Both the position numbers and the translations under genes were made by a program. A stretch of 36,010 bases of DNA, taken from the UHGV virus genome UHGV-0022223; one strand, written 5' to 3'. Numbering within the stretch: position 1 is the stretch's first letter; each line of letters starts with the position of its first letter. Under the pieces are notes generated by a model. It saw only the letters and a list, made by a program, of their open reading frames with translations, ran no database searches and had not been told where the DNA came from. This stretch comes from a virus. Of the stretch, positions 1 through 36,010 are shown one piece after another.

Positions 1-2678
1 CGTTCAATAATTTCCCGGTGTAGCCTGGCGCGCAGGCTTTCCTGCTTAACATTCCACATGCTGATGGTTTTCAGGTCAGCACCGATACGCACGCCGTCTA
101 GGTCGATCTCAAGGTCAGGGCGCACACGAACTTCCAGTCCCGTCTCCTCGTCAAAGCCAAAGTAGCTCACCTCAACGGCGCGGCTCGGGTGGGTTAGCAG
201 CATGCCTGCGGTCGGGTGCGAGAGCAGTGCTGACTGAATTGCCTGCGCGGTGGCAAGTTGCTGGTGGGTAACCAGCACTTTCCCTTCCGGGTTGTTGCGC
301 CACGCATCGAGCAGCTCGTCGGCGAACACTGCATCTGGTTTGACTGCCTTCACGGCCTGAATCAGATCGGCCTTCGTGCCAGAGACTTTCAGCGGTTGCA
401 GCTTCTGAGCTTCCTGCGCGACCAGGTCAGGATTGATAATCGCAAGTTGTTCGAGTAGTGCGTCGCGGCTGCCGCTGGTTTTAATCTGCGCTGGCAGGGT
501 GGCGTTGTACTCTTTGATGCACGCCTTCATTGCTGTTGCTGTCTTCTTCTGATCTGCATCGATACGTTGGAATTCAGCTGGCAGCGCCATATAGTTCTGC
601 GCCGTTTCATCCAGGCTAGCGCCCAGCGGCACCAGCGCTGGCAGGGTGGCGTTGTATTCATCCAGCAAAGCTTTGATATCGTCTGCGCTCAGTTGCGCTG
701 GCAGGCTGGCGTTGTACTCATCAATAAACGCGCGGATCGTTGCCGTGGTGGTAAATGCACCTTCCGGAATTACGGGTTCAACGCTAAATTCTTCATCGAG
801 CTGTTCTGGCTGCAACGCCAGCGCATGTACCAGGTTTCCCATGTCCAGCACTGAGGAGCGCTCTTTGACGATGGTTTTCTCAACGTGGCGCGCATTGAAG
901 TACATCAGCGAAACGCGCGCATCTTTTACCTGGGTGGAACTGATGCCGTTGGCAGCGTGGTAAACCTCGTTCGGCAGACCTTCATAGCGGCCCGGTTCGA
1001 AATAGGCAGGGTATTCCGGCGTGCTGGCGATTTCCTCCGGTGCTTCGGTGGTCATTTCCGGCTGTGAGTCGTTCGCCAGCTCCGGCGCCACGGCAGCCAG
1101 AACCTCAGCCGGGGTCAGGGAAGCTGTTTGCGGATCAGCTGCATCAGAGCTTTCGCCTGGTGGAACCGTGTTACCAGTTTCTCCTTCCGCCGGGTCAGTC
1201 TCTTCCATCTGCACATCGCTGGTGGTCTCCTCTGTAACCGGTGAACGGTCATCTGTTTGTGGTTGTTTTTCGCTCATCAGGCCATCAATGGAGAACATGC
1301 CGCCGCCGAGGTTAGCGACCTGAGGCTGGCTATCAGTGGAGGTTGCTTCAATGTTTGCTGGGTGAAGCCTTTCATCAGCAGCGCGCTGGCGCATCAGATC
1401 CACAACAGAAAGCGCAGGTTCAGGTCGTTTTTGTTCACCGGCGTTCAACTCGCCATGAAACTCTTCCAACACTTCATCAACCTTCTGCCATGCCGCATCT
1501 ACCATTTCCTGGGTAACTACTTCCTGCTTATGCTCGCTATTGCCATAAATAGGCAGCAACTCAGTCGCAGCATTAAATTCAGCCGTCATCGTCTGGTTTA
1601 CGAACTCCAGATGAGCAACCGGCGTTAGGTGGATATTCTCAGGCGCGATGCGCACCAGGTTGAAGATGGCCGCGCGGTTAACAGCCAGAACGCCGGGCTG
1701 GTTGCGCAGGATTTTGCTCCATGATTTCCATGGTTCTTCTTTGTTCGCGACAATCTCCTTGGCGCGGCGGTGGATGCTGCCCGGGATTTCCAGATGGTTG
1801 AAGTCCATAGGCAGAAGGGCACATGCAATCTCTAAATCGAGAGTGTCAAGGGTATGGTATGCATCAGGTCCACGGTCAGTGACGTAACCGCCGTTGGCAT
1901 TGGTTCCGGAATCAGTACGCTGAACACTACTGATGTGATTACCGGCAGCCCATTCACGCGCCAGGATGCCACGGTCAATGTAATCAGTCGCCGCCCACAT
2001 TCTGGTGAAACGGAGTACCAGCGCGAGTTCGTGACGCTTGTCCTGGCTGAACACTTTGCGAATGGCATCGGTGTAGCGCCACAGGTCTTTGGTGTCGTAA
2101 CCCTTCACTTCCGGGCAGTTCTCAGCAGCTAACAGCAAGTTCTGGACGTAACTGTTATCAGTGTCCATCTCCAGCGCGCCGATAGCTTCGTACTCTTCGC
2201 GGGTTACGTGGTGGCGCAGTTCGTCGGCGGTGAACTGGGAAAGCAGTTGCTTACGAAACGGCATCTGCACTACCGGGTAGAGGGTTGAGTCGTCGTCGTG
2301 TTCGTCCAGCGTGATGCCAGCGGTTTCTGGCAGCGTTGACTCAGTAGTTATGTGACTATCAACGGTCTGAGCCGTTTTCTCGTCAGAGTTTTCAGCTGTG
2401 ACTTTTGGCAGCCAGGTGCGGTCATCGTTCTGCAGTTCGTAGCGTTTGCACCAGGTGTAATCCACTGCGCCTTCTTCCGGCAGGTCGTCATATACCGGGA
2501 AATCGGTGCGGATTGGTTTGGCATAATCTTTACCGCGGCCAGTTTCTTCAATTCCGGCTTCTTCCAGTGCCACATCGAGTTGGAGATTGGCGCGCGCTAC
2601 ACTTTTCGCAGTGAACCAAATCACTGCATCTTTCTTGCCAGACTTCTGACTGGCTTTTATCAGATGGAAAAATTCCAT
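1..2678 (-). CDS. recE: RecE-like exodeoxyribonuclease VIII (partial; C-terminal part lies beyond window start)
   Basis: Uninterrupted minus-strand frame from ATG at 2678 (RBS AAGAGGA upstream) to the window edge; absent from the ORF track because truncated. N-terminal DFPVYDDLPEEGAVDYTW and TDYIDRG...RTDSGTNANGGYVTDRG blocks resemble Rac RecE from memory. Confidence 0.7.
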   Translation of the reverse strand, partial: MEFFHLIKASQKSGKKDAVIWFTAKSVARANLQLDVALEEAGIEETGRGKDYAKPIRTDFPVYDDLPEEGAVDYTWCKRYELQNDDRTWLPKVTAENSDEKTAQTVDSHITTESTLPETAGITLDEHDDDSTLYPVVQMPFRKQLLSQFTADELRHHVTREEYEAIGALEMDTDNSYVQNLLLAAENCPEVKGYDTKDLWRYTDAIRKVFSQDKRHELALVLRFTRMWAATDYIDRGILAREWAAGNHISSVQRTDSGTNANGGYVTDRGPDAYHTLDTLDLEIACALLPMDFNHLEIPGSIHRRAKEIVANKEEPWKSWSKILRNQPGVLAVNRAAIFNLVRIAPENIHLTPVAHLEFVNQTMTAEFNAATELLPIYGNSEHKQEVVTQEMVDAAWQKVDEVLEEFHGELNAGEQKRPEPALSVVDLMRQRAADERLHPANIEATSTDSQPQVANLGGGMFSIDGLMSEKQPQTDDRSPVTEETTSDVQMEETDPAEGETGNTVPPGESSDAADPQTASLTPAEVLAAVAPELANDSQPEMTTEAPEEIASTPEYPAYFEPGRYEGLPNEVYHAANGISSTQVKDARVSLMYFNARHVEKTIVKERSSVLDMGNLVHALALQPEQLDEEFSVEPVIPEGAFTTTATIRAFIDEYNASLPAQLSADDIKALLDEYNATLPALVPLGASLDETAQNYMALPAEFQRIDADQKKTATAMKACIKEYNATLPAQIKTSGSRDALLEQLAIINPDLVAQEAQKLQPLKVSGTKADLIQAVKAVKPDAVFADELLDAWRNNPEGKVLVTHQQLATAQAIQSALLSHPTAGMLLTHPSRAVEVSYFGFDEETGLEVRVRPDLEIDLDGVRIGADLKTISMWNVKQESLRARLHREIIE
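488..719 (-). repeat. Three near-identical 25-bp intragenic direct repeats (488-512, 635-659, 695-719) inside recE-like gene
   Basis: GCGCTGGCAGG(G/C)TGGCGTTGTA(C/T)TC occurs three times; encodes a repeated EYNA(S/T)LPA peptide in the minus-strand frame. Confidence 0.8.
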
Positions 2679-2816
2679 GTGAGATCCTCTTTTTTGAGTG
2701 TTAGAATCCCCGGGCCAGAGATAGCGCCCATTGGATGTTTTTTGGTTTGGTATAAATTCCGGTGTAACTTTGGTCGGTGGCACCGGACGTAGACCCCGCC
2801 TTGCGCGGGTTTTACG

Positions 2817-2981
2817 TTAGGCTTCGTGGGCCATCTGGTCGTACGAAGCGCAACGCACAGAACAGTAATCACGTTGTTCGCGCGCCAGCTGGGCGCCGCT
2901 GATGAAGAGCAGTACGTTTTTAACTTCTTTCCCTGACTCGATAGGTTTGCGGCAGTACGCGCATTTCTTTGAGTTACACAT
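2817..2981 (-). CDS. Small zinc-ribbon protein (CxxC...C..C), YdaE-like
   Basis: Track ORF 2817..3026; internal ATG at 2981 has RBS AAGGGGA and overlaps the upstream stop (ATGTGTAA). Four Cys in about 54 aa; position between kil-like ORF and recE matches Rac ydaE. Confidence 0.45.
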   Translation of the reverse strand: MCNSKKCAYCRKPIESGKEVKNVLLFISGAQLAREQRDYCSVRCASYDQMAHEA

Positions 2982-3090
2982 CAGGATTCCCCTTCTGTGC
3001 CAGCAGATAACAGAGGCGGCGAACAAACACTTCTGCCCAGTTCAGTTTTACGGCCTGCTGCCGGGTTGGTCTTCTGGCAAAATCAATCAT
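2974..3090 (-). CDS. Small early protein (possible Kil-like), hypothetical
   Basis: Track ORF 2974..3156 begins at GTG without RBS; internal ATG at 3090 (MIDFARRP...) has a strong RBS AAGGAGA. Confidence 0.35.
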   Translation of the reverse strand: MIDFARRPTRQQAVKLNWAEVFVRRLCYLLAQKGNPDV

Positions 3091-3176
3091 ATTGATCTCC
3101 TTGTTATGCCTGTCTTTTATCCACTTCAGGCTCGGTGGTATGCTGGTAGTTCTCACACAGCCAGCAAGGAATAACT

Positions 3177-3470
3177 ATGAAATCAGTAACTAAGCCATGT
3201 CCTATTTGTGGTGAAGGCGCTTTGTCTTTTAACCAGACAAATCAGTTGGTTAACATCAAAGTAAATCCACCAACTATTCGTGAAGTTCCATCAGTGGTTT
3301 ATGTTTGCGATACACACGGATGGTTTTCACTTTCAGAACAGATAAACAGCCTCGTTACATCAACAGACGACCCTGTGGCTAAACAAAAATTGGCAGTTAT
3401 CGTCAAAGAGCGATATGTGCCGGAACATGATCAGCCGTTAGCTCTGAAACCTATTGAGTCGCTCGCATAA
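3177..3470 (+). CDS. Hypothetical zinc-ribbon protein (CPICG...C..H), AT-rich, opposite orientation inside leftward early operon
   Basis: 97-aa ORF with RBS AAGGA; visibly lower GC than flanks; converges on and overlaps the 3451..3720 gene by 20 bp. Confidence 0.5.
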   Translation: MKSVTKPCPICGEGALSFNQTNQLVNIKVNPPTIREVPSVVYVCDTHGWFSLSEQINSLVTSTDDPVAKQKLAVIVKERYVPEHDQPLALKPIESLA

Positions 3471-3720
3471 GGTCTTTTCGGCTCTCACTGCGATATCCCA
3501 GGCGGTACATTTTCACGTAGGCTTTGCCACGAGGAATGCCGCCTGTTTTGTTGAATCTCTGCTGGGCGCGACGATGGTGTTTTGCTTCAGGGCTGTTTGA
3601 TCCTTTCCCGCCATCCGACCGCGAACTCGGGAGTTGCATTGGCTTTTGGCGTGAATCGAATTTACGTGCCCAGCACGCTCCAAAGCCGATCATTCCTGTT
3701 TTCTTCGTATTACCTTTCAT
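3451..3720 (-). CDS. Small basic protein, first gene downstream of PL-like promoter (function unknown; possible N-like regulator)
   Basis: Track ORF 3451..3765 starts at TTG; internal ATG at 3720 has RBS AAGGAG 7 nt upstream. K/R-rich 89-aa product. Confidence 0.5.
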   Translation of the reverse strand: MKGNTKKTGMIGFGACWARKFDSRQKPMQLPSSRSDGGKGSNSPEAKHHRRAQQRFNKTGGIPRGKAYVKMYRLGYRSESRKDLMRATQ

Positions 3721-3869
3721 CTCAATCTCCTTTGCCCTTGTCGCCAGGCTGGCGGAACGTTTCAAACCTACTGCGCGTTAATCTCACCACCTCATTCCGG
3801 TCTTCGTATGCCCCGGACGGCTACTTCGTGGGCTCCATGCCTGGGTGGTTCGTGGTGCGTCTTGGTGAT

Positions 3870-3945
3870 TGCATATTAAGCCTGAGACTTAAATCATGTC
3901 AAGCTCCAGGCGAAATGTGATTGTAAGTTTCAGGCTTAATCGTGA
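3870..3945 (-). promoter_or_regulatory. OL/PL-like region: leftward promoter with repressor operator sites
   Basis: Minus strand reads TTGACA (plus 3897-3902), 18-bp spacer, TAATAT; operator-like 17-mers TTAAGCCTGAGACTTAA (3876-3892) and TAAGTTTCAGGCTTAAT (3924-3940) match those beside the repressor gene. Confidence 0.55.
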
Positions 3946-3964
3946 TGTTCACCGAATTGCAGGC

Positions 3965-3998
3965 AAAAAAAATCCCGACGCTAAGGTCGAGATCGGGG
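3965..3998 (-). terminator. Rho-independent terminator (minus strand) upstream of PL
   Basis: Stem TCCCGA (3973-3978) / TCGGGG (3993-3998), followed on the minus strand by an 8-nt U tract (plus A8 at 3965-3972). Confidence 0.5.
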
Positions 3999-4043
3999 AC
4001 TTCGTGGCTGGGTGTTGGCGGCTGAGATGGTGGGTGAGGGTGT

Positions 4044-4073
4044 AAAAAACCCGGCGCTGTGGCCGGGTTTTTT
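4044..4073. terminator. Bidirectional rho-independent terminator ending the moron operon
   Basis: A6, then CCCGGC-gctgtg-GCCGGG, then T6; sits just after the stop of the 34-aa ORF on the minus strand. Confidence 0.7.
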
Positions 4074-4075
4074 CA

Positions 4076-4180
4076 TTACTGCTGGTTAAATCCTTTCGGC
4101 GAGTGCTGCTGTTCTTTATTACCAAATTTTTGATTTACAATGATTTTATAAGCGTTATTGAGAGCTTGCTTTATAGACAT
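4076..4180 (-). CDS. Small 34-aa basic peptide (MSIKQALNNAYKIIVNQKFGNKEQQHSPKGFNQQ), coupled to upstream 434-aa gene
   Basis: ATG at 4180 with RBS AAGGAG 6 nt upstream, 17 nt after the 434-aa gene stop; stop followed directly by the terminator. Below the track length cutoff. Confidence 0.45.
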   Translation of the reverse strand: MSIKQALNNAYKIIVNQKFGNKEQQHSPKGFNQQ

Positions 4181-4197
4181 TAATATCTCCTTATGTG

Positions 4198-5502
4198 TTA
4201 TTGACGATTAAAGTAGTTAGAGTTTAGCTCTTTAGGGAAGTAGTGTTTACGATTTACCCAAACAAATCCATCAACTTTTGATATCACAGCGACATCAACA
4301 GGCCCACCGACAGTTTCATAATCATGTGATACTTTTCTTTTGAATGCAGTGATGTTCACTAATGATTCGGCCATATACGCAAGATCTGCCTTCCCAAGTG
4401 ATTGCAACATCGATATCATTTTATTTGTATGGTTATTAACAATATAGCTTTCAAGTTTAGTATCGTGATCTTGTAAAAGTACGTTTTTGAGTTCCTCAAT
4501 TTCACTGGAGAAGTGATTGGCTAGTACTCCATTGTTCATTGCAGGGAAAATATTGCTAGAAACATAATGATTAAGCCGATCAAAAACTTCCTCTGTAAGA
4601 GTTCTGTTAAAATTAATGATGTTAGGGTTGCACCCATCAATGAAAGTTACTACTTCATCTTCTTGAGCAAATGGTATAACAAACCCCATATTGGTTACCT
4701 CATTATGGGATTTCTCATCAATATTATGGATCATCAATTTGTTTTTAAAAATGCCGTAGATATGAAGAGTGCAAATGGAAGGGTAATATTCTTCCTCTCC
4801 ATAACCTGTTATAACAATCCCTGAATATGTACGACTAGCATGGACTTTGAAAATTAAACAAGTGGAATATAATATGACTTTTTCCATAAGCTCTTGCTGT
4901 ATATTTTCACAGTTATCAAGAACAATAATTGATGAAATGTATGGCGATATTAAATCTTGTATATATGCTAAAGCATCATTAAACTCTTCTGTATCAAACC
5001 CTTCGAAAAAGAGATTATTCCTTAAGATTCCTATCTCTAAATCAAAGGCTTGCTTAACTATGTTTTGAAAAATAACATTGTCGAGTTCAACGGCGGGGTT
5101 CATTGTTAAATAGTTTACTACATTATTATCATTAATGTATCTCATCAAACCTTTGAGGTTATCAACAACAAGGTTTATAACGCAAGCCTCTCTCATTTCA
5201 TTTGTTATAAGGTCTGAGTTACCATTGATGAATTTTACAAAGTCATTAACATATTCTTTAATGGTAGGGAAACTAGTTTTCCCCAATTGTTTTCTATAGG
5301 ATTTAATTATAAGTTCCCACGGTGCGCCACCCAGTGTCGCATTATTATAAATCATGATCCCCACGGGATGGTGTTTAGATAGTTCGAATAGTTTTTCCGC
5401 ACTATTATTTATTTTTACTAATCTATTATGCTCTGTGGTGACTGCAGAGTCAGCAGCAAGGGCGATTCCAGTATTATTTATTACAACAATCTCAGCTGTC
5501 AT
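4198..5502 (-). CDS. 434-aa protein with proteasome-beta/HslV-like Ntn-hydrolase sequence blocks and a large internal insertion; AT-rich moron
   Basis: Long ORF in strongly AT-rich DNA. Starts MTAEIVVINNTGIALAADSAVT...KLF (Thr after Met, Asp about 16 residues later, Lys before LF), has a TGYGEEE block, and ends GGPVDVAVISKVDGFV, which closely resembles the proteasome beta C-terminal strand recalled from memory. Confidence 0.8.
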   Translation of the reverse strand: MTAEIVVINNTGIALAADSAVTTEHNRLVKINNSAEKLFELSKHHPVGIMIYNNATLGGAPWELIIKSYRKQLGKTSFPTIKEYVNDFVKFINGNSDLITNEMREACVINLVVDNLKGLMRYINDNNVVNYLTMNPAVELDNVIFQNIVKQAFDLEIGILRNNLFFEGFDTEEFNDALAYIQDLISPYISSIIVLDNCENIQQELMEKVILYSTCLIFKVHASRTYSGIVITGYGEEEYYPSICTLHIYGIFKNKLMIHNIDEKSHNEVTNMGFVIPFAQEDEVVTFIDGCNPNIINFNRTLTEEVFDRLNHYVSSNIFPAMNNGVLANHFSSEIEELKNVLLQDHDTKLESYIVNNHTNKMISMLQSLGKADLAYMAESLVNITAFKRKVSHDYETVGGPVDVAVISKVDGFVWVNRKHYFPKELNSNYFNRQ

Positions 5503-5526
5503 TGCAAAACATCCCGTGTAGTAGTG

Positions 5527-5560
5527 ATAAATATTAATTAAATTGATAGTTTTTCAATCT
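5527..5560 (-). promoter_or_regulatory. Candidate promoter for the moron operon
   Basis: Minus strand reads TTGAAA (plus 5552-5557) followed 15-18 nt later by an AT-rich -10 candidate (TAATAT/TATTTA); weak RBS. Alternatively read through from the repressor gene. Confidence 0.25.
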
Positions 5561-5641
5561 AACATAAATGGCGGAATCACCCCCCAGTAAAGACATCATT
5601 GTCTCATGGGAACTAAAAATTCAGGACAAACCTAAAGCGAT

Positions 5642-6028
5642 TCAGTCCCCCTGCGAGCGAATCCGCCCCTTCATGTACTTCTCATACAGCTCATCCAGTT
5701 CCTTAAGACGTATCGAAAAGATGCGGAGCATGTTCTGTTGCTCTTCTTCTGGCAGCTGGCGGTAGAGCTCAAGCAGGCGCTGTTCGTCCGGCTTAAGTCC
5801 GTCCTTCTCGCCGACATCCTCACCGAGTAACCAAGGCACAGACACGCCAGCTGCGTCAGCGACAGCGAGAGCTGATTTCTTGCTGATCACGCCTTTTTTA
5901 AACCAGCCGTTCACAGACTGCGGGGTTACCCCAGCAACCCTGGCCATATCGGATTTGGTCATACCGCGCCCGTTCAGCTCTGAAAGGCGTTCGACAAGTA
6001 TCGGATTAAGTACGGTTTTCTCTTTCAT
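5642..6028 (-). CDS. Prophage repressor, HTH XRE family, DicA/RacR-like (no S24 peptidase domain)
   Basis: 128 aa; N-terminal HTH (MTKSDMARVAGVTPQSVNGWF) and a C-terminal LLELYRQLPEEEQ segment resembling DicA from memory; divergent from a Cro-like gene with operators between them. Confidence 0.75.
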   Translation of the reverse strand: MKEKTVLNPILVERLSELNGRGMTKSDMARVAGVTPQSVNGWFKKGVISKKSALAVADAAGVSVPWLLGEDVGEKDGLKPDEQRLLELYRQLPEEEQQNMLRIFSIRLKELDELYEKYMKGRIRSQGD

Positions 6029-6132
6029 GGTTAGAAGAATAAGCCTTTTGCTTAAATTTGAAAATTCGCCTCAGGCTTGACAATAAATTAAGTCTCAGGC
6101 TTAATTTGATTGTATTCAAATCGGAGACAACG
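6029..6132. promoter_or_regulatory. OR-like region: divergent PR/PRM-type promoters with three operator sites
   Basis: Operator-like sites at 6040-6055 (TAAGCCTTTTGCTTAA), 6068-6080 (GCCTCAGGCTTGA) and 6088-6104 (TTAAGTCTCAGGCTTAA); TTGACA at 6077-6082 gives a rightward promoter. Confidence 0.6.
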
Positions 6133-6351
6133 ATGAACGGGTTAACGAAAGCCATTAAGTCCGCTGGCACTGCAACAAATCTCGCAACCATGCTGGGCAT
6201 CAAGCCGATGTCGGTCAGCCGCTGGAAAAACCGGTACCAGGGCGTGGTGCCTGCTGATCGGGTCCTTCAAATCTACGCGGCTACCGGCGTAACTCCACAC
6301 GAGCTGCGCCCTGATCTCTATCCAAACCCAAGTGACGGTTTACCAAAGTAA
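6133..6351 (+). CDS. Cro-like / YdaS-family HTH regulator
   Basis: Internal ATG of track ORF 6058..6351 with RBS GGAGA; 73 aa with HTH (TATNLATMLGIKPMSVSRW); divergent from the repressor. Confidence 0.7.
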   Translation: MNGLTKAIKSAGTATNLATMLGIKPMSVSRWKNRYQGVVPADRVLQIYAATGVTPHELRPDLYPNPSDGLPK

Positions 6352-6362
6352 GGAATGTAACT

Positions 6363-6902
6363 ATGCAATCACTTACGTATCAACAGAGTAACGGGTTCAT
6401 TTCAGCAGCGCTGATAAATCGCGCTCAACCAAAACCGGGCGTCAGTTGTGGTGCCCTCCGTGATGCTGTTCGCGCCTGGTCAGCAGTAGCCGGGCAGGAC
6501 GTTGTAACGGCCCTGATCGTTGAAGAGTGGCACCGGATAGGTGGCGAAGGTATCGACTTTCCGGCAGATCACAGCCGTGCCCGGCAGAAGCTGTTCCGCT
6601 TCTTGGATAACCATTTCAACAGCGAACGGTACCGCGAGAACGTCCGCCAGCTGACGCCGGCAATCCTCGCTGTCCTGCCGATTGAATACCGCAATCGTCT
6701 GCTACCAGAAGACAACGTAATGGCTCGTCTGGCAAGGCTGGAGAAGGAAACCAGCGAAGCGAAGATTGCTGTCGCAATGGATGCGCCACGTCATCAGAAG
6801 CTGAAAGAGTTGAGCGAGGGGATCGTGGAGATGTATCGCGTTGACCCTGGGTTAACCGGTCCGTTGATGGAAATGGTGCAGATTATGCTGGGGGCTATAT
6901 GA
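6363..6902 (+). CDS. YdaT-like / CII-position regulator (hypothetical)
   Basis: 179-aa ORF with RBS AAGGAA directly after the cro-like gene; position matches Rac ydaT. Confidence 0.5.
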   Translation: MQSLTYQQSNGFISAALINRAQPKPGVSCGALRDAVRAWSAVAGQDVVTALIVEEWHRIGGEGIDFPADHSRARQKLFRFLDNHFNSERYRENVRQLTPAILAVLPIEYRNRLLPEDNVMARLARLEKETSEAKIAVAMDAPRHQKLKELSEGIVEMYRVDPGLTGPLMEMVQIMLGAI

Positions 6903-6986
6903 CCGGTTCAAAAATGGCGAAAGCCGCGGTGCTCGAACACCAACGGCTTTCAGGTGCAAAAACAGTGCGTAATTGCGGAGAACAGT

Positions 6987-7895
6987 ATGTCAAACACCGC
7001 TGAAATAATCAATTTCCCAAATAAAACCGAACAACCGGGAGGTCGTATGGCCGACCTGTCGAACGGGTATACCAAGGTCGCTAACGAGATCCAACAGCTT
7101 AAGCCTCGCCTGAGACTGTCAGGCCGGGAATGGCAATGTTTTGAGGCGGTGATCTGGCTTACCTACGGCTGGAACAAGAAACAGGACCGCGTGACAAATA
7201 CGGTTATTGCCGAGCTTACGGGCCTGAGCGATACGCATGTATCGGACGCGCTTAAGTCTCTCGCAGAACGCAAAATCATCTTTTCACAGAAGCAGGGCAT
7301 GATGAAAATCGTCGGTGTAAACACTGACCTTTCAGCATGGATTTTAGACAAACCGGAAACGGGAAGAAAATTCCCGAAAACAGGAAAATCCTTCCCGAAA
7401 TCAGGAATAACCTTCCCGAAAACGGTAGACACCCAATACAAGAACAAGAACAGTATTAAAAGATCTTCGTCCGAGAATTCTGACGAATCCTCTGACGCAC
7501 GTCTGAAGAAATTTTTATCAACTCATCCTGAAGCTGCGGTCTACACACCATCCGGTGCGAAGTGGGGCTCTGCTGAAGACCTCGAGACAGCTAAGTGGAT
7601 TTCCTCCAGGGTGAAGCTGATTAACCCAACCTGCAAAGCCCCGGACATGACCTCCTGGTCTAACACTGTTCGCCTGATGCGCCAGATAGACGACCGGTCG
7701 CACCAGGACATCTGCGCGCTGTATGACTGGGCTAGCAAACACCACTTCTGGCAGACCAACATCCTGAGTCCCGAAAGCCTGCGTAAGCAGTGGGACAAGC
7801 TGACAATGCAGCGTAACGCCGGAGGTGAGCAGCGCGCTGTCAAGCCAGATCTGGACTTCAACAACACTGACTGGGCCTATGGGGTGATCCGATGA
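6987..7895 (+). CDS. O: Replication initiator, lambda O-like
   Basis: Start at internal ATG (MSNTAEIINFP...) with RBS GGAGAA; N-terminus and RMADLSNGY resemble lambda O from memory; iterons inside the gene; stop overlaps the P start. Confidence 0.75.
   Translation: MSNTAEIINFPNKTEQPGGRMADLSNGYTKVANEIQQLKPRLRLSGREWQCFEAVIWLTYGWNKKQDRVTNTVIAELTGLSDTHVSDALKSLAERKIIFSQKQGMMKIVGVNTDLSAWILDKPETGRKFPKTGKSFPKSGITFPKTVDTQYKNKNSIKRSSSENSDESSDARLKKFLSTHPEAAVYTPSGAKWGSAEDLETAKWISSRVKLINPTCKAPDMTSWSNTVRLMRQIDDRSHQDICALYDWASKHHFWQTNILSPESLRKQWDKLTMQRNAGGEQRAVKPDLDFNNTDWAYGVIR
7353..7432 (+). repeat. Origin iterons inside the O gene (about four direct repeats) followed by an AT-rich stretch
   Basis: CCGGAAACGGGAAGAA, TTCCCGAAAACAGGAAAA, TTCCCGAAATCAGGAATA, TTCCCGAAAACGGTAGAC; each encodes part of the FPKTGK-like peptide repeat. 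Confidence 0.7.
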
Positions 7896-8581
7896 AATCT
7901 CTTGCAGAGCAGATGCGTAACCACGACCGCGAGCAGATGAGCCGCATGGCCCATAACCTGCCAGAGCAGTACCAGGAGTGCGCGCCGGTCGAGCAGGTGG
8001 CGCAGGTATTCAACAAGCTGTTCAACGAGCTGCGCGCCGCGTTCCCGGCCAGCATGGCGAACTTCCGCACCCAGGAAGACCTGAACGAATTCCGCCGTCA
8101 GTGGCTGCTGGCGTTTCAGGAGAACGGGATCCACACCATGGCTCAGGTCGATGCCGGCATGCGCATTGCCCGCCGCCAGGAGCGCCCATTCCTGCCGTCG
8201 CCGGGCCAGTTCGTCGCCTGGTGCAAGCAGAGCGGCGGCGCGCTGGGCGTCAACGTTGACCAGGTGATCGCCGAATACTGGGACTGGCGTAACCGCTCGT
8301 TCGAATTCATCTCCAGCGAGCAATTTCCATGGTCGCAGCCGGTCATGTACCACATTTGCGTAGAATTGCGCCACCGCAGCACCGAGCGCCAGTTAACGCA
8401 TGGTGAACTGGCACGCGAGGCAGGCGATCTGCTGGACATGTGGGAAAGGCGCGTCACCGAGGGTAAGCCAGTGCCGCCGGTACGCCGGGCTATTGCCGCA
8501 CCAGCTGCCGAGCAAGGGCCGACGCCGATCCAGCTGCTGCTGGCCAAGTACAACCGCAACAAGTCGAACGGGATGGTGTGA
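7892..8581 (+). CDS. P: Replication protein P-like helicase loader
   Basis: 229 aa with long matches to lambda P recalled from memory (DREQM, MPEQY, FPAS, RQW, ENGI, RPFLPSPGQFVAWC); ATGA overlap with O. Confidence 0.85.
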   Translation: MKSLAEQMRNHDREQMSRMAHNLPEQYQECAPVEQVAQVFNKLFNELRAAFPASMANFRTQEDLNEFRRQWLLAFQENGIHTMAQVDAGMRIARRQERPFLPSPGQFVAWCKQSGGALGVNVDQVIAEYWDWRNRSFEFISSEQFPWSQPVMYHICVELRHRSTERQLTHGELAREAGDLLDMWERRVTEGKPVPPVRRAIAAPAAEQGPTPIQLLLAKYNRNKSNGMV

Positions 8582-8582
8582 C

Positions 8583-8822
8583 ATGAACATAACAATCCGT
8601 GAGCAGGTGCTGGCAGCCCTGCGCAACAACCCAGGGTTGAACAACGCCAAACTGGCAGGGCTTCCCGGAGTGGTACATCATCGATCAGGACTATCGGGGG
8701 CAGAAGTACGCGAAGGACAAGCAGGTTGCGCGTTGTGGCAACGCAGTTCCGCCGCCATTCGCCGAGGCACTGGTGAGGGCTAATTTACCGGAGCTTTGTC
8801 AGCAGAAAGAGATCGCAGCTTA
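8583..8822 (+). pseudogene. Degraded gene: 28-codon N-terminal frame joined out of frame to a DNA methyltransferase C-terminal fragment
   Basis: ATG at 8583 runs into a frame change; from about 8602 a second frame encodes ...CGNAVPPPFAEALVRANLPELCQQKEIAA, resembling the C-terminal motif of DNA methyltransferases; no upstream catalytic motifs. Confidence 0.35.
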
Positions 8823-8922
8823 ATGTCCGAGTTTCAGAACATGGTGTAACAAATCCTGCTACTTCAATGACGTAGATTCAAACCTGATATAATTAGGCTC
8901 TTCACAACACGAGGAGCCTAAA

Positions 8923-9159
8923 ATGCACCATTACATGATCCCTATCAACGGAACTGTTCACCTGATCAAGACTGACTCTCTAATCCCTGAAGGGACTGAG
9001 TATAGCTTTGAAGGAGAAAGTCTAATCTGCGCTCATGCCACTTTTAAATCTGGGACGTATGGCTTCCTGATACCAAAGGGAAATCAGTTGAATAGAGAGC
9101 ATGCGTTCTGGCATGTAAGTGGAATTCACCCTAATCCCCTGGGAATGGATAAATCGTAA
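8923..9159 (+). CDS. Hypothetical 78-aa protein in AT-rich insert
   Basis: RBS GAGGAG before the ATG; perfect TATAAT at 8887-8892 upstream; lower GC than flanks. Confidence 0.5.
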   Translation: MHHYMIPINGTVHLIKTDSLIPEGTEYSFEGESLICAHATFKSGTYGFLIPKGNQLNREHAFWHVSGIHPNPLGMDKS

Positions 9160-9168
9160 TCCATAATA

Positions 9169-9205
9169 TGCATGCCATCGTCCTGAACATACGGTGGCAT
9201 GCATC
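9169..9205. repeat. Perfect 10-bp inverted repeat ATGCATGCCA / TGGCATGCAT with 17-nt spacer
   Basis: Arms at 9169-9178 and 9196-9205 are exact reverse complements; no U tract follows. Confidence 0.7.
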
Positions 9206-9270
9206 CGGCACTACAACAGAAACGTTAAAGTGCAAACAATACAATTCGAGCAATATTCAACCTGTCACAG

Positions 9271-9412
9271 ATGGCGAATACCACCGCCATTTCGTGCATT
9301 CTGTGGTTTCTATTACCCATTGCGTTAATGCTGTCCAATCATCAGCTCGCTGAGGCGCTGGTTAGGGCTAACCTACAGGAGCTTTGTCAGCAGAAACAAA
9401 TAGCAGCGTAAT
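9271..9412 (+). other. Small ORF fusing a hydrophobic N-terminus to a second diverged copy of the methyltransferase 3' end
   Basis: MANTTAISCILWFLLPIALMLSNHQ then LAEALVRANLQELCQQKQIAA; 9335-9412 is about 80 percent identical to 8745-8822. Confidence 0.25.
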
Positions 9413-9428
9413 AAAACATCGCTAATTC

Positions 9429-9457
9429 AACCCGCTACGGCGGGTTTTCTTTTTTTA
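9429..9457 (+). terminator. Rho-independent terminator
   Basis: AACCCGC-tacg-GCGGGTT followed by a T-rich tract. Confidence 0.7.
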
Positions 9458-9495
9458 CTACTGACAGAAAATTAACAATTTGTGCTCTTAAAGCG

Positions 9496-9538
9496 TTGAT
9501 CATTTCCGCGCATAGGTATACTGTATAAAAACACAGTA
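9496..9538 (+). promoter_or_regulatory. Promoter with overlapping LexA (SOS) box for the dinI-like gene
   Basis: TTGATC, about 15-bp spacer, TATACT; TACTGTATAAAAACACAGTA at 9519-9538 fits the LexA consensus CTGT-N8-ACAG. Confidence 0.75.
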
Positions 9539-9556
9539 AATGCAATGGGGGCCATT

Positions 9557-9790
9557 ATGAAAGTTGAATTAACCATTGATCGCATGAAAGAACTTCCTAA
9601 AGGCGCAGTACCAGCACTGGAGAAAGAACTGCTTAAGCGCCTGAATGATCACTATGACAATTGCAGGCTCACAATCCGCCGTGCCGGGGCCGATGGGTTA
9701 AGTGTTTTTGGTGGTGACAAGGACGATAAAAAGAAAATTGAATCAATCCTCCAGGATACCTGGGAAAGCGCTGACGACTGGTTTTATTAG
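9557..9790 (+). CDS. dinI: DinI-family DNA-damage-inducible protein
   Basis: MKVELTIDR... with C-terminal ILQDTWESADDWFY resembling E. coli DinI from memory; second ATG of the track ORF; LexA box upstream. Confidence 0.8.
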   Translation: MKVELTIDRMKELPKGAVPALEKELLKRLNDHYDNCRLTIRRAGADGLSVFGGDKDDKKKIESILQDTWESADDWFY

Positions 9791-9907
9791 AATTGCGCTT
9801 AAGGCTGGCGCGCATTTTTCAGAATACCGCAATTTGCGTAACCCTCTGATGCTGCTGCCGACAATCTTTAATCGCGTCTGTTAGTCGCTCGAAGGGAGAA
9901 CATAAAT

Positions 9908-10156
9908 GTGAGTGATTCAGCTTTGCAAACGTCAGAAGACAACTGGTATGACATTGTAAGAAGGTCTGACGGCTGCGTGGTGTTTAGCTTTCCTTCATCG
10001 GGCAGGCATCTAATTTATCGCGTCAATGGCATGGTTTCTATGCGGCCTTTGCTGGATGATGAAGAGGTCTTTACTCCTAATGGTTTTATGCAGTTTATTC
10101 ACCGTCTCGGCTACCGGGTAACCCCACCTTCTGATAATATGAAATCAACGGTCTGA
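9908..10156 (+). CDS. Hypothetical protein (GTG start)
   Basis: 82-aa ORF with RBS AAGGGAGA before the GTG. Confidence 0.45.
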   Translation: MSDSALQTSEDNWYDIVRRSDGCVVFSFPSSGRHLIYRVNGMVSMRPLLDDEEVFTPNGFMQFIHRLGYRVTPPSDNMKSTV

Positions 10157-10190
10157 ACAACCGTAACCTACTGCGCCACGGAGAGAAACC

Positions 10191-10793
10191 ATGGCGCACG
10201 AACTACAACTCATCAAGCATTCCTCAGGAATCCTGATCCCCGCTACGCCGGAGACCAGTGATTTACTGCAATCAAAAATCAAACTCGGCTCCGTACTGGT
10301 GGCTGAGTTCCGGCAGGTACGCAACCCGGCCTTTCACCGTCGTTTCTTCGCGTTACTCAATCTCGGTTTCGAATACTGGGAACCCACCGGCGGGGCAATC
10401 TCCTCCAACGAACGCAAACTCGTTAATGGTTATGCCAGATTCCTTGCATCATACGGCGGCAATGAAAGCGCTCTGCTGGATGCTGCTGAGCAGTATCTGG
10501 AGCAGATCGCCAGTCGGCGTATCACGAACGGCATAAGTCTGTGTAAATCCTTCGACGCTTACCGCGCATGGGTGACCGTCGAAGCCGGGCACTATGACGC
10601 AATCCAGTTACCAGATGGAACTCTCCGCAAACATCCCCGCAGTATCTCATTCGCAAATATGGATGAAACTGAGTTCCAGCAGCTGTACAAAGCCGCGCTC
10701 GATGTTCTGTGGCGATGGATACTCTCCCGATCATTTCGCAGTTGTGAAGAGGCAGAAAACGCCGCCGCCCAGCTGATGAGCTTTGCGGGGTGA
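10191..10793 (+). CDS. Nin-region protein, YbcN/DUF1367-like
   Basis: 200-aa ORF with RBS GGAGAGA; RNPAFHRRFFALLNLGFEYWEP motif recalled as typical of the YbcN family; precedes YbcO-like and RusA as in DLP12. Confidence 0.55.
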   Translation: MAHELQLIKHSSGILIPATPETSDLLQSKIKLGSVLVAEFRQVRNPAFHRRFFALLNLGFEYWEPTGGAISSNERKLVNGYARFLASYGGNESALLDAAEQYLEQIASRRITNGISLCKSFDAYRAWVTVEAGHYDAIQLPDGTLRKHPRSISFANMDETEFQQLYKAALDVLWRWILSRSFRSCEEAENAAAQLMSFAG

Positions 10794-10999
10794 TGGCGAT
10801 GAAATTTTCCTGGTTCCACCATCACGAATGCACCACCGAACAGGCCGACGAGCTGGTGGAGAAATACCGGGCGCGCGGTGTAAAGACAGAGCGCAGCCTG
10901 AATCGCGACAACATCACCTGGACCGTCAGCGCGCAATTGCCGGAAGGCGATAACGCGCCTCGCCCGAGCCGGGTATGGCAAAGCAAGGCGTGGGGGTGA
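10790..10999 (+). CDS. Hypothetical small protein
   Basis: 69-aa ORF overlapping neighbours at both ends; no recognisable motif. Confidence 0.35.
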   Translation: MMAMKFSWFHHHECTTEQADELVEKYRARGVKTERSLNRDNITWTVSAQLPEGDNAPRPSRVWQSKAWG

Positions 11000-11001
11000 G
11001 C

Positions 11002-11292
11002 ATGGCAAATTTACGCAAAGAGGCTCGTGGTCGTGATTGTCAGGTTCGAATTCCCGGCGTCTGCAACGGTAACCCGGAAACGTCTGTACTGGCGCACATT
11101 CGCCTGGCCGGGTTATGTGGCACCGGAATCAAACCGCCTGATCTGATTGCCACCATTGCATGCTCTGCCTGTCACGACGAGATCGACCGCCGTACACATT
11201 TTGTCGATGCTGAGTATGCTAAAGAATGCGCGCTGGAAGGTATGGCGAGAACGCAGGTTATCTGGCTGAAAGAGGGGGTAATCAAGGCGTGA
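11002..11292 (+). CDS. ybcO: YbcO-like (DUF1364) putative nuclease
   Basis: Internal ATG start ([34 protein letters not shown]...) matches E. coli DLP12 YbcO from memory. Confidence 0.7.
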
Positions 11293-11651
11293 ATACTTAC
11301 AACATCACATTGCCCTGGCCGCCGAGCAATAACCGCTACTACCGCCATAATCGCGGGCGCACGCACATCAGCGCAGAAGGGCAGGCATACCGCGATAACG
11401 TCGCCCGAATCATTAAAAACGCAATGCTGGATATCGGTCTGGCTATGCCTGTGAAAATCCGCATTGAGTGCCACATGCCGGATCGCCGTCGCCGTGACCT
11501 GGATAATCTGCAAAAGGCCGCTTTTGACGCACTCACCAAAGCAGGTTTCTGGCTGGACGATGCTCAGGTCGTTGATTATCGCGTTGTGAAGATGCCCGTT
11601 ACCAAAGGTGGAAAGCTGGAACTGACAATCACCGGGCTGGAGGCCGTATGA
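11289..11651 (+). CDS. rusA: RusA Holliday-junction resolvase
   Basis: GTG start overlapping the ybcO stop; [25 protein letters not shown]...[19 protein letters not shown] matches E. coli RusA from memory; 120 aa. Confidence 0.85.
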
Positions 11652-11784
11652 CATTTGAATCCTGTTTTTCCGATCACCTCCGCGTTCGCTGGCAGCGGCT
11701 TCGCTTATACCACTTTCCCGGCTCTGTGCTAACGGACTACCGGATACTGAAGAATTACGTGAAAACTTATGCTGGAGAAGCGCT

Positions 11785-12567
11785 ATGAACCTTGAAAACA
11801 CAGTGAAATACCACTTCGCTAAATCCACACTGATTAGCGATTCTCCGCGCGCTACCGCCTCCGATTCACTGACCGGTACCGACATAATGGCTGCCATGGG
11901 CATGACGCAGGAACGCGCCGCAATGGGTTACAGCGCCTTCCTCGGCAAGATGGGCATAAGCAATAACGACCGGGATCGGGCGATCGGTCTGCTGGCTGAG
12001 TACGCGATGACAAAATGCGACAAGGTTGCCGCACTGCGTAAGCTCGGTGCCGCGGTTAAACCTCAGGTGATTCACCAGTTGGCCACCTTCGCTTTTGAGG
12101 ACTATTCCCGCAGCGCTGCCAGCGTGAAGCAGTGCGATTGTTGTGACGGTCAGGGCTTCATTGAGGCTGACGTGTTTACCAATAAATTCCGTAAGCCAGA
12201 AGGGAAAATGACCGTGTCCGGGATGGTGAAGGTCAAAGAATCCATCAAAGTGCTATGCAAAAAGTGTAATGGCTCTGGTGTGGTTAGTGCTTCTTGCAGT
12301 GATTGCCATGGGCGCGGCAAGGCAGTGAACCAGGCTCTTACTGAGAAACAGGGCGTTCCTGTTCTGGCTGACTGTAAGCGCTGCGGAGGGCGTGGGTATG
12401 AACGACTTCCGTCGACTGAAGCCTATGCTGCTGTATGCCAGATTACTGACGCCATTAGCCTGGACACCTGGAAAAAGTCTGTTAAGCCATTCTACGACCT
12501 GCTGATCACGAAATTTGATATCGAAGAGTCCTGGGCCGAAAAACAGCTTAAGCAGATAACGCGGTAA
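11785..12567 (+). CDS. Q: Late-gene antiterminator Q family
   Basis: 260 aa with paired CxxC zinc-finger motifs; last regulatory gene before the late promoter and terminator region and the lysis genes; RBS GGAGAAG. Confidence 0.65.
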   Translation: MNLENTVKYHFAKSTLISDSPRATASDSLTGTDIMAAMGMTQERAAMGYSAFLGKMGISNNDRDRAIGLLAEYAMTKCDKVAALRKLGAAVKPQVIHQLATFAFEDYSRSAASVKQCDCCDGQGFIEADVFTNKFRKPEGKMTVSGMVKVKESIKVLCKKCNGSGVVSASCSDCHGRGKAVNQALTEKQGVPVLADCKRCGGRGYERLPSTEAYAAVCQITDAISLDTWKKSVKPFYDLLITKFDIEESWAEKQLKQITR

Positions 12568-12666
12568 CGCCTATAGCGATAGCCTATGATTTTGTCTTGG
12601 GCTATTTACTTTTCCCGAATCTGTGTTAATTTTGTCCCAACGATGGGTTAATGCCTTCGTTTCAAG

Positions 12667-12696
12667 CCCTGCGGATAACACCGTGGGGTTTTTTGC
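12667..12696 (+). terminator. tR'-like terminator of the short late leader transcript
   Basis: CCCUGCGG-auaaca-CCGUGGGG (two G-U pairs) followed by U6, about 100 bp downstream of Q. Confidence 0.5.
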
Positions 12697-12778
12697 GTTT
12701 CTGGATACTGATATGCCAAGAAGAGTGGTAATCAGGTAGTATTCATTCAATAAGTAGGATGCAGAAGGTAATAGCATT

Positions 12779-13348
12779 ATGGAAAATATTACTGGCGAAT
12801 ACTTTTTGGATGCTGACGACGAGCTTGTCGATTACCTTGAAAAGCAGGGTGAAGAATGCATCAAAGAGGCTTACCACTCGAACACTGTCAATATTGAGAA
12901 TGGCTATAAGCTGCTCAATATTCAGATCGTCGGTATTGGCTCTTCGTTTTTACTCCTTACTCAAAAAACGAACTGGGACTACCTTGCTGTTGGTATCGCT
13001 GCATTTACTTTCTTGTGGACATGGTGCGCAATATATCTTGTCCACTCAGGGTTGTCGGTTAATGTCAGGGCGTTGATTTCTGCACCGCCAGATAGTCTTT
13101 ACACTAAGAGCTTTAAAAGTATCGATAGCGACGATCACCAGTGGTTTCGAGGAAATGGCTACACCGGGACTGAGAAGACCCTTCCCATTATCCGGCGTTA
13201 CCGCTTGGCTGATCTGTGTAAGACGTCAAAAGAGATGCTGGTATTAAACAAAAGAATTAGAACGCATCTTGATAGAGCAAGGATCATGACAATCCTTGCT
13301 CCGGTAGTGTCTATAATGGCATCAGCTATTGCTTTTTGTTATCTCTGA
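12779..13348 (+). CDS. Hypothetical membrane protein (AT-rich moron between Q and the lysis cassette)
   Basis: 189 aa with two central hydrophobic segments and a C-terminal hydrophobic anchor; lower GC than neighbours. Confidence 0.6.
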   Translation: MENITGEYFLDADDELVDYLEKQGEECIKEAYHSNTVNIENGYKLLNIQIVGIGSSFLLLTQKTNWDYLAVGIAAFTFLWTWCAIYLVHSGLSVNVRALISAPPDSLYTKSFKSIDSDDHQWFRGNGYTGTEKTLPIIRRYRLADLCKTSKEMLVLNKRIRTHLDRARIMTILAPVVSIMASAIAFCYL

Positions 13349-13481
13349 CAAAGTCAGCAGAATCGCCGACAAATACACGTCTCGTGGCAAATTCTTTTGC
13401 TGGCTGGGGTTGAGGCGCGGGTTTTGGAGCTTCAGTCGATTGTGATTTATTTTCGTTTTGTGGCTGCTTTTGTTCAGACAT
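13326..13481 (-). CDS. Small Pro/Gln-rich ORF, convergent with and overlapping the membrane-protein gene
   Basis: ATG at 13481 with RBS GAAGAGG; 51 aa (MSEQKQPQNENKSQSTEAPKPAPQPQPAKEF...); below the track cutoff. Confidence 0.2.
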   Translation of the reverse strand: MSEQKQPQNENKSQSTEAPKPAPQPQPAKEFATRRVFVGDSADFVRDNKKQ

Positions 13482-13716
13482 AAAAACCTCTTCGTTTGAG
13501 TTGTTACTTTTGGCGATTTAACGATATCAAACGCGAGGTTATACCGCCAGACACATGATCTGGCCCTTCACTTTGCCCTGGCGTTTGCCGGGGCTTTTTC
13601 ATTTCCGGCTCACGGTAATCATCCGCTACGTGCTTTGTTGATAAATCCAACCCGTGAAGCCTGAGCCTATTTCCCCTCATACCTGAGAGGACTCACAGCA
13701 ATTAAGAGGGGGCTAA

Positions 13717-14103
13717 ATGTCCGATCCAATTTCCGGTACTGGGCTGGCTGGTGGTGCCCTGACGGGTGCCAGTGTTTATGGACTGCTGACCGGAACTGAT
13801 TACGGCGTTGTATTTGGCGCATTTGCAGGGGCTGTATTCTACATAGCAACAGCAGCAGATCTGAGTGCATCGCGCCGACTGGCATATTTTATCGTGTCAT
13901 ATATTGCCGGGATTCTTTGCTCTGGGTTGGTTGGCTCCAAGCTGGCGAACTTGACCGGATACAGTGATAAACCTCTGGATGCTATTGGTGCCGTAATCGT
14001 CTCTGCTTTAGCCGTTAAAATCCTGACGTTCCTGAATAATCAGGATATCGGCTCGCTGGTGGCGCTCATAACGCGCCGGGGAGGTTCAGGTGGAGCTAAA
14101 TGA
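13717..14103 (+). CDS. Holin-like membrane protein
   Basis: 128 aa, Gly-rich with several hydrophobic helices; RBS AAGAGGGGG; first gene of the lysis cassette. Confidence 0.55.
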   Translation: MSDPISGTGLAGGALTGASVYGLLTGTDYGVVFGAFAGAVFYIATAADLSASRRLAYFIVSYIAGILCSGLVGSKLANLTGYSDKPLDAIGAVIVSALAVKILTFLNNQDIGSLVALITRRGGSGGAK

Positions 14104-14371
14104 CCCGACAGCAACTATAAATGCGCTGTTATGTGCTTGTGTTGTTATTACTCTGATGTTTTATCGTCGTGGTGATTCGCGGCATCGTCCTTGGGTTTCA
14201 CGTTTAGCCTGGCTGATTACTGTTACATACAGTGCTGTTCCGTTGGCCTATCTCTGTGGGATTTATCCTCATTCCTCATGGCCCATTATCGTGGCGAACA
14301 CTATTTTTCTTTCCGTGCTGGTGGCCGTCAGAGGCAACGTTGCACGTCTGGTTGATCATCTGAGGCACTAA
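14090..14371 (+). CDS. Holin / antiholin-like small membrane protein
   Basis: 93 aa with 2-3 hydrophobic segments; stop overlaps the endolysin start. Confidence 0.5.
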
Positions 14372-14985
14372 TGAACCAACAATTATTTCAAAAGGCGGCT
14401 GGTATTAGCGCCGGGCTGGCTGCGCGCTGGTTTCCGCACATTGATGCGGCGATGAAGGAATTCGGCATTACAGCACTAGCGGATCAGGCGATGTTTATCG
14501 CGCAGGTAGGCCATGAGTCGATGGGGTTTAGCGCCGTAGTTGAAAATTTTAATTACACGCCATCTGCGCTGGTGGCGACGTTCGGAAAGAGGATCACACA
14601 GCAGCAGGCTGATGCCCTTGGCAGAACATCCGGACATGCAGCTCGTCAGGATGCTATTGCCAATCTGGTGTATAGCAACCGGCTGGGTAACAAAGCACCC
14701 GGTGATGGCTGGAAATATCGCGGTAGAGGATTAATTCAAATCACTGGCCTCCATAATTATCGCATCTGTGGCGCGGCGCTGAAGTTAGATCTGGTGACTT
14801 CACCTGAACAACTGGAACAGGAACTACAGGCTGCGCGCTCAGCTGCATGGTTCTATACCTCTAAAGGTTGCATGATCTACGGTGCCGATATTAACCGTGT
14901 TACGCGCATCATTAACGGCGGTTTGAACGGTATTGAGGATCGTAAGGTCCGATACAACAAGGCGCTGGCGGCGCTGCTGGTATGA
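14371..14985 (+). CDS. Endolysin, glycoside hydrolase family 19 (chitinase-like)
   Basis: 204 aa; FIAQVGHES and [13 protein letters not shown] motifs typical of GH19 phage lysins (recalled). Confidence 0.75.
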
Positions 14986-15374
14986 AGATGAGTTATTGGG
15001 CGCTCATTTTCACGTTTATTGCTTGTGTCGCTGGTGGTCTTGTCTGGTCAGCGAATCACTATCATGGAAAGTTTCTGGAGGAGCAGAAGCGTGCTGATGC
15101 TGCGGAACAGCGAGCTGATTCTACTGAGGCTATCACCGCGAATGTTCTGCGTACTATGGCAATAACGAACATCATTCAGGAGGCGAATCAACATGCAAAA
15201 CAGCAGATCGCACTGGAGTCACAGAGAACCCAGGAAGATATCAAAGTGGCTGTTGCGGATGATGATTGTGCTTCACGTCCTGTGCCTGCTGCCGCTGCTG
15301 ACCGGTTGCGGAAGTACGCGGACAGTTTACGTACCGGTTCCGGCGGTACCGTTGCCAGCAAACCTGACGGCTGA
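14982..15374 (+). CDS. Rz-like i-spanin
   Basis: N-terminal hydrophobic anchor then a charged coiled-coil-like region; ATGA overlap with the endolysin. Confidence 0.65.
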
Positions 15375-15537
15375 AACACCCCAGCCAGATTTACCCGATC
15401 CGTTTACGTGGGGAGCAAGCCTTAACCTGAATGTTGCGTTGTTGTCAGCGTTAGCACAGTGCAACAGGGATAAGGCTGATATCAGGACTTTCGAGAACAA
15501 CAGGGCAGGACAAACCGATGGCACGATTAAACGTTGA
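15259..15537 (+). CDS. Rz1-like o-spanin lipoprotein, overlapping Rz in +1 frame
   Basis: Internal Met of track ORF 15193..15537 gives [17 protein letters not shown] with lipobox LTGC, then a Pro-rich mature region; extends past the Rz stop. Confidence 0.6.
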   Translation: MMIVLHVLCLLPLLTGCGSTRTVYVPVPAVPLPANLTAETPQPDLPDPFTWGASLNLNVALLSALAQCNRDKADIRTFENNRAGQTDGTIKR

Positions 15538-15703
15538 AGTTATCCCACCAAGCAGCGAGGCGCTGAACGGGATTTTTGCAGAGATTGAGCGTAAATATGC
15601 GCATCAACCACTGACGCCAAAAGTAATTGATGAAATGCAACGCGAAGCGGCGCGCCTTGTACGGCGAGCGACAAACACGAAGGTTACGTTCGTTCGGGAC
15701 TGA
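15518..15703 (+). CDS. Hypothetical small protein
   Basis: 61-aa ORF between the lysis and packaging genes; weak RBS. Confidence 0.35.
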   Translation: MARLNVEVIPPSSEALNGIFAEIERKYAHQPLTPKVIDEMQREAARLVRRATNTKVTFVRD

Positions 15704-15752
15704 CATTACAGAAGCCCTTCACACTGAGGGACTTCGATAATGTTAACAACTT

Positions 15753-16382
15753 ATGGAAACCATCATGGCATCGAAAAAGCTAACGGCGGAACAGCAGCGC
15801 CTTTTCGATGTGCTGACTCCGCTCCAGAAAAGATTCAGCTTAGCCATTATCAAGGGCAAGAATCAGACCGAGGCTTACCGCAAAGCAGGAGGGAAAGCGA
15901 AAGGGGACAACCTCCGCAAAGCTGCGCACGTAATTGCGACAAATTGCGACGTTCAGGCGTTCATTAAGTCTGTTCAAGGTGAAATCATCGACGAGGCCAT
16001 TATGACCCGCGAAGAAGCTCTTAAGCGTTTGTCTAAAATGGGCCGTGCTTCTATCGCCGATATCGCCGAGTTTAGTAACAGCATCGTGGGGGAGGATGAA
16101 GAAGGAAATCCTGTCTATCAAGCCGTCTGGAGCTTCAAGGATTCTTCCCTTCAGGACCCTGACGCGATGAGCGCAGTATCAGAGCTGATCTCAGGGAAAG
16201 ATGGTATCAAACTGAAGATGCACGACCCGAAGGCAGCAATAAAGCAGTTGGCTGAGTTGCAGGGGTGGGAAGCACCTAAGAAAACCGAACTGACTGGTGC
16301 GGAGGGCGGCCCGATCAAGACCGAGACGACCAACCTCACCGCAGATCAGGCCGCAGAGATTTACCGCAAGATGATGGGGTGA
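15753..16382 (+). CDS. Terminase small subunit (putative)
   Basis: 209 aa with N-terminal HTH-like region; directly precedes and overlaps the large terminase. Confidence 0.55.
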
Positions 16383-18007
16383 TCATGCCTCTCCCGTTTG
16401 AATTCGATTTCAGAAACCCTGATTACCAGATGGTTTTTGAATGGCGGATGGAGCGCTTACAGCGCATTCGCCAGAACCCTGAAATGCTGCCAGCGCTAAA
16501 GCAGTTTTATCGCACCAACCCGGCACAGTTCATCATCGACTGGGGTATGACTACTGACCCGCGTAACATCGATTATGGCCTGCCGGTCACCATCCCTTTT
16601 CTGCTGTTCCCGAAACAGGAAGAGTGGATTCACTGGATCATGGAGCGGCGCGAACGACTGGAGAACGGCATCACCGAAAAGAGCCGCGAAATGGGGCTCA
16701 GTTGGACCGCGATCGGGCTGGCCTGCTCGCTTTGTCTCTTCAACAAAGAAATGGTTATCGGTTTCGGCTCCCGTAAAGAGGAATACGTCGACAGCACCGG
16801 TGACCCGAAGGCGCTGTTCTGGAAGGCGCGAAAGTTCGTGGAAACACTGCCCATCGAGTTTCGTGGTTCGTGGGACGAGAAGAAGCATGCGCCGTATATG
16901 CGCGTTGAGTTTCCAGATACTGGCGCGGTTATCAAAGGCGAGGCTGGCGACAATATCGGACGTGGTGACCGTACCACGCTCTACCTGGTGGATGAAGCTG
17001 CATTCCTCCAGCGTCCTCTGTTGATTGATGCGGCGCTGTCGCAAACCACCCGTTGCCGTATTGACCTGAGCTCGGTTAATGGCATGGCGAACCCGTTCGC
17101 GCAGAAGCGCCACGGCGGAAAAATACCAGTATTCACGTTCCACTGGCGAGATGACCCGCGCAAGGATGAAGAGTGGTATCGCAGGGAGTGCGAGAAAATC
17201 GACAATCCGGTGGTGGTGGCGCAGGAACTTGACCTGAACTACAGCGCATCAGCGGAAGGCGTCCTGATCCCGTCCGACTGGGTACAGGCTGCCGTCGACG
17301 CGCATATCAAACTTGGTATTCAGCCAACGGGCAAGCGACTGGGCGCGATGGACGTCGCCGACGAAGGCCGGGACAAAAATGCCTTTTCGACCCGTCACGG
17401 CTTCCTTCTGGAGAACGTGCGTGAATGGTCCGGCGTTGGCAGCGACATTTACCAGTCTGTTGAGAAGGTCTTCGGCTTTTGCGAACAGGACAACCTCGAA
17501 GAGTTTCGCTTCGACGAGGACGGTCTGGGTGCTGGCGTTCGCGGCGATGCGCGCGCCATCAACGAACTGCGTAACGCTGCGCGACGACCGTCAATACTCG
17601 CCACACCGTTTCGTGGTAGCGGCGCGGTATTTGATCCGGACGATGAAGCGGTGCGCGGGGACAACGGACAGGCCGCACGCCTGAACAAGGACTTCTTCGC
17701 CAACGCCAAGGCCCAAAGCTGGTGGTGGCTACGCAAGCTTTTCCAGAACACCTATCGCGCCGTGGTTGAGGGCATGGCCTACAACCCGGACGAAATCATC
17801 TCAATCAGCAGCGCCATGGCGAGCAAAGACAAACTCATCATTGAGCTGTCGCAGCCGACCTACTCCATTAATGGCGTGGGGAAAATCGTTGTTGATAAAC
17901 AGCCTGATGGCACCAAGTCGCCGAACCTCGCCGACTCGGTGATGATCAGCTACGCGCCAATGAATTCAGCCCTGAACATCTGGGAGCTGCTAGGGAGACA
18001 GGCCTGA
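16379..18007 (+). CDS. Terminase large subunit
   Basis: 542 aa; deviant Walker A-like KSREMGLS and Walker [10 protein letters not shown]; ATGA overlap with the preceding gene. Confidence 0.8.
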
Positions 18008-19476
18008 TGGCACGAAACAAGCAATCCTCTCAGCGAACGGCACAGGCCACCGCTGACGGCTACGAGAACTTCGTCGCCCGCGTTGGGATGCAGACGCCTA
18101 ACCAGCATTCAGCATCGACCTACCGGGCGAACTTCACCAGCCGCAACCGCATGCTGGTGGAATGGTCATATCGCGGTTCGTGGGTTATCGGTGAAGCGGT
18201 CGACGCTATCCCGGACGATATGACCAGAAAGGGCATTCGCATCACTTCGGAGATTGACGCCAAAGACCGTGGCACCCTCGAAGCGCAACTGGATGAGTTG
18301 CAGATCTGGGATGCGCTGAACGACGTGCTGAAATGGTCGCGCCTCTACGGCGGCGCGGTCGGCTTCATCATGATCGAGGGGCAAGCACCAATGACCCCGC
18401 TGCGACTCGAAACCATTGGCGAGGGCAAGTTTAAGGGCATTCTCCCGCTCGACCGCTGGATGATTAACCCGGTGCTGACACGCCGCATTAAAGAGATGGG
18501 GCCGGACCTCGGCAAGCCTGAGTTTTACGACGTGGTGACCACCGCAACGGGCATTCCGGCCTGGCGCATCCATCACAGCCGCCTGATCCGCTTTGATGGC
18601 GTCACGCTGCCATTCCAGCAGAAGATGACCGAAAACGAATGGGGAATGTCGGTTGTAGAGCGTATCTGGGATCGGCTTACTGCGTTCGATAGCGCTACTG
18701 TCGGCGCGGCGCAGCTGGTCTATAAAGCGCATCTGCGTACCTATAGCGTGGAGAAGTTGCGCGAGCTTATCGCGCTTGGAGGCCCGGCGTTCGAAGCGTT
18801 GCTGAAGAACATCGACCTGATCCGCCAGTTCCAGAGCAATGAAGGTATGACGCTCATGGACTCGCGGGATAAGTTCGAAACCCACCAGTACAGCTTTAGT
18901 GGTCTGGATGACATTCTTTCGCAGTTTGCTGAGCAGATCAGCGGTGCCGTTGGTATCCCGCTGGTACGCCTGTTCGGTCAATCCCCGAAAGGCTTCTCTA
19001 CTGGTGATGCGGACCTCGCCAACTATTACGACCGGGTGAGCTCATTGCAGGAGCGCCGCTTACGGCTGCCGATGCGCCGGATACTGGACATTATGCACCG
19101 CTCGGAACTCGGAAAGCCGCTGCCGGACGATTTCACGTTTGAGTTTAACCCGCTATGGCAAATGTCAGACGTTGACCGATCAACGGTGGCCGTAAACACC
19201 ACCAACGCGATCAGTACCGCGCTGGGCGACGGATTGATGACGCGTAAGGCGGCGATGACCGACCTGCGCGAAAACTCTGACGTCACCGGCATCGGGGCAT
19301 CCATTACCGACGAGGATATCGAGAATGCCGAAGACGAAGCGCCGCCAGGCATCGGCGAACTTGGCGACAAACCGCCAGAGTCGCCAGGCGGAGATCCGAT
19401 ATCGAACGAGCCTACGGCAGATAGCGCGGGCGGTCGGGGATATCGTAAATGGTCGCTACGATGGTTCAAACGATAG
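18007..19476 (+). CDS. Portal protein
   Basis: 489 aa directly after the large terminase, with an acidic low-complexity C-terminal tail. Confidence 0.7.
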   Translation: MARNKQSSQRTAQATADGYENFVARVGMQTPNQHSASTYRANFTSRNRMLVEWSYRGSWVIGEAVDAIPDDMTRKGIRITSEIDAKDRGTLEAQLDELQIWDALNDVLKWSRLYGGAVGFIMIEGQAPMTPLRLETIGEGKFKGILPLDRWMINPVLTRRIKEMGPDLGKPEFYDVVTTATGIPAWRIHHSRLIRFDGVTLPFQQKMTENEWGMSVVERIWDRLTAFDSATVGAAQLVYKAHLRTYSVEKLRELIALGGPAFEALLKNIDLIRQFQSNEGMTLMDSRDKFETHQYSFSGLDDILSQFAEQISGAVGIPLVRLFGQSPKGFSTGDADLANYYDRVSSLQERRLRLPMRRILDIMHRSELGKPLPDDFTFEFNPLWQMSDVDRSTVAVNTTNAISTALGDGLMTRKAAMTDLRENSDVTGIGASITDEDIENAEDEAPPGIGELGDKPPESPGGDPISNEPTADSAGGRGYRKWSLRWFKR

Positions 19477-20098
19477 TGTCACCGAAATAATGGATGCGCT
19501 GGAGCGCTACAGCGAAATCATCACCCCCTGGGCGACGAAGGTTGCTGAGAACTTTACCGCCGACATTGCACGCCAGAATGAAAAGCAGTGGCGTCAGCAC
19601 AGCCGGAACATCAGCGCAGAGCTGCGCAACATGGTCGACCGCGCCCCGGTAGGCCAGGTGATGAAATCCATCGTCGCCGAGCAAATTAAGTACATCAAAT
19701 CGCTGCCTCTTGAGGCCGCCGATCGGGTGTATGACATTCAGAACAAAGCCATCGAGGCCGTTGTGACTGGTGGCCGCGCTGAGCCATTCGCGAAAGAGAT
19801 AGCTGCGTCCGGTGACGTGTCACGCTCACGAGCGAACCTTATCGCCCGTACCGAGCTTGGACGCGCAACCGGCGCGCTGGATCAGGCGCGTGCGCTGTCA
19901 ATCGGCTCGAATGGTTATATCTGGCGTACAGCCGAAGATGGCGACGTCCGGCACTCTCATCGTGAGATGGAGGGCAAGTTTGTCGAATGGGGCCGACCCC
20001 CTACGCTTGACGGCATGACCGGTCATGCTGGCGAGCTCCCGAACTGTCGCTGTTACAAAGAGATCGTCTTCCCCAACCCTCATTCTTATCTCGCCTGA
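19325..20098 (+). CDS. Head morphogenesis protein, Mu F / SPP1 gp7 family
   Basis: ATG with RBS GAGGA overlaps the portal 3' end by about 150 nt; protein family assigned from memory; true start could be the internal ATG near 19490. Confidence 0.65.
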   Translation: MPKTKRRQASANLATNRQSRQAEIRYRTSLRQIARAVGDIVNGRYDGSNDSVTEIMDALERYSEIITPWATKVAENFTADIARQNEKQWRQHSRNISAELRNMVDRAPVGQVMKSIVAEQIKYIKSLPLEAADRVYDIQNKAIEAVVTGGRAEPFAKEIAASGDVSRSRANLIARTELGRATGALDQARALSIGSNGYIWRTAEDGDVRHSHREMEGKFVEWGRPPTLDGMTGHAGELPNCRCYKEIVFPNPHSYLA

Positions 20099-20112
20099 AT
20101 CGCAGGTAAACC

Positions 20113-21333
20113 ATGAAATATTTTTTCAATACCCGGCTGGGGGAAACCCGCTATCAGCTGGCTGACGGCTCTCTGTTGTGCAAAGACGTGCCGATAGGAC
20201 GAACAGGTAAGCAGCTCTATGGTGCTGATGACCTGCCAAAACTGAAACCCGATAAGTTTGGTGAAATAGTCGTCACGCGTTCTCCTGAGCAGGTATTCCA
20301 TCCCGCCACGCTTGCCTCATTCGAAGGGATGAGCATCACGGTGTTGCATCCCGAGGATGAAAACGGGGATGTGCGGCTGGTGAATCCAGAGAACTGGAAA
20401 GAGCTCGCGGTCGGGCATCTTCAGAATGTCCGGCGCGGGGCGGGTGTGCAGTCTGATTTGATGCTGGCTGACCTTATCGTCAAAGACGAAAACGCCATTC
20501 AGCTGATCGAAGATGGCCTGCGCGAAGTGTCGTGTGGCTATGACGCGGAATATAAACAGGCTGAGCCGGGTAAGGCTCAGCAGGTCGATATTACCGGAAA
20601 CCATGTGGCTCTTGTCCCTAAAGGCAGAGCCGGAAATCGTTGTGCAATTGGAGACAGAGACACAATGGCAAATCAAAAGAAAAGCTGGTGGACCCGCATG
20701 CGCACGGCCATCAAAACGGGTGACGCTGACACCATGAACGAACTGGTGGAGTCGGCTCCCGCATCGGTTACAGGAGATGAGGGGGATTTGCCGCAGGGCG
20801 TTAATCTCAACATCAACCTGTCCCCGCAGCAACCACTACCGGACAAAGCACCAGAGATGGGTGGAGGTCCAACCGGCGACAGTGATGATGACCTCAAAAC
20901 ATTACTCAAAGCCCTGCTGGCTAAGCTGGAAGGAAATGCGACGGGCGATAACGACAATAAGCCTGACGATAATCCGACCGGTGACGGCGAGGACGATGAA
21001 GAGGAAACCACGATTACTGGTGACTCAGCCTGGCGTGCCGAGGTTATCGTTCCGGGTATCGATCTGAGCCGTAAGGTGAAACCGACCGCGTTCAAACGTG
21101 ATGTGCTGTCCGCCGCTGACAAAACACTGGTTCGCCAGGTTGTCGGTGATGCGGATATACGCAAATTGCCCAAGCAATCGGTCGATATGGCGTTTAACGC
21201 CGTGTCTGAGATTGCCAAAGGGCGAAACACCCGCAGCACCACGGGCGATGCACAACGTCCAAATATGGGCATGACCAGCATCGCTTCCCTGAACAAACAA
21301 AACGCCGACTTCTGGTCTAACCGCAAAGGATAA
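20113..21333 (+). CDS. Putative head scaffold / maturation protein
   Basis: 406 aa with an acidic low-complexity central region (DSDDD, GDGEDDEEE); sits between the F-like and capsid genes. Confidence 0.5.
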   Translation: MKYFFNTRLGETRYQLADGSLLCKDVPIGRTGKQLYGADDLPKLKPDKFGEIVVTRSPEQVFHPATLASFEGMSITVLHPEDENGDVRLVNPENWKELAVGHLQNVRRGAGVQSDLMLADLIVKDENAIQLIEDGLREVSCGYDAEYKQAEPGKAQQVDITGNHVALVPKGRAGNRCAIGDRDTMANQKKSWWTRMRTAIKTGDADTMNELVESAPASVTGDEGDLPQGVNLNINLSPQQPLPDKAPEMGGGPTGDSDDDLKTLLKALLAKLEGNATGDNDNKPDDNPTGDGEDDEEETTITGDSAWRAEVIVPGIDLSRKVKPTAFKRDVLSAADKTLVRQVVGDADIRKLPKQSVDMAFNAVSEIAKGRNTRSTTGDAQRPNMGMTSIASLNKQNADFWSNRKG

Positions 21334-21337
21334 TCCA

Positions 21338-21841
21338 ATGACTGCATATCTGTACCGGATGCCTGTTGGCATTGCCGGGGCTATCTCTCGCCCGCAGGAC
21401 TTAACCGTCGAACCGGTGATCCTTAAATCCGCTAACGCCTTCGCTGCCTATGGTCTGGCTGGCAAATATGACGCTGACGGCTTTTTCGTGCCGCTGGCGG
21501 ACGGTGACACCGCCGACAAGGTGAAGGGGATCTACGTTCGTCCGTATCCGACCACATCGCAGCCAGACATGGTTCGCCAGGTGGGGACGGATAAGAACTT
21601 CCCGGGTGACGCCATGAAGCGTGGCTACATGACCGTTAGTCTCGGTTCTGATTTTGATGCCAGCACCATCAAAAAAGGCGACCCGGTATACGTTGTCGTC
21701 TCCACTGATGAATCCATCAAAGTGCCGCTGGGCGGTTTCATGTCCACGTCCGTCAGTGGCAAAAACGTGGCGCTGACCAACGCCGAATTCACAGGGGCCG
21801 GTGACGCTAACGGCAATGCAGAAATTTCCTGGAAGATTTAA
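21338..21841 (+). CDS. Head structural / decoration-like protein
   Basis: 167-aa ORF immediately upstream of the major capsid gene. Confidence 0.45.
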   Translation: MTAYLYRMPVGIAGAISRPQDLTVEPVILKSANAFAAYGLAGKYDADGFFVPLADGDTADKVKGIYVRPYPTTSQPDMVRQVGTDKNFPGDAMKRGYMTVSLGSDFDASTIKKGDPVYVVVSTDESIKVPLGGFMSTSVSGKNVALTNAEFTGAGDANGNAEISWKI

Positions 21842-21852
21842 GGAACAGACGA

Positions 21853-22794
21853 ATGATTACTTTTGATCAGGCAACCGTTGACAGCTCTGGTGCCTTTCTC
21901 ATCGGAGAGCTGGAGCGACTCGACCAGACTCTGAACCTGCCACTGGTGGGGTACACATGGACCCGCGATATTCAGTTGCGTGAAGATGTCTCTATCGCAG
22001 ATGACATTTCCAGCTGGACGAATACCAGCTTCGCCGCTGCGGGTACTGGTGCAAATCCGAATGGCAAAAACTGGGTAGGCAAAGACTCAACCGCTATTGC
22101 TGGCGTAAACGTGGATATCGGCAAATCCGGTAACCCGCTGAATCTCTGGGGCATGGAACTGGGCTGGACCGTTGTAGAGCTGGCAGCAGCTCAGCAGGTA
22201 GGTCGCCCGATTGACACCCAGAAGTACGACGGGATGCAGCTCAAATGGCAGATGGACAACGACGAGCAGGTGTATGTTGGCGATTCCGCATTAAACCTGA
22301 AAGGCCTTGTTACCCTGAACGGTGTTCCTGTCAACAACGCTGCCAAAACGTGGGCAACCTCAACACCGGACGAAATCCGCGCAAGCATTAACCAGGTGCT
22401 GTCTGATGCGTGGGCCGCTTCCGGTTACTCTGTGGTTCCGCGTGATTTGCTGATCCCGCCAGAGCAGTTTGCTCTGTTGTCCAGCATCATCGTTTCATCT
22501 GCGGGTAACCAGTCCCTGTTGACGTACCTTCAGACCAACACCATCAGCTATCACCAGAACGGTGTTCCGCTGAATATCCGCGCGGTTAAATGGCTGAAAG
22601 GCCGTGGTGTGGGGAATAAGGATCGCATGGTTGCGTACACCAACGATAAAAAATACGTCCGCTATCCGCTGGTGCCGTTGCAGAGCGTTCCTATCCAGTA
22701 TCGCGGTCTGTATCAGATTGCGACCTACTACGGCAAGCTGGGTGCGGTTGAGCCAGTGTACAAAGAAACCATTTCGTACGTTGATGGCATTTAA
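21853..22794 (+). CDS. Major capsid protein
   Basis: 313-aa ORF with strong RBS (AAGGAACAGACGAATG), in the expected position and size range. Confidence 0.65.
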   Translation: MITFDQATVDSSGAFLIGELERLDQTLNLPLVGYTWTRDIQLREDVSIADDISSWTNTSFAAAGTGANPNGKNWVGKDSTAIAGVNVDIGKSGNPLNLWGMELGWTVVELAAAQQVGRPIDTQKYDGMQLKWQMDNDEQVYVGDSALNLKGLVTLNGVPVNNAAKTWATSTPDEIRASINQVLSDAWAASGYSVVPRDLLIPPEQFALLSSIIVSSAGNQSLLTYLQTNTISYHQNGVPLNIRAVKWLKGRGVGNKDRMVAYTNDKKYVRYPLVPLQSVPIQYRGLYQIATYYGKLGAVEPVYKETISYVDGI

Positions 22795-22835
22795 CAGCCA
22801 CATGGCCCCCTGGCGGGGCCATTAAGGATGACCAG

Positions 22836-23057
22836 ATGGCAAAAAATAATGCAGTAATACACGTATATACCCCGTTTGTGCTCACGCTTCCCGACGGTTC
22901 GCGGCGCGAGTTTGTTAAAGGCCGTCATGCAGTGGAGGAAGACGTTGCCACGCACTGGTTCACTCGTGCGCACGCGGAAGTATCCGTTGGCAAAGCCACA
23001 GACGCGCGTAACGAGGTAAAAAATGCCAAAGAATCAAAGTCTGCCAGCGGTAAGTGA
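22836..23057 (+). CDS. Small head-associated protein
   Basis: 73-aa ORF after the capsid gene. Confidence 0.4.
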
Positions 23058-23430
23058 TTTTCGCCGCGACTTCCCGCAGTTTGCTGACCCTGCCAAATAT
23101 CCCGAAGCGCAAATCCAGTTTCGTCTGAATCTGGCCGATGAACTGCTGAGCGAAAACGTCACCGGCAAAGATTTGTTTCCGTACTTTGCCGGGTTGTTCG
23201 TGGCTCACTACATGACGCTATGGGCGGCAGATAGTCGGGCAATGCTGGTTGGCGGCCCGGGCGGTTCAACCAATGGTGTTCAATCCTCCAAGTCTGTTGA
23301 CAAGGTAAGCGTCAGCTATGACACCAGCGCGACGCTAAACCCTGACGCAGGCTTCTGGAATAACACCCGATATGGCGCTGAATTTTATCAGCTGATCACG
23401 ATGTTCGGTGCGGGCGGTCGCCAGCTATGA
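23023..23430 (+). CDS. Head-tail connector-like protein
   Basis: 135-aa ORF in the head-tail joining block; overlaps its neighbours. Confidence 0.45.
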
Positions 23431-23981
23431 GCTTCAAAAGCGGTGTAACAACGAGGGTGGATAACGCTCAGGCCATTCTGGATGCGCTCAAATCCATCAG
23501 TAAAAAAGAAGTGCTGGTGGGTATCCCGGAAGCAGACAGCGAGCGGGATGATGTTCCGTTTGGTAATGCCGGGATCGGTTACGTCAACGAATACGGCTCA
23601 CCAGCGCAAAACATACCCCCACGCCCGCACCTGATCCCCGGCGTTAAATCCGTAGAGGAACAGACGGTGCCGCAACTCAAAGCAGCGGCGCAGGCTGCGC
23701 TTGATGGAAATGCGGCGGGTGCGGAAAGAGCCCTCAACCAGGCTGGCACGCTGGCCGCTAATGGTGTCAGGCGGTACATGACCATTACCGGCTTTACGCC
23801 GCTTGCTGACAGCACCGTTGAAGCCCGCGCGCGTCGAGGGCGTAAAGGGGCGAAAGCGGAGCTTGCCCGACGCGCTGCTGGCGAGTCCCCCGGAACCGAT
23901 CTGGTGAAACCGCTAATCGACACCGGGCAATATCGCAGAGCCATTACCCATGTTGTGAGGGATAAAGATGCCTACTCTTGA
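23427..23981 (+). CDS. Head-tail adaptor / tail completion protein
   Basis: 184-aa ORF, translationally coupled to its neighbours. Confidence 0.45.
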
Positions 23982-24357
23982 TGTAACAGACGTGCTTTTT
24001 GACCCCGATTTTTGCGACTTCAACCTGTGGGTAACGCGTCGCGCGCAAACGGTGGACGAGGACGGGATCGGCAGCGACAGCGAAGTTAAAACGCAGTTTT
24101 CCGGGGTTGTTACCGTTGACCGCTCTCTGGAAAACCGCCGCATGCAGGCCGGGCAGGTTATCAGCGGCGCGATTCTTATCGTGACAACTGAGCGGCTGAC
24201 ACAGGGGCAGGCTGGCCGTGATGCCGATATCGTGACGTATCAGAACCGTGATTATCGTGTGACGTTCGTCGACCCGTATACCGCTTACGGTGCTGGCTTC
24301 GTCCAGGCGCATTGCGAACTGTTGCCGTTTGATGGGGGAACTCCCATTGAGCAATAA
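23968..24357 (+). CDS. Neck / tail terminator-like protein
   Basis: 129-aa ORF overlapping the previous gene. Confidence 0.45.
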   Translation: MPTLDVTDVLFDPDFCDFNLWVTRRAQTVDEDGIGSDSEVKTQFSGVVTVDRSLENRRMQAGQVISGAILIVTTERLTQGQAGRDADIVTYQNRDYRVTFVDPYTAYGAGFVQAHCELLPFDGGTPIEQ

Positions 24358-24895
24358 CACCAGCACAGAGCGCGGCTGGCTGGCACCCACCAGCGGCGAT
24401 CCGGCTTATGACGAAGCGCTCGACAGGCTGCTAAGCCAGTGGATGCGCAATGTTTCCGGCTTGCCGTCTGGAATGGTTCGTCCGCGCTGGCAGAAAAATC
24501 AGCCGCCACTGCCACCCGTTGAAACGAACTGGTGCGCGTTTGGCGTTACCGGGTTGCTCATTGATAACAACCCTGCATTCACCGGGCAGACTGAAGAGGG
24601 CGCTCAGCTCTGGAGGCATGAAACGTTCGAGTGCATGGCGTCGTTCTATGGTCCGGCTGGTATGTCTTATGCGTCCCGTTTTCGCGATGGTATATCTGTC
24701 CCGCAAAACAATGCTGAGCTGAACGCGCTCGGTTTATCCCTTGGCGACTATACCGCTCTGACCCCTTTCCCCGAACTTATCAACCAGCAATGGGTTCGCC
24801 GTTACGACATGACGGTGCGACTGCGCCGGAAGGTTGTCCGCGAGTATGGCATCAAATCGCTGGCGGAAGTGCCAGTCACCTTTTTTGGAGAATAA
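24332..24895 (+). CDS. Tail-associated protein (start uncertain)
   Basis: Track ORF 24290..24895; first plausible ATG at 24332, still overlapping the upstream gene. Confidence 0.45.
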   Translation: MGELPLSNNTSTERGWLAPTSGDPAYDEALDRLLSQWMRNVSGLPSGMVRPRWQKNQPPLPPVETNWCAFGVTGLLIDNNPAFTGQTEEGAQLWRHETFECMASFYGPAGMSYASRFRDGISVPQNNAELNALGLSLGDYTALTPFPELINQQWVRRYDMTVRLRRKVVREYGIKSLAEVPVTFFGE

Positions 24896-24898
24896 ACT

Positions 24899-26059
24899 AT
24901 GACGCAGGGCTTACCTGTATCCAACGTTGTAAACGTTGATGTGATCATCTCGCCGAAAGCGGCTACTGGTCGTAACTTCGGCGCGCTGCTGATCCTTGGT
25001 TCTTCCACTGTCATTCCGGTGCAGGAGCGCGTTCGCCTTTATGCGTCCGTTGAGGGCATTGGCGAGGACTTCGGAGTCGACAGCCCGGAATATGAAGCGG
25101 CGCAGGTTTTCTTCAGCCAGTCGCCGAAGCCGACGCAGGTTTATGTTGGCCGCTGGGCGAAGACGCTGACCTCTTCCGAAGGTGGAAGCGTGGAAACCAT
25201 TGTGCAAGCTGTTAATGCCTGCCTGCAATATACCAACTGGTATGGGCTGGTTGTCGCTGATGATGTTGCTGATGGCGGTGATGTGCTTGATGCTGACGAC
25301 GTGATTGAGGTTGCTAAACTCATCGAAGCGTCCAGTCTGAGCCGCATTTTCGGGGTAACATCTGCCGACGCCGAGATTATCAGCACGACTTCGACGACCG
25401 ATGTTGCGTCGAAATTAAAGGCTGGCAAGTATTCCCGTACCTTTATTCAATATTCCACCAGCAGCCCTTATGCGGCGGTTTCAGCTTTCGGTCGCGCGTT
25501 TACTGTCAATTTCAACGGCAGCAATACTACCATTACCCTGAAATTCAAACAGGAACCGAGCGTAACCTACGAAACACTGACGGTAGGCCAGGCTGCGGCT
25601 GTGGATGCGAAGAATGCGAACGTGTTCGTGTACTACGCCAACGACACGGCGATCCTGCAACAGGGCGTCATGGCGAACGGTGACTTCTTCGACGAGCGCC
25701 ACGGGCTCGACTGGTTGCAGAACTACGTTCAGACCAACCTCTATAACCTGCTTTACACCAGCACCACCAAAATTCCGCAGACTGATGCCGGTGTTACCCG
25801 TCTGCTTTCCAACGTTGAACAGTCCATGGATCAGTCCGTCACGAACGGTCTGATAGCTGCTGGCGTGTGGAATGGTGGCCCTATCGGACAGCTGAATTCC
25901 GGCGATACGCTGACCAAAGGCTATTACGTGTATGCGCAACCGCTGTCCGAACAGGCGCAGGCCGACCGCGAAGGGCGCAAAGCACCGTTAATCCAGGTGG
26001 CCTGTAAGCTGGCTGGCGCAGTTCATTATGCCGATGTGCAGATCAACGTGGTTCGCTAA
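24899..26059 (+). CDS. Tail sheath protein
   Basis: 386 aa immediately upstream of the tube, chaperone and tape-measure genes, as in contractile tails. Confidence 0.65.
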
Positions 26060-26069
26060 GGAGCGATAA

Positions 26070-26510
26070 ATGGCAACTTATTCTTTTCTCGATGTAACCG
26101 CGTCGCTCACCGGGCCGACCGGCGTTATCGATCTTGGTCAGGGTTCTGCGAACTCTGAGGAAGGTATCACCCAGACCATGGGCGGCAACAAAAACACCAT
26201 GACCATCGGTGCCGATGGCGAGGTGATGCACAGCCTGCACGCCGATAAGTCAGGCACCATTACGGTGACGCTACTCAAAACCTCTCCGGTGAATAAAAAG
26301 CTGTCTCTGGCGTATAACGCGCAAAGCCAGTCCTCTGCCACCTGGGGCAATAACGTGATCGTCATTCGCAACACGGCATCGGGTGATATTTCTACTGCAC
26401 GTTCGTGTGCATTCCAGAAACAGCCTGATTTCAATAACGCTAAAGAGGGCGGAACCGTCGCATGGGTATTCGACTGCGGCAAGATTGACCAGCTTCTCGG
26501 GGAGTTTTAA
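26070..26510 (+). CDS. Tail tube protein
   Basis: 146 aa between the sheath and chaperone genes; RBS AAGGAG. Confidence 0.65.
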   Translation: MATYSFLDVTASLTGPTGVIDLGQGSANSEEGITQTMGGNKNTMTIGADGEVMHSLHADKSGTITVTLLKTSPVNKKLSLAYNAQSQSSATWGNNVIVIRNTASGDISTARSCAFQKQPDFNNAKEGGTVAWVFDCGKIDQLLGEF

Positions 26511-26513
26511 CGC

Positions 26514-26939
26514 ATGGAATTCGAAATTAAAGGCGTGAAATATCGCACCGCAAAGCTCAGCGTTTTCGAACAGCTGAAGGTGTCCCGCAAGCTGTTGCCG
26601 GTTCTGGCCGGGATGGTTTCTGACTTCCGGAGCGTTCAGGAGAAGATCAGCAGCAAAGACACCGAAGGCGCGATGGCTACCATCCTGCCAAAGATTGCCA
26701 ATGCTGTGTCCGATCTGAGTGATGGCGACGTGGACGCTATCCTGTTCCCCTGTCTTTCCGTTGTTTCACGCGAGCACATGAAAGGCTGGGTGCCGGTCTG
26801 CCAGCATGGCGAAATGGCGTTTGACGATATCGACCTGCTGACCATGCTGCAACTGGTGGCGCGGGTGGTCGCCGACTCTCTGGGAAATTTTTTGCAAGGA
26901 CTCCCTACCAGCGAGACGCCCACCCCGCCAGCGGAATAA
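26514..26939 (+). CDS. Tail assembly chaperone (G-like, unshifted product)
   Basis: 141-aa ORF directly upstream of the tape measure; slippery heptamer near its 3' end. Confidence 0.6.
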   Translation: MEFEIKGVKYRTAKLSVFEQLKVSRKLLPVLAGMVSDFRSVQEKISSKDTEGAMATILPKIANAVSDLSDGDVDAILFPCLSVVSREHMKGWVPVCQHGEMAFDDIDLLTMLQLVARVVADSLGNFLQGLPTSETPTPPAE

Positions 26940-27127
26940 CCTTCAATAGCCTGCCGGGCGGTGAAGATTTTATTCTTCGTCCGGCGCTTGCCTTCCATAT
27001 TGACCAGAAAGACCTTAACAGCGGTGCGGTAGATCTTTGCCGCATCGCGCTTCTCAATGACTACCTCGACATGCGCGAGGATAACGACGCCCGGGTAGAT
27101 AAATGGAGAGCGGCCAATGAGCGGTAA
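26514..27127 (+). CDS. Tail assembly chaperone -1 frameshift fusion product (GT-like)
   Basis: Heptamer A_AAT_TTT at 26885-26891; the -1 frame is open from there to TAA at 27125-27127, encoding about 79 more residues and overlapping the tape-measure start. Confidence 0.45.
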
Positions 27128-29129
27128 CGCAGATACGATTAAAGATTTCCTTGTTTCGCTGGGATTCGATATCGATCAGGCTGGCGCTAATAAGTTTGAA
27201 GCCGTGCTGAAAGGTGTTACCGCGAACGTTCTGAAGGTCGGCGCGGTGGTGGAAGGCGCAGCGCTGAGCATTGTCGGATTTACCACCCAGATCGCGAATG
27301 GTCTGGATAAAATTTACTGGGCATCCCAGCGGACGGGGGCCAGCGTCCAGGGCATCAAAGCGCTGGGCTATGCCGCATCGCAAACCGGTGCCAGCGCCGA
27401 GTCGGCTATGTCCTCCCTCGAAGGGCTGGCGGGGTTCATGCGTAGCAATCCGGGGGCGGAAGGCTTCCTGAACCGCCTGGGTGTCCAGACCCGTGATGCC
27501 AGCGGAAAGATGCGTGATACTGCGGCCATCTTTACTGGCGTTGGGCAAAAGCTCAACAACATGCCGTATTACCGCGCGAAGCAATACGCGCAGATGCTTG
27601 GCATCGATGAAAACACGCTGATGGCGATGCGGCGCGGCATGAATGGCTTTACCGCCGATTACCAGTCGATGCTGCAAAAGACAGGGTTCAACGCTGATAA
27701 AGCGGCTGTTCAGTCCAACAAATTCATGACGTCCATGCGCGGGCTTACGTCGCTGTTCGGCATCATGCGGGACAAGATCGGCTCAAACCTCGCTGGTGGC
27801 CTGGCTGGTTCGCTGGACAGCCTGCGGCGGCGCATCCTCGACAATTTCCCGAAGATTGAAGAGACGCTTACCAGAGTTATTAACGGCGTGATCTGGCTTG
27901 CGAACGCATTCACGAGAATGGCGTGGCGGCTGATACAGGGCGCTGGCTCTGTCATCGACTGGTGGAAGCGTCTTGACGATGGCAGTAAAAATCTGCTGAA
28001 AATATTCGGTGCTCTACTTGTCGCATGGCGTCTGCTTAATTCTGCGTTCCTGAAATCCCCGATTGGAATTATCACCACGCTGATTCTGGCGATCGGATTA
28101 CTCTATGACGATTACCAGACGTGGAAAGAGGGCGGAAAAAGCCTGATTGACTGGAGCAAGTGGGAACCAGCAATAGAAAAGGCGAAAAAGGCAATTATCT
28201 GGCTGCGAGATAAGCTGTTGGAGCTAAAAGATTCTGTCGGTGGGTGGCAGAACTCACTGGAAATTTTGGCTACCTTCATTGCAGGGGTATGGTTAAGCAA
28301 AATAACCTCTGCATTTGCTAAGTTAGCCGGAATACCTATGCCGCCATGGCTGAAGCTGTGGGCTATTTATGCCGGGTATCTGGTGGACGACAGGCATAAT
28401 ATTAAAGAAAGCGCTAAATCATCATGGGACTACACCAAAGGAAACATCGGAGATGCGCTCCGCTGGATGGGGTTTAATACCGATTTTGGCCGCAATCCCA
28501 ATACCGTGTATGGCGCGAATATTCAGTCAGATATTCCAGGCGCTGAACCGGAGCAATACGCCCAGTCAGTGAAGCGCCCACAAGCCACAGCCCAGGGTAA
28601 GGTATTGCTCGACTGGATGGGGCCAATGTTCAATAAACTGGAGTCGCTTTATCAGCTGCCAGCTGGCCTGTTGAAAAGCGTGGCGATCACCGAGTCGGGT
28701 GGTAACCAGTTCGCCATATCCGGCGCAGGCGCGAAAGGACTGTTTCAGTTTATGGATGGCACGGCGCGCGACATGGGCCTGCGTGGGAATGATGTATTCG
28801 ACCCGGAAAAGTCAGCTCAGGCAGCCGCTAAGTACCTCAGCCAGCTGTTGCGGCAGAACGGCGGAGACCTTAGCAAAGCACTGGCATCATATAACTGGGG
28901 GATCGGGAATGTTAAGCGTTATGGAATGGGGCTAATGCCGCAGGAAACGCGCAATTACATTCCGAAAGTAATGAGCAATATGCCCACCAGCGCCCCGGTG
29001 ATTCAGCAGGAAACGAACATTAACATCCACGGCGTTTCCGATCCTCGCGAAGCTGCCCGTTTGACTGTTGACCGTCAAAAGGGCGTGAATTCACAGTTAA
29101 CCCAGCAACTCCCCGCAGGACCGAGATAA
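27117..29129 (+). CDS. Tail tape measure protein with C-terminal lytic transglycosylase (SLT-like) domain
   Basis: 670 aa; central hydrophobic segments; C-terminal AITESGGNQ...GLFQFMDGTARDMGL...YNWGIGNV resembles lytic transglycosylase motifs. Confidence 0.75.
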   Translation: MSGNADTIKDFLVSLGFDIDQAGANKFEAVLKGVTANVLKVGAVVEGAALSIVGFTTQIANGLDKIYWASQRTGASVQGIKALGYAASQTGASAESAMSSLEGLAGFMRSNPGAEGFLNRLGVQTRDASGKMRDTAAIFTGVGQKLNNMPYYRAKQYAQMLGIDENTLMAMRRGMNGFTADYQSMLQKTGFNADKAAVQSNKFMTSMRGLTSLFGIMRDKIGSNLAGGLAGSLDSLRRRILDNFPKIEETLTRVINGVIWLANAFTRMAWRLIQGAGSVIDWWKRLDDGSKNLLKIFGALLVAWRLLNSAFLKSPIGIITTLILAIGLLYDDYQTWKEGGKSLIDWSKWEPAIEKAKKAIIWLRDKLLELKDSVGGWQNSLEILATFIAGVWLSKITSAFAKLAGIPMPPWLKLWAIYAGYLVDDRHNIKESAKSSWDYTKGNIGDALRWMGFNTDFGRNPNTVYGANIQSDIPGAEPEQYAQSVKRPQATAQGKVLLDWMGPMFNKLESLYQLPAGLLKSVAITESGGNQFAISGAGAKGLFQFMDGTARDMGLRGNDVFDPEKSAQAAAKYLSQLLRQNGGDLSKALASYNWGIGNVKRYGMGLMPQETRNYIPKVMSNMPTSAPVIQQETNINIHGVSDPREAARLTVDRQKGVNSQLTQQLPAGPR

Positions 29130-29755
29130 TGGATATTTTATCAGCGATTTTTCGCCAGCAATCCCGGCGAATTGGCATATTAATTCCCAGCGTGGTCGTC
29201 TCCGAAAAGCATTCTGATGCGCTCGAAATTACTGAGCACCCGGTGGAGAAGCCAACAACGAATAGTGCCTCGGGTTTCATCGCCGATCATGCGTACAAGC
29301 GCCCCAGTGAAGTCACAATGGAATGCGGCTTCGCTGGTGGCGGTTCGTTGCTGGATTTCATTGATACATCTTCAATCGGTCTTAGCGCTGGGCTTTGCCC
29401 AAAGGAGACATACCAAAAGCTGCTGGATATGCAGCTTGAGCGCGTGCCATTCGATGTGGTGACCGGAAAGAGGGTGTACAGCAATATGCTGGTGCGAGCC
29501 ATCGAGGTGACAACGGATAAAACCAGCGAGAACGTGCTGAACTGCACGCTTACCCTGCGTGAAGTGATCATGTCGCAAACGCAGAGCGTTAGCGTTGCAG
29601 ATAAATCAGATATGCAGGATGGCGTCAGCACATCGGCGGTGCAGAATTCCGGGACTAAATCCACCACCCCAGTAAATGAATCGGTAATTAAGTCAACAGG
29701 GTGGTTTGATGGACTAAAAGGAACCAGTCTTGGTAACTCTATAGGTATCCAATGA
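29129..29755 (+). CDS. Tail / baseplate assembly protein
   Basis: 208-aa ORF with ATGA overlap to the tape measure. Confidence 0.4.
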   Translation: MDILSAIFRQQSRRIGILIPSVVVSEKHSDALEITEHPVEKPTTNSASGFIADHAYKRPSEVTMECGFAGGGSLLDFIDTSSIGLSAGLCPKETYQKLLDMQLERVPFDVVTGKRVYSNMLVRAIEVTTDKTSENVLNCTLTLREVIMSQTQSVSVADKSDMQDGVSTSAVQNSGTKSTTPVNESVIKSTGWFDGLKGTSLGNSIGIQ

Positions 29756-30057
29756 ATGTAACTGAAATCCCTTTATCGCCGGATAACCAGCTATTTCGCA
29801 TTCAGTTAGCAGAGACAACATACACGCTGAGAGTCATTTGGCGTGATTCTGCTGGCTGGATTCTGGATGTACAAGATAGCAGTGGCGAACCGCTTCTTTC
29901 TGGCGTGCCGCTGGTAACCGGTGTAAATCTTCTTGAGCAATATCCTCAACTAGGTATTAACGGGGCGCTGCTCGTTGGCTGCGATGTAGGCGCACCGGAC
30001 GAGCCCACCAAAACCAACCTCGGCACATACAGCCACCTCATTTTCGTGCAGGAGTAG
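29752..30057 (+). CDS. Small tail protein
   Basis: 101-aa ORF coupled between two tail genes. Confidence 0.4.
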   Translation: MNVTEIPLSPDNQLFRIQLAETTYTLRVIWRDSAGWILDVQDSSGEPLLSGVPLVTGVNLLEQYPQLGINGALLVGCDVGAPDEPTKTNLGTYSHLIFVQE

Positions 30058-30059
30058 AA

Positions 30060-31124
30060 ATGTCTCTTAACTGGATGCGCCATTTTGAGCTGCAACTGTT
30101 GGACCAGAACGGGCAGGGCGTTTCCCTGTCTGACTTTAAGGTCACGTTCCAGATCGAGTGGGCAGACACACGCTGGCCGCGCGTGGCGAACGTGAAAATT
30201 TACAACCTTTCGACCGATACCACGAACAAGATACTGGGGCAGGAGTTTGCCAAAATTCGCATCATTGCCGGGTATGACGGTATAGCGCCGGATGTTGATG
30301 CGAGCCAGGTCGGCGTCGCCCGAGAGATTTCACCAGACCAGATAGGGCAGGTGAACGGTCAGAACTACGGCCTGATTTTTGACGGTGATATTCGCTTTAC
30401 CGTAACCGGGAAGGACAACATTACCGATTCCTGGGTGTTGATTCAGGCTATTGGAGATCATGAAGCGTTCCTCTACGCGACTACCATCACTACGCTTGCC
30501 GCTGGCTATACCGTTGCGGATCTGCACCGGGCGACGATGCAGGATTTCAACGTGTTCGGCGTGACACAGGGCATTACCGGCGATTTTCCTGATACCGTGT
30601 TTCCTCGTGGCCGCGCGATTTACTCATCCACTCGTAACGTGATGGATAATATTGCAGCGCAGTGCAAAGCGACATGGCAGCTGGTGGATGGTCAGGTCCA
30701 GATGGTGCCGGAGGATAAATATATTCACGAAGCCATTGTGTTGAATGCCAATACTGGCCTGATTGGTATGCCGCAACAGACGATGGGCGGCGGCGTAAAC
30801 GTGCGGTGCCTGATAAACCCAAACATCCGCATTAATGGTCTTATCCAGCTCGATCAGGCTTCGGTGTACCGCGCGTCGCTCGGTAATAGCGAAATCGCAC
30901 AGTCGCCCGGGCGTATCACCGAAACTGAAGAGAATGGCAACCGTGTGCTGACCGGTACGACGTCACAGGCTGCCAGCATTGCGACGGATGGCGTTTATAT
31001 CGTCAAAGCTATCGACTATACTGGCGACACCAGAGGTCAGGCGTGGTACATGGATTTGATGTGTTTTGCGCGTGGCAGTCGTGATTTAGTTAATGCTGGT
31101 GCTATGCAAAAAACAAACTACTGA
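30060..31124 (+). CDS. Baseplate hub-like protein (Mu gp44-like position)
   Basis: 354-aa ORF upstream of the spike gene. Confidence 0.45.
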   Translation: MSLNWMRHFELQLLDQNGQGVSLSDFKVTFQIEWADTRWPRVANVKIYNLSTDTTNKILGQEFAKIRIIAGYDGIAPDVDASQVGVAREISPDQIGQVNGQNYGLIFDGDIRFTVTGKDNITDSWVLIQAIGDHEAFLYATTITTLAAGYTVADLHRATMQDFNVFGVTQGITGDFPDTVFPRGRAIYSSTRNVMDNIAAQCKATWQLVDGQVQMVPEDKYIHEAIVLNANTGLIGMPQQTMGGGVNVRCLINPNIRINGLIQLDQASVYRASLGNSEIAQSPGRITETEENGNRVLTGTTSQAASIATDGVYIVKAIDYTGDTRGQAWYMDLMCFARGSRDLVNAGAMQKTNY

Positions 31125-31134
31125 GGTACGGGAC

Positions 31135-31470
31135 GTGAAACTCGTAATTTTTATCATTGCAGCATTATTTTCTTTCCAAGCTATTGCTGATTCTCAGTGT
31201 GGTGATTTCAAAATCCATTGGGCTGATGATGGTTTCGCTCGCGTAAACGGAGCTAAACCTGAATCGCAAAAAGTGACATTTCTTAAAAATGACGGTGATT
31301 ATAACAACGTCAAAATTGAATGGCGCTTAGCGACCAATCAACCAGGGCGATGGGTAGGAATGGAGTTTATTGGCCGTAATGGTAAAGCAATCCTGAATGC
31401 TCAGTGGCTGCAAGCCAGCATGGATTCGCCGCGTCAGTACGCAACATACGACTGCCGAAAAGTAAAATAG
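31135..31470 (+). CDS. Small secreted protein (signal peptide, two Cys), AT-rich moron
   Basis: GTG at 31135 after GAGG; KLVIFIIAALFSFQAIA then DSQ looks like a cleavable signal peptide; AT-rich; a terminator follows. Confidence 0.5.
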   Translation: MKLVIFIIAALFSFQAIADSQCGDFKIHWADDGFARVNGAKPESQKVTFLKNDGDYNNVKIEWRLATNQPGRWVGMEFIGRNGKAILNAQWLQASMDSPRQYATYDCRKVK

Positions 31471-31471
31471 C

Positions 31472-31490
31472 CCGCCAGATAGGCGGGCAT
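31472..31490. terminator. Hairpin between convergent moron genes
   Basis: CCCGCC-agata-GGCGGGC sits between the stop codons of the two moron genes; no clear U tract. Confidence 0.4.
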
Positions 31491-31493
31491 GCG

Positions 31494-31784
31494 TCAAAAA
31501 TATTGAGCTTTAATTATAATAAACACAATAATTACGAACAGGATGTTTCTAATTATTTTTTGCTTATGAGTAAGTTGTTTTTTTTCTGTCGATTTCCCGG
31601 GAGAGTAAAGGTTAGTGGTATGCGACAGCCCCGTGCCGGGAAGGCCATTTGTCATCTTTACGCCTTTTTTTCCGATGTTAATGGTGGAACCTTTACCACC
31701 AATTGAAGTGCTTACTCCGCTTTTACTAATGTTGATCGCGAGTCCGGGCGCAATCCGGATTCTTTTACGAAATCTAAATCCCAT
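31494..31784 (-). CDS. Membrane-anchored protein, N-terminus reminiscent of DUF4236-type proteins (MGFRFRKRIRIAPG...), AT-rich moron
   Basis: 96-aa ORF with strong RBS AGGAG; Gly/Lys-rich region then C-terminal hydrophobic anchor FVIIVFIII; AT-rich. Confidence 0.55.
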   Translation of the reverse strand: MGFRFRKRIRIAPGLAINISKSGVSTSIGGKGSTINIGKKGVKMTNGLPGTGLSHTTNLYSPGKSTEKKQLTHKQKIIRNILFVIIVFIIIKAQYF

Positions 31785-31972
31785 TTGTTACTCCTGTAGT
31801 CAATAATGCGATGGTGCAGGTCCACTCTATGGCGGCTTCATGGCTGAAATTGATTTTCAATGCTTACTTGTTGCAAATATATCCTAATACACCTTGTGAA
31901 TGTGTGCCATTGCAGCGGAAAAGCCTTACTTCACACTGATGTAGCTTAGTTACTAAGAGATAATTGATACCA

Positions 31973-31996
31973 AACCAGCTTCGGCTGGTTTTTTTA
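31973..31996 (+). terminator. Rho-independent terminator upstream of the spike gene
   Basis: AACCAGC-ttcg-GCTGGTT followed by T7. Confidence 0.6.
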
Positions 31997-32006
31997 TGGG
32001 GGTTTT

Positions 32007-32747
32007 ATGCCAATTCCAACTCAATCACAGATCGGGGGTGAGCAGCAGACCGCGCAGGCCATTGCCGATTCGGTGTCTACCCAGATGCGCGTAGCGATGC
32101 CCGGCATCATTCAGTCGTTCGATCCTGACACTGTTACCTGCACAGTAGAGGTAGCGCTTCGCGGTATTGTTGGCGATGGCTCCACCGAATTAAAACCGCT
32201 GGTGGATGTGCCGGTTATCTTCCCGCGCGGCGGCGGTTGCACGCTGACCTTTCCGGTAAAAGAAGGCGACGAGTGCCTGCTGATCTTTGCCGACCGTTGC
32301 ATCGATTTCTGGTGGCAGAGCGGCGGCGTTCAGGAGACCGTCGATCCGCGACAGCATGACTTATCTGATGCGCTCGCCATCGTTGGCCCGCAGTCGCAAG
32401 CACAGAAAATCAGCGGTATCAGTACCAGCGCCGCGCAGCTGCGAACCGATGATGGTGCGGCGTTCGTAGAGGTTGCCGCAGGACATAACATCACCGTTCA
32501 AACACCGGGCCAGCTCACGGCTACGGCTGAAGGTGGAACGACAATCACATCCCCGACTATCACGCTGAACGGCAACGTAACGATTAATGGCAATCTGTCT
32601 CAGGGAATGGGCGAAAGTGGCGGTACTGCGACGATGCTTGGGCCGGTGACGGTGACTAACGATGTGAAGGCTGGAGGTAAGAGCCTCATCCAGCATACCC
32701 ATGGCGGTGTGCAGAATGGCAGCGGGAATACTACCGCGCCTAATTAA
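32007..32747 (+). CDS. Baseplate central spike protein (gpV / Mu gp45-like)
   Basis: 246 aa with a Gly/Thr-rich repetitive C-terminal region (TITSPTITLNGNVTINGN...HTHGG); position before the gp46/J/I-like genes. Confidence 0.6.
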   Translation: MPIPTQSQIGGEQQTAQAIADSVSTQMRVAMPGIIQSFDPDTVTCTVEVALRGIVGDGSTELKPLVDVPVIFPRGGGCTLTFPVKEGDECLLIFADRCIDFWWQSGGVQETVDPRQHDLSDALAIVGPQSQAQKISGISTSAAQLRTDDGAAFVEVAAGHNITVQTPGQLTATAEGGTTITSPTITLNGNVTINGNLSQGMGESGGTATMLGPVTVTNDVKAGGKSLIQHTHGGVQNGSGNTTAPN

Positions 32748-32764
32748 AAACTACCAAACAGACA

Positions 32765-32800
32765 AAAGCCCCGGGTGCGCTAACACTTCGGGGCTTTTTA
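32765..32800 (+). terminator. Rho-independent terminator
   Basis: AAAGCCCCG ... CGGGGCTTT followed by a T tract. Confidence 0.6.
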
Positions 32801-32873
32801 CTTTCTGCACCTTGAGGATAGCAAGGGAGAATATGTGATTAATTTTAGCAAACTGATACGGGAGTTGCGAGTC

Positions 32874-32972
32874 ATGGGCGAAAAACTACCCAACTGGAAA
32901 TTCTTCCTCATCTGGGCCGTGTTCTTTTTATTCGGTCTGTCAAGCGTTATTAGCGCTATACGCTGGTGGTGA
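32874..32972 (+). CDS. Small hydrophobic peptide (MGEKLPNWKFFLIWAVFFLFGLSSVISAIRWW)
   Basis: ATG at 32874 with RBS GGGAG 9 nt upstream (or GTG at 32835); stop lies 3 nt before the next gene; below the track cutoff. Confidence 0.35.
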   Translation: MGEKLPNWKFFLIWAVFFLFGLSSVISAIRWW

Positions 32973-32975
32973 TTT

Positions 32976-33329
32976 ATGCGATACAGACGTGAAGACGCCG
33001 ACGGTGATTACACTTTCGGGCAGGGTGACGATACTTTCCTTATCGACAGTCCGGAATGTGTCGCCCAGGCAGTAAAAACCCGCTTCGAGCTGTGGCGCGG
33101 TCAGTGGTTTCTCGATCTGACGGAAGGCACGCCGTATGTTCAGTCGGTGCTTGGTAAACAGCGATCTGACGTCTACATCCTGGCTATACGTGAACGCATA
33201 CAGGACACACCGGGCGTTCTGTCGATTCTTTCCTTCGATACCAATTATGACGGCACCAGCCGTCGCGTCACCTTCACTTCCTCCATTGACACAATCTACG
33301 GCCAGACGACTGTAACAAGCGAGGCATAA
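32976..33329 (+). CDS. Baseplate protein (gpW / Mu gp46-like)
   Basis: 117-aa ORF between the spike and J-like genes. Confidence 0.5.
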   Translation: MRYRREDADGDYTFGQGDDTFLIDSPECVAQAVKTRFELWRGQWFLDLTEGTPYVQSVLGKQRSDVYILAIRERIQDTPGVLSILSFDTNYDGTSRRVTFTSSIDTIYGQTTVTSEA

Positions 33330-34529
33330 ATGGCTTTGAACCTCGACACGCTGGGGCTATCGGCAACGGTAACCGCCCAGGGGATTAGTGCGCCTGATTA
33401 CCAGACAATCCTAGATACACTGACCAGCTATTTCAGGCAGATTTACGGTAGTGATGCCTACCTCGAACCAGACAGCAAAGACGGGCAGATGGTCGCGCTG
33501 GTGGCTCTTGCCGTGCATGACGCTAACAACACCGCTATCGGGATCTACAACTCTTTTTCACCGACGACAGCGCAGGCCGCAGCGCTTAGCAGCAATGTGA
33601 AAATTAACGGGATCACGCGAAAAGTAGCGACAAACTCTACTGCTGACCTTCTGTTAACCGGTACGGCAGGCACGACTATCACGAATGGCTCCGCACGGGA
33701 TAAAAACGGCATTATCTGGAATTTTCCCGCAAGTGTAGCGATCGGCGTTGATGGTACTGTGCTGGTGACGGCCACATGTGCGAATAGCGGTTCGGTTGCT
33801 GCGATGGCCGGGACTATTACCACCATTAACACACCGACTCGCGGCTGGGTGTCGGTAACCAACCCAGCTTCGGCTACTGTCGGTTCACCAGCCGAAACCG
33901 ACGCAGAGCTGCGCATTCGGCAGGGGCAAAGCGTCGCGCTACCATCGATCACACCGTTTGAAGGTGTCGACGGTGCAATAGCTAACGTTGCTGGCGTGAC
34001 ACGTCACAAGTTGTATGAGAACGACACAGGAACAACAGACAGCAACGGGCTGCCGCCGCACTCAATTTCCGCCATCGTCGATGGTGGGGATGTTACCGAA
34101 ATAGCCCAGACCATCAGGGGGAATAAAGGACAGGGAACGGCAACCTACGGGACAACTTCTGTCACGGTGCCGGATACTTACGGTAATCCTCACGTCATCA
34201 GTTTTTCACGCTCTACCGATGTGCCAATTTTCGTAGCCATTACCCTGAAAGTTTTTACCGGGTATACCTCTCAAATCGGCGAGCAGATCAAACAGGCTGT
34301 TGCCGGCTATATTAATGGCCTGACAATTGGCGACGACGTTCTGCTGAGCCGTATTTATTCCCCGGCAAATCTTGGCGTTGTGAGCGGCGGTAATGCCCGA
34401 TATTACGACATTACCGAACTGCTGATCGGTAAGTCGTCTGGCAGCGTATCGGCATCAAACATTGATATTGCCTATGATGCTTCAGCGTCCTGTAGCACCG
34501 CGAATATCAGTATCACGGTGACCTCATGA
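33330..34529 (+). CDS. Baseplate J-like protein
   Basis: 399-aa ORF abutting gpW-like and overlapping the I-like gene. Confidence 0.6.
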   Translation: MALNLDTLGLSATVTAQGISAPDYQTILDTLTSYFRQIYGSDAYLEPDSKDGQMVALVALAVHDANNTAIGIYNSFSPTTAQAAALSSNVKINGITRKVATNSTADLLLTGTAGTTITNGSARDKNGIIWNFPASVAIGVDGTVLVTATCANSGSVAAMAGTITTINTPTRGWVSVTNPASATVGSPAETDAELRIRQGQSVALPSITPFEGVDGAIANVAGVTRHKLYENDTGTTDSNGLPPHSISAIVDGGDVTEIAQTIRGNKGQGTATYGTTSVTVPDTYGNPHVISFSRSTDVPIFVAITLKVFTGYTSQIGEQIKQAVAGYINGLTIGDDVLLSRIYSPANLGVVSGGNARYYDITELLIGKSSGSVSASNIDIAYDASASCSTANISITVTS

Positions 34530-35206
34530 GCAAATACACCGAACTTATCACGAACTACCACGCTACCAAGCCACTCTTTTTTGACCATATAGATCTGAGT
34601 ACTCGCCCGCTGATTGATGTGTCCAGCACTATGTCAGGGCTTGTAACAGCCTTCGATATCGATACGGCGGTCGGCGTGCAGCTCGACACGCTCGGTCTGT
34701 GGATTGGTCGTAGTCGCATAGTCAGCGAGCCAATTAGCGGCGTTTATTTTAGTTGGGACACTGACGGGCTTGGATATGACCAGGGTGTATGGCAGGGGCC
34801 GTATGACCCGGATTCGGGCTATACGTCACTGAGCGATGACACCTACCGCATCATTCTGAAAGCGAAAATTGCGATTAACAATTGGGACGGCCGGAACGAC
34901 TCGCTGCCACCCATTCTGGACGCTGCAACTGCTGGCTCTGGCCTGAAGATGCAGATCGTCGACAACCAGGACATGACGATATCGGTCTGGGTATTCCCGG
35001 AAACCGATATTGCTGATGTCTCTCTCGAACTGATCGCCGCTATCAAACAGGGCTATCTCACCGTTAAAGCAGCTGGTGTATGGGCCGGTGACGTTGAAAC
35101 GCCTTCGGTTGAAACACCTTCCGAGGGTTCTAAATTCTTTGGGTTTGATATTGATAACGAATACATCAGTGGTTTTGATGTAGGGGCATGGGGAGTATTA
35201 CTCTGA
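34526..35206 (+). CDS. Baseplate / tail protein (gpI / Mu gp48-like)
   Basis: 226-aa ORF coupled between the J-like and tail fibre genes. Confidence 0.5.
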   Translation: MSKYTELITNYHATKPLFFDHIDLSTRPLIDVSSTMSGLVTAFDIDTAVGVQLDTLGLWIGRSRIVSEPISGVYFSWDTDGLGYDQGVWQGPYDPDSGYTSLSDDTYRIILKAKIAINNWDGRNDSLPPILDAATAGSGLKMQIVDNQDMTISVWVFPETDIADVSLELIAAIKQGYLTVKAAGVWAGDVETPSVETPSEGSKFFGFDIDNEYISGFDVGAWGVLL

Positions 35207-36010
35207 TGGCGAAAAATGACTTTAAAGCGTTTGCAACTGATCGGAATGCCAATGTTATGTCGCAGGAGGAATGGGAAGCGTTGCCTGCGCTTTTATCCGG
35301 ATTTACAGCAGGGAAAGCATCCAGTGCGCAAGTCAATAAGGTTATTCGACAGGCCAGCTTTATTGCGGCAGCGCTTGCGCAGTACACAGCCAACAAAAGT
35401 GGGCTGGACGTGCTTGATGATGGTGACCTGAACGGGTTTATCTACAAAATGGGAACCGCTTTTGGGAAGGATTTCCAGGCCCTTGATGCCACGCTGACGG
35501 CATTAGCTGGGCTGGAAACCGGTGCAAATAAACTCCCGTATTTCACTGGAAATGATACAGCTGCGCAGACTGATTTGACTTCTGTTGGCCGTGACATTAT
35601 CGGGAAAAATACTATTGCTGACATTCTCACATACCTTGGTTTGGGAGAAGGTGCTCCAGCTATTGGCGTTCCGTTCTTCTGGCCGTCCGCTGCAATGCCA
35701 AATACTGTAATCGACAGCTGGTCCAGTATGGTGTTTTTGAAGTTCAACGGGGCGAAATTTTCTGCCACTGATTACCCTGTGCTGGCGAAAGTGTTTCCGG
35801 CGCTGGCATTACCTGACGCACGCGGTGATTTCATTCGTGTCTGGGATGACGGGCGAGGTGTAGACGGTGGTCGCGAATTATTAAGCTGGCAGAACGCTAC
35901 AAACTTTTCTCAGTTTGCCGGGAATATAGGCGAAGGTGCGGGACACGCAATTAACTTTCATGATGGCATCGCCGGAAATCAGCCAGGATTTTCACGATTT
36001 AATTTCACCA
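35206..36010 (+). CDS. Tail fibre protein (partial; continues beyond window end)
   Basis: Open to the window edge; LTALAGLETGANKLPYFTGNDTAAQTDLTSVGRDIIGK resembles a conserved block of P2 gpH-type tail fibres (recalled); NGAKFSATDYPVLAKVFP looks like a tail-collar motif. Confidence 0.7.
   Translation, partial: MAKNDFKAFATDRNANVMSQEEWEALPALLSGFTAGKASSAQVNKVIRQASFIAAALAQYTANKSGLDVLDDGDLNGFIYKMGTAFGKDFQALDATLTALAGLETGANKLPYFTGNDTAAQTDLTSVGRDIIGKNTIADILTYLGLGEGAPAIGVPFFWPSAAMPNTVIDSWSSMVFLKFNGAKFSATDYPVLAKVFPALALPDARGDFIRVWDDGRGVDGGRELLSWQNATNFSQFAGNIGEGAGHAINFHDGIAGNQPGFSRFNFT

What the first reader, a model, noticed from the sequence alone, without database searches (positions are those of the whole stretch)
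9496..9790. SOS-regulated dinI-like gene carried by the prophage
A near-consensus LexA box (CTGT-N8-ACAG) overlaps the -10 element of a promoter driving a DinI-family gene. A prophage-encoded DinI could modulate RecA activity in the host during SOS and thereby affect induction of this or other prophages.
Basis: partly seen in the sequence, partly recalled or inferred. Interest (0 to 1): 0.4.

Follow-up and report, generated by a model that had tools for sequence, protein, structure and literature searches.

The report
SOS-controlled dinI–antirepressor prophage induction operon

Summary
A perfect 20-nt LexA palindrome (TACTGTATAAAAACACAGTA, 9519-9538) sits over the likely -10 element, 18 nt upstream of a 77-aa DinI gene (9557-9790; Pfam E 3.8e-26).

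The layout is terminator, LexA box, dinI, an 82-aa GTG-start ORF (9908-10156), then a DUF1367/irsA homologue (10191-10793). This is the LexA-controlled dinI-gfoA-irsA operon of Salmonella Gifsy prophages (Lemire 2011).
- The published gfoA cloning primers map to both ends of the 82-aa ORF. It is 93% identical to the Salmonella GfoA-type protein.
- The window's repressor (5642-6028, minus strand, 128 aa) has an HTH domain only and no S24 self-cleavage domain. It is 63% identical to GfoR.
- In 24 of 26 genome loci and 53 of 54 viral loci the box is kept upstream of the antirepressor. Five of those loci have no dinI at all.

Induction therefore most likely runs through LexA cleavage, antirepressor synthesis and repressor inactivation. 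In Gifsy, dinI deletion did not alter induction.

This is a new, untested member of a known kind, and of low interest. The window is 99.9% identical to prophages in E. coli chromosomes and 98.9% to phage mEp237.

The parts
9429..9456 (+). Rho-independent terminator-like hairpin (AACCCGCTACGGCGGGTT) followed by a T run. It insulates the SOS unit from the upstream early-right operon.
   Evidence: Terminator scan. The same hairpin is kept in related loci. Lemire et al. describe such palindromes upstream of the LexA box in all Gifsy prophages.
9496..9524 (+). Putative sigma-70 promoter. The -35 element is TTGATC (9496-9501). The -10 element is TATACT (9517-9522, 15-nt spacer) or TACTGT (9519-9524, 17-nt spacer).
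   Evidence: Read from the sequence and conserved in register in Citrobacter and Gifsy loci. The strict consensus scan did not report it. The promoter is inferred, not shown.
9519..9538 (.). LexA operator (SOS box), TACTGTATAAAAACACAGTA.
   Evidence: It is conserved in 24 of 26 genome loci and 53 of 54 viral loci at the same distance from the antirepressor start, 388-392 nt against 389 nt here.
9557..9790 (+). dinI homologue (77 aa), first gene of the operon. The Shine-Dalgarno sequence is GGGGG at 9547-9551.
   Evidence: Pfam PF06183, E 3.8e-26. phrog_189, 'RecA filament binding protein DinI'. PDB 1GHH, E 9.5e-18.
9791..9907 (+). Conserved dinI-antirepressor leader. It holds a weak terminator-like hairpin (9794-9812, followed by TTTTT) and the Shine-Dalgarno sequence AAGGGAG (9892-9898).
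   Evidence: It is about 90% identical to Gifsy-1 and Gifsy-2. No significant fold and no covariation were found.
9908..10156 (+). GfoA-type antirepressor gene (82 aa, GTG start), annotated only as 'hypothetical protein' in public records.
   Evidence: The published gfoA primers map at 9912-9928 (1 mismatch) and 10117-10138 (3 mismatches). The protein is 93% identical to the protein encoded at exact primer sites in Salmonella-type viral contigs. It hits phrog_340. hhalign against GftA gives probability 67%, E 5e-5.
10191..10793 (+). irsA homologue (DUF1367; NinB/Orf-like in PHROGs), third gene of the unit.
   Evidence: Pfam PF07105, E 2.5e-96. phrog_319. It holds the same position as in Gifsy-1 and Gifsy-2.
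5642..6028 (-). Prophage repressor of the GfoR/GftR/DicA type (128 aa). It has an HTH domain only and no S24 peptidase domain, and is the presumed target of the antirepressor.
   Evidence: Pfam finds HTH_3 only. It is 63% identical over its full length to GfoR, E 8e-57, 27% to GftR and 29% to DicA.
6130..6902 (+). Cro-like gene (YdaS family, 6130-6351) and a CII-like/YdaT gene (6363-6902), divergent from the repressor. These are the lytic genes that would be derepressed.
   Evidence: Pfam YdaS_toxin, P22_Cro and YdaT_toxin. phrog_35 and phrog_163.

Best explanation
The window carries a Gifsy-type SOS induction module in an E. coli lambdoid prophage similar to mEp237.

Proposed mechanism:
1. 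In undamaged cells LexA occupies the operator at 9519-9538. This blocks a promoter that lies behind a terminator and drives dinI, an 82-aa GfoA-type antirepressor and irsA.
2. DNA damage activates RecA and LexA cleaves itself, so the operon is transcribed.
3. The antirepressor is translated from a GTG start codon and accumulates.
4. It binds the short, non-cleavable HTH repressor (5642-6028, minus strand) and removes it from its operators. The lytic programme is then derepressed.

DinI is a co-transcribed passenger or modulator. It probably acts on RecA filaments, and it is dispensable for induction.

Shown here: the sequence features, the homologies, the gene order, and the conservation and co-occurrence of the parts.
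Shown in orthologues by others: LexA dependence, antirepressor sufficiency, absence of repressor cleavage, and formation of a repressor-antirepressor complex.
Inferred for this prophage: that the same steps operate.
For: - Anatomy: terminator, LexA box, dinI, GTG-start ORF and DUF1367 gene. The order is identical in Gifsy-1 and Gifsy-2.
- Published experiments on Gifsy (PMC3121763). Induction needs a LexA-repressed locus. Replacing the box region upstream of dinI with PBAD made induction arabinose-dependent. The small GUG ORF between dinI and irsA is sufficient for induction. Repressors are not cleaved. GfoR-GfoA elutes as a complex. GftA releases GftR from DNA.
- The 82-aa ORF is a gfoA orthologue. 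Both gfoA primers map to its ends, and it is 93% identical to the protein at exact primer sites.
- The repressor has no S24 domain and is 63% identical to GfoR. This is comparable to the GfoR/GfhR pair (66% similarity), both of which GfoA inactivates.
- The box is conserved in 24 of 26 genome loci. Nineteen of these have dinI and five lack it, with the box about 170 nt upstream of the antirepressor. It is also present in 53 of 54 viral loci, 388-392 nt upstream of the antirepressor start.
- Among 50,697 phage records, 10 of the 12 phages with an ORF82 homologue also hold a homologue of this short repressor. Identities of the two proteins correlate (Spearman 0.67, p 0.012, n=13).
- Gifsy dinI genes are induced 4.6-23x by nalidixic acid.
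Against: - Nothing was tested in this prophage or in mEp237.
- The promoter hexamers are weak or oddly spaced, and the consensus scan did not call them.
- A terminator-like hairpin (9794-9812) lies between dinI and the antirepressor. It could limit read-through.
- The repressor is only 63% identical to GfoR, so its recognition by this antirepressor is assumed.
- The correlation between repressor and antirepressor identities may reflect shared ancestry rather than co-evolution.
- The immunity region lay outside the fetched flank in most genome loci, so the pairing could be checked in only some of them.
Confidence: 0.85

Rival explanations
1. The functional payload of the SOS promoter is DinI itself. 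It binds host RecA filaments during SOS and so tunes induction of this prophage or of co-resident prophages, or tunes SOS mutagenesis.
For: The DinI protein is intact, and its C-terminal RecA-interacting helix motif is fully conserved. dinI is kept as the first gene in 19 of 24 related loci. Lemire et al. note that this conservation suggests some regulatory role. From established knowledge (Voloshin 2001; Lusetti 2004, both cited), DinI binds and stabilises RecA filaments.
Against: Non-polar dinI deletions in Gifsy-1 and Gifsy-3 did not change induction levels or rates. Five related loci keep the box and the antirepressor without dinI. This prophage's repressor has no RecA-dependent cleavage domain, so RecA can act on it only through LexA.
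Confidence: 0.15
2. dinI is a monocistronic SOS gene that ends at the hairpin 9794-9812. The 82-aa ORF and irsA are then expressed from another promoter, or only by read-through from the early-right operon, and are not under LexA control here.
For: A terminator-like hairpin with TTTTT lies directly after the dinI stop codon.
Against: Gifsy-1 and Gifsy-2 carry a near-identical hairpin and leader. In Gifsy-2, PBAD placed upstream of dinI drove antirepressor-dependent induction. The hairpin is short (6 pairs) and is not kept as a terminator in Enterobacter-type loci. No promoter-like site was found in 8800-10900. In loci without dinI the LexA box directly precedes the antirepressor.
Confidence: 0.06
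3. The module is present but not cognate to this prophage's own repressor. The prophage is a mosaic, so the antirepressor may act only in trans on other GfoR/DicA-type repressors in the cell, or not at all. This prophage would then be induced by another route.
For: The dinI-antirepressor segment is 98.9% identical to mEp237, while the repressor is only 74% identical to that of mEp237, so the two regions have separate histories. Trans-acting cross-talk is documented for Gifsy and Fels-1.
Against: GfoA inactivates both GfoR and GfhR, which share 66% similarity, and the window's repressor is 63% identical and 80% similar to GfoR. No other antirepressor and no cleavable repressor was seen in the early region. 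Antirepressor and repressor families co-occur in 10 of 12 phages.
Confidence: 0.1

Closest known systems
Gifsy-1/Gifsy-3 dinI-gfoA(gfhA)-irsA operon with the GfoR/GfhR repressors (Salmonella Typhimurium ATCC14028; Lemire, Figueroa-Bossi and Bossi 2011, PMC3121763)
   Same: The order is the same: terminator, LexA box, dinI, small non-AUG ORF, irsA. The box lies 389 nt upstream of the antirepressor start, as in most Salmonella-type loci. The antirepressor is 93% identical. The repressor is short, HTH-only and 63% identical to GfoR. A recE-like gene lies to the left of the immunity region.
   Different: The host is E. coli and the phage backbone is mEp237-like. The start codon is GTG, where most Salmonella copies have TTG. 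The immunity specificity differs (63% repressor identity). The replication genes are lambda O/P-type rather than O/DnaC-type. No experiments exist for this phage.
Gifsy-2 (and LT2 Gifsy-1) dinI-gftA-irsA operon with the GftR/GtgR repressor
   Same: The architecture and the LexA box are the same, and the dinI-antirepressor leader is about 90% identical.
   Different: GftA (73 aa) is only marginally similar to the ORF here: blastp is not significant, hhalign gives probability 67%, and the two fall in different PHROGs. GftR is 27% identical to the repressor here.
Chromosomal E. coli DinI (b1061; PDB 1GHH)
   Same: It belongs to the same family. The alignment covers the full length, the C-terminal acidic helix is conserved, and the promoter is LexA-regulated.
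   Different: The chromosomal gene is not known to be coupled to an antirepressor (from my own knowledge). The phage copy is 77 aa rather than 81 aa and is the first gene of an induction operon.
Coliphage 186 Tum, and the split tum genes of PSP3 and Fels-2
   Same: It is a LexA-controlled antirepressor associated with a DinI-like sequence. The phrog_189 profile is 151 positions long, and DinI matches only its C-terminal half.
   Different: In Tum the antirepressor and DinI parts are fused, with the antirepressor first. Here they are separate genes with dinI first. No homology between Tum's N-terminal half and the ORF here was tested.
DicA/Rem of the cryptic prophage Qin (E. coli K-12; PMC10448788)
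   Same: The system has a short, non-cleavable DicA-type repressor (29% identical, E 4e-12) that is antagonised by a small antirepressor of about 83 aa.
   Different: Rem shows no detectable similarity to the ORF here. The signal that induces Rem is unknown, and I saw no LexA box in the 250 nt upstream of rem.

Membership tests
DinI family (Pfam PF06183) | The profile match exceeds the curated threshold over the whole domain. | tested here: met
   91.6 bits against a cut-off of 24.2, E 3.8e-26, profile positions 1-63 of 63.
DinI family (Pfam PF06183) | A protein of about 80 aa with the conserved C-terminal acidic helix (TWESADDWF) implicated in RecA binding. | tested here: met
   Alignment to 1GHH covers residues 1-76, and ILQDTWESADDWF is conserved. 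The role of the helix comes from the literature (Voloshin 2001, cited).
DinI family (Pfam PF06183) | Binds RecA filaments and modulates them. | not testable with these tools
   Needs biochemistry.
Gamma-proteobacterial LexA operator (SOS box) | A 20-nt palindrome, TACTGT-N8-ACAGTA, with an AT-rich centre. | tested here: met
   All 12 outer positions match, and 17 of 20 positions match TACTGTATATATATACAGTA.
Gamma-proteobacterial LexA operator (SOS box) | Overlaps the promoter or start region of the regulated gene. | tested here: inconclusive
   The box overlaps both candidate -10 hexamers and ends 18 nt before the ATG, close to the 19 bp reported for the validated Gifsy dinI boxes. The promoter itself is only inferred.
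Gamma-proteobacterial LexA operator (SOS box) | Conserved in orthologous loci. | tested here: met
   Present in 24 of 26 genome loci and 53 of 54 viral loci.
Gamma-proteobacterial LexA operator (SOS box) | LexA binds the site and the gene is damage-inducible. | not testable with these tools
   Shown only for the Gifsy orthologues.
Gifsy-type LexA-controlled antirepressor module | Gene order: terminator, LexA box, dinI, small non-AUG ORF, irsA (DUF1367). | tested here: met
   compared.
Gifsy-type LexA-controlled antirepressor module | The small ORF is homologous to a proven antirepressor (GfoA). | tested here: met
   The primers map to both ends of the ORF. It is 93% identical to the protein encoded at exact gfoA primer sites. 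The GfoA sequence was reconstructed through the primers and not taken from a deposited GfoA record.
Gifsy-type LexA-controlled antirepressor module | The cognate repressor is short, HTH-only, and lacks the S24 self-cleavage domain. | tested here: met
   128 aa, with HTH_3 as the only Pfam match above its cut-off. It is 63% identical to GfoR.
Gifsy-type LexA-controlled antirepressor module | The antirepressor binds the repressor and releases it from the operator, and its expression is sufficient for induction. | not testable with these tools
   Shown for GfoA/GfoR and GftA/GftR. Here it is only supported by co-occurrence in 10 of 12 phages.
Lambda CI-type RecA-cleavable repressor | A C-terminal Peptidase_S24 domain with an Ala-Gly cleavage site. 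| tested here: not met
   No S24 match was found in the repressor or in the other early-region ORFs scanned. At 128 aa the protein is too short to hold one.
Phage 186 Tum-type antirepressor | A single polypeptide with an N-terminal antirepressor part fused to a C-terminal DinI-like part. | tested here: not met
   There are two separate ORFs, with dinI first and a 117-nt spacer between them.

The most novel reading that the evidence does not exclude
The operon's fixed design may act as a damage-duration filter. The design is dinI first, then a conserved leader of about 117 nt with a weak hairpin, a possible CCCU:GGGG pairing that would sequester the Shine-Dalgarno sequence, and an invariant non-AUG (GTG/TTG) start for the antirepressor. 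In this reading DinI stabilises RecA filaments and so prolongs LexA cleavage. The attenuated, poorly translated antirepressor would then reach the level needed to titrate the repressor only under sustained SOS. The same antirepressor might also act in trans on DicA/RacR-type repressors of cryptic prophages in the E. coli host.
Probability: 0.15. Interest if true: 0.45.

Novelty: new member of a known kind. Interest (0 to 1): 0.2.

Why it matters
The result corrects the annotation of a gene that public E. coli and phage records call 'hypothetical protein'. That gene is very probably the switch that induces this prophage family.

It also predicts that mEp237-like prophages, found in 58 of 5,426 complete E. 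coli genomes by megablast, are induced through LexA and an antirepressor rather than through repressor cleavage. Such antirepressors can act in trans on other prophages, so they can couple the induction of several prophages in one cell.

The mechanism itself was published in 2011, and its conservation in Escherichia was noted there. The gain is in annotation and in clear predictions, not in a new principle.

Tried and rejected
- Rfam, whole window at gathering thresholds: no RNA family.
- Fold of the dinI-antirepressor leader: not more stable than shuffles, z = 0.61. RNAalifold on 9 diverged leaders gave -4.7 kcal/mol with 0 compensatory pairs. A structured RNA element is therefore not supported.
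- Consensus promoter scan of 8800-10900: no hit.
- BLASTP of the 82-aa ORF against GftA: not significant. The profile comparison was only marginal. Against Rem there was no similarity.
- Pfam: no family for the 82-aa ORF.
- PDB sequence search with the family profile: only noise.
- AlphaFold2 model of the 82-aa ORF: moderate quality (pLDDT 70, four strands and one helix), with no significant Foldseek match in the PDB.
- Profile search of 1.84 billion representative proteins: 39 clusters at E <= 0.001. Of the ten I read, including both 73-aa entries, none was GftA.
- PDB hits of the repressor to polyubiquitin: rejected as an artefact, since no matched stretch passed on its own.
- Three exact scans using the full 22-nt reverse gfoA primer found nothing. 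Only the first 20 nt of its reverse complement match the loci, and those 20 nt are exact in 46 loci.
- Literature search for 'mEp237': returned only DOI strings.
- A general test for absence of S24 repressors across the 26 genome loci was dropped, because the immunity region lay outside the 7-kb flank in most of them.

Full report
**1. Observation**

- TTGATC lies at 9496-9501.
- The 20-nt palindrome TACTGTATAAAAACACAGTA lies at 9519-9538.
- A GGGGG Shine-Dalgarno sequence lies at 9547-9551, the ATG at 9557 and the stop codon at 9788-9790.

The palindrome matches all 12 outer positions of TACTGT-N8-ACAGTA. My own arithmetic gives about 0.002 such sites by chance in 36 kb. The looser CTGT-N8-ACAG pattern occurs twice against 0.6 expected.

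The 77-aa product is a DinI protein.
- Pfam PF06183: E 3.8e-26.
- phrog_189.
- Full-length alignment to E. coli DinI, PDB 1GHH: E 9.5e-18, with the C-terminal TWESADDWF helix intact.

The promoter is the soft part. The -10 element is either TATACT with a 15-nt spacer or TACTGT with a 17-nt spacer, and the consensus scan reported nothing. In both readings the box overlaps the -10 element.

**2. Context**

The window is a lambdoid prophage.
- It is 99.9% identical over 9300-10250 to chromosomal prophages in E. coli. Fifty-eight of 5,426 complete genomes have a match.
- It is 98.9% identical over the same stretch to phage mEp237.
- The early region reads as follows: a recE-like open frame running off the left end; an AT-rich 434-aa accessory gene; a 128-aa HTH repressor on the minus strand (5642-6028); a YdaS/Cro-like gene; a YdaT/CII-like gene; O and P.
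- A terminator lies at 9429-9446. After it come the LexA box, dinI, an 82-aa GTG-start ORF (9908-10156) and a DUF1367 gene (10191-10793). YbcO, RusA and Q-type genes follow.

**3. What it is**

Gifsy-1 and Gifsy-2 have the same order of genes. Lemire et al. 2011 (PMC3121763) showed the following for these prophages.
- The repressors are not cleaved on induction.
- Induction needs a LexA-repressed locus next to the dinI homologue, and that locus is preceded by a terminator-like palindrome.
- The small GUG-start ORF between dinI and irsA (gftA, gfoA or gfhA) is sufficient for induction.
- Its product binds the repressor and releases it from DNA.

The primers they used to clone gfoA map to the two ends of the window's 82-aa ORF: 9912-9928 with 1 mismatch and 10117-10138 with 3 mismatches.
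- The forward primer occurs exactly in 59 IMG/VR contigs.
- The protein encoded there (the dominant form in 35 of the 59) is 93% identical to the window ORF.
- Twenty nucleotides of the reverse primer are exact in 46 of the contigs.

The gfoR primer recovered a 131-aa GfoR sequence in two of these contigs. The window's repressor is 63% identical and 80% similar to it over its full length, E 8e-57. Pfam finds only an HTH domain and no S24 domain in the window's repressor. It also aligns with GftR (27% identity) and with DicA (29% identity), including the shared LLELYxQLPE motif.

**4. Comparative tests**

Of 26 genome loci that encode an ORF82 relative, 24 carry a perfect CTGT-N8-ACAG box.
- In 19 of them the box lies 16-20 nt (mostly 18-19 nt) upstream of a dinI start codon.
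- In 5 of them (Silvania and Leclercia) there is no dinI, and the box lies about 170 nt upstream of the antirepressor's GTG.
- The two exceptions are the weakest, partial matches.

Among the viral contigs, 53 of the 54 with enough upstream sequence have the box 388-392 nt upstream of the antirepressor start. In the window the distance is 389 nt. The LexA box therefore travels with the antirepressor, and dinI is optional.

In the 50,697-record phage collection, 10 of the 12 phages with an ORF82 homologue also carry a homologue of this short repressor. Identities of the two proteins to the window's copies correlate (Spearman 0.67, p 0.012, n=13). Shared ancestry could explain this correlation as well as co-evolution could.

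**5. Mechanism**

- Shown in orthologues: LexA represses the operon. DNA damage relieves the repression. The antirepressor accumulates and inactivates the repressor without proteolysis.
- Shown here: every sequence component of that circuit is present, intact and in register.
- Inferred: the circuit operates in this prophage, and the 63%-identical repressor is recognised. This is plausible because GfoA acts on both GfoR and GfhR, which share 66% similarity.

The hairpin after dinI (9794-9812) does not block read-through in Gifsy-2. There the leader is about 90% identical, and PBAD placed upstream of dinI drove induction.

DinI's own contribution is unresolved. Its deletion had no effect on Gifsy induction. 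Its conservation as the first gene in 19 of 24 loci still suggests a modulatory role.

**6. Comparison and novelty**

The closest relative is the Gifsy-1/Gifsy-3 dinI-gfoA-irsA module with GfoR. Related in logic but not in sequence are 186 Tum, a fused antirepressor-DinI protein, and Qin DicA/Rem.

Lemire et al. already noted that the dinI-irsA region is conserved in Escherichia prophages. This is therefore an uncharacterised member of a known kind. The practical gain is re-annotation of a 'hypothetical protein' as the probable induction switch.

**7. Dead ends**

- Rfam found no RNA family in the window.
- The leader has no significant fold and no covariation.
- The antirepressor has no relative in the PDB by sequence or by fold.
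- The antirepressor family is small: 39 representative clusters.

**Verdict**

- The real feature is a LexA-controlled dinI-antirepressor-irsA induction operon paired with a non-cleavable repressor.
- Interest is low (0.2).

Noticed in passing
window 4895-4914: A second LexA-like palindrome, TGCTGTATATTTTCACAGTT, keeps the exact CTGT-N8-ACAG core. It lies in the middle of the 434-aa minus-strand ORF, about 730 nt beyond the end of the repressor gene. In loci L010 and L023 a different 157-aa gene at the equivalent position also contains an internal box (TACTGTATATATTTACAGTA in L010). This may be chance in AT-rich genes, or it may be a second SOS-responsive site next to the immunity region.
   Followed up: partly
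window 4198-5502 (minus strand): An AT-rich 434-aa accessory gene (33-38% GC against about 50% in its neighbours) lies directly downstream of the repressor. It matches phrog_5990 over its full length but has no Pfam or PADLOC match. Homologues at 29-40% identity occur in Streptococcus phages and satellite phages and in Stenotrophomonas, Providencia and Porphyromonas phages. It could be a moron or a defence gene of unknown function.
   Followed up: partly
window 9791-9910 and the aligned leaders in L002, L006-L022: The leader between dinI and the antirepressor is conserved across genera. The antirepressor start codon is always non-AUG: GTG here and in all 21 aligned loci, TTG in 51 of 59 Salmonella-type viral contigs. 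RNAalifold pairs a conserved CCCU with the GGGG of the Shine-Dalgarno sequence, but without covariation. L027 and L028 lack most of the leader.
   Followed up: partly
L023-L026, L029 (Silvania, Leclercia), about 6810-7000: A variant of the module lacks dinI. The LexA box is followed by an untranslated leader of about 170 nt and then the GTG-start antirepressor and irsA.
   Followed up: partly
window 12357, 25501, 33032, 35580: Six sites match TACTGT-N8-ACAGTA with up to 2 mismatches, against 0.65 expected, and no shuffle reached six. These four each keep only one intact half-site, so LexA binding seems unlikely. The excess is unexplained.
   Followed up: no
L010 421-894 (minus strand; Citrobacter werkmanii prophage): The gene next to the repressor in this related prophage matches the PADLOC candidate defence family PDC-M63A at E 9e-42. 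The slot downstream of the repressor therefore seems to hold interchangeable accessory or defence cargo.
   Followed up: no
window 1-2815 (minus strand): A minus-strand frame stays open for at least 938 codons and runs off the left end of the window. By its position it corresponds to the recE/exodeoxyribonuclease VIII gene of Gifsy-1 and Gifsy-2. It was not scanned against any family library.
   Followed up: no
window 5642-6028 compared with mEp237: The prophage is a mosaic. The dinI-antirepressor region is 98.9% identical to mEp237, but the repressor is only 74% identical. Nearly the same antirepressor is thus paired with different immunity alleles, which fits trans-acting cross-talk.
   Followed up: partly

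Follow-up and report, generated by a model that had tools for sequence, protein, structure and literature searches.

The locus considered here occupies positions 12568–13481 of UHGV virus genome UHGV-0022223, the whole 36,010-nt length of which is called the window below. It holds a self-contained two-gene moron cassette, portable among many temperate phages, that sits downstream of Q, between the pR′/tR′ region and the lysis genes. The cassette runs from approximately 12706 to 13594 (no strand assigned), as defined by comparison with the sister phages mEp237 and HK225: similarity ends at 12705 and resumes at 13578–13589, so that the flanks match on both sides, with unrelated genes in between and the cassette absent. 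Its parts are a promoter-like block, the membrane-protein gene ORF189, the convergent gene ORF51, a conserved block upstream of ORF51 and the stem of a plus-strand terminator.

At 43.5% GC (12706–13588), the insert stands apart in composition from its flanks (52–53%). As the initial annotation had stated, ORF189 (43.3% GC) is poorer in GC than its neighbours Q (52.6%) and the first holin gene (13717–14103; 51.9%), the figure for the window being 52.1%; GC at third codon positions is 0.47 in ORF189 versus 0.60 in Q.

ORF189, a conserved three-helix membrane protein

ORF189 (12779–13348, plus strand) begins with ATG and encodes a predicted inner-membrane protein of 189 amino acids, in agreement with the open reading frame first described here. 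The central hydrophobic helices and C-terminal anchor initially ascribed to it correspond to three predicted membrane helices, at residues ~45–62 (TM1, containing IVGIGSSFLLL), ~69–90 (TM2) and ~168–188 (TM3). An AlphaFold2 model (mean pLDDT 81.7) places helices at residues 14–62, 68–92 and 134–188. Because residues 91–167 are basic (14 K/R versus 8 D/E), a topology with the N-terminus inside and the C-terminus outside is suggested; this predicted cytoplasmic region carries P104, RRYRL and N157, while the N-terminal helix is acidic and conserved (DDYFLDADDELVDFLEKQGEE).

The protein matches PHROG 11870, a family of unknown function (E 9e-79), as do 70/70 members of the alignment designated A2. 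Database searches recovered 122 relatives, nearly all of exactly 189 amino acids, and a profile built from them reached 106 cluster representatives at 50% identity, with cluster members on hundreds of contigs from Escherichia coli, Salmonella, Citrobacter and Klebsiella. ORF189 is thus a conserved three-helix inner-membrane protein, labelled ‘hypothetical’ in every record examined.

Homology and structure searches, proposed as a check in the initial annotation, delivered PHROG 11870 and a set of uncharacterised homologues, and no known family, structure or fold for ORF189. The window protein had no match in Pfam, NCBIfam or PADLOC; the best hit of its family profile among sequences of solved structures had an E-value of 0.6; and fold searches returned nothing significant. 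Searches with distant family members gave only sub-cut-off Pfam matches to 8xMP, DUF6249 and PycTM (PF18967, 16.1 bits versus a cut-off of 27.2 bits), and in NCBIfam only SLATT_1 (E 0.1). A literature search on ‘8xMP’ found nothing relevant.

ORF51, the convergent partner gene

ORF51 (13326–13481, minus strand) encodes a hydrophilic protein of 51 amino acids that matches PHROG 14506, another family of unknown function, at 3e-16. The initial annotation had noted a small convergent Pro-rich reading frame with a strong ribosome-binding site, and so it proved: a Shine–Dalgarno motif, GAGG, can be read from the sequence at 13487–13490 (minus strand), five nucleotides before the ATG, and the 3′ end overlaps that of ORF189 by 23 nt. 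GGAG or GAGG stands at the equivalent position in most relatives. The protein (MSEQKQPQNENK...KPAPQPQP...EFATRRVFVGDSADFVRDNKKQ) has a Lys/Pro/Gln-rich N-terminal part, then a conserved DF..R..VGDSA[DE] motif and a Lys-rich tail. No match was obtained in Pfam, NCBIfam or PADLOC, and a homologue search, for which the word index is ill-suited to short low-complexity queries, returned only two near-identical proteins.

Partners were accordingly identified by position in related loci. A convergent, 3′-overlapping, Lys/Pro/Gln-rich reading frame of 42–86 codons lies beside essentially every ORF189 homologue examined. Among loci with an intact ORF189, 88/91 have an ORF51-type partner; of the other three, two show an A-run difference at codons 4–6 (with an additional N at that place in one of the two records), and in the third the partner has diverged. 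The 37 distinct alleles of ORF51 span 48–64 codons, overlap the ORF189 homologue by 20–35 nt and have a median dN/dS of 0.33 (297 pairs), indicative of purifying selection. RefSeq or GenBank annotates an ORF51-type gene in four loci (L001, L003, L013 and L014). The small hydrophilic protein ORF51, encoded in convergent orientation to ORF189 with a 3′ overlap, is therefore conserved, and as an obligate, conserved partner gene—its importance underestimated in the first reading of the locus—it makes the two-gene cassette the relevant unit.

Pro/Lys-rich convergent overlapping frames persist beside homologues down to ~20–30% identity (L096, L103, L106, L107, L110 and L111). In L106 the small frame begins 16 nt past cI, and in L110 and L103 it begins 47–48 nt past a gene of repressor type or a member of the cI operon, co-directional in each case. 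With the ORF51-type gene directly downstream of cI and in the same direction, it is presumably co-transcribed with the repressor in these distant relatives.

A membrane protein paired with a small hydrophilic partner raises the question of a toxin–antitoxin or addiction module, which would stabilise the prophage or the cassette itself and would not act against other phages. In its convergent 3′ overlap the pair is like the prophage type I pairs txpA/RatA and bsrG/SR4, the cassette is highly mobile, and in one locus (L010) ORF189 is frameshifted while its partner is intact. Yet a 189-residue toxin with a protein-coding ‘antisense’ gene matches no canonical toxin–antitoxin type, and we consider a purely addictive role unlikely; many prophage toxin–antitoxin systems prove to be defensive, so the distinction may be artificial.

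A further minus-strand reading frame of 58 codons (13504–13680) was rejected as a gene: it overlies a terminator and a conserved backbone block, lacks annotation in the RefSeq relatives and matches PHROGs only weakly.

Terminators and promoter-like blocks

A terminator scan found a tR′-type intrinsic terminator in the phage backbone at 12664–12700 (plus strand), with an 11-pair stem followed by TTTTTTGCGTTTC; it would end the short pR′ transcript. This hairpin and T-run lie ~80 nt before the ATG of ORF189, and in HK225 the homologous stretch bears a rho-independent terminator annotation, which bears out the initial placement of ORF189 just past a tR′-like terminator. The left junction of the cassette, as judged from mEp237 and HK225, falls directly past the motif GCGTTTCTGG. 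A hairpin and T-run occur 33–123 nt upstream of the ORF189 homologue in 21/26 representative loci.

Alignment of the 26 upstream regions revealed a candidate ORF189 promoter block, TCAGGTAGTAT, at 12732–12742 (plus strand; consensus TTCAGGTAAAAT). It includes a −10-like hexamer, TAGTAT (12737–12742), 36 nt before the ATG, with no good −35. The block is present in 21/26 representatives, at 28–35 nt from the ATG in 19 of the 21, and the motif also precedes the distant homologue in L106. On the minus strand, alignments disclosed a conserved block upstream of ORF51 at 13501–13530 (TTGATA-TCGTTAAATCGCCAAAAG-TAACAA), in which a good −35 is followed by an 18-nt spacer and a poor −10; it occurs in 20/26 representatives and is, from its sequence, a candidate promoter or operator of ORF51. 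Both blocks are without a canonical sigma-70 −35/−10 pair, and a promoter scan called neither.

Across E. coli genomes, no other DNA of the cassette is as well conserved as the block upstream of ORF51. Of 5,426 complete genomes of this species, at least 160 match the 3′ part of the cassette at the DNA level; 158 records fell in the 60–80% identity band, and query positions 700–1057 were ~75% identical in 17/17 of the matches listed in that band.

The right end of the cassette is marked by a second intrinsic terminator at 13575–13602 (plus strand; terminator scan), formed by GCCCTGGCG-TTTG-CCGGGGC and then TTTTTCATTT. In all, 18/26 representatives have a hairpin and T-run 219–303 nt past the ORF189 stop codon, and the cargos of HK225 and mEp237 supply different stems to the same right-end T-run. 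This terminator would stop transcripts from the cassette promoter ahead of the holin gene, and any such transcript reaching it would be antisense to the entire ORF51 mRNA. A search of 12400–13900 against Rfam gave only a sub-threshold suhB/mmgR match at the terminator region.

Mobility of the cassette

The cassette recurs in varied company. An identical ORF189 allele (L015) stands behind a Q of family PF06323, whereas the window Q belongs to PF03589; in E. coli W619 the Q and the cassette are those of the window, but the lysis cassette downstream is different; and E. coli AR_0119 has the same backbone with an ORF189 allele only 49% identical. Among upstream neighbours of the close family, 51/56 distinct proteins are Q, drawn from four antiterminator families, while downstream neighbours include holins of at least five families. 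Distant relatives adjoin the cI repressor, in the position of lambda rexAB, or sit in the packaging region of a Mu-like phage. Terminators flank the cassette on both sides in most related loci. Both genes thus travel together across phage backbones and accessory slots, and the moron interpretation of the initial annotation is upheld by the deviant composition, by the different cargo of the sister phages and by the presence of one allele on different backbones.

These observations bear on whether ORF189 is instead an accessory of lysis timing—a holin regulator, an antiholin or an extra holin-like pore—made with the lysis genes from pR′. Such a role would suit a small, multi-helix membrane protein encoded directly upstream of holin genes in the late transcript, and PycTM-like pores (discussed below) and holins target the same membrane. 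Nevertheless, given the four Q families, the five or more holin families and the distant relatives beside cI or in a Mu-like phage, we regard the cassette as cargo and not as a lysis component. A conserved lysis-module role in related phages, looked for as the outcome that would count against a moron, is not borne out by these varied partners and distant locations. ORF189 matches no holin family and has no constant linkage to one lysis cassette; it is missing from mEp237 and HK225 despite their matching flanks, precedes a different lysis cassette in W619, has distant relatives far from any lysis genes and is separated from the holin gene by a terminator. A lysis accessory is on this evidence very unlikely.

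A transitive link to PycTM and CBASS 2TM effectors

The only family-level connection to proteins of described function comes through homologues. The family member P0144 is clearly homologous to ORF189 (BLASTP 1e-17; hhalign probability 99.4% against alignment A1) and matches the PADLOC PycTM model PDLC02364 over nearly its full length (E 1.5e-8, residues 17–182) and the CBASS ‘Effector 2TM’ model PDLC00700 (E 4e-5), a transitive link that runs through PADLOC models only, whose scores transmembrane composition can inflate. A second member, P0193, matches PDLC02364 at 5.5e-4, and 5/70 family members match that model. The 2023 PADLOC models do not detect the window ORF189, and a homologue search with P0144 reached no bona fide cyclase-linked PycTM protein. 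No pyrimidine cyclase (PycC) was found beside the cassette, the neighbours being Q, holins, cI or Mu-like genes; the sole cyclase-family gene seen encodes a TPR-containing PF00211 protein in L098, two genes from the most distant homologue.

PycTM has been described as a pore-forming effector of abortive infection (PMC11224242). At the level of sequence similarity, the suggestion in the initial annotation that the gene serves abortive infection or exclusion gains support from this transitive link to PycTM and CBASS 2TM effectors.

The same evidence weighs on superinfection exclusion proper, in which ORF189, located in the inner membrane of the lysogen or of a cell late in infection, would block entry of incoming phage DNA like HK97 gp15 or P22 SieA, with ORF51 as a modulator. 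A predicted inner-membrane protein encoded by prophages in classical moron slots fits such a role, as do divergent alleles on one backbone, expected where specificity is under selection, and the late-operon orientation, suited to exclusion during the lytic cycle. However, the sole family-level link is to PycTM/2TM pore effectors, a strictly conserved convergent overlapping partner is no known feature of exclusion proteins, and there is no similarity to lambda SieB; exclusion by blocked DNA entry therefore seems improbable to us.

Proposed mechanism and significance

Our preferred reading, to which we assign a probability of roughly 45%, is that the cassette pairs a PycTM-like inner-membrane effector that works without a cyclase with a small regulatory protein, and serves abortive infection or works in a manner akin to toxin–antitoxin systems. 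ORF189 would belong to the PycTM/CBASS 2TM class and, when triggered, would oligomerise and permeabilise or depolarise the inner membrane. As the cassette has no cyclase, restraint of ORF189 would fall to ORF51, possibly together with mutual antisense transcription. In the lysogen, a weak promoter of its own would transcribe ORF189 as far as the cassette terminator, and a leftward promoter would drive ORF51. If ORF51 were lost or titrated away, as might happen when host expression is shut off by a superinfecting phage, ORF189 would be released and would then kill or arrest the infected cell. Upon induction, Q-modified polymerase would pass both terminators and run counter to the ORF51 promoter, shifting the balance in favour of ORF189 in the late phase of the cycle.

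Two considerations complicate this scheme. With a membrane toxin made from the late operon immediately ahead of the holin, lysis might set in prematurely, which counts against the proposal. Moreover, a labile antitoxin co-transcribed with cI would make induction abortive, so ORF51 may be a sensor or adaptor and not a simple antidote.

The roles could also be reversed, with ORF51 as an effector expressed in lysogeny (inhibiting, for instance, some target in the host or a phage) and ORF189 as its late neutraliser, through which the phage would evade the product that it encodes itself. The small frames co-directional with cI in L106, L110 and L103, the alignment of ORF189 with the late operon in the Q–holin slot and the precedent of phi80 Tai/Ati, in which a gene for defence during lysogeny is paired with one for Q-dependent anti-defence (PMC11364771), all accord with such an arrangement. 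It is difficult to reconcile with an ORF51 that is mostly low-complexity around one short motif, with an ORF189 that is larger, better conserved and linked to known effectors, and with cI-adjacent ORF189 homologues outside any late operon; we think this reversal highly improbable.

A PycTM-like effector with a small protein regulator can be elaborated into a more specific proposal, rather doubtful in our judgement: that the cassette is a new prophage immunity module, in which a cyclase-independent PycTM-like pore would be gated by a Pro/Lys-rich protein of ~50 residues and by a convergent-transcription switch reading the state of the phage (the repressor operon or ORF51 promoter versus Q-driven late transcription). 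Such a module would stay off in the lysogen and be set off by heterologous infection, and the late phase of its own phage would override it.

Should the cassette serve in defence or as a toxin module, the PycTM/2TM effector family would gain a branch that has no cyclase, tiny Pro-rich proteins often missed by gene callers would acquire a role, and there would be a clean example of convergent overlapping genes as a switch sensitive to lysogeny and lysis. The cassette is common yet uncharacterised, and it bears on how prophages shape phage susceptibility in clinical Enterobacterales, a matter relevant to phage therapy.

Comparison with known systems

Literature searches for a described system with this two-gene architecture found none; several known systems resemble the cassette in part. 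Like other morons of the Q-to-S slot (stx of Stx phages and those of HK97/HK022 type), it lies directly past tR′, deviates in composition, has terminators on both sides in most loci and varies in presence among phages that are otherwise alike; unlike them, it consists of a convergent gene pair, where they have one gene or an operon, and also occupies non-late slots.

With lambda rexA–rexB the cassette shares its nature as prophage cargo including a membrane protein, and the relatives in L106, L110 and L103 fill the interval from cI to the early-left region, where one of the genes is apparently transcribed together with cI; by analogy, a two-component logic of abortive infection is plausible. 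In contrast to rexA–rexB, the cassette genes converge instead of forming a single operon, the partner differs from RexA in being tiny and of disordered appearance, and hhalign gives a probability of 0.1% between ORF189 and RexB, that is, no relationship.

SieB of P22 and lambda is a phage-borne abortive-infection gene transcribed against its neighbours and under antisense control (sas RNA, Esc). Lambda SieB, at 184 amino acids, is close in size to ORF189, whose gene may likewise be opposed by an antisense transcript; the two proteins are not homologous (hhalign probability 0.3%), and the antisense-strand gene of the cassette encodes a conserved protein. Among type I toxin–antitoxin systems, txpA/RatA and bsrG/SR4 of Bacillus prophages consist of convergent, 3′-overlapping genes. 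The cassette resembles them in its prophage location, its convergent 3′-overlapping partner and a membrane-acting product, the last probable for ORF189. It departs from them in the size of ORF189 (189 residues with large soluble parts versus toxins of less than ~60) and in a partner that is a protein under purifying selection, with RNA-level control a conjecture; no Rfam family scored above threshold on 12400–13900. Type II systems differ in that their genes form a co-directional operon, whereas those of the cassette are convergent in every locus examined.

Phage phi80 carries a comparable prophage gene pair, Tai/Ati, in which the lysogen makes one product and late transcription driven by Q is needed for the second; Tai occupies a different slot, upstream of the packaging module (PMC11364771).

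Set against the PycTM and CBASS 2TM effectors, the cassette has neither an adjoining pyrimidine cyclase nor a CD-NTase; its partner is a convergent Pro/Lys-rich protein of 42–86 amino acids; ORF189 has three predicted membrane helices instead of two, and the window protein itself falls below every threshold. The likeness is that of small, all-helical inner-membrane proteins of ~160–190 amino acids, to which may be added, by analogy, membrane disruption leading to abortive infection (PMC11224242).

Results

The window is a lambdoid prophage with genes for RusA (11226–11651), a PF03589-family Q antiterminator (11785–12567), two holins (13717–14103 and 14090–14371), a GH19 endolysin and an Rz-like spanin. 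The plus-strand ORF189 (12779–13348) is situated between Q and the first holin, where it converges on the minus-strand ORF51 (13326–13481) and overlaps it by 23 nt. The initial annotation, which had placed a gene for a membrane protein of low GC content behind a tR′-like terminator, with a small convergent ORF at its 3′ end, was right in every element: ORF189 has a GC content of 43.3%, lower than that of Q (52.6%) or of the window as a whole (52.1%); before it, at 12664–12700, lies a hairpin with a T-run that resembles an intrinsic terminator, found in 21 of 26 representative loci and annotated as a rho-independent terminator in the sister phage HK225; and hydrophobic segments, including a C-terminal one, span residues ~45–62, 69–90 and 168–188.

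ORF189 is a real, conserved and unnamed protein. Almost all of its 122 Enterobacterales relatives have a length of exactly 189 aa, and none carries a Pfam domain or bears an informative name; in an alignment of 45 of them, 22 residues are invariant and conservation peaks in the acidic N-terminal helix, TM1 (IVGIGSSFLLLTQ), P104, RRYRL and N157. An exhaustive profile search yielded 106 representatives at 50% identity, mostly 160–200 aa long, and all 70 sequences in the wider alignment matched PHROG 11870, a family of unknown function. AlphaFold2 models the protein (mean pLDDT 81.7) as three long helices (14–62, 68–92 and 134–188), and the basic segment at residues 91–167 suggests an N-in topology.

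ORF51, too, is a genuine gene and is obligately paired with ORF189. Across 94 related loci (genomes and viral contigs), the ORF189 homologue shares 20–35 nt at its 3′ end with a convergent ORF of 48–64 codons, whose median pairwise dN/dS is 0.33; the encoded proteins share an MS.. start, a Lys/Pro/Gln-rich first half, the motif DF..R..VGDSA[DE] and a Lys-rich tail. By strict criteria, the partner is present at 88 of the 91 loci with an intact ORF189, the three exceptions comprising two that differ in an A-run at codons 4–6 and one with a diverged partner. At loci L051 and L039, the A7 run (GAAAAAAAC) is one base short, giving a frameshift, and L039 also shows an N at this position; the shorter run could reflect sequencing error or a slippage-prone tract. 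Pairing outlasts recognisable sequence similarity of the small protein: at six distant loci (L096, L103, L106, L107, L110 and L111), ORF189 homologues of ~20–30% identity are each accompanied by a convergent, overlapping, Pro/Lys-rich ORF of 42–86 codons, frequently with an F.DS or FDH motif.

Together, the two genes make up a mobile cassette that is no part of the lysis module. The sister phages mEp237 and HK225 match the window up to 12705 and again from 13578–13589, with unrelated genes in between; the left junction lies directly past the tR′ T-run, at the motif GCGTTTCTGG, and the right junction at the T-run of a second, plus-strand terminator past the ORF51 upstream block (13575–13602; 18 of 26 representative loci). 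An identical ORF189 follows another Q family (PF06323) at locus L015, E. coli W619 has Q and cassette as in the window with a different lysis cassette, and E. coli AR_0119 joins the same backbone to an ORF189 allele only 49% identical. In the close family, 51 of 56 distinct upstream neighbours are Q proteins, from four families, and the distinct downstream neighbours include holins from at least five. Distant relatives occur in a Mu-like packaging region (L096) and in an apparently non-phage context (L098), while the small ORF begins 16 nt past cI at L106 and 47–48 nt past a repressor-type or cI-operon gene at L110 and L103, co-directional with the preceding gene in all three. These varied partners and non-lysis locations rule out ORF189 as a conserved lysis component and bear out its earlier reading as cargo; an accessory role in lysis timing is, of the rival explanations, the least compatible with this distribution and scarcely probable.

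The motif GCGTTTCTGG (12698–12707) is common to backbones with unrelated Q genes (the window and L015) and could act as a boundary sequence at which recombination exchanges cargo. Other cargos in the slot between tR′ and the pre-holin region are mEp237 gp56 (L011 2968–3609) and HK225 gp67 (L012 2637–3047, minus strand), unrelated hypothetical genes that each supply their own terminator stem.

Upstream of ORF189, the block TTCAGGTAAAAT (TCAGGTAGTAT in the window, 12732–12742) is present in 21 of 26 representative loci, 28–35 nt before the ATG in 19 of them, and also in the distant L106; upstream of ORF51, TTGATATCGTTAAATCGCCAAAAGTAAC (13501–13530, minus strand; 20 of 26) is the cassette's best-conserved DNA in E. 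coli genomes. Since neither is a canonical sigma-70 promoter and neither was called in a promoter scan of the window, their promoter roles are hypotheses. ORF189 would be transcribed from its own weak putative promoter, on a transcript fully antisense to the ORF51 mRNA and ending ahead of the holin gene, a stop that we infer to be a safeguard needed only if ORF189 is made in lysogens; Q-modified polymerase would read through the whole region, against the candidate ORF51 promoter.

As read from the sequence, TTTACT, 16 nt and TAATTT (about 12598–12630), downstream of the Q stop codon and ahead of the terminator, form a candidate pR′ promoter, nearly identical in mEp237, HK225 and AR_0119, that would give a short terminated transcript of ~65 nt. 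A stretch of ~95 nt (CATTTCCGGCTCACGGTAATCATCCGCTACGTGCTTTGTTGATAAATCCAACCCGTGAAGCCTGAGCC; 13595–13690), lying between the cassette terminator and the holin start, is at least 90% identical in HK225 and mEp237, despite different cargo, and in W619, despite different holin genes, and could serve the late transcript as a regulatory or RNA element; an overlapping 58-codon minus-strand ORF (13504–13680) is probably no gene. At L024 (4814–4965), L026 (4820–5127) and L029 (4820–5053), which are without the cassette's downstream terminator, the gap between cassette and holin holds two to four tRNA genes (Met, Leu, Phe, Thr and Gly), much as Stx phages have tRNA genes upstream of stx. At L110, an inverted-repeat operator-like sequence, TTCTACAAGTGTAGA, is present three times (about 330–420) just upstream of the ORF189 homologue, adjoining a repressor/cro-type immunity region; this homologue may be under repressor control.

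Direct searches of Pfam, NCBIfam, PADLOC and PDB sequences with ORF189 returned nothing, and fold searches gave only generic long-helix matches. There was no relationship to lambda SieB or RexB, and exclusion through blocked injection is an unlikely role for the cassette. A PADLOC scan of all 70 family members matched five to the PycTM model PDLC02364 and two to the CBASS ‘Effector 2TM’ model. In the best case, residues 17–182 of the homologue P0144 align with positions 7–152 of the 160 in PycTM (E = 1.5e-8), and the 2TM model is matched at E = 4e-5. Judged by its sequence, P0144 is an unambiguous homologue of ORF189 (BLASTP 1e-17; hhalign probability 99.4% against the family alignment A1); it shares the signature DDYFLD.DDE..EYLE, and its gene lies in a prophage with its own convergent small ORF. 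Because the Pfam PycTM model reaches only 16 bits in the family and an NCBIfam search with distant members found nothing for PycTM, we treat this link as a well-supported lead, short of membership.

In the Rac-like prophage of E. coli AR_0369 (L013, 1–2447), a 61% identical cassette occurs together with two genes annotated as anti-phage, iteA and iteS, which lie upstream of the nin-like region; trkG follows the lysis genes, as in prophage Rac. The P0144-bearing prophage (L107) has a SIR2_2-domain gene (11806–12567) at the end of its early-left (RecT/YqaJ/SSB) operon, which may be further defence cargo.

Discussion

The best-supported reading, to which we give a probability of roughly 0.45, is a two-gene moron made up of a PycTM-like inner-membrane effector (ORF189) and its cognate regulator (ORF51), which would act in abortive infection or as a toxin–antitoxin-like module. 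Small ORFs directly downstream of cI at three independent distant loci suggest that the small protein is produced during lysogeny, and the late-operon orientation of ORF189 in the Q–holin slot points to its rise on induction. Two difficulties attend these roles: early lysis could result from a membrane toxin whose synthesis just precedes that of the holin, and induction would abort itself if a labile antidote were tied to cI, so ORF51 may be a sensor or adaptor and not a simple antitoxin. A pure addiction module is, in our view, improbable; reversed roles of the two proteins, by analogy with Tai/Ati (PMC11364771), seem very unlikely.

We found no description of the pair in the databases or literature searched; the cassette is widespread, which makes anti-phage and toxicity assays of it worthwhile. 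PycTM is described as a pore-forming abortive-infection effector activated by cyclic pyrimidines (PMC11224242), whereas the ORF189/ORF51 cassette is accompanied by no cyclase. At the apparently non-phage locus L098, the gene two places upstream of that for P0215, the most distant ORF189 homologue (E = 4.9e-4), encodes a TPR-containing class III nucleotidyl cyclase of 605 aa (PF00211; 1930–3747); this is possibly a coincidence, yet notable beside the PycTM lead. The cassette is best classed as joining known kinds of element: a prophage moron, a PycTM/2TM-like effector and a toxin–antitoxin-like pairing.

Follow-up and report, generated by a model that had tools for sequence, protein, structure and literature searches.

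[quoted passage not shown]

Several tailed phages are known, or have been proposed, to make their tail assembly chaperone with the help of a −1 frameshift. In phage P2, experiments have established the sequence TTTTTTG as the site of the shift that links E to E+E', which operates without a downstream hairpin (Christie et al. 2002; Xu, Hendrix & Duda 2004; summarised in PMC3091744). The frameshift mechanism that relates gpG to gpGT has been described for phage lambda (PMC5009743; Levin et al. 1993; Xu et al. 2013, 2014), and a chaperone frameshift at a conserved poly-T stretch (GTTTTT) has been proposed for myophages of the Vandenendeviridae and Andersonviridae (PMC12846349). Such shifts are an ordinary feature of tailed phages, and a frameshift homologous to the one described here is already annotated in Klebsiella phage Mulock. 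The Mulock GenBank record (MN098327, CPT_Mulock_014/015, 'tape measure chaperone' and 'frameshift product') presents the locus as a joined two-piece CDS, a 'tape measure chaperone frameshift product', and does so as a prediction. No frameshift is mentioned in the Mulock genome paper, and an exact lookup of its two candidate fusion proteins in a protein collection was negative and did not recover the annotated junction.

We analyzed a DNA stretch of 36,010 nucleotides (UHGV virus genome UHGV-0022223), referred to as the window throughout, which is a temperate myovirus prophage of Enterobacterales. Its segment from 26070 to 27400 shares 99% identity with E. coli chromosomal prophages, with matches in 125 of 5426 complete genomes, and matches Citrobacter phage Omnitron at 97.7% identity. 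The + strand encodes portal, capsid, neck terminator, sheath, tube, an ORF of 141 amino acids and tape measure, together with genes for a Dit-like protein, plug, hub, spike and baseplate. The sheath gene (24899–26059, + strand, DUF3383) is followed by the tail tube gene (26070–26510, + strand; Pfam PF11681 KPP10_Orf10, E = 6e-60), which is called 'DUF3277 family protein' in RefSeq and lies directly 5' of the 141-amino acid ORF (26514–26939, + strand, stop codon TAA at 26937–26939). The product of this ORF matches Pfam PF21822 Phage_TAC_15 (E = 4e-33) and PHROG 1688 'tail assembly chaperone' (E = 3e-57), and by both family names we assign it as the tail assembly chaperone, in its zero-frame form equivalent to G or TAC-N. 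The exact protein is found on at least 1000 contigs. The tape measure gene (27117–29129, + strand) encodes a C-terminal lytic transglycosylase domain (Pfam SLT, E = 3e-25) and gives a PhageMin_Tail hit (E = 7e-4) too weak to reach the family cut-off. The chaperone gene thus sits between tube and tape measure, in the position occupied by G/GT genes. NCBIfam holds no model that matches either the chaperone or the −1 frame extension described below.

Close to its 3' end, the chaperone gene contains the 13-nt run GGGAAATTTTTTG (26882–26894, + strand), read in the zero frame as part of the codons CTG GGA AAT TTT TTG. Three heptamers of the type X_XXY_YYZ overlap in frame within this run: G_GGA_AAT (26882–26888), A_AAT_TTT (26885–26891) and T_TTT_TTG (26888–26894), all on the + strand. 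An earlier sequence-only reading of the window had placed a programmed −1 frameshift at the second of them. A_AAT_TTT is indeed phased with the zero frame of the chaperone (GGA at 26883–26885, AAT at 26886–26888 and TTT at 26889–26891) and ends 45 nt before the TAA stop; the reading had overlooked the overlapping heptamers on either side of it.

Starting at 26825, the −1 frame stays open until a TAA codon at 27125–27127; counted from 26888, it comprises 79 sense codons, in agreement with that reading. Its end overlaps the start of the tape measure gene (ATG at 27117) by 11 nt, an overlap kept in 39 of the 54 relatives introduced below, and the last codons of the −1 ORF contain what we read as the GGAG Shine-Dalgarno motif (27105–27108) and the ATG (27117–27119) of the tape measure gene (27105–27119, + strand). 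A shift at T_TTT_TTG would leave an extension of 77 sense codons before the TAA (26894–27127, + strand), and 26514–26894 joined to this extension would encode a long form of 204 amino acids, the equivalent of GT or TAC-NC. The extension contains a DUF6889 domain (27005–27112, + strand; Pfam PF21829, E = 1.2e-11) that covers residues 39–74 of the translated segment 26891–27127, and the same translation matches PHROG 4364 (E = 2e-17). As judged from the aligned sequences, the −1 ORF lacks a conserved start codon and a conserved ribosome-binding site. Downstream of the run, no ATG, GTG or TTG occurs before codon 61 of 79, one relative (L048) has no such codon at all, and a Shine-Dalgarno-like motif is present in only 4 of 54 relatives. 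The codon that overlaps the chaperone stop varies between CTG, TTA, ATA, GTA and CTA.

An AlphaFold2 model of the −1 domain, calculated from a 12-sequence alignment, is of low confidence (mean pLDDT 65.5, pTM 0.45) and suggests two helices, a short one and a long C-terminal one, behind a disordered linker. A search of solved structures with the 204-amino acid fusion returned no meaningful match (best E = 0.32), an exact-sequence lookup of the two candidate fusion proteins of the window in a collection of 15 billion proteins was negative, and our literature search found no mention of DUF6889 or Phage_TAC_15.

For comparison, we gathered loci from annotated phages, from one genome per species (56 loci, 32–100% protein identity) and from viral contigs (80 loci), and reduced them to 54 non-redundant genes that share less than 90% nucleotide identity with each other (median 62%, range 43–89%). 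Common descent links many of the Enterobacterales sequences, so that the counts given here are higher than the number of independent events. The sequence-only reading had named a lack of conservation of its heptamer in related phages as a ground for refutation, which does not apply, as A_AAT_TTT is a valid heptamer in 44 of the 54 non-redundant relatives; G_GGA_AAT is valid in 39, and T_TTT_TTN in 52. In nine phage or prophage relatives with ∼70% nucleotide identity to the window, all 13 nucleotides of GGGAAATTTTTTG are invariant. The homopolymer core consists of six Ts in the window (26888–26893), of seven in four relatives and of four in two others, which read CCT TTT ATG.

The synonymous sites of the T-run do not vary among the 54 relatives. 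Phe-126 is encoded by TTT in every sequence (54/54), compared with 46% gene-wide, and the other two conserved phenylalanine columns of the chaperone prefer TTC. The preceding codon 125 ends in T in all 54 sequences despite encoding five different amino acids (AAT, GAT, AGT, GGT and CCT), and codons 125 and 126 thus both have T as third base in 100% of the sequences. Where codon 127 encodes leucine it is always TTG (47/47, compared with 11% gene-wide), one of six possible leucine codons; five relatives have TTT or TTC at this position instead, and the G at 26894 is 91% conserved. Gly-124 is encoded by GGA in 43 of 53 sequences, compared with 9% gene-wide.

Immediately 3' of the T-run, the wobble periodicity moves to the −1 frame. 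The variable positions 5' of the run are third bases of zero-frame codons, and from position +6 on they are zero-frame second bases, which correspond to third bases in the −1 frame. In the overlap zone, mean pairwise amino acid identity is 0.61 in the −1 frame versus 0.42 in the zero frame. The extension comprises 79 codons in 38 of the 54 relatives (range 76–84). The extension of one relative (L026) is truncated, and this copy is probably decaying. A −1 frame stop codon is located within four codons 5' of the run in 12 of 54 sequences and directly abuts the T-run in four of them, which confines a shift to the run. These patterns point to protein-coding selection on the −1 frame from the slip site on. 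We regard the comparison with relatives as decisive for the reality of the site, which the window by itself would only suggest.

We next consider natural fusions of the two domains. When searched exhaustively with a profile of the DUF6889 part, the protein collection yielded 126 proteins, five of which (191–209 amino acids, from distant relatives) combine an N-terminal Phage_TAC_15 domain and a C-terminal DUF6889 domain in a single continuous ORF. A search of close relatives for in-frame fusions returned short fragments only. The predicted 204-amino acid fusion of the window aligns with the five continuous-ORF proteins collinearly and from end to end, across the junction. In each of the five contigs, a chaperone-only gene (159–171 amino acids) is located directly upstream of the fusion gene, and these distant relatives thus keep both a chaperone-only and a chaperone plus DUF6889 gene, which speaks indirectly for a fusion protein that would be made at a low, fixed ratio and for both forms being needed in tail assembly. 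The continuous-ORF proteins therefore show that DUF6889 natively resides at the C terminus of the chaperone, and that both forms are kept. The codons at the fusion junctions are non-slippery (TTC TTC GCG, TTC CTG GCC, TTC TTC ACG, CTT CTG ACC and TTT TTC ACC), and the T-run is thus maintained only where recoding is required. By their gene layout, the five fusion-bearing elements would make the short and the long form from two tandem genes, and over evolutionary time, members of the Phage_TAC_15/DUF6889 family appear to have changed between one frameshifted gene and two tandem paralogues. As a natural experiment, this switch may help to explain why recoding is used by phages to couple the two forms, as lineages that seem to depend on the frameshift keep an invariant T-run and lineages with a separate continuous gene for the long form have lost it.

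Taken together, we consider it very likely that a G/GT-type programmed −1 frameshift yields a short and a long tail assembly chaperone from this locus. The majority of ribosomes would translate 26514–26939 into the 141-amino acid chaperone. A minority would slip back by one base on the run at 26882–26894 and continue in the −1 frame to the TAA at 27125–27127, producing the 204-amino acid form with DUF6889 in its C-terminal part. From the precedents of lambda and P2, a ratio of the 204- to the 141-amino acid form between a few percent and about 10% would be expected. In all three registers, tRNA-Phe would move from the UUU at 26889–26891 to the UUU at 26888–26890, and this re-pairing from UUU to an overlapping UUU is the one step available in every sequence that we compared. 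If the two forms behave like lambda gpG and gpGT, the tape measure protein would be coated by the N-terminal part that they share, polymerization would begin with recruitment of the tube protein by the rare C-terminal domain, and both forms would be absent from the finished virion.

The register with the widest conservation is T_TTT_TTG, in which tRNA-Phe would occupy the P site and the tRNA-Leu reading UUG the A site. T_TTT_TTN is the only heptamer left in nine sequences, which represent at least six lineages (Limnobaculum, Rosenbergiella, the Erwinia/Kalamiella group, Arsenophonus, Sphingomonas and Pseudochelatococcus). From this and from its validity in 52 of 54 relatives it follows that the T-run, rather than A_AAT_TTT specifically, is the likely universal slip core. 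The sequence-only reading was thus right about the phasing of its heptamer and about its presence in most relatives, but the site 3 nt further downstream is more widely valid. We rank T_TTT_TTG as the principal and most probable register because of its wide conservation, the TTG bias at codon 127, the common tRNA-Phe step and the precedent of P2. The predicted junction would then read SLGNFL/ARTPYQRD (slash marks the junction), with VVADSLGNFLAR as the tryptic junction peptide.

Alternatively, the shift may be real and use another heptamer, either A_AAT_TTT, where tRNA-Asn would occupy the P site and tRNA-Phe the A site, or G_GGA_AAT; we consider this reading less probable yet the most serious competitor. 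The first base of A_AAT_TTT requires the rare GGA codon that is so common at Gly-124, and G_GGA_AAT resembles the lambda sequence G_GGA_AAG. Two Bryobacterales relatives lack T_TTT_TTN; one of them (L058) has only C_CCT_TTT, in the same register as A_AAT_TTT, and the other only a T_TTT tetramer. In addition, three of the five continuous-ORF relatives carry Phe-Phe at the junction, as the upstream registers would produce. However, A_AAT_TTT is broken in 10 of the 54 sequences, from at least six lineages, by GAT, AGT or GGT in front of TTT, and these sequences retain both the −1 ORF and T_TTT_TTN. In four of the 10, the −1 stop codon abuts the T-run. Moreover, the invariant TTG among leucine codons at position 127 lies outside A_AAT_TTT, and T_TTT_TTG explains this bias instead. 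The strong preference for GGA indicates that the upstream heptamers are probably also under selection in Enterobacterales, where they may contribute extra yield in the lineage of the window. Slippage on either of them would give the junction SLGNFF/ARTP and the tryptic peptide VVADSLGNFFAR, a product that differs by one residue from that of T_TTT_TTG.

The sequence-only reading had suggested a search for downstream RNA structure. We carried out this search, and neither folding, RNAalifold nor Rfam revealed such an element. Single-sequence folds gave z = −1.69 for 26882–27000 and z = +0.16 for 26895–26960, RNAalifold, applied to 49 diverged sequences, yielded −0.69 kcal/mol and five base pairs with no compensatory change, and an Rfam E-value scan of 26600–27300 returned no match. 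An RNA structure thus appears not to be needed for the shift. Stimulated −1 signals of the dnaX or IS type carry a downstream hairpin or pseudoknot, a Shine-Dalgarno-like element about 10–14 nt upstream, or both. Upstream of the run, the moderately conserved motif GGGTGG (26863–26868) is separated by 13 nt from G_GGA_AAT and by 19 nt from T_TTT_TTG. It is a weak match to a Shine-Dalgarno sequence, and its conservation is also accounted for by the Arg-Val codons that it forms. To our knowledge, neither U_UUU_UUG nor A_AAU_UUU is among the most efficient slip sites in E. coli. We tentatively speculate that the 13-nt run acts as a multi-register slip site that offsets the missing stimulatory RNA and sets the ratio of short to long form, in a family that also alternates between one gene and two; we hold this combined proposal to be possible rather than probable.

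It is improbable that the frame is changed during transcription. In this scenario, RNA polymerase would add one U within the six Ts at 26888–26893, giving the junction GNFF/ARTP, and the resulting product, as worked out from the sequence, is exactly that of the −1 frame. Peptide VVADSLGNFFAR is accordingly predicted for a U insertion as well as for the upstream registers. The conserved core is a homopolymer run (T6 in most relatives, T7 in four), and a study by Vladimirov et al. (2022), which PMC12846349 cites, points by its title to non-frameshift routes for some chaperone genes. On the other side of the argument, the two relatives with four Ts keep the same arrangement. The conservation of G26894, the T-ending codon in front of TTT and the GGA preference fit codon-anticodon re-pairing and not run length alone. 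Known bacterial transcriptional slippage sites are runs of about 8–9 or more A or T residues, and the six Ts of the window are short by this measure.

We find it very improbable that DUF6889 is encoded by an independent small gene, translated from a non-canonical start of its own or by termination and reinitiation at the ATA codon that overlaps the chaperone stop (ATAA, 26936–26939). PGAP does predict a 63-amino acid 'DUF6889 family protein' at the equivalent of 26936–27127, a protein found in exact form on ∼1000 contigs, and stand-alone DUF6889 calls of 42–75 amino acids are common in databases. Yet the ATA start of PGAP is replaced by CTG, TTA, GTA or CTA in relatives, and the N termini of annotated DUF6889 proteins are ragged (24–100 amino acids). 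We rejected reinitiation at the ATA since the codon is not conserved and Shine-Dalgarno-like motifs are rare (4/54). Furthermore, conservation of the −1 peptide and of its codon periodicity extends over the 15 codons 5' of the ATA, back to the T-run, and in the continuous-ORF relatives DUF6889 is natively attached to the chaperone.

Finally, a chance heptamer followed by an accidentally open −1 frame of no function, which the window alone would allow (78 codons stay stop-free in 4.6% of mononucleotide shuffles, and ORFs of at least 100 amino acids on both strands contain 37 in-frame heptamers), is effectively refuted by the comparative data, namely the invariant synonymous sites, the conserved length of the extension, the match of the −1 frame to a Pfam domain and the relatives with a fused gene, and we assign it a negligible probability. 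The median −1 open length after these 37 heptamers is 9 codons, and only the slip site and one trivial case at the 3' end of the tape measure gene lie less than 60 nt from the stop with an extension of more than 100 nt beyond it.

The probable frameshift is missing from current annotation of the locus. RefSeq lists no frameshift and gives the stand-alone 63-amino acid protein from the ATA codon instead. Annotators have placed the start of the −1 ORF at an ATA (PGAP), a TTG (phage yong1) and an ATG (ST11-VIM1phi8.3), all at different positions, and database entries for this ORF are ragged fragments of 24–100 amino acids, some of them misnamed 'lytic transglycosylase'. DUF6889 can now be assigned as the putative C-terminal, T-like domain of the long chaperone form, and we suggest that the ATA-start record and the 'lytic transglycosylase' fragments be replaced with a joined frameshift CDS. 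The value of the site lies in annotation; it adds nothing new in principle to the established G/GT paradigm, and its modest further interest lies in the overlapping heptamers and the two-gene alternative.

Among the described systems, Mulock is a true homologue (∼70% nucleotide and 60% amino acid identity) that contains the identical GGGAAATTTTTTG and the same 188-nt extension past the chaperone stop. The Vandenendeviridae and Andersonviridae myophages share with the window a poly-T stretch near the chaperone 3' end, a −1 frame that remains uninterrupted across diverged genomes and a downstream ORF that annotators routinely mistake for a hypothetical gene in its own right, but they are virulent phages of other families. 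The gene position is the same in lambda, and so is the pairing of an abundant short chaperone with a rare, −1-extended form. G_GGA_AAT (26882–26888) differs from the lambda sequence G_GGA_AAG only in its last base, and neither site requires an RNA structure. However, lambda is a siphovirus, we detected no sequence homology with it, and its A-site codon AAG (tRNA-Lys) is a much better shifter than AAU.

P2 resembles the window in its contractile tail, in the location of the chaperone between tube and tape measure, in the TTTTTTG near the 3' end, in the lack of a downstream hairpin and in an extension without its own start. The two differ in that a Pfam scan of the window (E ≤ 0.01) returns Phage_TAC_15 and DUF6889 only and not the P2 E/E' families, in that the TTTTTTG of the window is preceded by two more overlapping heptamers, and in the size of the products (141 and 204 amino acids here versus 91 and 142 in P2). 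The site thus seems to work like that of P2 E/E+E' while lying outside the protein families of both P2 and lambda. The G/GT-type arrangement proposed in the sequence-only reading is borne out by the chaperone position, the in-frame slippery site, the extension with no start of its own, the DUF6889 domain, the frame switch and the fused relatives, and by every criterion that can be computed from the sequences, the site is a member of the G/GT class (Xu, Hendrix & Duda 2004).

The -1 extension of the tail assembly chaperone, which carries DUF6889, is systematically mis-annotated in databases. Our annotation comparison covered a relative's locus (L001:2367-2558, corresponding to window 26936-27127) and database proteins P0001-P0058, which match the DUF6889 part. 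RefSeq/PGAP presents the L001 segment as a stand-alone 63-aa 'DUF6889 family protein' with an ATA start, an entry recorded on ∼1000 contigs, and other records name fragments of the -1 ORF 'lytic transglycosylase' or 'NTP pyrophosphohydrolase'. A further match, P0061 (201 aa), is chimeric, with an N-terminal NAD_binding_7 domain (siroheme-synthase-like) and DUF6889 at its C terminus; its probable origin is the in-frame joining of a prophage remnant with a host gene, or else an assembly artefact. Two copies of the chaperone locus are apparently decaying: the -1 extension has only 39 codons in Enterobacter sp. R1 (L026:2501-2994), and the chaperone ORF itself ends after 47 codons in Apirhabdus apintestini (L050:2501-2644).

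At its 3' end, the -1 ORF overlaps the tape-measure start by 11 nt, and the retention of this overlap in 39 of the 54 non-redundant relatives suggests that the two are translationally coupled. The GGAG Shine-Dalgarno motif for the tape-measure ATG (27117) sits inside the final codons of the -1 ORF (window 27096-27127), which read AAA TGG AGA and onward and encode a conserved K-W-R.

Upstream of the slippery run, a moderately conserved GGGTGG (window 26863-26868) lies within the Arg-Val codons CGG GTG, 13 nt 5' of the G_GGA_AAT heptamer and 19 nt 5' of T_TTT_TTG. CGG, an otherwise rare codon, is conserved at this site in 73%. The motif could be a weak Shine-Dalgarno-like stimulator of frameshifting, or its conservation could merely reflect shared ancestry. 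A second in-frame heptamer, A_AAG_GGC (window 29078-29084), is located 42 nt 5' of the tape-measure stop, and its -1 frame is that of the next, Dit-like gene (29129-29755). This gene has its own ATG, overlapping the tape-measure stop as ATGA, and the heptamer is probably a coincidence.

A low-GC island of ∼0.9 kb (within window 31000-32000; GC ∼42% versus 52-60% in the flanks) separates the genes for the baseplate hub and the spike and has the look of a moron or cargo inserted into the tail operon. It contains a plus-strand 125-aa ORF (31093-31470) with a signal-like N terminus and without a Pfam match and, on the opposite strand, a 96-aa DUF4236 protein (31494-31784; E = 2e-20).

Distant relatives, in which both the frameshift and the slippery run are absent, contain a tandem gene pair, Phage_TAC_15 alone followed by Phage_TAC_15 plus DUF6889, corresponding to the short and long chaperone forms (L146:231-1285, L147:1989-3130, L148:577-1718, L149:2493-3585, L150:2499-3630, and L151:108-1238). 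In these contigs no tape-measure gene adjoins the pair and Dit-like or spike genes lie directly 3' of it instead, so that their gene order is unlike that of the window.

Follow-up and report, generated by a model that had tools for sequence, protein, structure and literature searches.

Between the baseplate hub and baseplate spike genes of the phage genome UHGV-0022223 (36,010 nucleotides, analysed here over its whole length and referred to as the window) lie two small convergent genes, which raises the question of what genes of this kind do within a baseplate operon. The phage is a temperate myovirus with lambdoid regulation and a tail of the Salmonella phage SEN34 type (genus Brunovirus), and to judge by its sequence the island is probably an accessory-gene slot in the late operon of this E. 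coli prophage (Table 1). We refer to the plus-strand gene as geneA and to the minus-strand gene as geneB. The original prediction had described them as a moron pair, in which a small plus-strand protein with a signal peptide and a membrane-anchored, DUF4236-like minus-strand protein with a strong ribosome-binding site are separated by a hairpin and closed off by a terminator. Each of these elements was found in the interval from hub to spike, no more than a few bases away from its predicted position.

Table 1. Coordinates of the island, its flanking genes and associated features in the window.
Feature	Coordinates	Strand	Evidence or remark
Baseplate hub gene	30060..31124	+	phrog_196, E 3.5e-82; Pfam E217_GP41
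Island (probable accessory-gene slot)	31125-32006		Between hub and spike; GC 0.42 (0.421), flanks 0.53-0.58
geneA	31135..31470	+	GTG start, 111 aa; phrog_3443
Predicted Sec signal peptide of geneA	31135..31188	+	Cleavage after AIA, residue 18
geneB intrinsic terminator, left end of geneB cassette	31470..31488	-	Terminator scan
geneB cassette, antisense, self-contained	about 31471-31971	-	
geneB	31494..31784	-	96 aa; PF14020 (DUF4236)
geneB upstream region, presumed promoter location	31785..31971	-	Part of mobile cassette
Conserved intrinsic terminator, right slot border	31972..31998	+	Stem 31972-31991 and T-run to 31998; 15 nt before spike ATG at 32007
Baseplate spike gene, first after slot	32007..32747	+	Spike N-terminal domain, E 2.5e-41; Apex motif
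Q-like late antiterminator	11785..12567	+	phrog_127, E 1e-103

Within the structural half of the window no other patch is AT-rich, and the GC content of the island falls in the lowest 4% among equally long segments. Both genes had been predicted to differ in composition from the tail genes around them, and this is borne out by GC contents of 0.429 for geneA and 0.388 for geneB, compared with 0.529 for the hub and 0.575 for the spike. The two open reading frames are real genes and not chance occurrences, geneA because it has homologues in 89 clusters, two invariant cysteines (C22 and C107 in the family alignment), and pairwise dN/dS ratios of 0.06-0.2; at least 192 homologues of geneB were found. 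Open reading frames on the other strand that overlap either gene (for example 31404-31706 on the plus strand and 31327-31497 on the minus strand) recur only as shadows of the real genes and were discarded.

The geneA product begins with VKLVIFIIAALFSFQAIA, followed after the cleavage point by DSQCG, and inspection of this sequence reveals a basic n-region, a hydrophobic core, and an AxA cleavage motif, in agreement with the predicted signal peptide. The leader layout, VK-LVIFIIAALFSF-QAIA with cleavage before DS, likewise conforms on inspection to a Sec signal peptide. The same GTG start is annotated by RefSeq in E. coli WEM25, and an alternative ATG is located at 31093. Members of the family vary most in the signal peptide, their mature part being conserved, and in some alleles geneA is joined to a lipoprotein N-terminal domain that contains an LLSGC lipobox. 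The AlphaFold2 model (pLDDT 84) is all-beta, and geneA is predicted to encode the precursor of an exported, eight-stranded beta-barrel protein of about 93 amino acids. Searches with the geneA product returned nothing from Pfam or NCBIfam and no PADLOC match at E <= 1, and fold searches with both proteins gave generic beta-barrel or beta-sheet matches only (Z <= 7.1). From avidin/streptavidin and other small eight-stranded periplasmic barrels (MliC/PliC lysozyme inhibitors and T6SS immunity proteins such as BtaiB) geneA differs in that it has no family-level match to them and does not conserve the ligand-binding or inhibitory motifs, the scores being in the range of generic fold similarity. A role as a lysozyme inhibitor of the MliC/PliC type was set aside, as neither a family match nor a close structural match with inhibitory loops was found. 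The geneA profile also matched long repetitive proteins, which are Gram-positive MucBP or Flg_new surface proteins and were judged spurious.

Among 74 close relatives, which are viral contigs selected by their hub gene, geneA directly follows the hub in 71, and it does so at all 26 genome loci, across many Enterobacterales genera with hosts ranging from Pantoea to Yersinia. SEN34, GZ7, Omnitron, and other isolated phages that share this tail lineage have it too, and so geneA is not the sporadic insertion that the original prediction implied. Members of the family are restricted to this one phage lineage, where they always adjoin the hub, and in many alleles the start of geneA overlaps or abuts the hub stop codon. 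At four loci geneA is replaced by other exported proteins (a signal-peptide protein or a lipoprotein), and relatives with 33-37% hub identity do not have it, the hub and spike genes overlapping each other there (Providencia PSTCR3, Bordetella IFTN9). Because these more distant relatives have no slot, the slot is presumably not structural. The two genes had been predicted to be accessory, a view that conserved structural components of the virion would have contradicted; geneA is conserved, but its signal peptide, its replacement at four loci, and its absence from distant relatives are in accord with an accessory role.

The geneB product matches PF14020 over residues 3-55 (E 1.8e-20, 73.6 bits versus a cut-off of 27) and has a hydrophobic C-terminus, as anticipated for a membrane-anchored DUF4236-like protein, and AGGAG is positioned 6 nt before its ATG, consistent with a strong ribosome-binding site. 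DUF4236 was the only match in Pfam, and NCBIfam and the PADLOC models (at E <= 1) returned none. Thirteen columns of the domain are invariant across 46 small homologues, and the sequence of the C-terminal helix is not conserved among them. The AlphaFold2 model (pLDDT 82) has six strands and one helix (residues 73-95), and residues 1-72 contain 13 lysines and arginines versus a single aspartate or glutamate. The predicted product is an N-in, tail-anchored inner-membrane protein, in which a basic cytoplasmic DUF4236 beta-meander (residues 3-60) is followed by a transmembrane (TM) helix formed by residues 73-95. The cytoplasmic placement of DUF4236 is suggested by the existence of DUF4236-TM-SH3 and DUF4236-FtsK_gamma fusions. 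A literature search found nothing relevant on DUF4236 (PF14020), phrog_3443, or the RefSeq accessions.

Unlike geneA, geneB is sporadic. It is present in 22 of the 74 hub-selected relatives and absent from 70% of them, and 19 of 42 complete E. coli genomes that carry the hub have it. In 18 E. coli genomes the cassette and its upstream region share 98-99.8% DNA identity, whereas the hub genes share only 90-97%, and at loci where geneB is missing the homology to the window ends at 31466-31473. Its patchy presence, opposite strand, own terminator, and near-identical DNA across diverged backbones together suggest that geneB is a textbook moron in the Juhala/Hendrix sense, as morons are defined in PMC3594210. 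A deviating base composition and an own terminator are found in the island, and absence from close relatives applies to geneB, but to geneA only at long range. The description of a moron pair thus holds insofar as geneB is a classic moron and both genes are AT-rich and accessory, but the two did not arrive as one inserted pair, since geneB lies beside at least seven allele classes of geneA and, in Hafnia, beside an exported protein that is not geneA.

The genomic contexts of eight DUF4236-TM genes were looked up, and in this small sample six are in phage tail modules of unrelated prophages, in positions between hub and spike, gpK and gpI, TMP and gpM, or chaperone and TMP; one has restriction-modification, Abi_C, and HigBA genes as its neighbours in a defence island. 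The recurrence in tail modules could merely reflect permissive insertion sites.

The predicted hairpin between the two genes consists of seven G-C pairs (GCCCGCC-loop-GGCGGGC, followed by TATTTTACTT on the minus strand), and presumably terminates geneB because it scores as an intrinsic terminator on the minus strand only. A moron as defined above would also have its own promoter for expression from the repressed prophage; a scan for sigma-70 consensus sites found no minus-strand site upstream of geneB. Upstream of geneA the same scan gave a single 9/12 match, located within the coding sequence of the hub, and the site total was not above that of shuffled sequence. Neither in the window nor in two related loci with multiple geneA copies (L010 and L018) were promoter sites enriched over shuffled sequence, and no site recurred consistently before the geneA copies or geneB. 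A small RNA in this region was considered and rejected; all Rfam matches are sub-threshold, and the best of these (isrK, 31912-31994 on the plus strand, 23 bits versus a gathering threshold of 50) is largely driven by the terminator.

The terminator predicted to close the island does close it, but it is a lineage-wide feature of the backbone and not part of this particular insertion. In about 105 of 110 related loci an intrinsic terminator with compensatory stem changes occupies the same position, 15-24 nt ahead of the spike start codon, irrespective of which cargo precedes it, and the plus-strand terminator constitutes the conserved backbone border of a cargo hotspot. At its other end the slot starts with the last ~14 hub codons, which follow ...WYMDLMCFARGxRDL, are variable, and form part of the cassette. 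The minimal slot is 411-421 bp and contains geneA alone, with the terminator directly after it. The first gene of the slot nearly always encodes an exported protein, nearly always geneA, and is followed by cargo of 0 to about 2 kb that is highly diverse and is represented in this window by geneB on its antisense cassette with its own terminator. Elsewhere the cargo includes conflict genes (Doc/Phd, a HEPN-like protein, and the PADLOC candidate PDC-S42), together with further genes whose products we take, reading by eye, to be ClpP-like, bPH_2, and antirepressor-like proteins.

The hotspots of anti-phage systems described by Rousset et al. (2022, PMC9122126) in P2-like prophages and P4 satellites likewise occupy a fixed site between conserved phage genes and exchange diverse cargo, including toxin-antitoxin and candidate defence genes. 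The slot described here differs in belonging to another lineage and a baseplate operon, in being bounded by a conserved terminator, in having an exported protein first, and in carrying mostly small single genes. No description of this baseplate-operon hotspot was found in a literature search.

A terminator within a late operon may be tolerated because the phage has a Q-like antiterminator, encoded within a lambdoid gene order (CI/CII/O/P/NinB/Q/holin/endolysin), that would permit read-through. During lytic growth Q-modified RNA polymerase would pass the slot terminators such that the baseplate genes are expressed, geneA would be co-expressed with the hub, and geneB would be opposed by antisense transcription. 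In a lysogen, any transcript of the accessory genes would be stopped by the terminator before it reached the baseplate genes. The pre-spike terminator would then be a clean natural example of Q antitermination letting a late operon carry insulated accessory genes.

The geneA alleles have diverged deeply, with a median dS of 0.97 versus 0.235 for the hub genes on their backbones. Positive selection on geneA was rejected, as the dN/dS ratios given above are those of purifying selection and there is no gene-wide signal, and the diversity appears to consist of old alleles that have been shuffled. Multi-copy arrays of geneA are present in two genomes, with four copies in L010 (Pseudescherichia vulneris) and eight in L018 (Serratia aquatilis). 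The deep allele divergence on similar backbones, the arrays, and the confinement to one lineage point to a conflict type of evolution. We also considered that geneA might inhibit the lytic-transglycosylase domain of the tape measure, by analogy with Spackle, and rejected this as geneA covaries with neither the tape measure nor the spike; near-identical geneA alleles are found with tape-measure proteins of 43-99% identity and spikes of 70-95% identity.

What, then, might the two products do? We infer, at a probability somewhat short of an even chance, that the slot includes two genes whose products both guard the lysogen or the infected cell against other phages, at the step of envelope penetration and DNA entry. 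Of exclusion, lysogenic conversion, and toxicity, the three functions for which the genes had been proposed as candidates, exclusion seems to be the best supported by context. The site of action of the geneA product would be the periplasm, which an incoming phage enters with its hub, spike, and tape-measure tip, and that of the geneB product would be the inner membrane on its cytoplasmic side, as for HK97 gp15, P22 SieA, and T4 Imm. On the side of exclusion are the conflict-rich cargo of the slot, the export of geneA, the mobile cassette of geneB, and the occurrence of DUF4236-TM genes in tail modules. On the other side are that neither protein matches PADLOC models, that the fold matches are generic, that there is no convincing sigma-70 promoter for either gene, and that geneA shows no gene-wide positive selection.

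The small inner-membrane protein gp15 of HK97 excludes incoming phages in a manner that depends on their tails, according to the account of Cumby et al. (2012) given in PMC3594210. There are several likenesses, in that geneB is predicted to encode a small single-pass inner-membrane protein, is an AT-rich and self-contained element in a tail operon of a temperate phage with lambdoid regulation, and has one DUF4236-TM homologue positioned like gene 15, with the tail chaperone gene on one side and the tape-measure gene on the other. GeneB would also be expected to act similarly, by preventing the incoming tail from forming a channel or letting DNA enter. However, no sequence relation was found between the two, gp15 being YebO-like and geneB matching only DUF4236 in Pfam, and geneB differs further in its predicted C-terminal anchor and cytoplasmic beta domain of ~60 residues, in its antisense orientation here, and in that its function is a proposed one. 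The geneA product resembles T4 Spackle (Sp) in being a small phage protein (~10 kDa when mature) that is predicted to be exported by Sec to the periplasm, where an incoming tip arrives. Spackle is helical, whereas geneA is all-beta, and the T4 sp and imm genes are early whereas geneA is linked to the hub and apparently late. Spackle, Imm, P22 SieA, and TP-J34 Ltp are envelope exclusion proteins that target the tail tip or tape measure, and no homology of geneA to them was detected; Imm is reported to bind the tape-measure protein (bioRxiv 10.64898/2026.03.06.709160).

That geneA is coupled to the hub points to late lytic expression, and such timing is as compatible with a role in the cycle of the phage itself as with exclusion. 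In such a role geneA would provide a late periplasmic protein, made along with the baseplate, that masks receptors or cell debris and so keeps progeny from being wasted, as T5 Llp does, or that conditions the envelope for lysis or release. The overlapping or abutting hub and geneA codons imply translational coupling to a late gene, and the near-universal presence of geneA in the lineage, the lack of an evident separate promoter, and purifying selection all agree with this. We nevertheless regard it as unlikely, if deserving of some weight, because the gene is missing from the more distant relatives and supplanted at four loci by unrelated exported proteins, and because deep allelic diversity and four- and eight-copy arrays are hard to square with a housekeeping step. 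Moreover, receptor-masking genes such as llp and cor are normally linked to receptor-binding genes, whereas geneA adjoins the hub. A further alternative, and a very improbable one, is that geneA is a divergent ligand-binding barrel of the avidin family that sequesters biotin or a similar small molecule in the periplasm. Pfam Avidin (PF01382) is not matched at E <= 0.1, the similarity is local and limited to three strands (beta5-beta7, hhalign probability 42%), and geneA is about 35 residues shorter than avidins. Of the residues that we take to be the biotin contacts of avidin (Y33, W70, and W97), W70 has a conserved equivalent (W63), but the equivalent of W97 is variable (L, A, or V in many members) and the position of Y33 appears to be an invariant F, in a hand alignment of the N-terminal half that lies outside the hhalign match. 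The location between hub and spike and the conservation of geneA across the lineage could also be taken to mean that geneA and geneB encode structural or assembly components of the baseplate, which has almost no likelihood, as geneA has a signal peptide, two invariant cysteines, and in some alleles a lipoprotein-domain fusion, geneB is antisense and missing from most close relatives, the hub and spike overlap directly in more distant relatives, and both genes deviate in composition.

For geneB, a different explanation is that it encodes a small membrane toxin or abortive-infection effector, of a holin-like or type I toxin-like kind, that is restrained by antisense transcription, and not an entry blocker. 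Its ribosome-binding site is strong and its product small and anchored in the membrane by its tail, the gene converges with geneA such that plus-strand transcription to the terminator at 31972 is antisense to it, one homologue has Abi_C and HigBA beside it in the defence island, and the toxin-antitoxin genes Doc/Phd occupy the same slot in other phages. This is nonetheless a fairly improbable explanation, since no known toxin or defence model is matched, the conserved part is a soluble beta-meander of ~55 residues and not the membrane helix, and the fusion of the domain to SH3 or FtsK_gamma elsewhere suggests a binding or scaffolding module. One or both genes could instead be lysogenic-conversion factors with roles unrelated to phages, such as envelope stress or serum resistance or adhesion, like lambda Bor and Lom. 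The predicted envelope location of the products, the AT-rich genes, and the moron-like layout are compatible with this, and morons have diverse functions (PMC3594210). Here too the chance is slight, as geneA is limited to one phage lineage and always beside the hub, whereas a gene of general benefit to the host would be expected to spread to further phage types and sites, and as DUF4236-TM genes recur specifically in tail modules.

If the two products do exclude other phages at the envelope, phrog_3443 (geneA) and the small DUF4236-TM proteins (geneB) would join the short list of envelope superinfection-exclusion factors, and DUF4236, a domain without literature, would gain a testable role. 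The slot would be a previously undescribed cargo hotspot, situated in the baseplate operon of prophages whose lineage is widely distributed among Enterobacterales. Such genes would shape phage infection of lysogenic E. coli, Klebsiella, Salmonella, and Serratia, with a bearing on phage therapy and on the prediction of host range.

The class of the hub tail changes together with the allele class of geneA, across distant backbones. This covariation is inseparable from physical linkage, and recombination at the conserved hub motif may explain it equally well. A more specific and rather improbable form of the exclusion proposal is that the last ~14 hub residues and the variable N-terminal face of geneA constitute a cognate recognition pair. 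When the tip of an incoming phage with the same tail type reached the periplasm, the geneA product would bind its hub tail and so obstruct penetration or the delivery of DNA. Exchange of the hub-tail/geneA cassette as a single unit would let phages escape, prophages would stack orphan cassettes and thereby broaden the range of phages they exclude, and geneB would provide a second, independent layer at the inner membrane. If true, this would be a polymorphic, allele-specific exclusion system within a baseplate operon, following the logic of toxin-immunity orphan arrays. There are parallels to CdiA-CT/CdiI and Rhs orphan arrays, in that the 3' end of the hub gene is repeated before each of the four successive geneA copies of L010, and hub tail and geneA class travel together. 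The hub tail is presumably not a toxin domain because its variable segment is only about 14 residues long, and an orphan immunity array of the polymorphic-toxin type was rejected for geneA, as this segment contains no toxin domain. The arrays also differ from those systems in that the repeated hub fragments are the conserved part, and the eight geneA copies of L018 stand without hub fragments.

The interval between the baseplate hub and spike genes holds a plus-strand gene for a small exported protein directly after the hub (geneA) and, convergent with it, a minus-strand gene encoding a DUF4236 domain with a C-terminal membrane helix (DUF4236-TM; geneB). The GC contents of geneA and geneB are 0.429 and 0.388, compared with 0.529 for the hub and 0.575 for the spike; the island falls within the lowest 4% of windows of equal length, and no other AT-rich patch occurs in the window's structural half. 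The coordinates and GC values thus bear out every detail of the original prediction of an AT-rich gene pair with an intervening hairpin and a closing terminator.

Features of the hub–spike island, the phage and related loci (positions in the window unless another source is named)
Feature	Source or context	Position	Strand	Details
Baseplate hub gene		30060-31124		phrog_196 E 3.5e-82; Pfam E217_GP41
Hub–spike interval (island)		31125-32006		holds four features
geneA		31135-31470	+	GTG start 31135, stop 31470; 111 aa
Hairpin		31470-31488		seven G-C pairs
geneB		31494-31784	-	96 aa
Hairpin with T-run		31972-31998	+	15 nt ahead of spike ATG
Spike gene		32007-32747		spike N-terminal domain E 2.5e-41; Apex motif
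CI-like repressor	lambdoid set	5642-6028	-
CII-like protein, O, P, NinB	lambdoid set upstream of head genes
Q-like antiterminator	lambdoid set	11785-12567		phrog_127 E 1e-103
Holin and endolysin	lambdoid set upstream of head genes
Lipoprotein–geneA fusion	L068	5069-5959		similar in L005, L006, L019, L023, L051, L063 and others
DUF4236-TM	lambda-like Pseudomonas syringae prophage	gpK to gpI/J gap
DUF4236-TM	Leclercia	tape-measure to gpM gap	opposite
DUF4236-TM	siphovirus from metagenomes	tail chaperone to tape-measure gap
DUF4236-TM	defence island			with restriction-modification, Abi_C and HigBA genes
DUF4236-TM	adjoining IS21 element

The upstream part of the genome is a lambdoid regulatory and lysis gene set, followed by head genes and a contractile tail with an SLT-bearing tape-measure protein, Dit-like protein, Pam3-type plug, hub, spike, sheath-initiator, baseplate J and DUF2612. 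The same tail module and gene order are present in the isolated phages Citrobacter Omnitron, Salmonella SEN34 (Brunovirus), Yersinia YP3, Hafnia yong1, Klebsiella GZ7, Klebsiella ST405-OXA48phi1.2 and Escherichia vB_EcoM-689R2, and the hub gene occurs in 42 of 5,426 complete E. coli genomes.

A geneA profile recovered 26 genome loci, in all of which geneA directly follows the hub, with hub identities down to about 50% and hosts in Yersinia, Rahnella, Escherichia, Pseudescherichia, Pantoea, Kosakonia, Serratia, Trabulsiella, Enterobacter, Phytobacter, Rosenbergiella and Izhakiella. Because these loci were chosen on geneA, a second sample was chosen on the hub (74 complete IMG/VR loci, hub identity 83-100%); geneA is at the same place in 71, and the other three have a 241-aa lipoprotein there. 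At this position Hafnia phage yong1 encodes a 158-aa protein with a signal peptide. The smallest hub–spike slots (411-421 bp) contain geneA only, and in many alleles the hub stop and the geneA start overlap or adjoin (gaps from -3 to +5), implying co-expression with the late baseplate genes. GeneA is not a sporadic insertion. It is also not a baseplate part: in Providencia PSTCR3 and Bordetella IFTN9 (hub identity 33-37%) hub and spike overlap with no gene between them, which identifies geneA as a lineage-specific addition. Phage GZ7 (L115, OP114732) encodes at about 4566-4898 a 110-aa signal-peptide-bearing homologue that the GenBank record leaves unannotated; its gene overlaps the hub stop codon.

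The N-terminus of geneA, VK-LVIFIIAALFSF-QAIA followed directly by DSQCG, reads on inspection as a canonical Sec signal peptide. Among 38 homologues, variability peaks in the leader and the mature protein is well conserved; variable positions cluster in the leader and at residues 24-31, 52-54 and 60-66, and C22 and C107, in the first and last predicted strands, are invariant. In one allele class the geneA domain forms the C-terminus of a lipoprotein of about 290-296 aa with lipobox LLSGC, again pointing to the periplasm. The lipobox cysteine reads glycine in L067, L069 and L077, and the L005 copy is annotated in RefSeq as a partial pseudogene. At 90% identity the family falls into 89 clusters, exclusively from Enterobacterales; of 1.84 billion representatives just 63 match the profile at E <= 0.001, several of them spurious repeat proteins.

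GeneA alleles are 57-99% identical on backbones whose hubs are 95-98% identical, and their median synonymous divergence is 0.97 compared with 0.235 for the hub, with dN/dS of 0.06-0.2, like hub and spike. The alleles are old and functional and have been shuffled by recombination, rather than evolving fast under positive selection. The last ~14 hub residues, after a conserved WYMDLMCFARG, co-vary with geneA allele class even across very distant backbones. Two loci carry arrays. A Pseudescherichia vulneris contig (L010, 330-2850) has four tandem ~624-bp units, each pairing a hub 3' fragment of roughly 260 nt with a copy of geneA. Among themselves the fragments show 70-96% identity, the geneA copies have diverged much further, and one copy is truncated. 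The Serratia aquatilis chromosome (L018, 4981-9869) has eight geneA paralogues, one frameshifted, in a 5-kb slot; this array is broken by an insertion sequence (402-aa transposase gene, 7848-9056) and closed by a single terminator. These patterns resemble the orphan cassettes of polymorphic toxin systems, although the variable stretch of the hub is much too small to form a toxin domain, and linkage alone can explain the co-variation. We regard it as unlikely that hub tail and geneA form a cognate specificity pair, with orphan cassettes stacked in the arrays.

GeneB residues 3-55 match DUF4236 (73.6 bits), and an AlphaFold2 model (pLDDT 82) shows a six-stranded beta-meander (6-60) joined through a linker to a C-terminal helix (73-95); the N-terminal 72 residues contain 13 K+R and 1 D+E. 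Homology to loci lacking geneB stops at 31466-31473 and picks up again at 31969-31989, defining a mobile cassette of about 31471-31971 that includes its own minus-strand terminator. Of the 74 hub-selected loci, 22 carry the cassette, in every case antisense, and it adjoins at least seven geneA allele classes. It also occurs in 19 of the 42 hub-carrying E. coli genomes, with DNA identity of 98-99.8% in most and no second site elsewhere in those genomes. At 50-68% identity, more divergent DUF4236-TM genes fill this site, likewise antisense, in prophages of Klebsiella, Hafnia, Pluralibacter and Serratia and in phage GZ7. Six of eight DUF4236-TM contexts looked up are phage tail modules. On a metagenome contig (L140, 5001-6961), two genes without known function (404 aa and 146 aa) lie downstream of a DUF4236-TM gene in the same orientation. 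The island around them also contains RhuM, a ResIII/restriction endonuclease, Abi_C and a HigB/HigA-like pair, and DUF4236 may be the centre of a multi-gene system here.

The cargo between geneA and spike in related loci is very diverse, occupies between 0 and about 2 kb, or 5 kb for the L018 array, and includes Doc/Phd toxin-antitoxin, HEPN-like, bPH_2 membrane, ClpP-like protease, and Mu F-like and OB-fold membrane proteins, several small secreted proteins, antirepressor-like genes (called by eye from sequence) and many proteins without family. At least one occupant is already a flagged defence candidate, as a 289-aa protein (Pfam DUF7946) in a Pantoea ananatis prophage slot (L026, 6415-7284) matches PADLOC candidate PDC-S42 (E 1.7e-36). 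Irrespective of cargo, about 105 of 110 loci have a strong intrinsic terminator 15-24 nt ahead of the spike ATG, directly 3' of geneA in minimal loci, and its stems differ in sequence with pairing kept (AACCAGC/GCTGGTT, ACCCGCC/GGCGGGT, AAGCCGC/GCGGCTT, AGGTCGC/GCGGCCT). As there is no promoter space between terminator and spike, we infer that the spike and downstream baseplate genes are transcribed through it; with a Q-like antiterminator present, this is the classical lambdoid arrangement, in which terminator-bounded accessory units are tolerated in the late operon. An imperfect palindrome, CTGACATTTGATCAG, is conserved immediately 5' of the terminator, about 15-30 nt upstream, in loci that differ in both cargo and genus (L009, L012, L013, L021, L051, L079, L083, L105, L118 and others), with no clear copy in the window; it could be an operator, second hairpin or recombination site. 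A weak match to Rfam isrK, an Hfq-binding prophage sRNA, runs over 31912-31994 (plus strand) up to the slot terminator; it scores 23.4 bits (gathering score 50; E 0.015) and probably reflects the terminator alone, although an sRNA-like transcript may have its 3' end there.

The slot is of the known moron and hotspot kind, with P2/P4 hotspots the closest precedent for the whole and HK97 gene 15 for geneB (PMC3594210, which also defines morons). The literature searched yielded no description of a hub–spike hotspot and no described function for geneA or the DUF4236 family, its one DUF4236 mention being unrelated. In a lysogen the terminator would insulate the baseplate genes from any geneA or cargo transcription, and in lytic growth Q-modified polymerase would cross the slot, expressing geneA together with the hub and running antisense to geneB.

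Beyond the anatomy, evolutionary pattern, export signals and topology indicators, which are direct observations, the reading we favour, plausible if somewhat short of probable, is that geneA and geneB give envelope-level protection against other phages. GeneA would act in the periplasm, where an incoming phage's hub, spike and tape-measure tip arrive. GeneB would work on the cytoplasmic side of the inner membrane in the manner of HK97 gp15, P22 SieA or T4 Imm, the last reported to bind tape-measure protein (bioRxiv 10.64898/2026.03.06.709160). Such protection is supported by the exclusive and tight tie of geneA to one tail lineage, by its allelic shuffling and arrays, typical of conflict genes, and by the recurrence of DUF4236-TM in tail modules and a defence island, other slot cargo being rich in conflict genes. 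Counting against it, neither gene matches known defence families in PADLOC or has a clear promoter by scan, and the coupling of geneA to a late gene fits a role in the phage's own lytic cycle equally well. GeneB may instead be a toxin or abortive-infection protein, or the genes may serve host-fitness conversion; a structural role was also weighed and is very unlikely. A further alternative, that geneA is an avidin-like ligand binder, derives from local similarity to avidin strands beta5-beta7 in a profile search of PDB sequences and hhalign (E 0.0014-0.5, probability 42%), but there is no Pfam Avidin match and the biotin-contact positions are not kept; we do not accept family membership and take the similarity as a fold lead only.

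The window has other candidate accessory genes. A strongly AT-rich 434-aa gene (4198-5502, minus strand; GC about 0.32-0.35) adjoins the CI-like repressor and matches phrog_5990, with no match in Pfam or PADLOC; its location and base composition hint at an accessory or defence function expressed from the prophage. The region downstream of Q is a classical moron site in lambdoid phages, and an AT-rich stretch directly 3' of the Q-like antiterminator (12450-13348, plus strand) contains a 189-aa ORF (12779-13348; phrog_11870) without Pfam or PADLOC match. In the 228-bp gap between spike and sheath-initiator (GC 0.45), a 45-aa ORF with one hydrophobic helix (32835-32972, plus strand; phrog_6632, E 3.3e-21), found in few relatives only (L011; SEN34 gene 23), looks like a second small membrane-protein moron of the baseplate operon.
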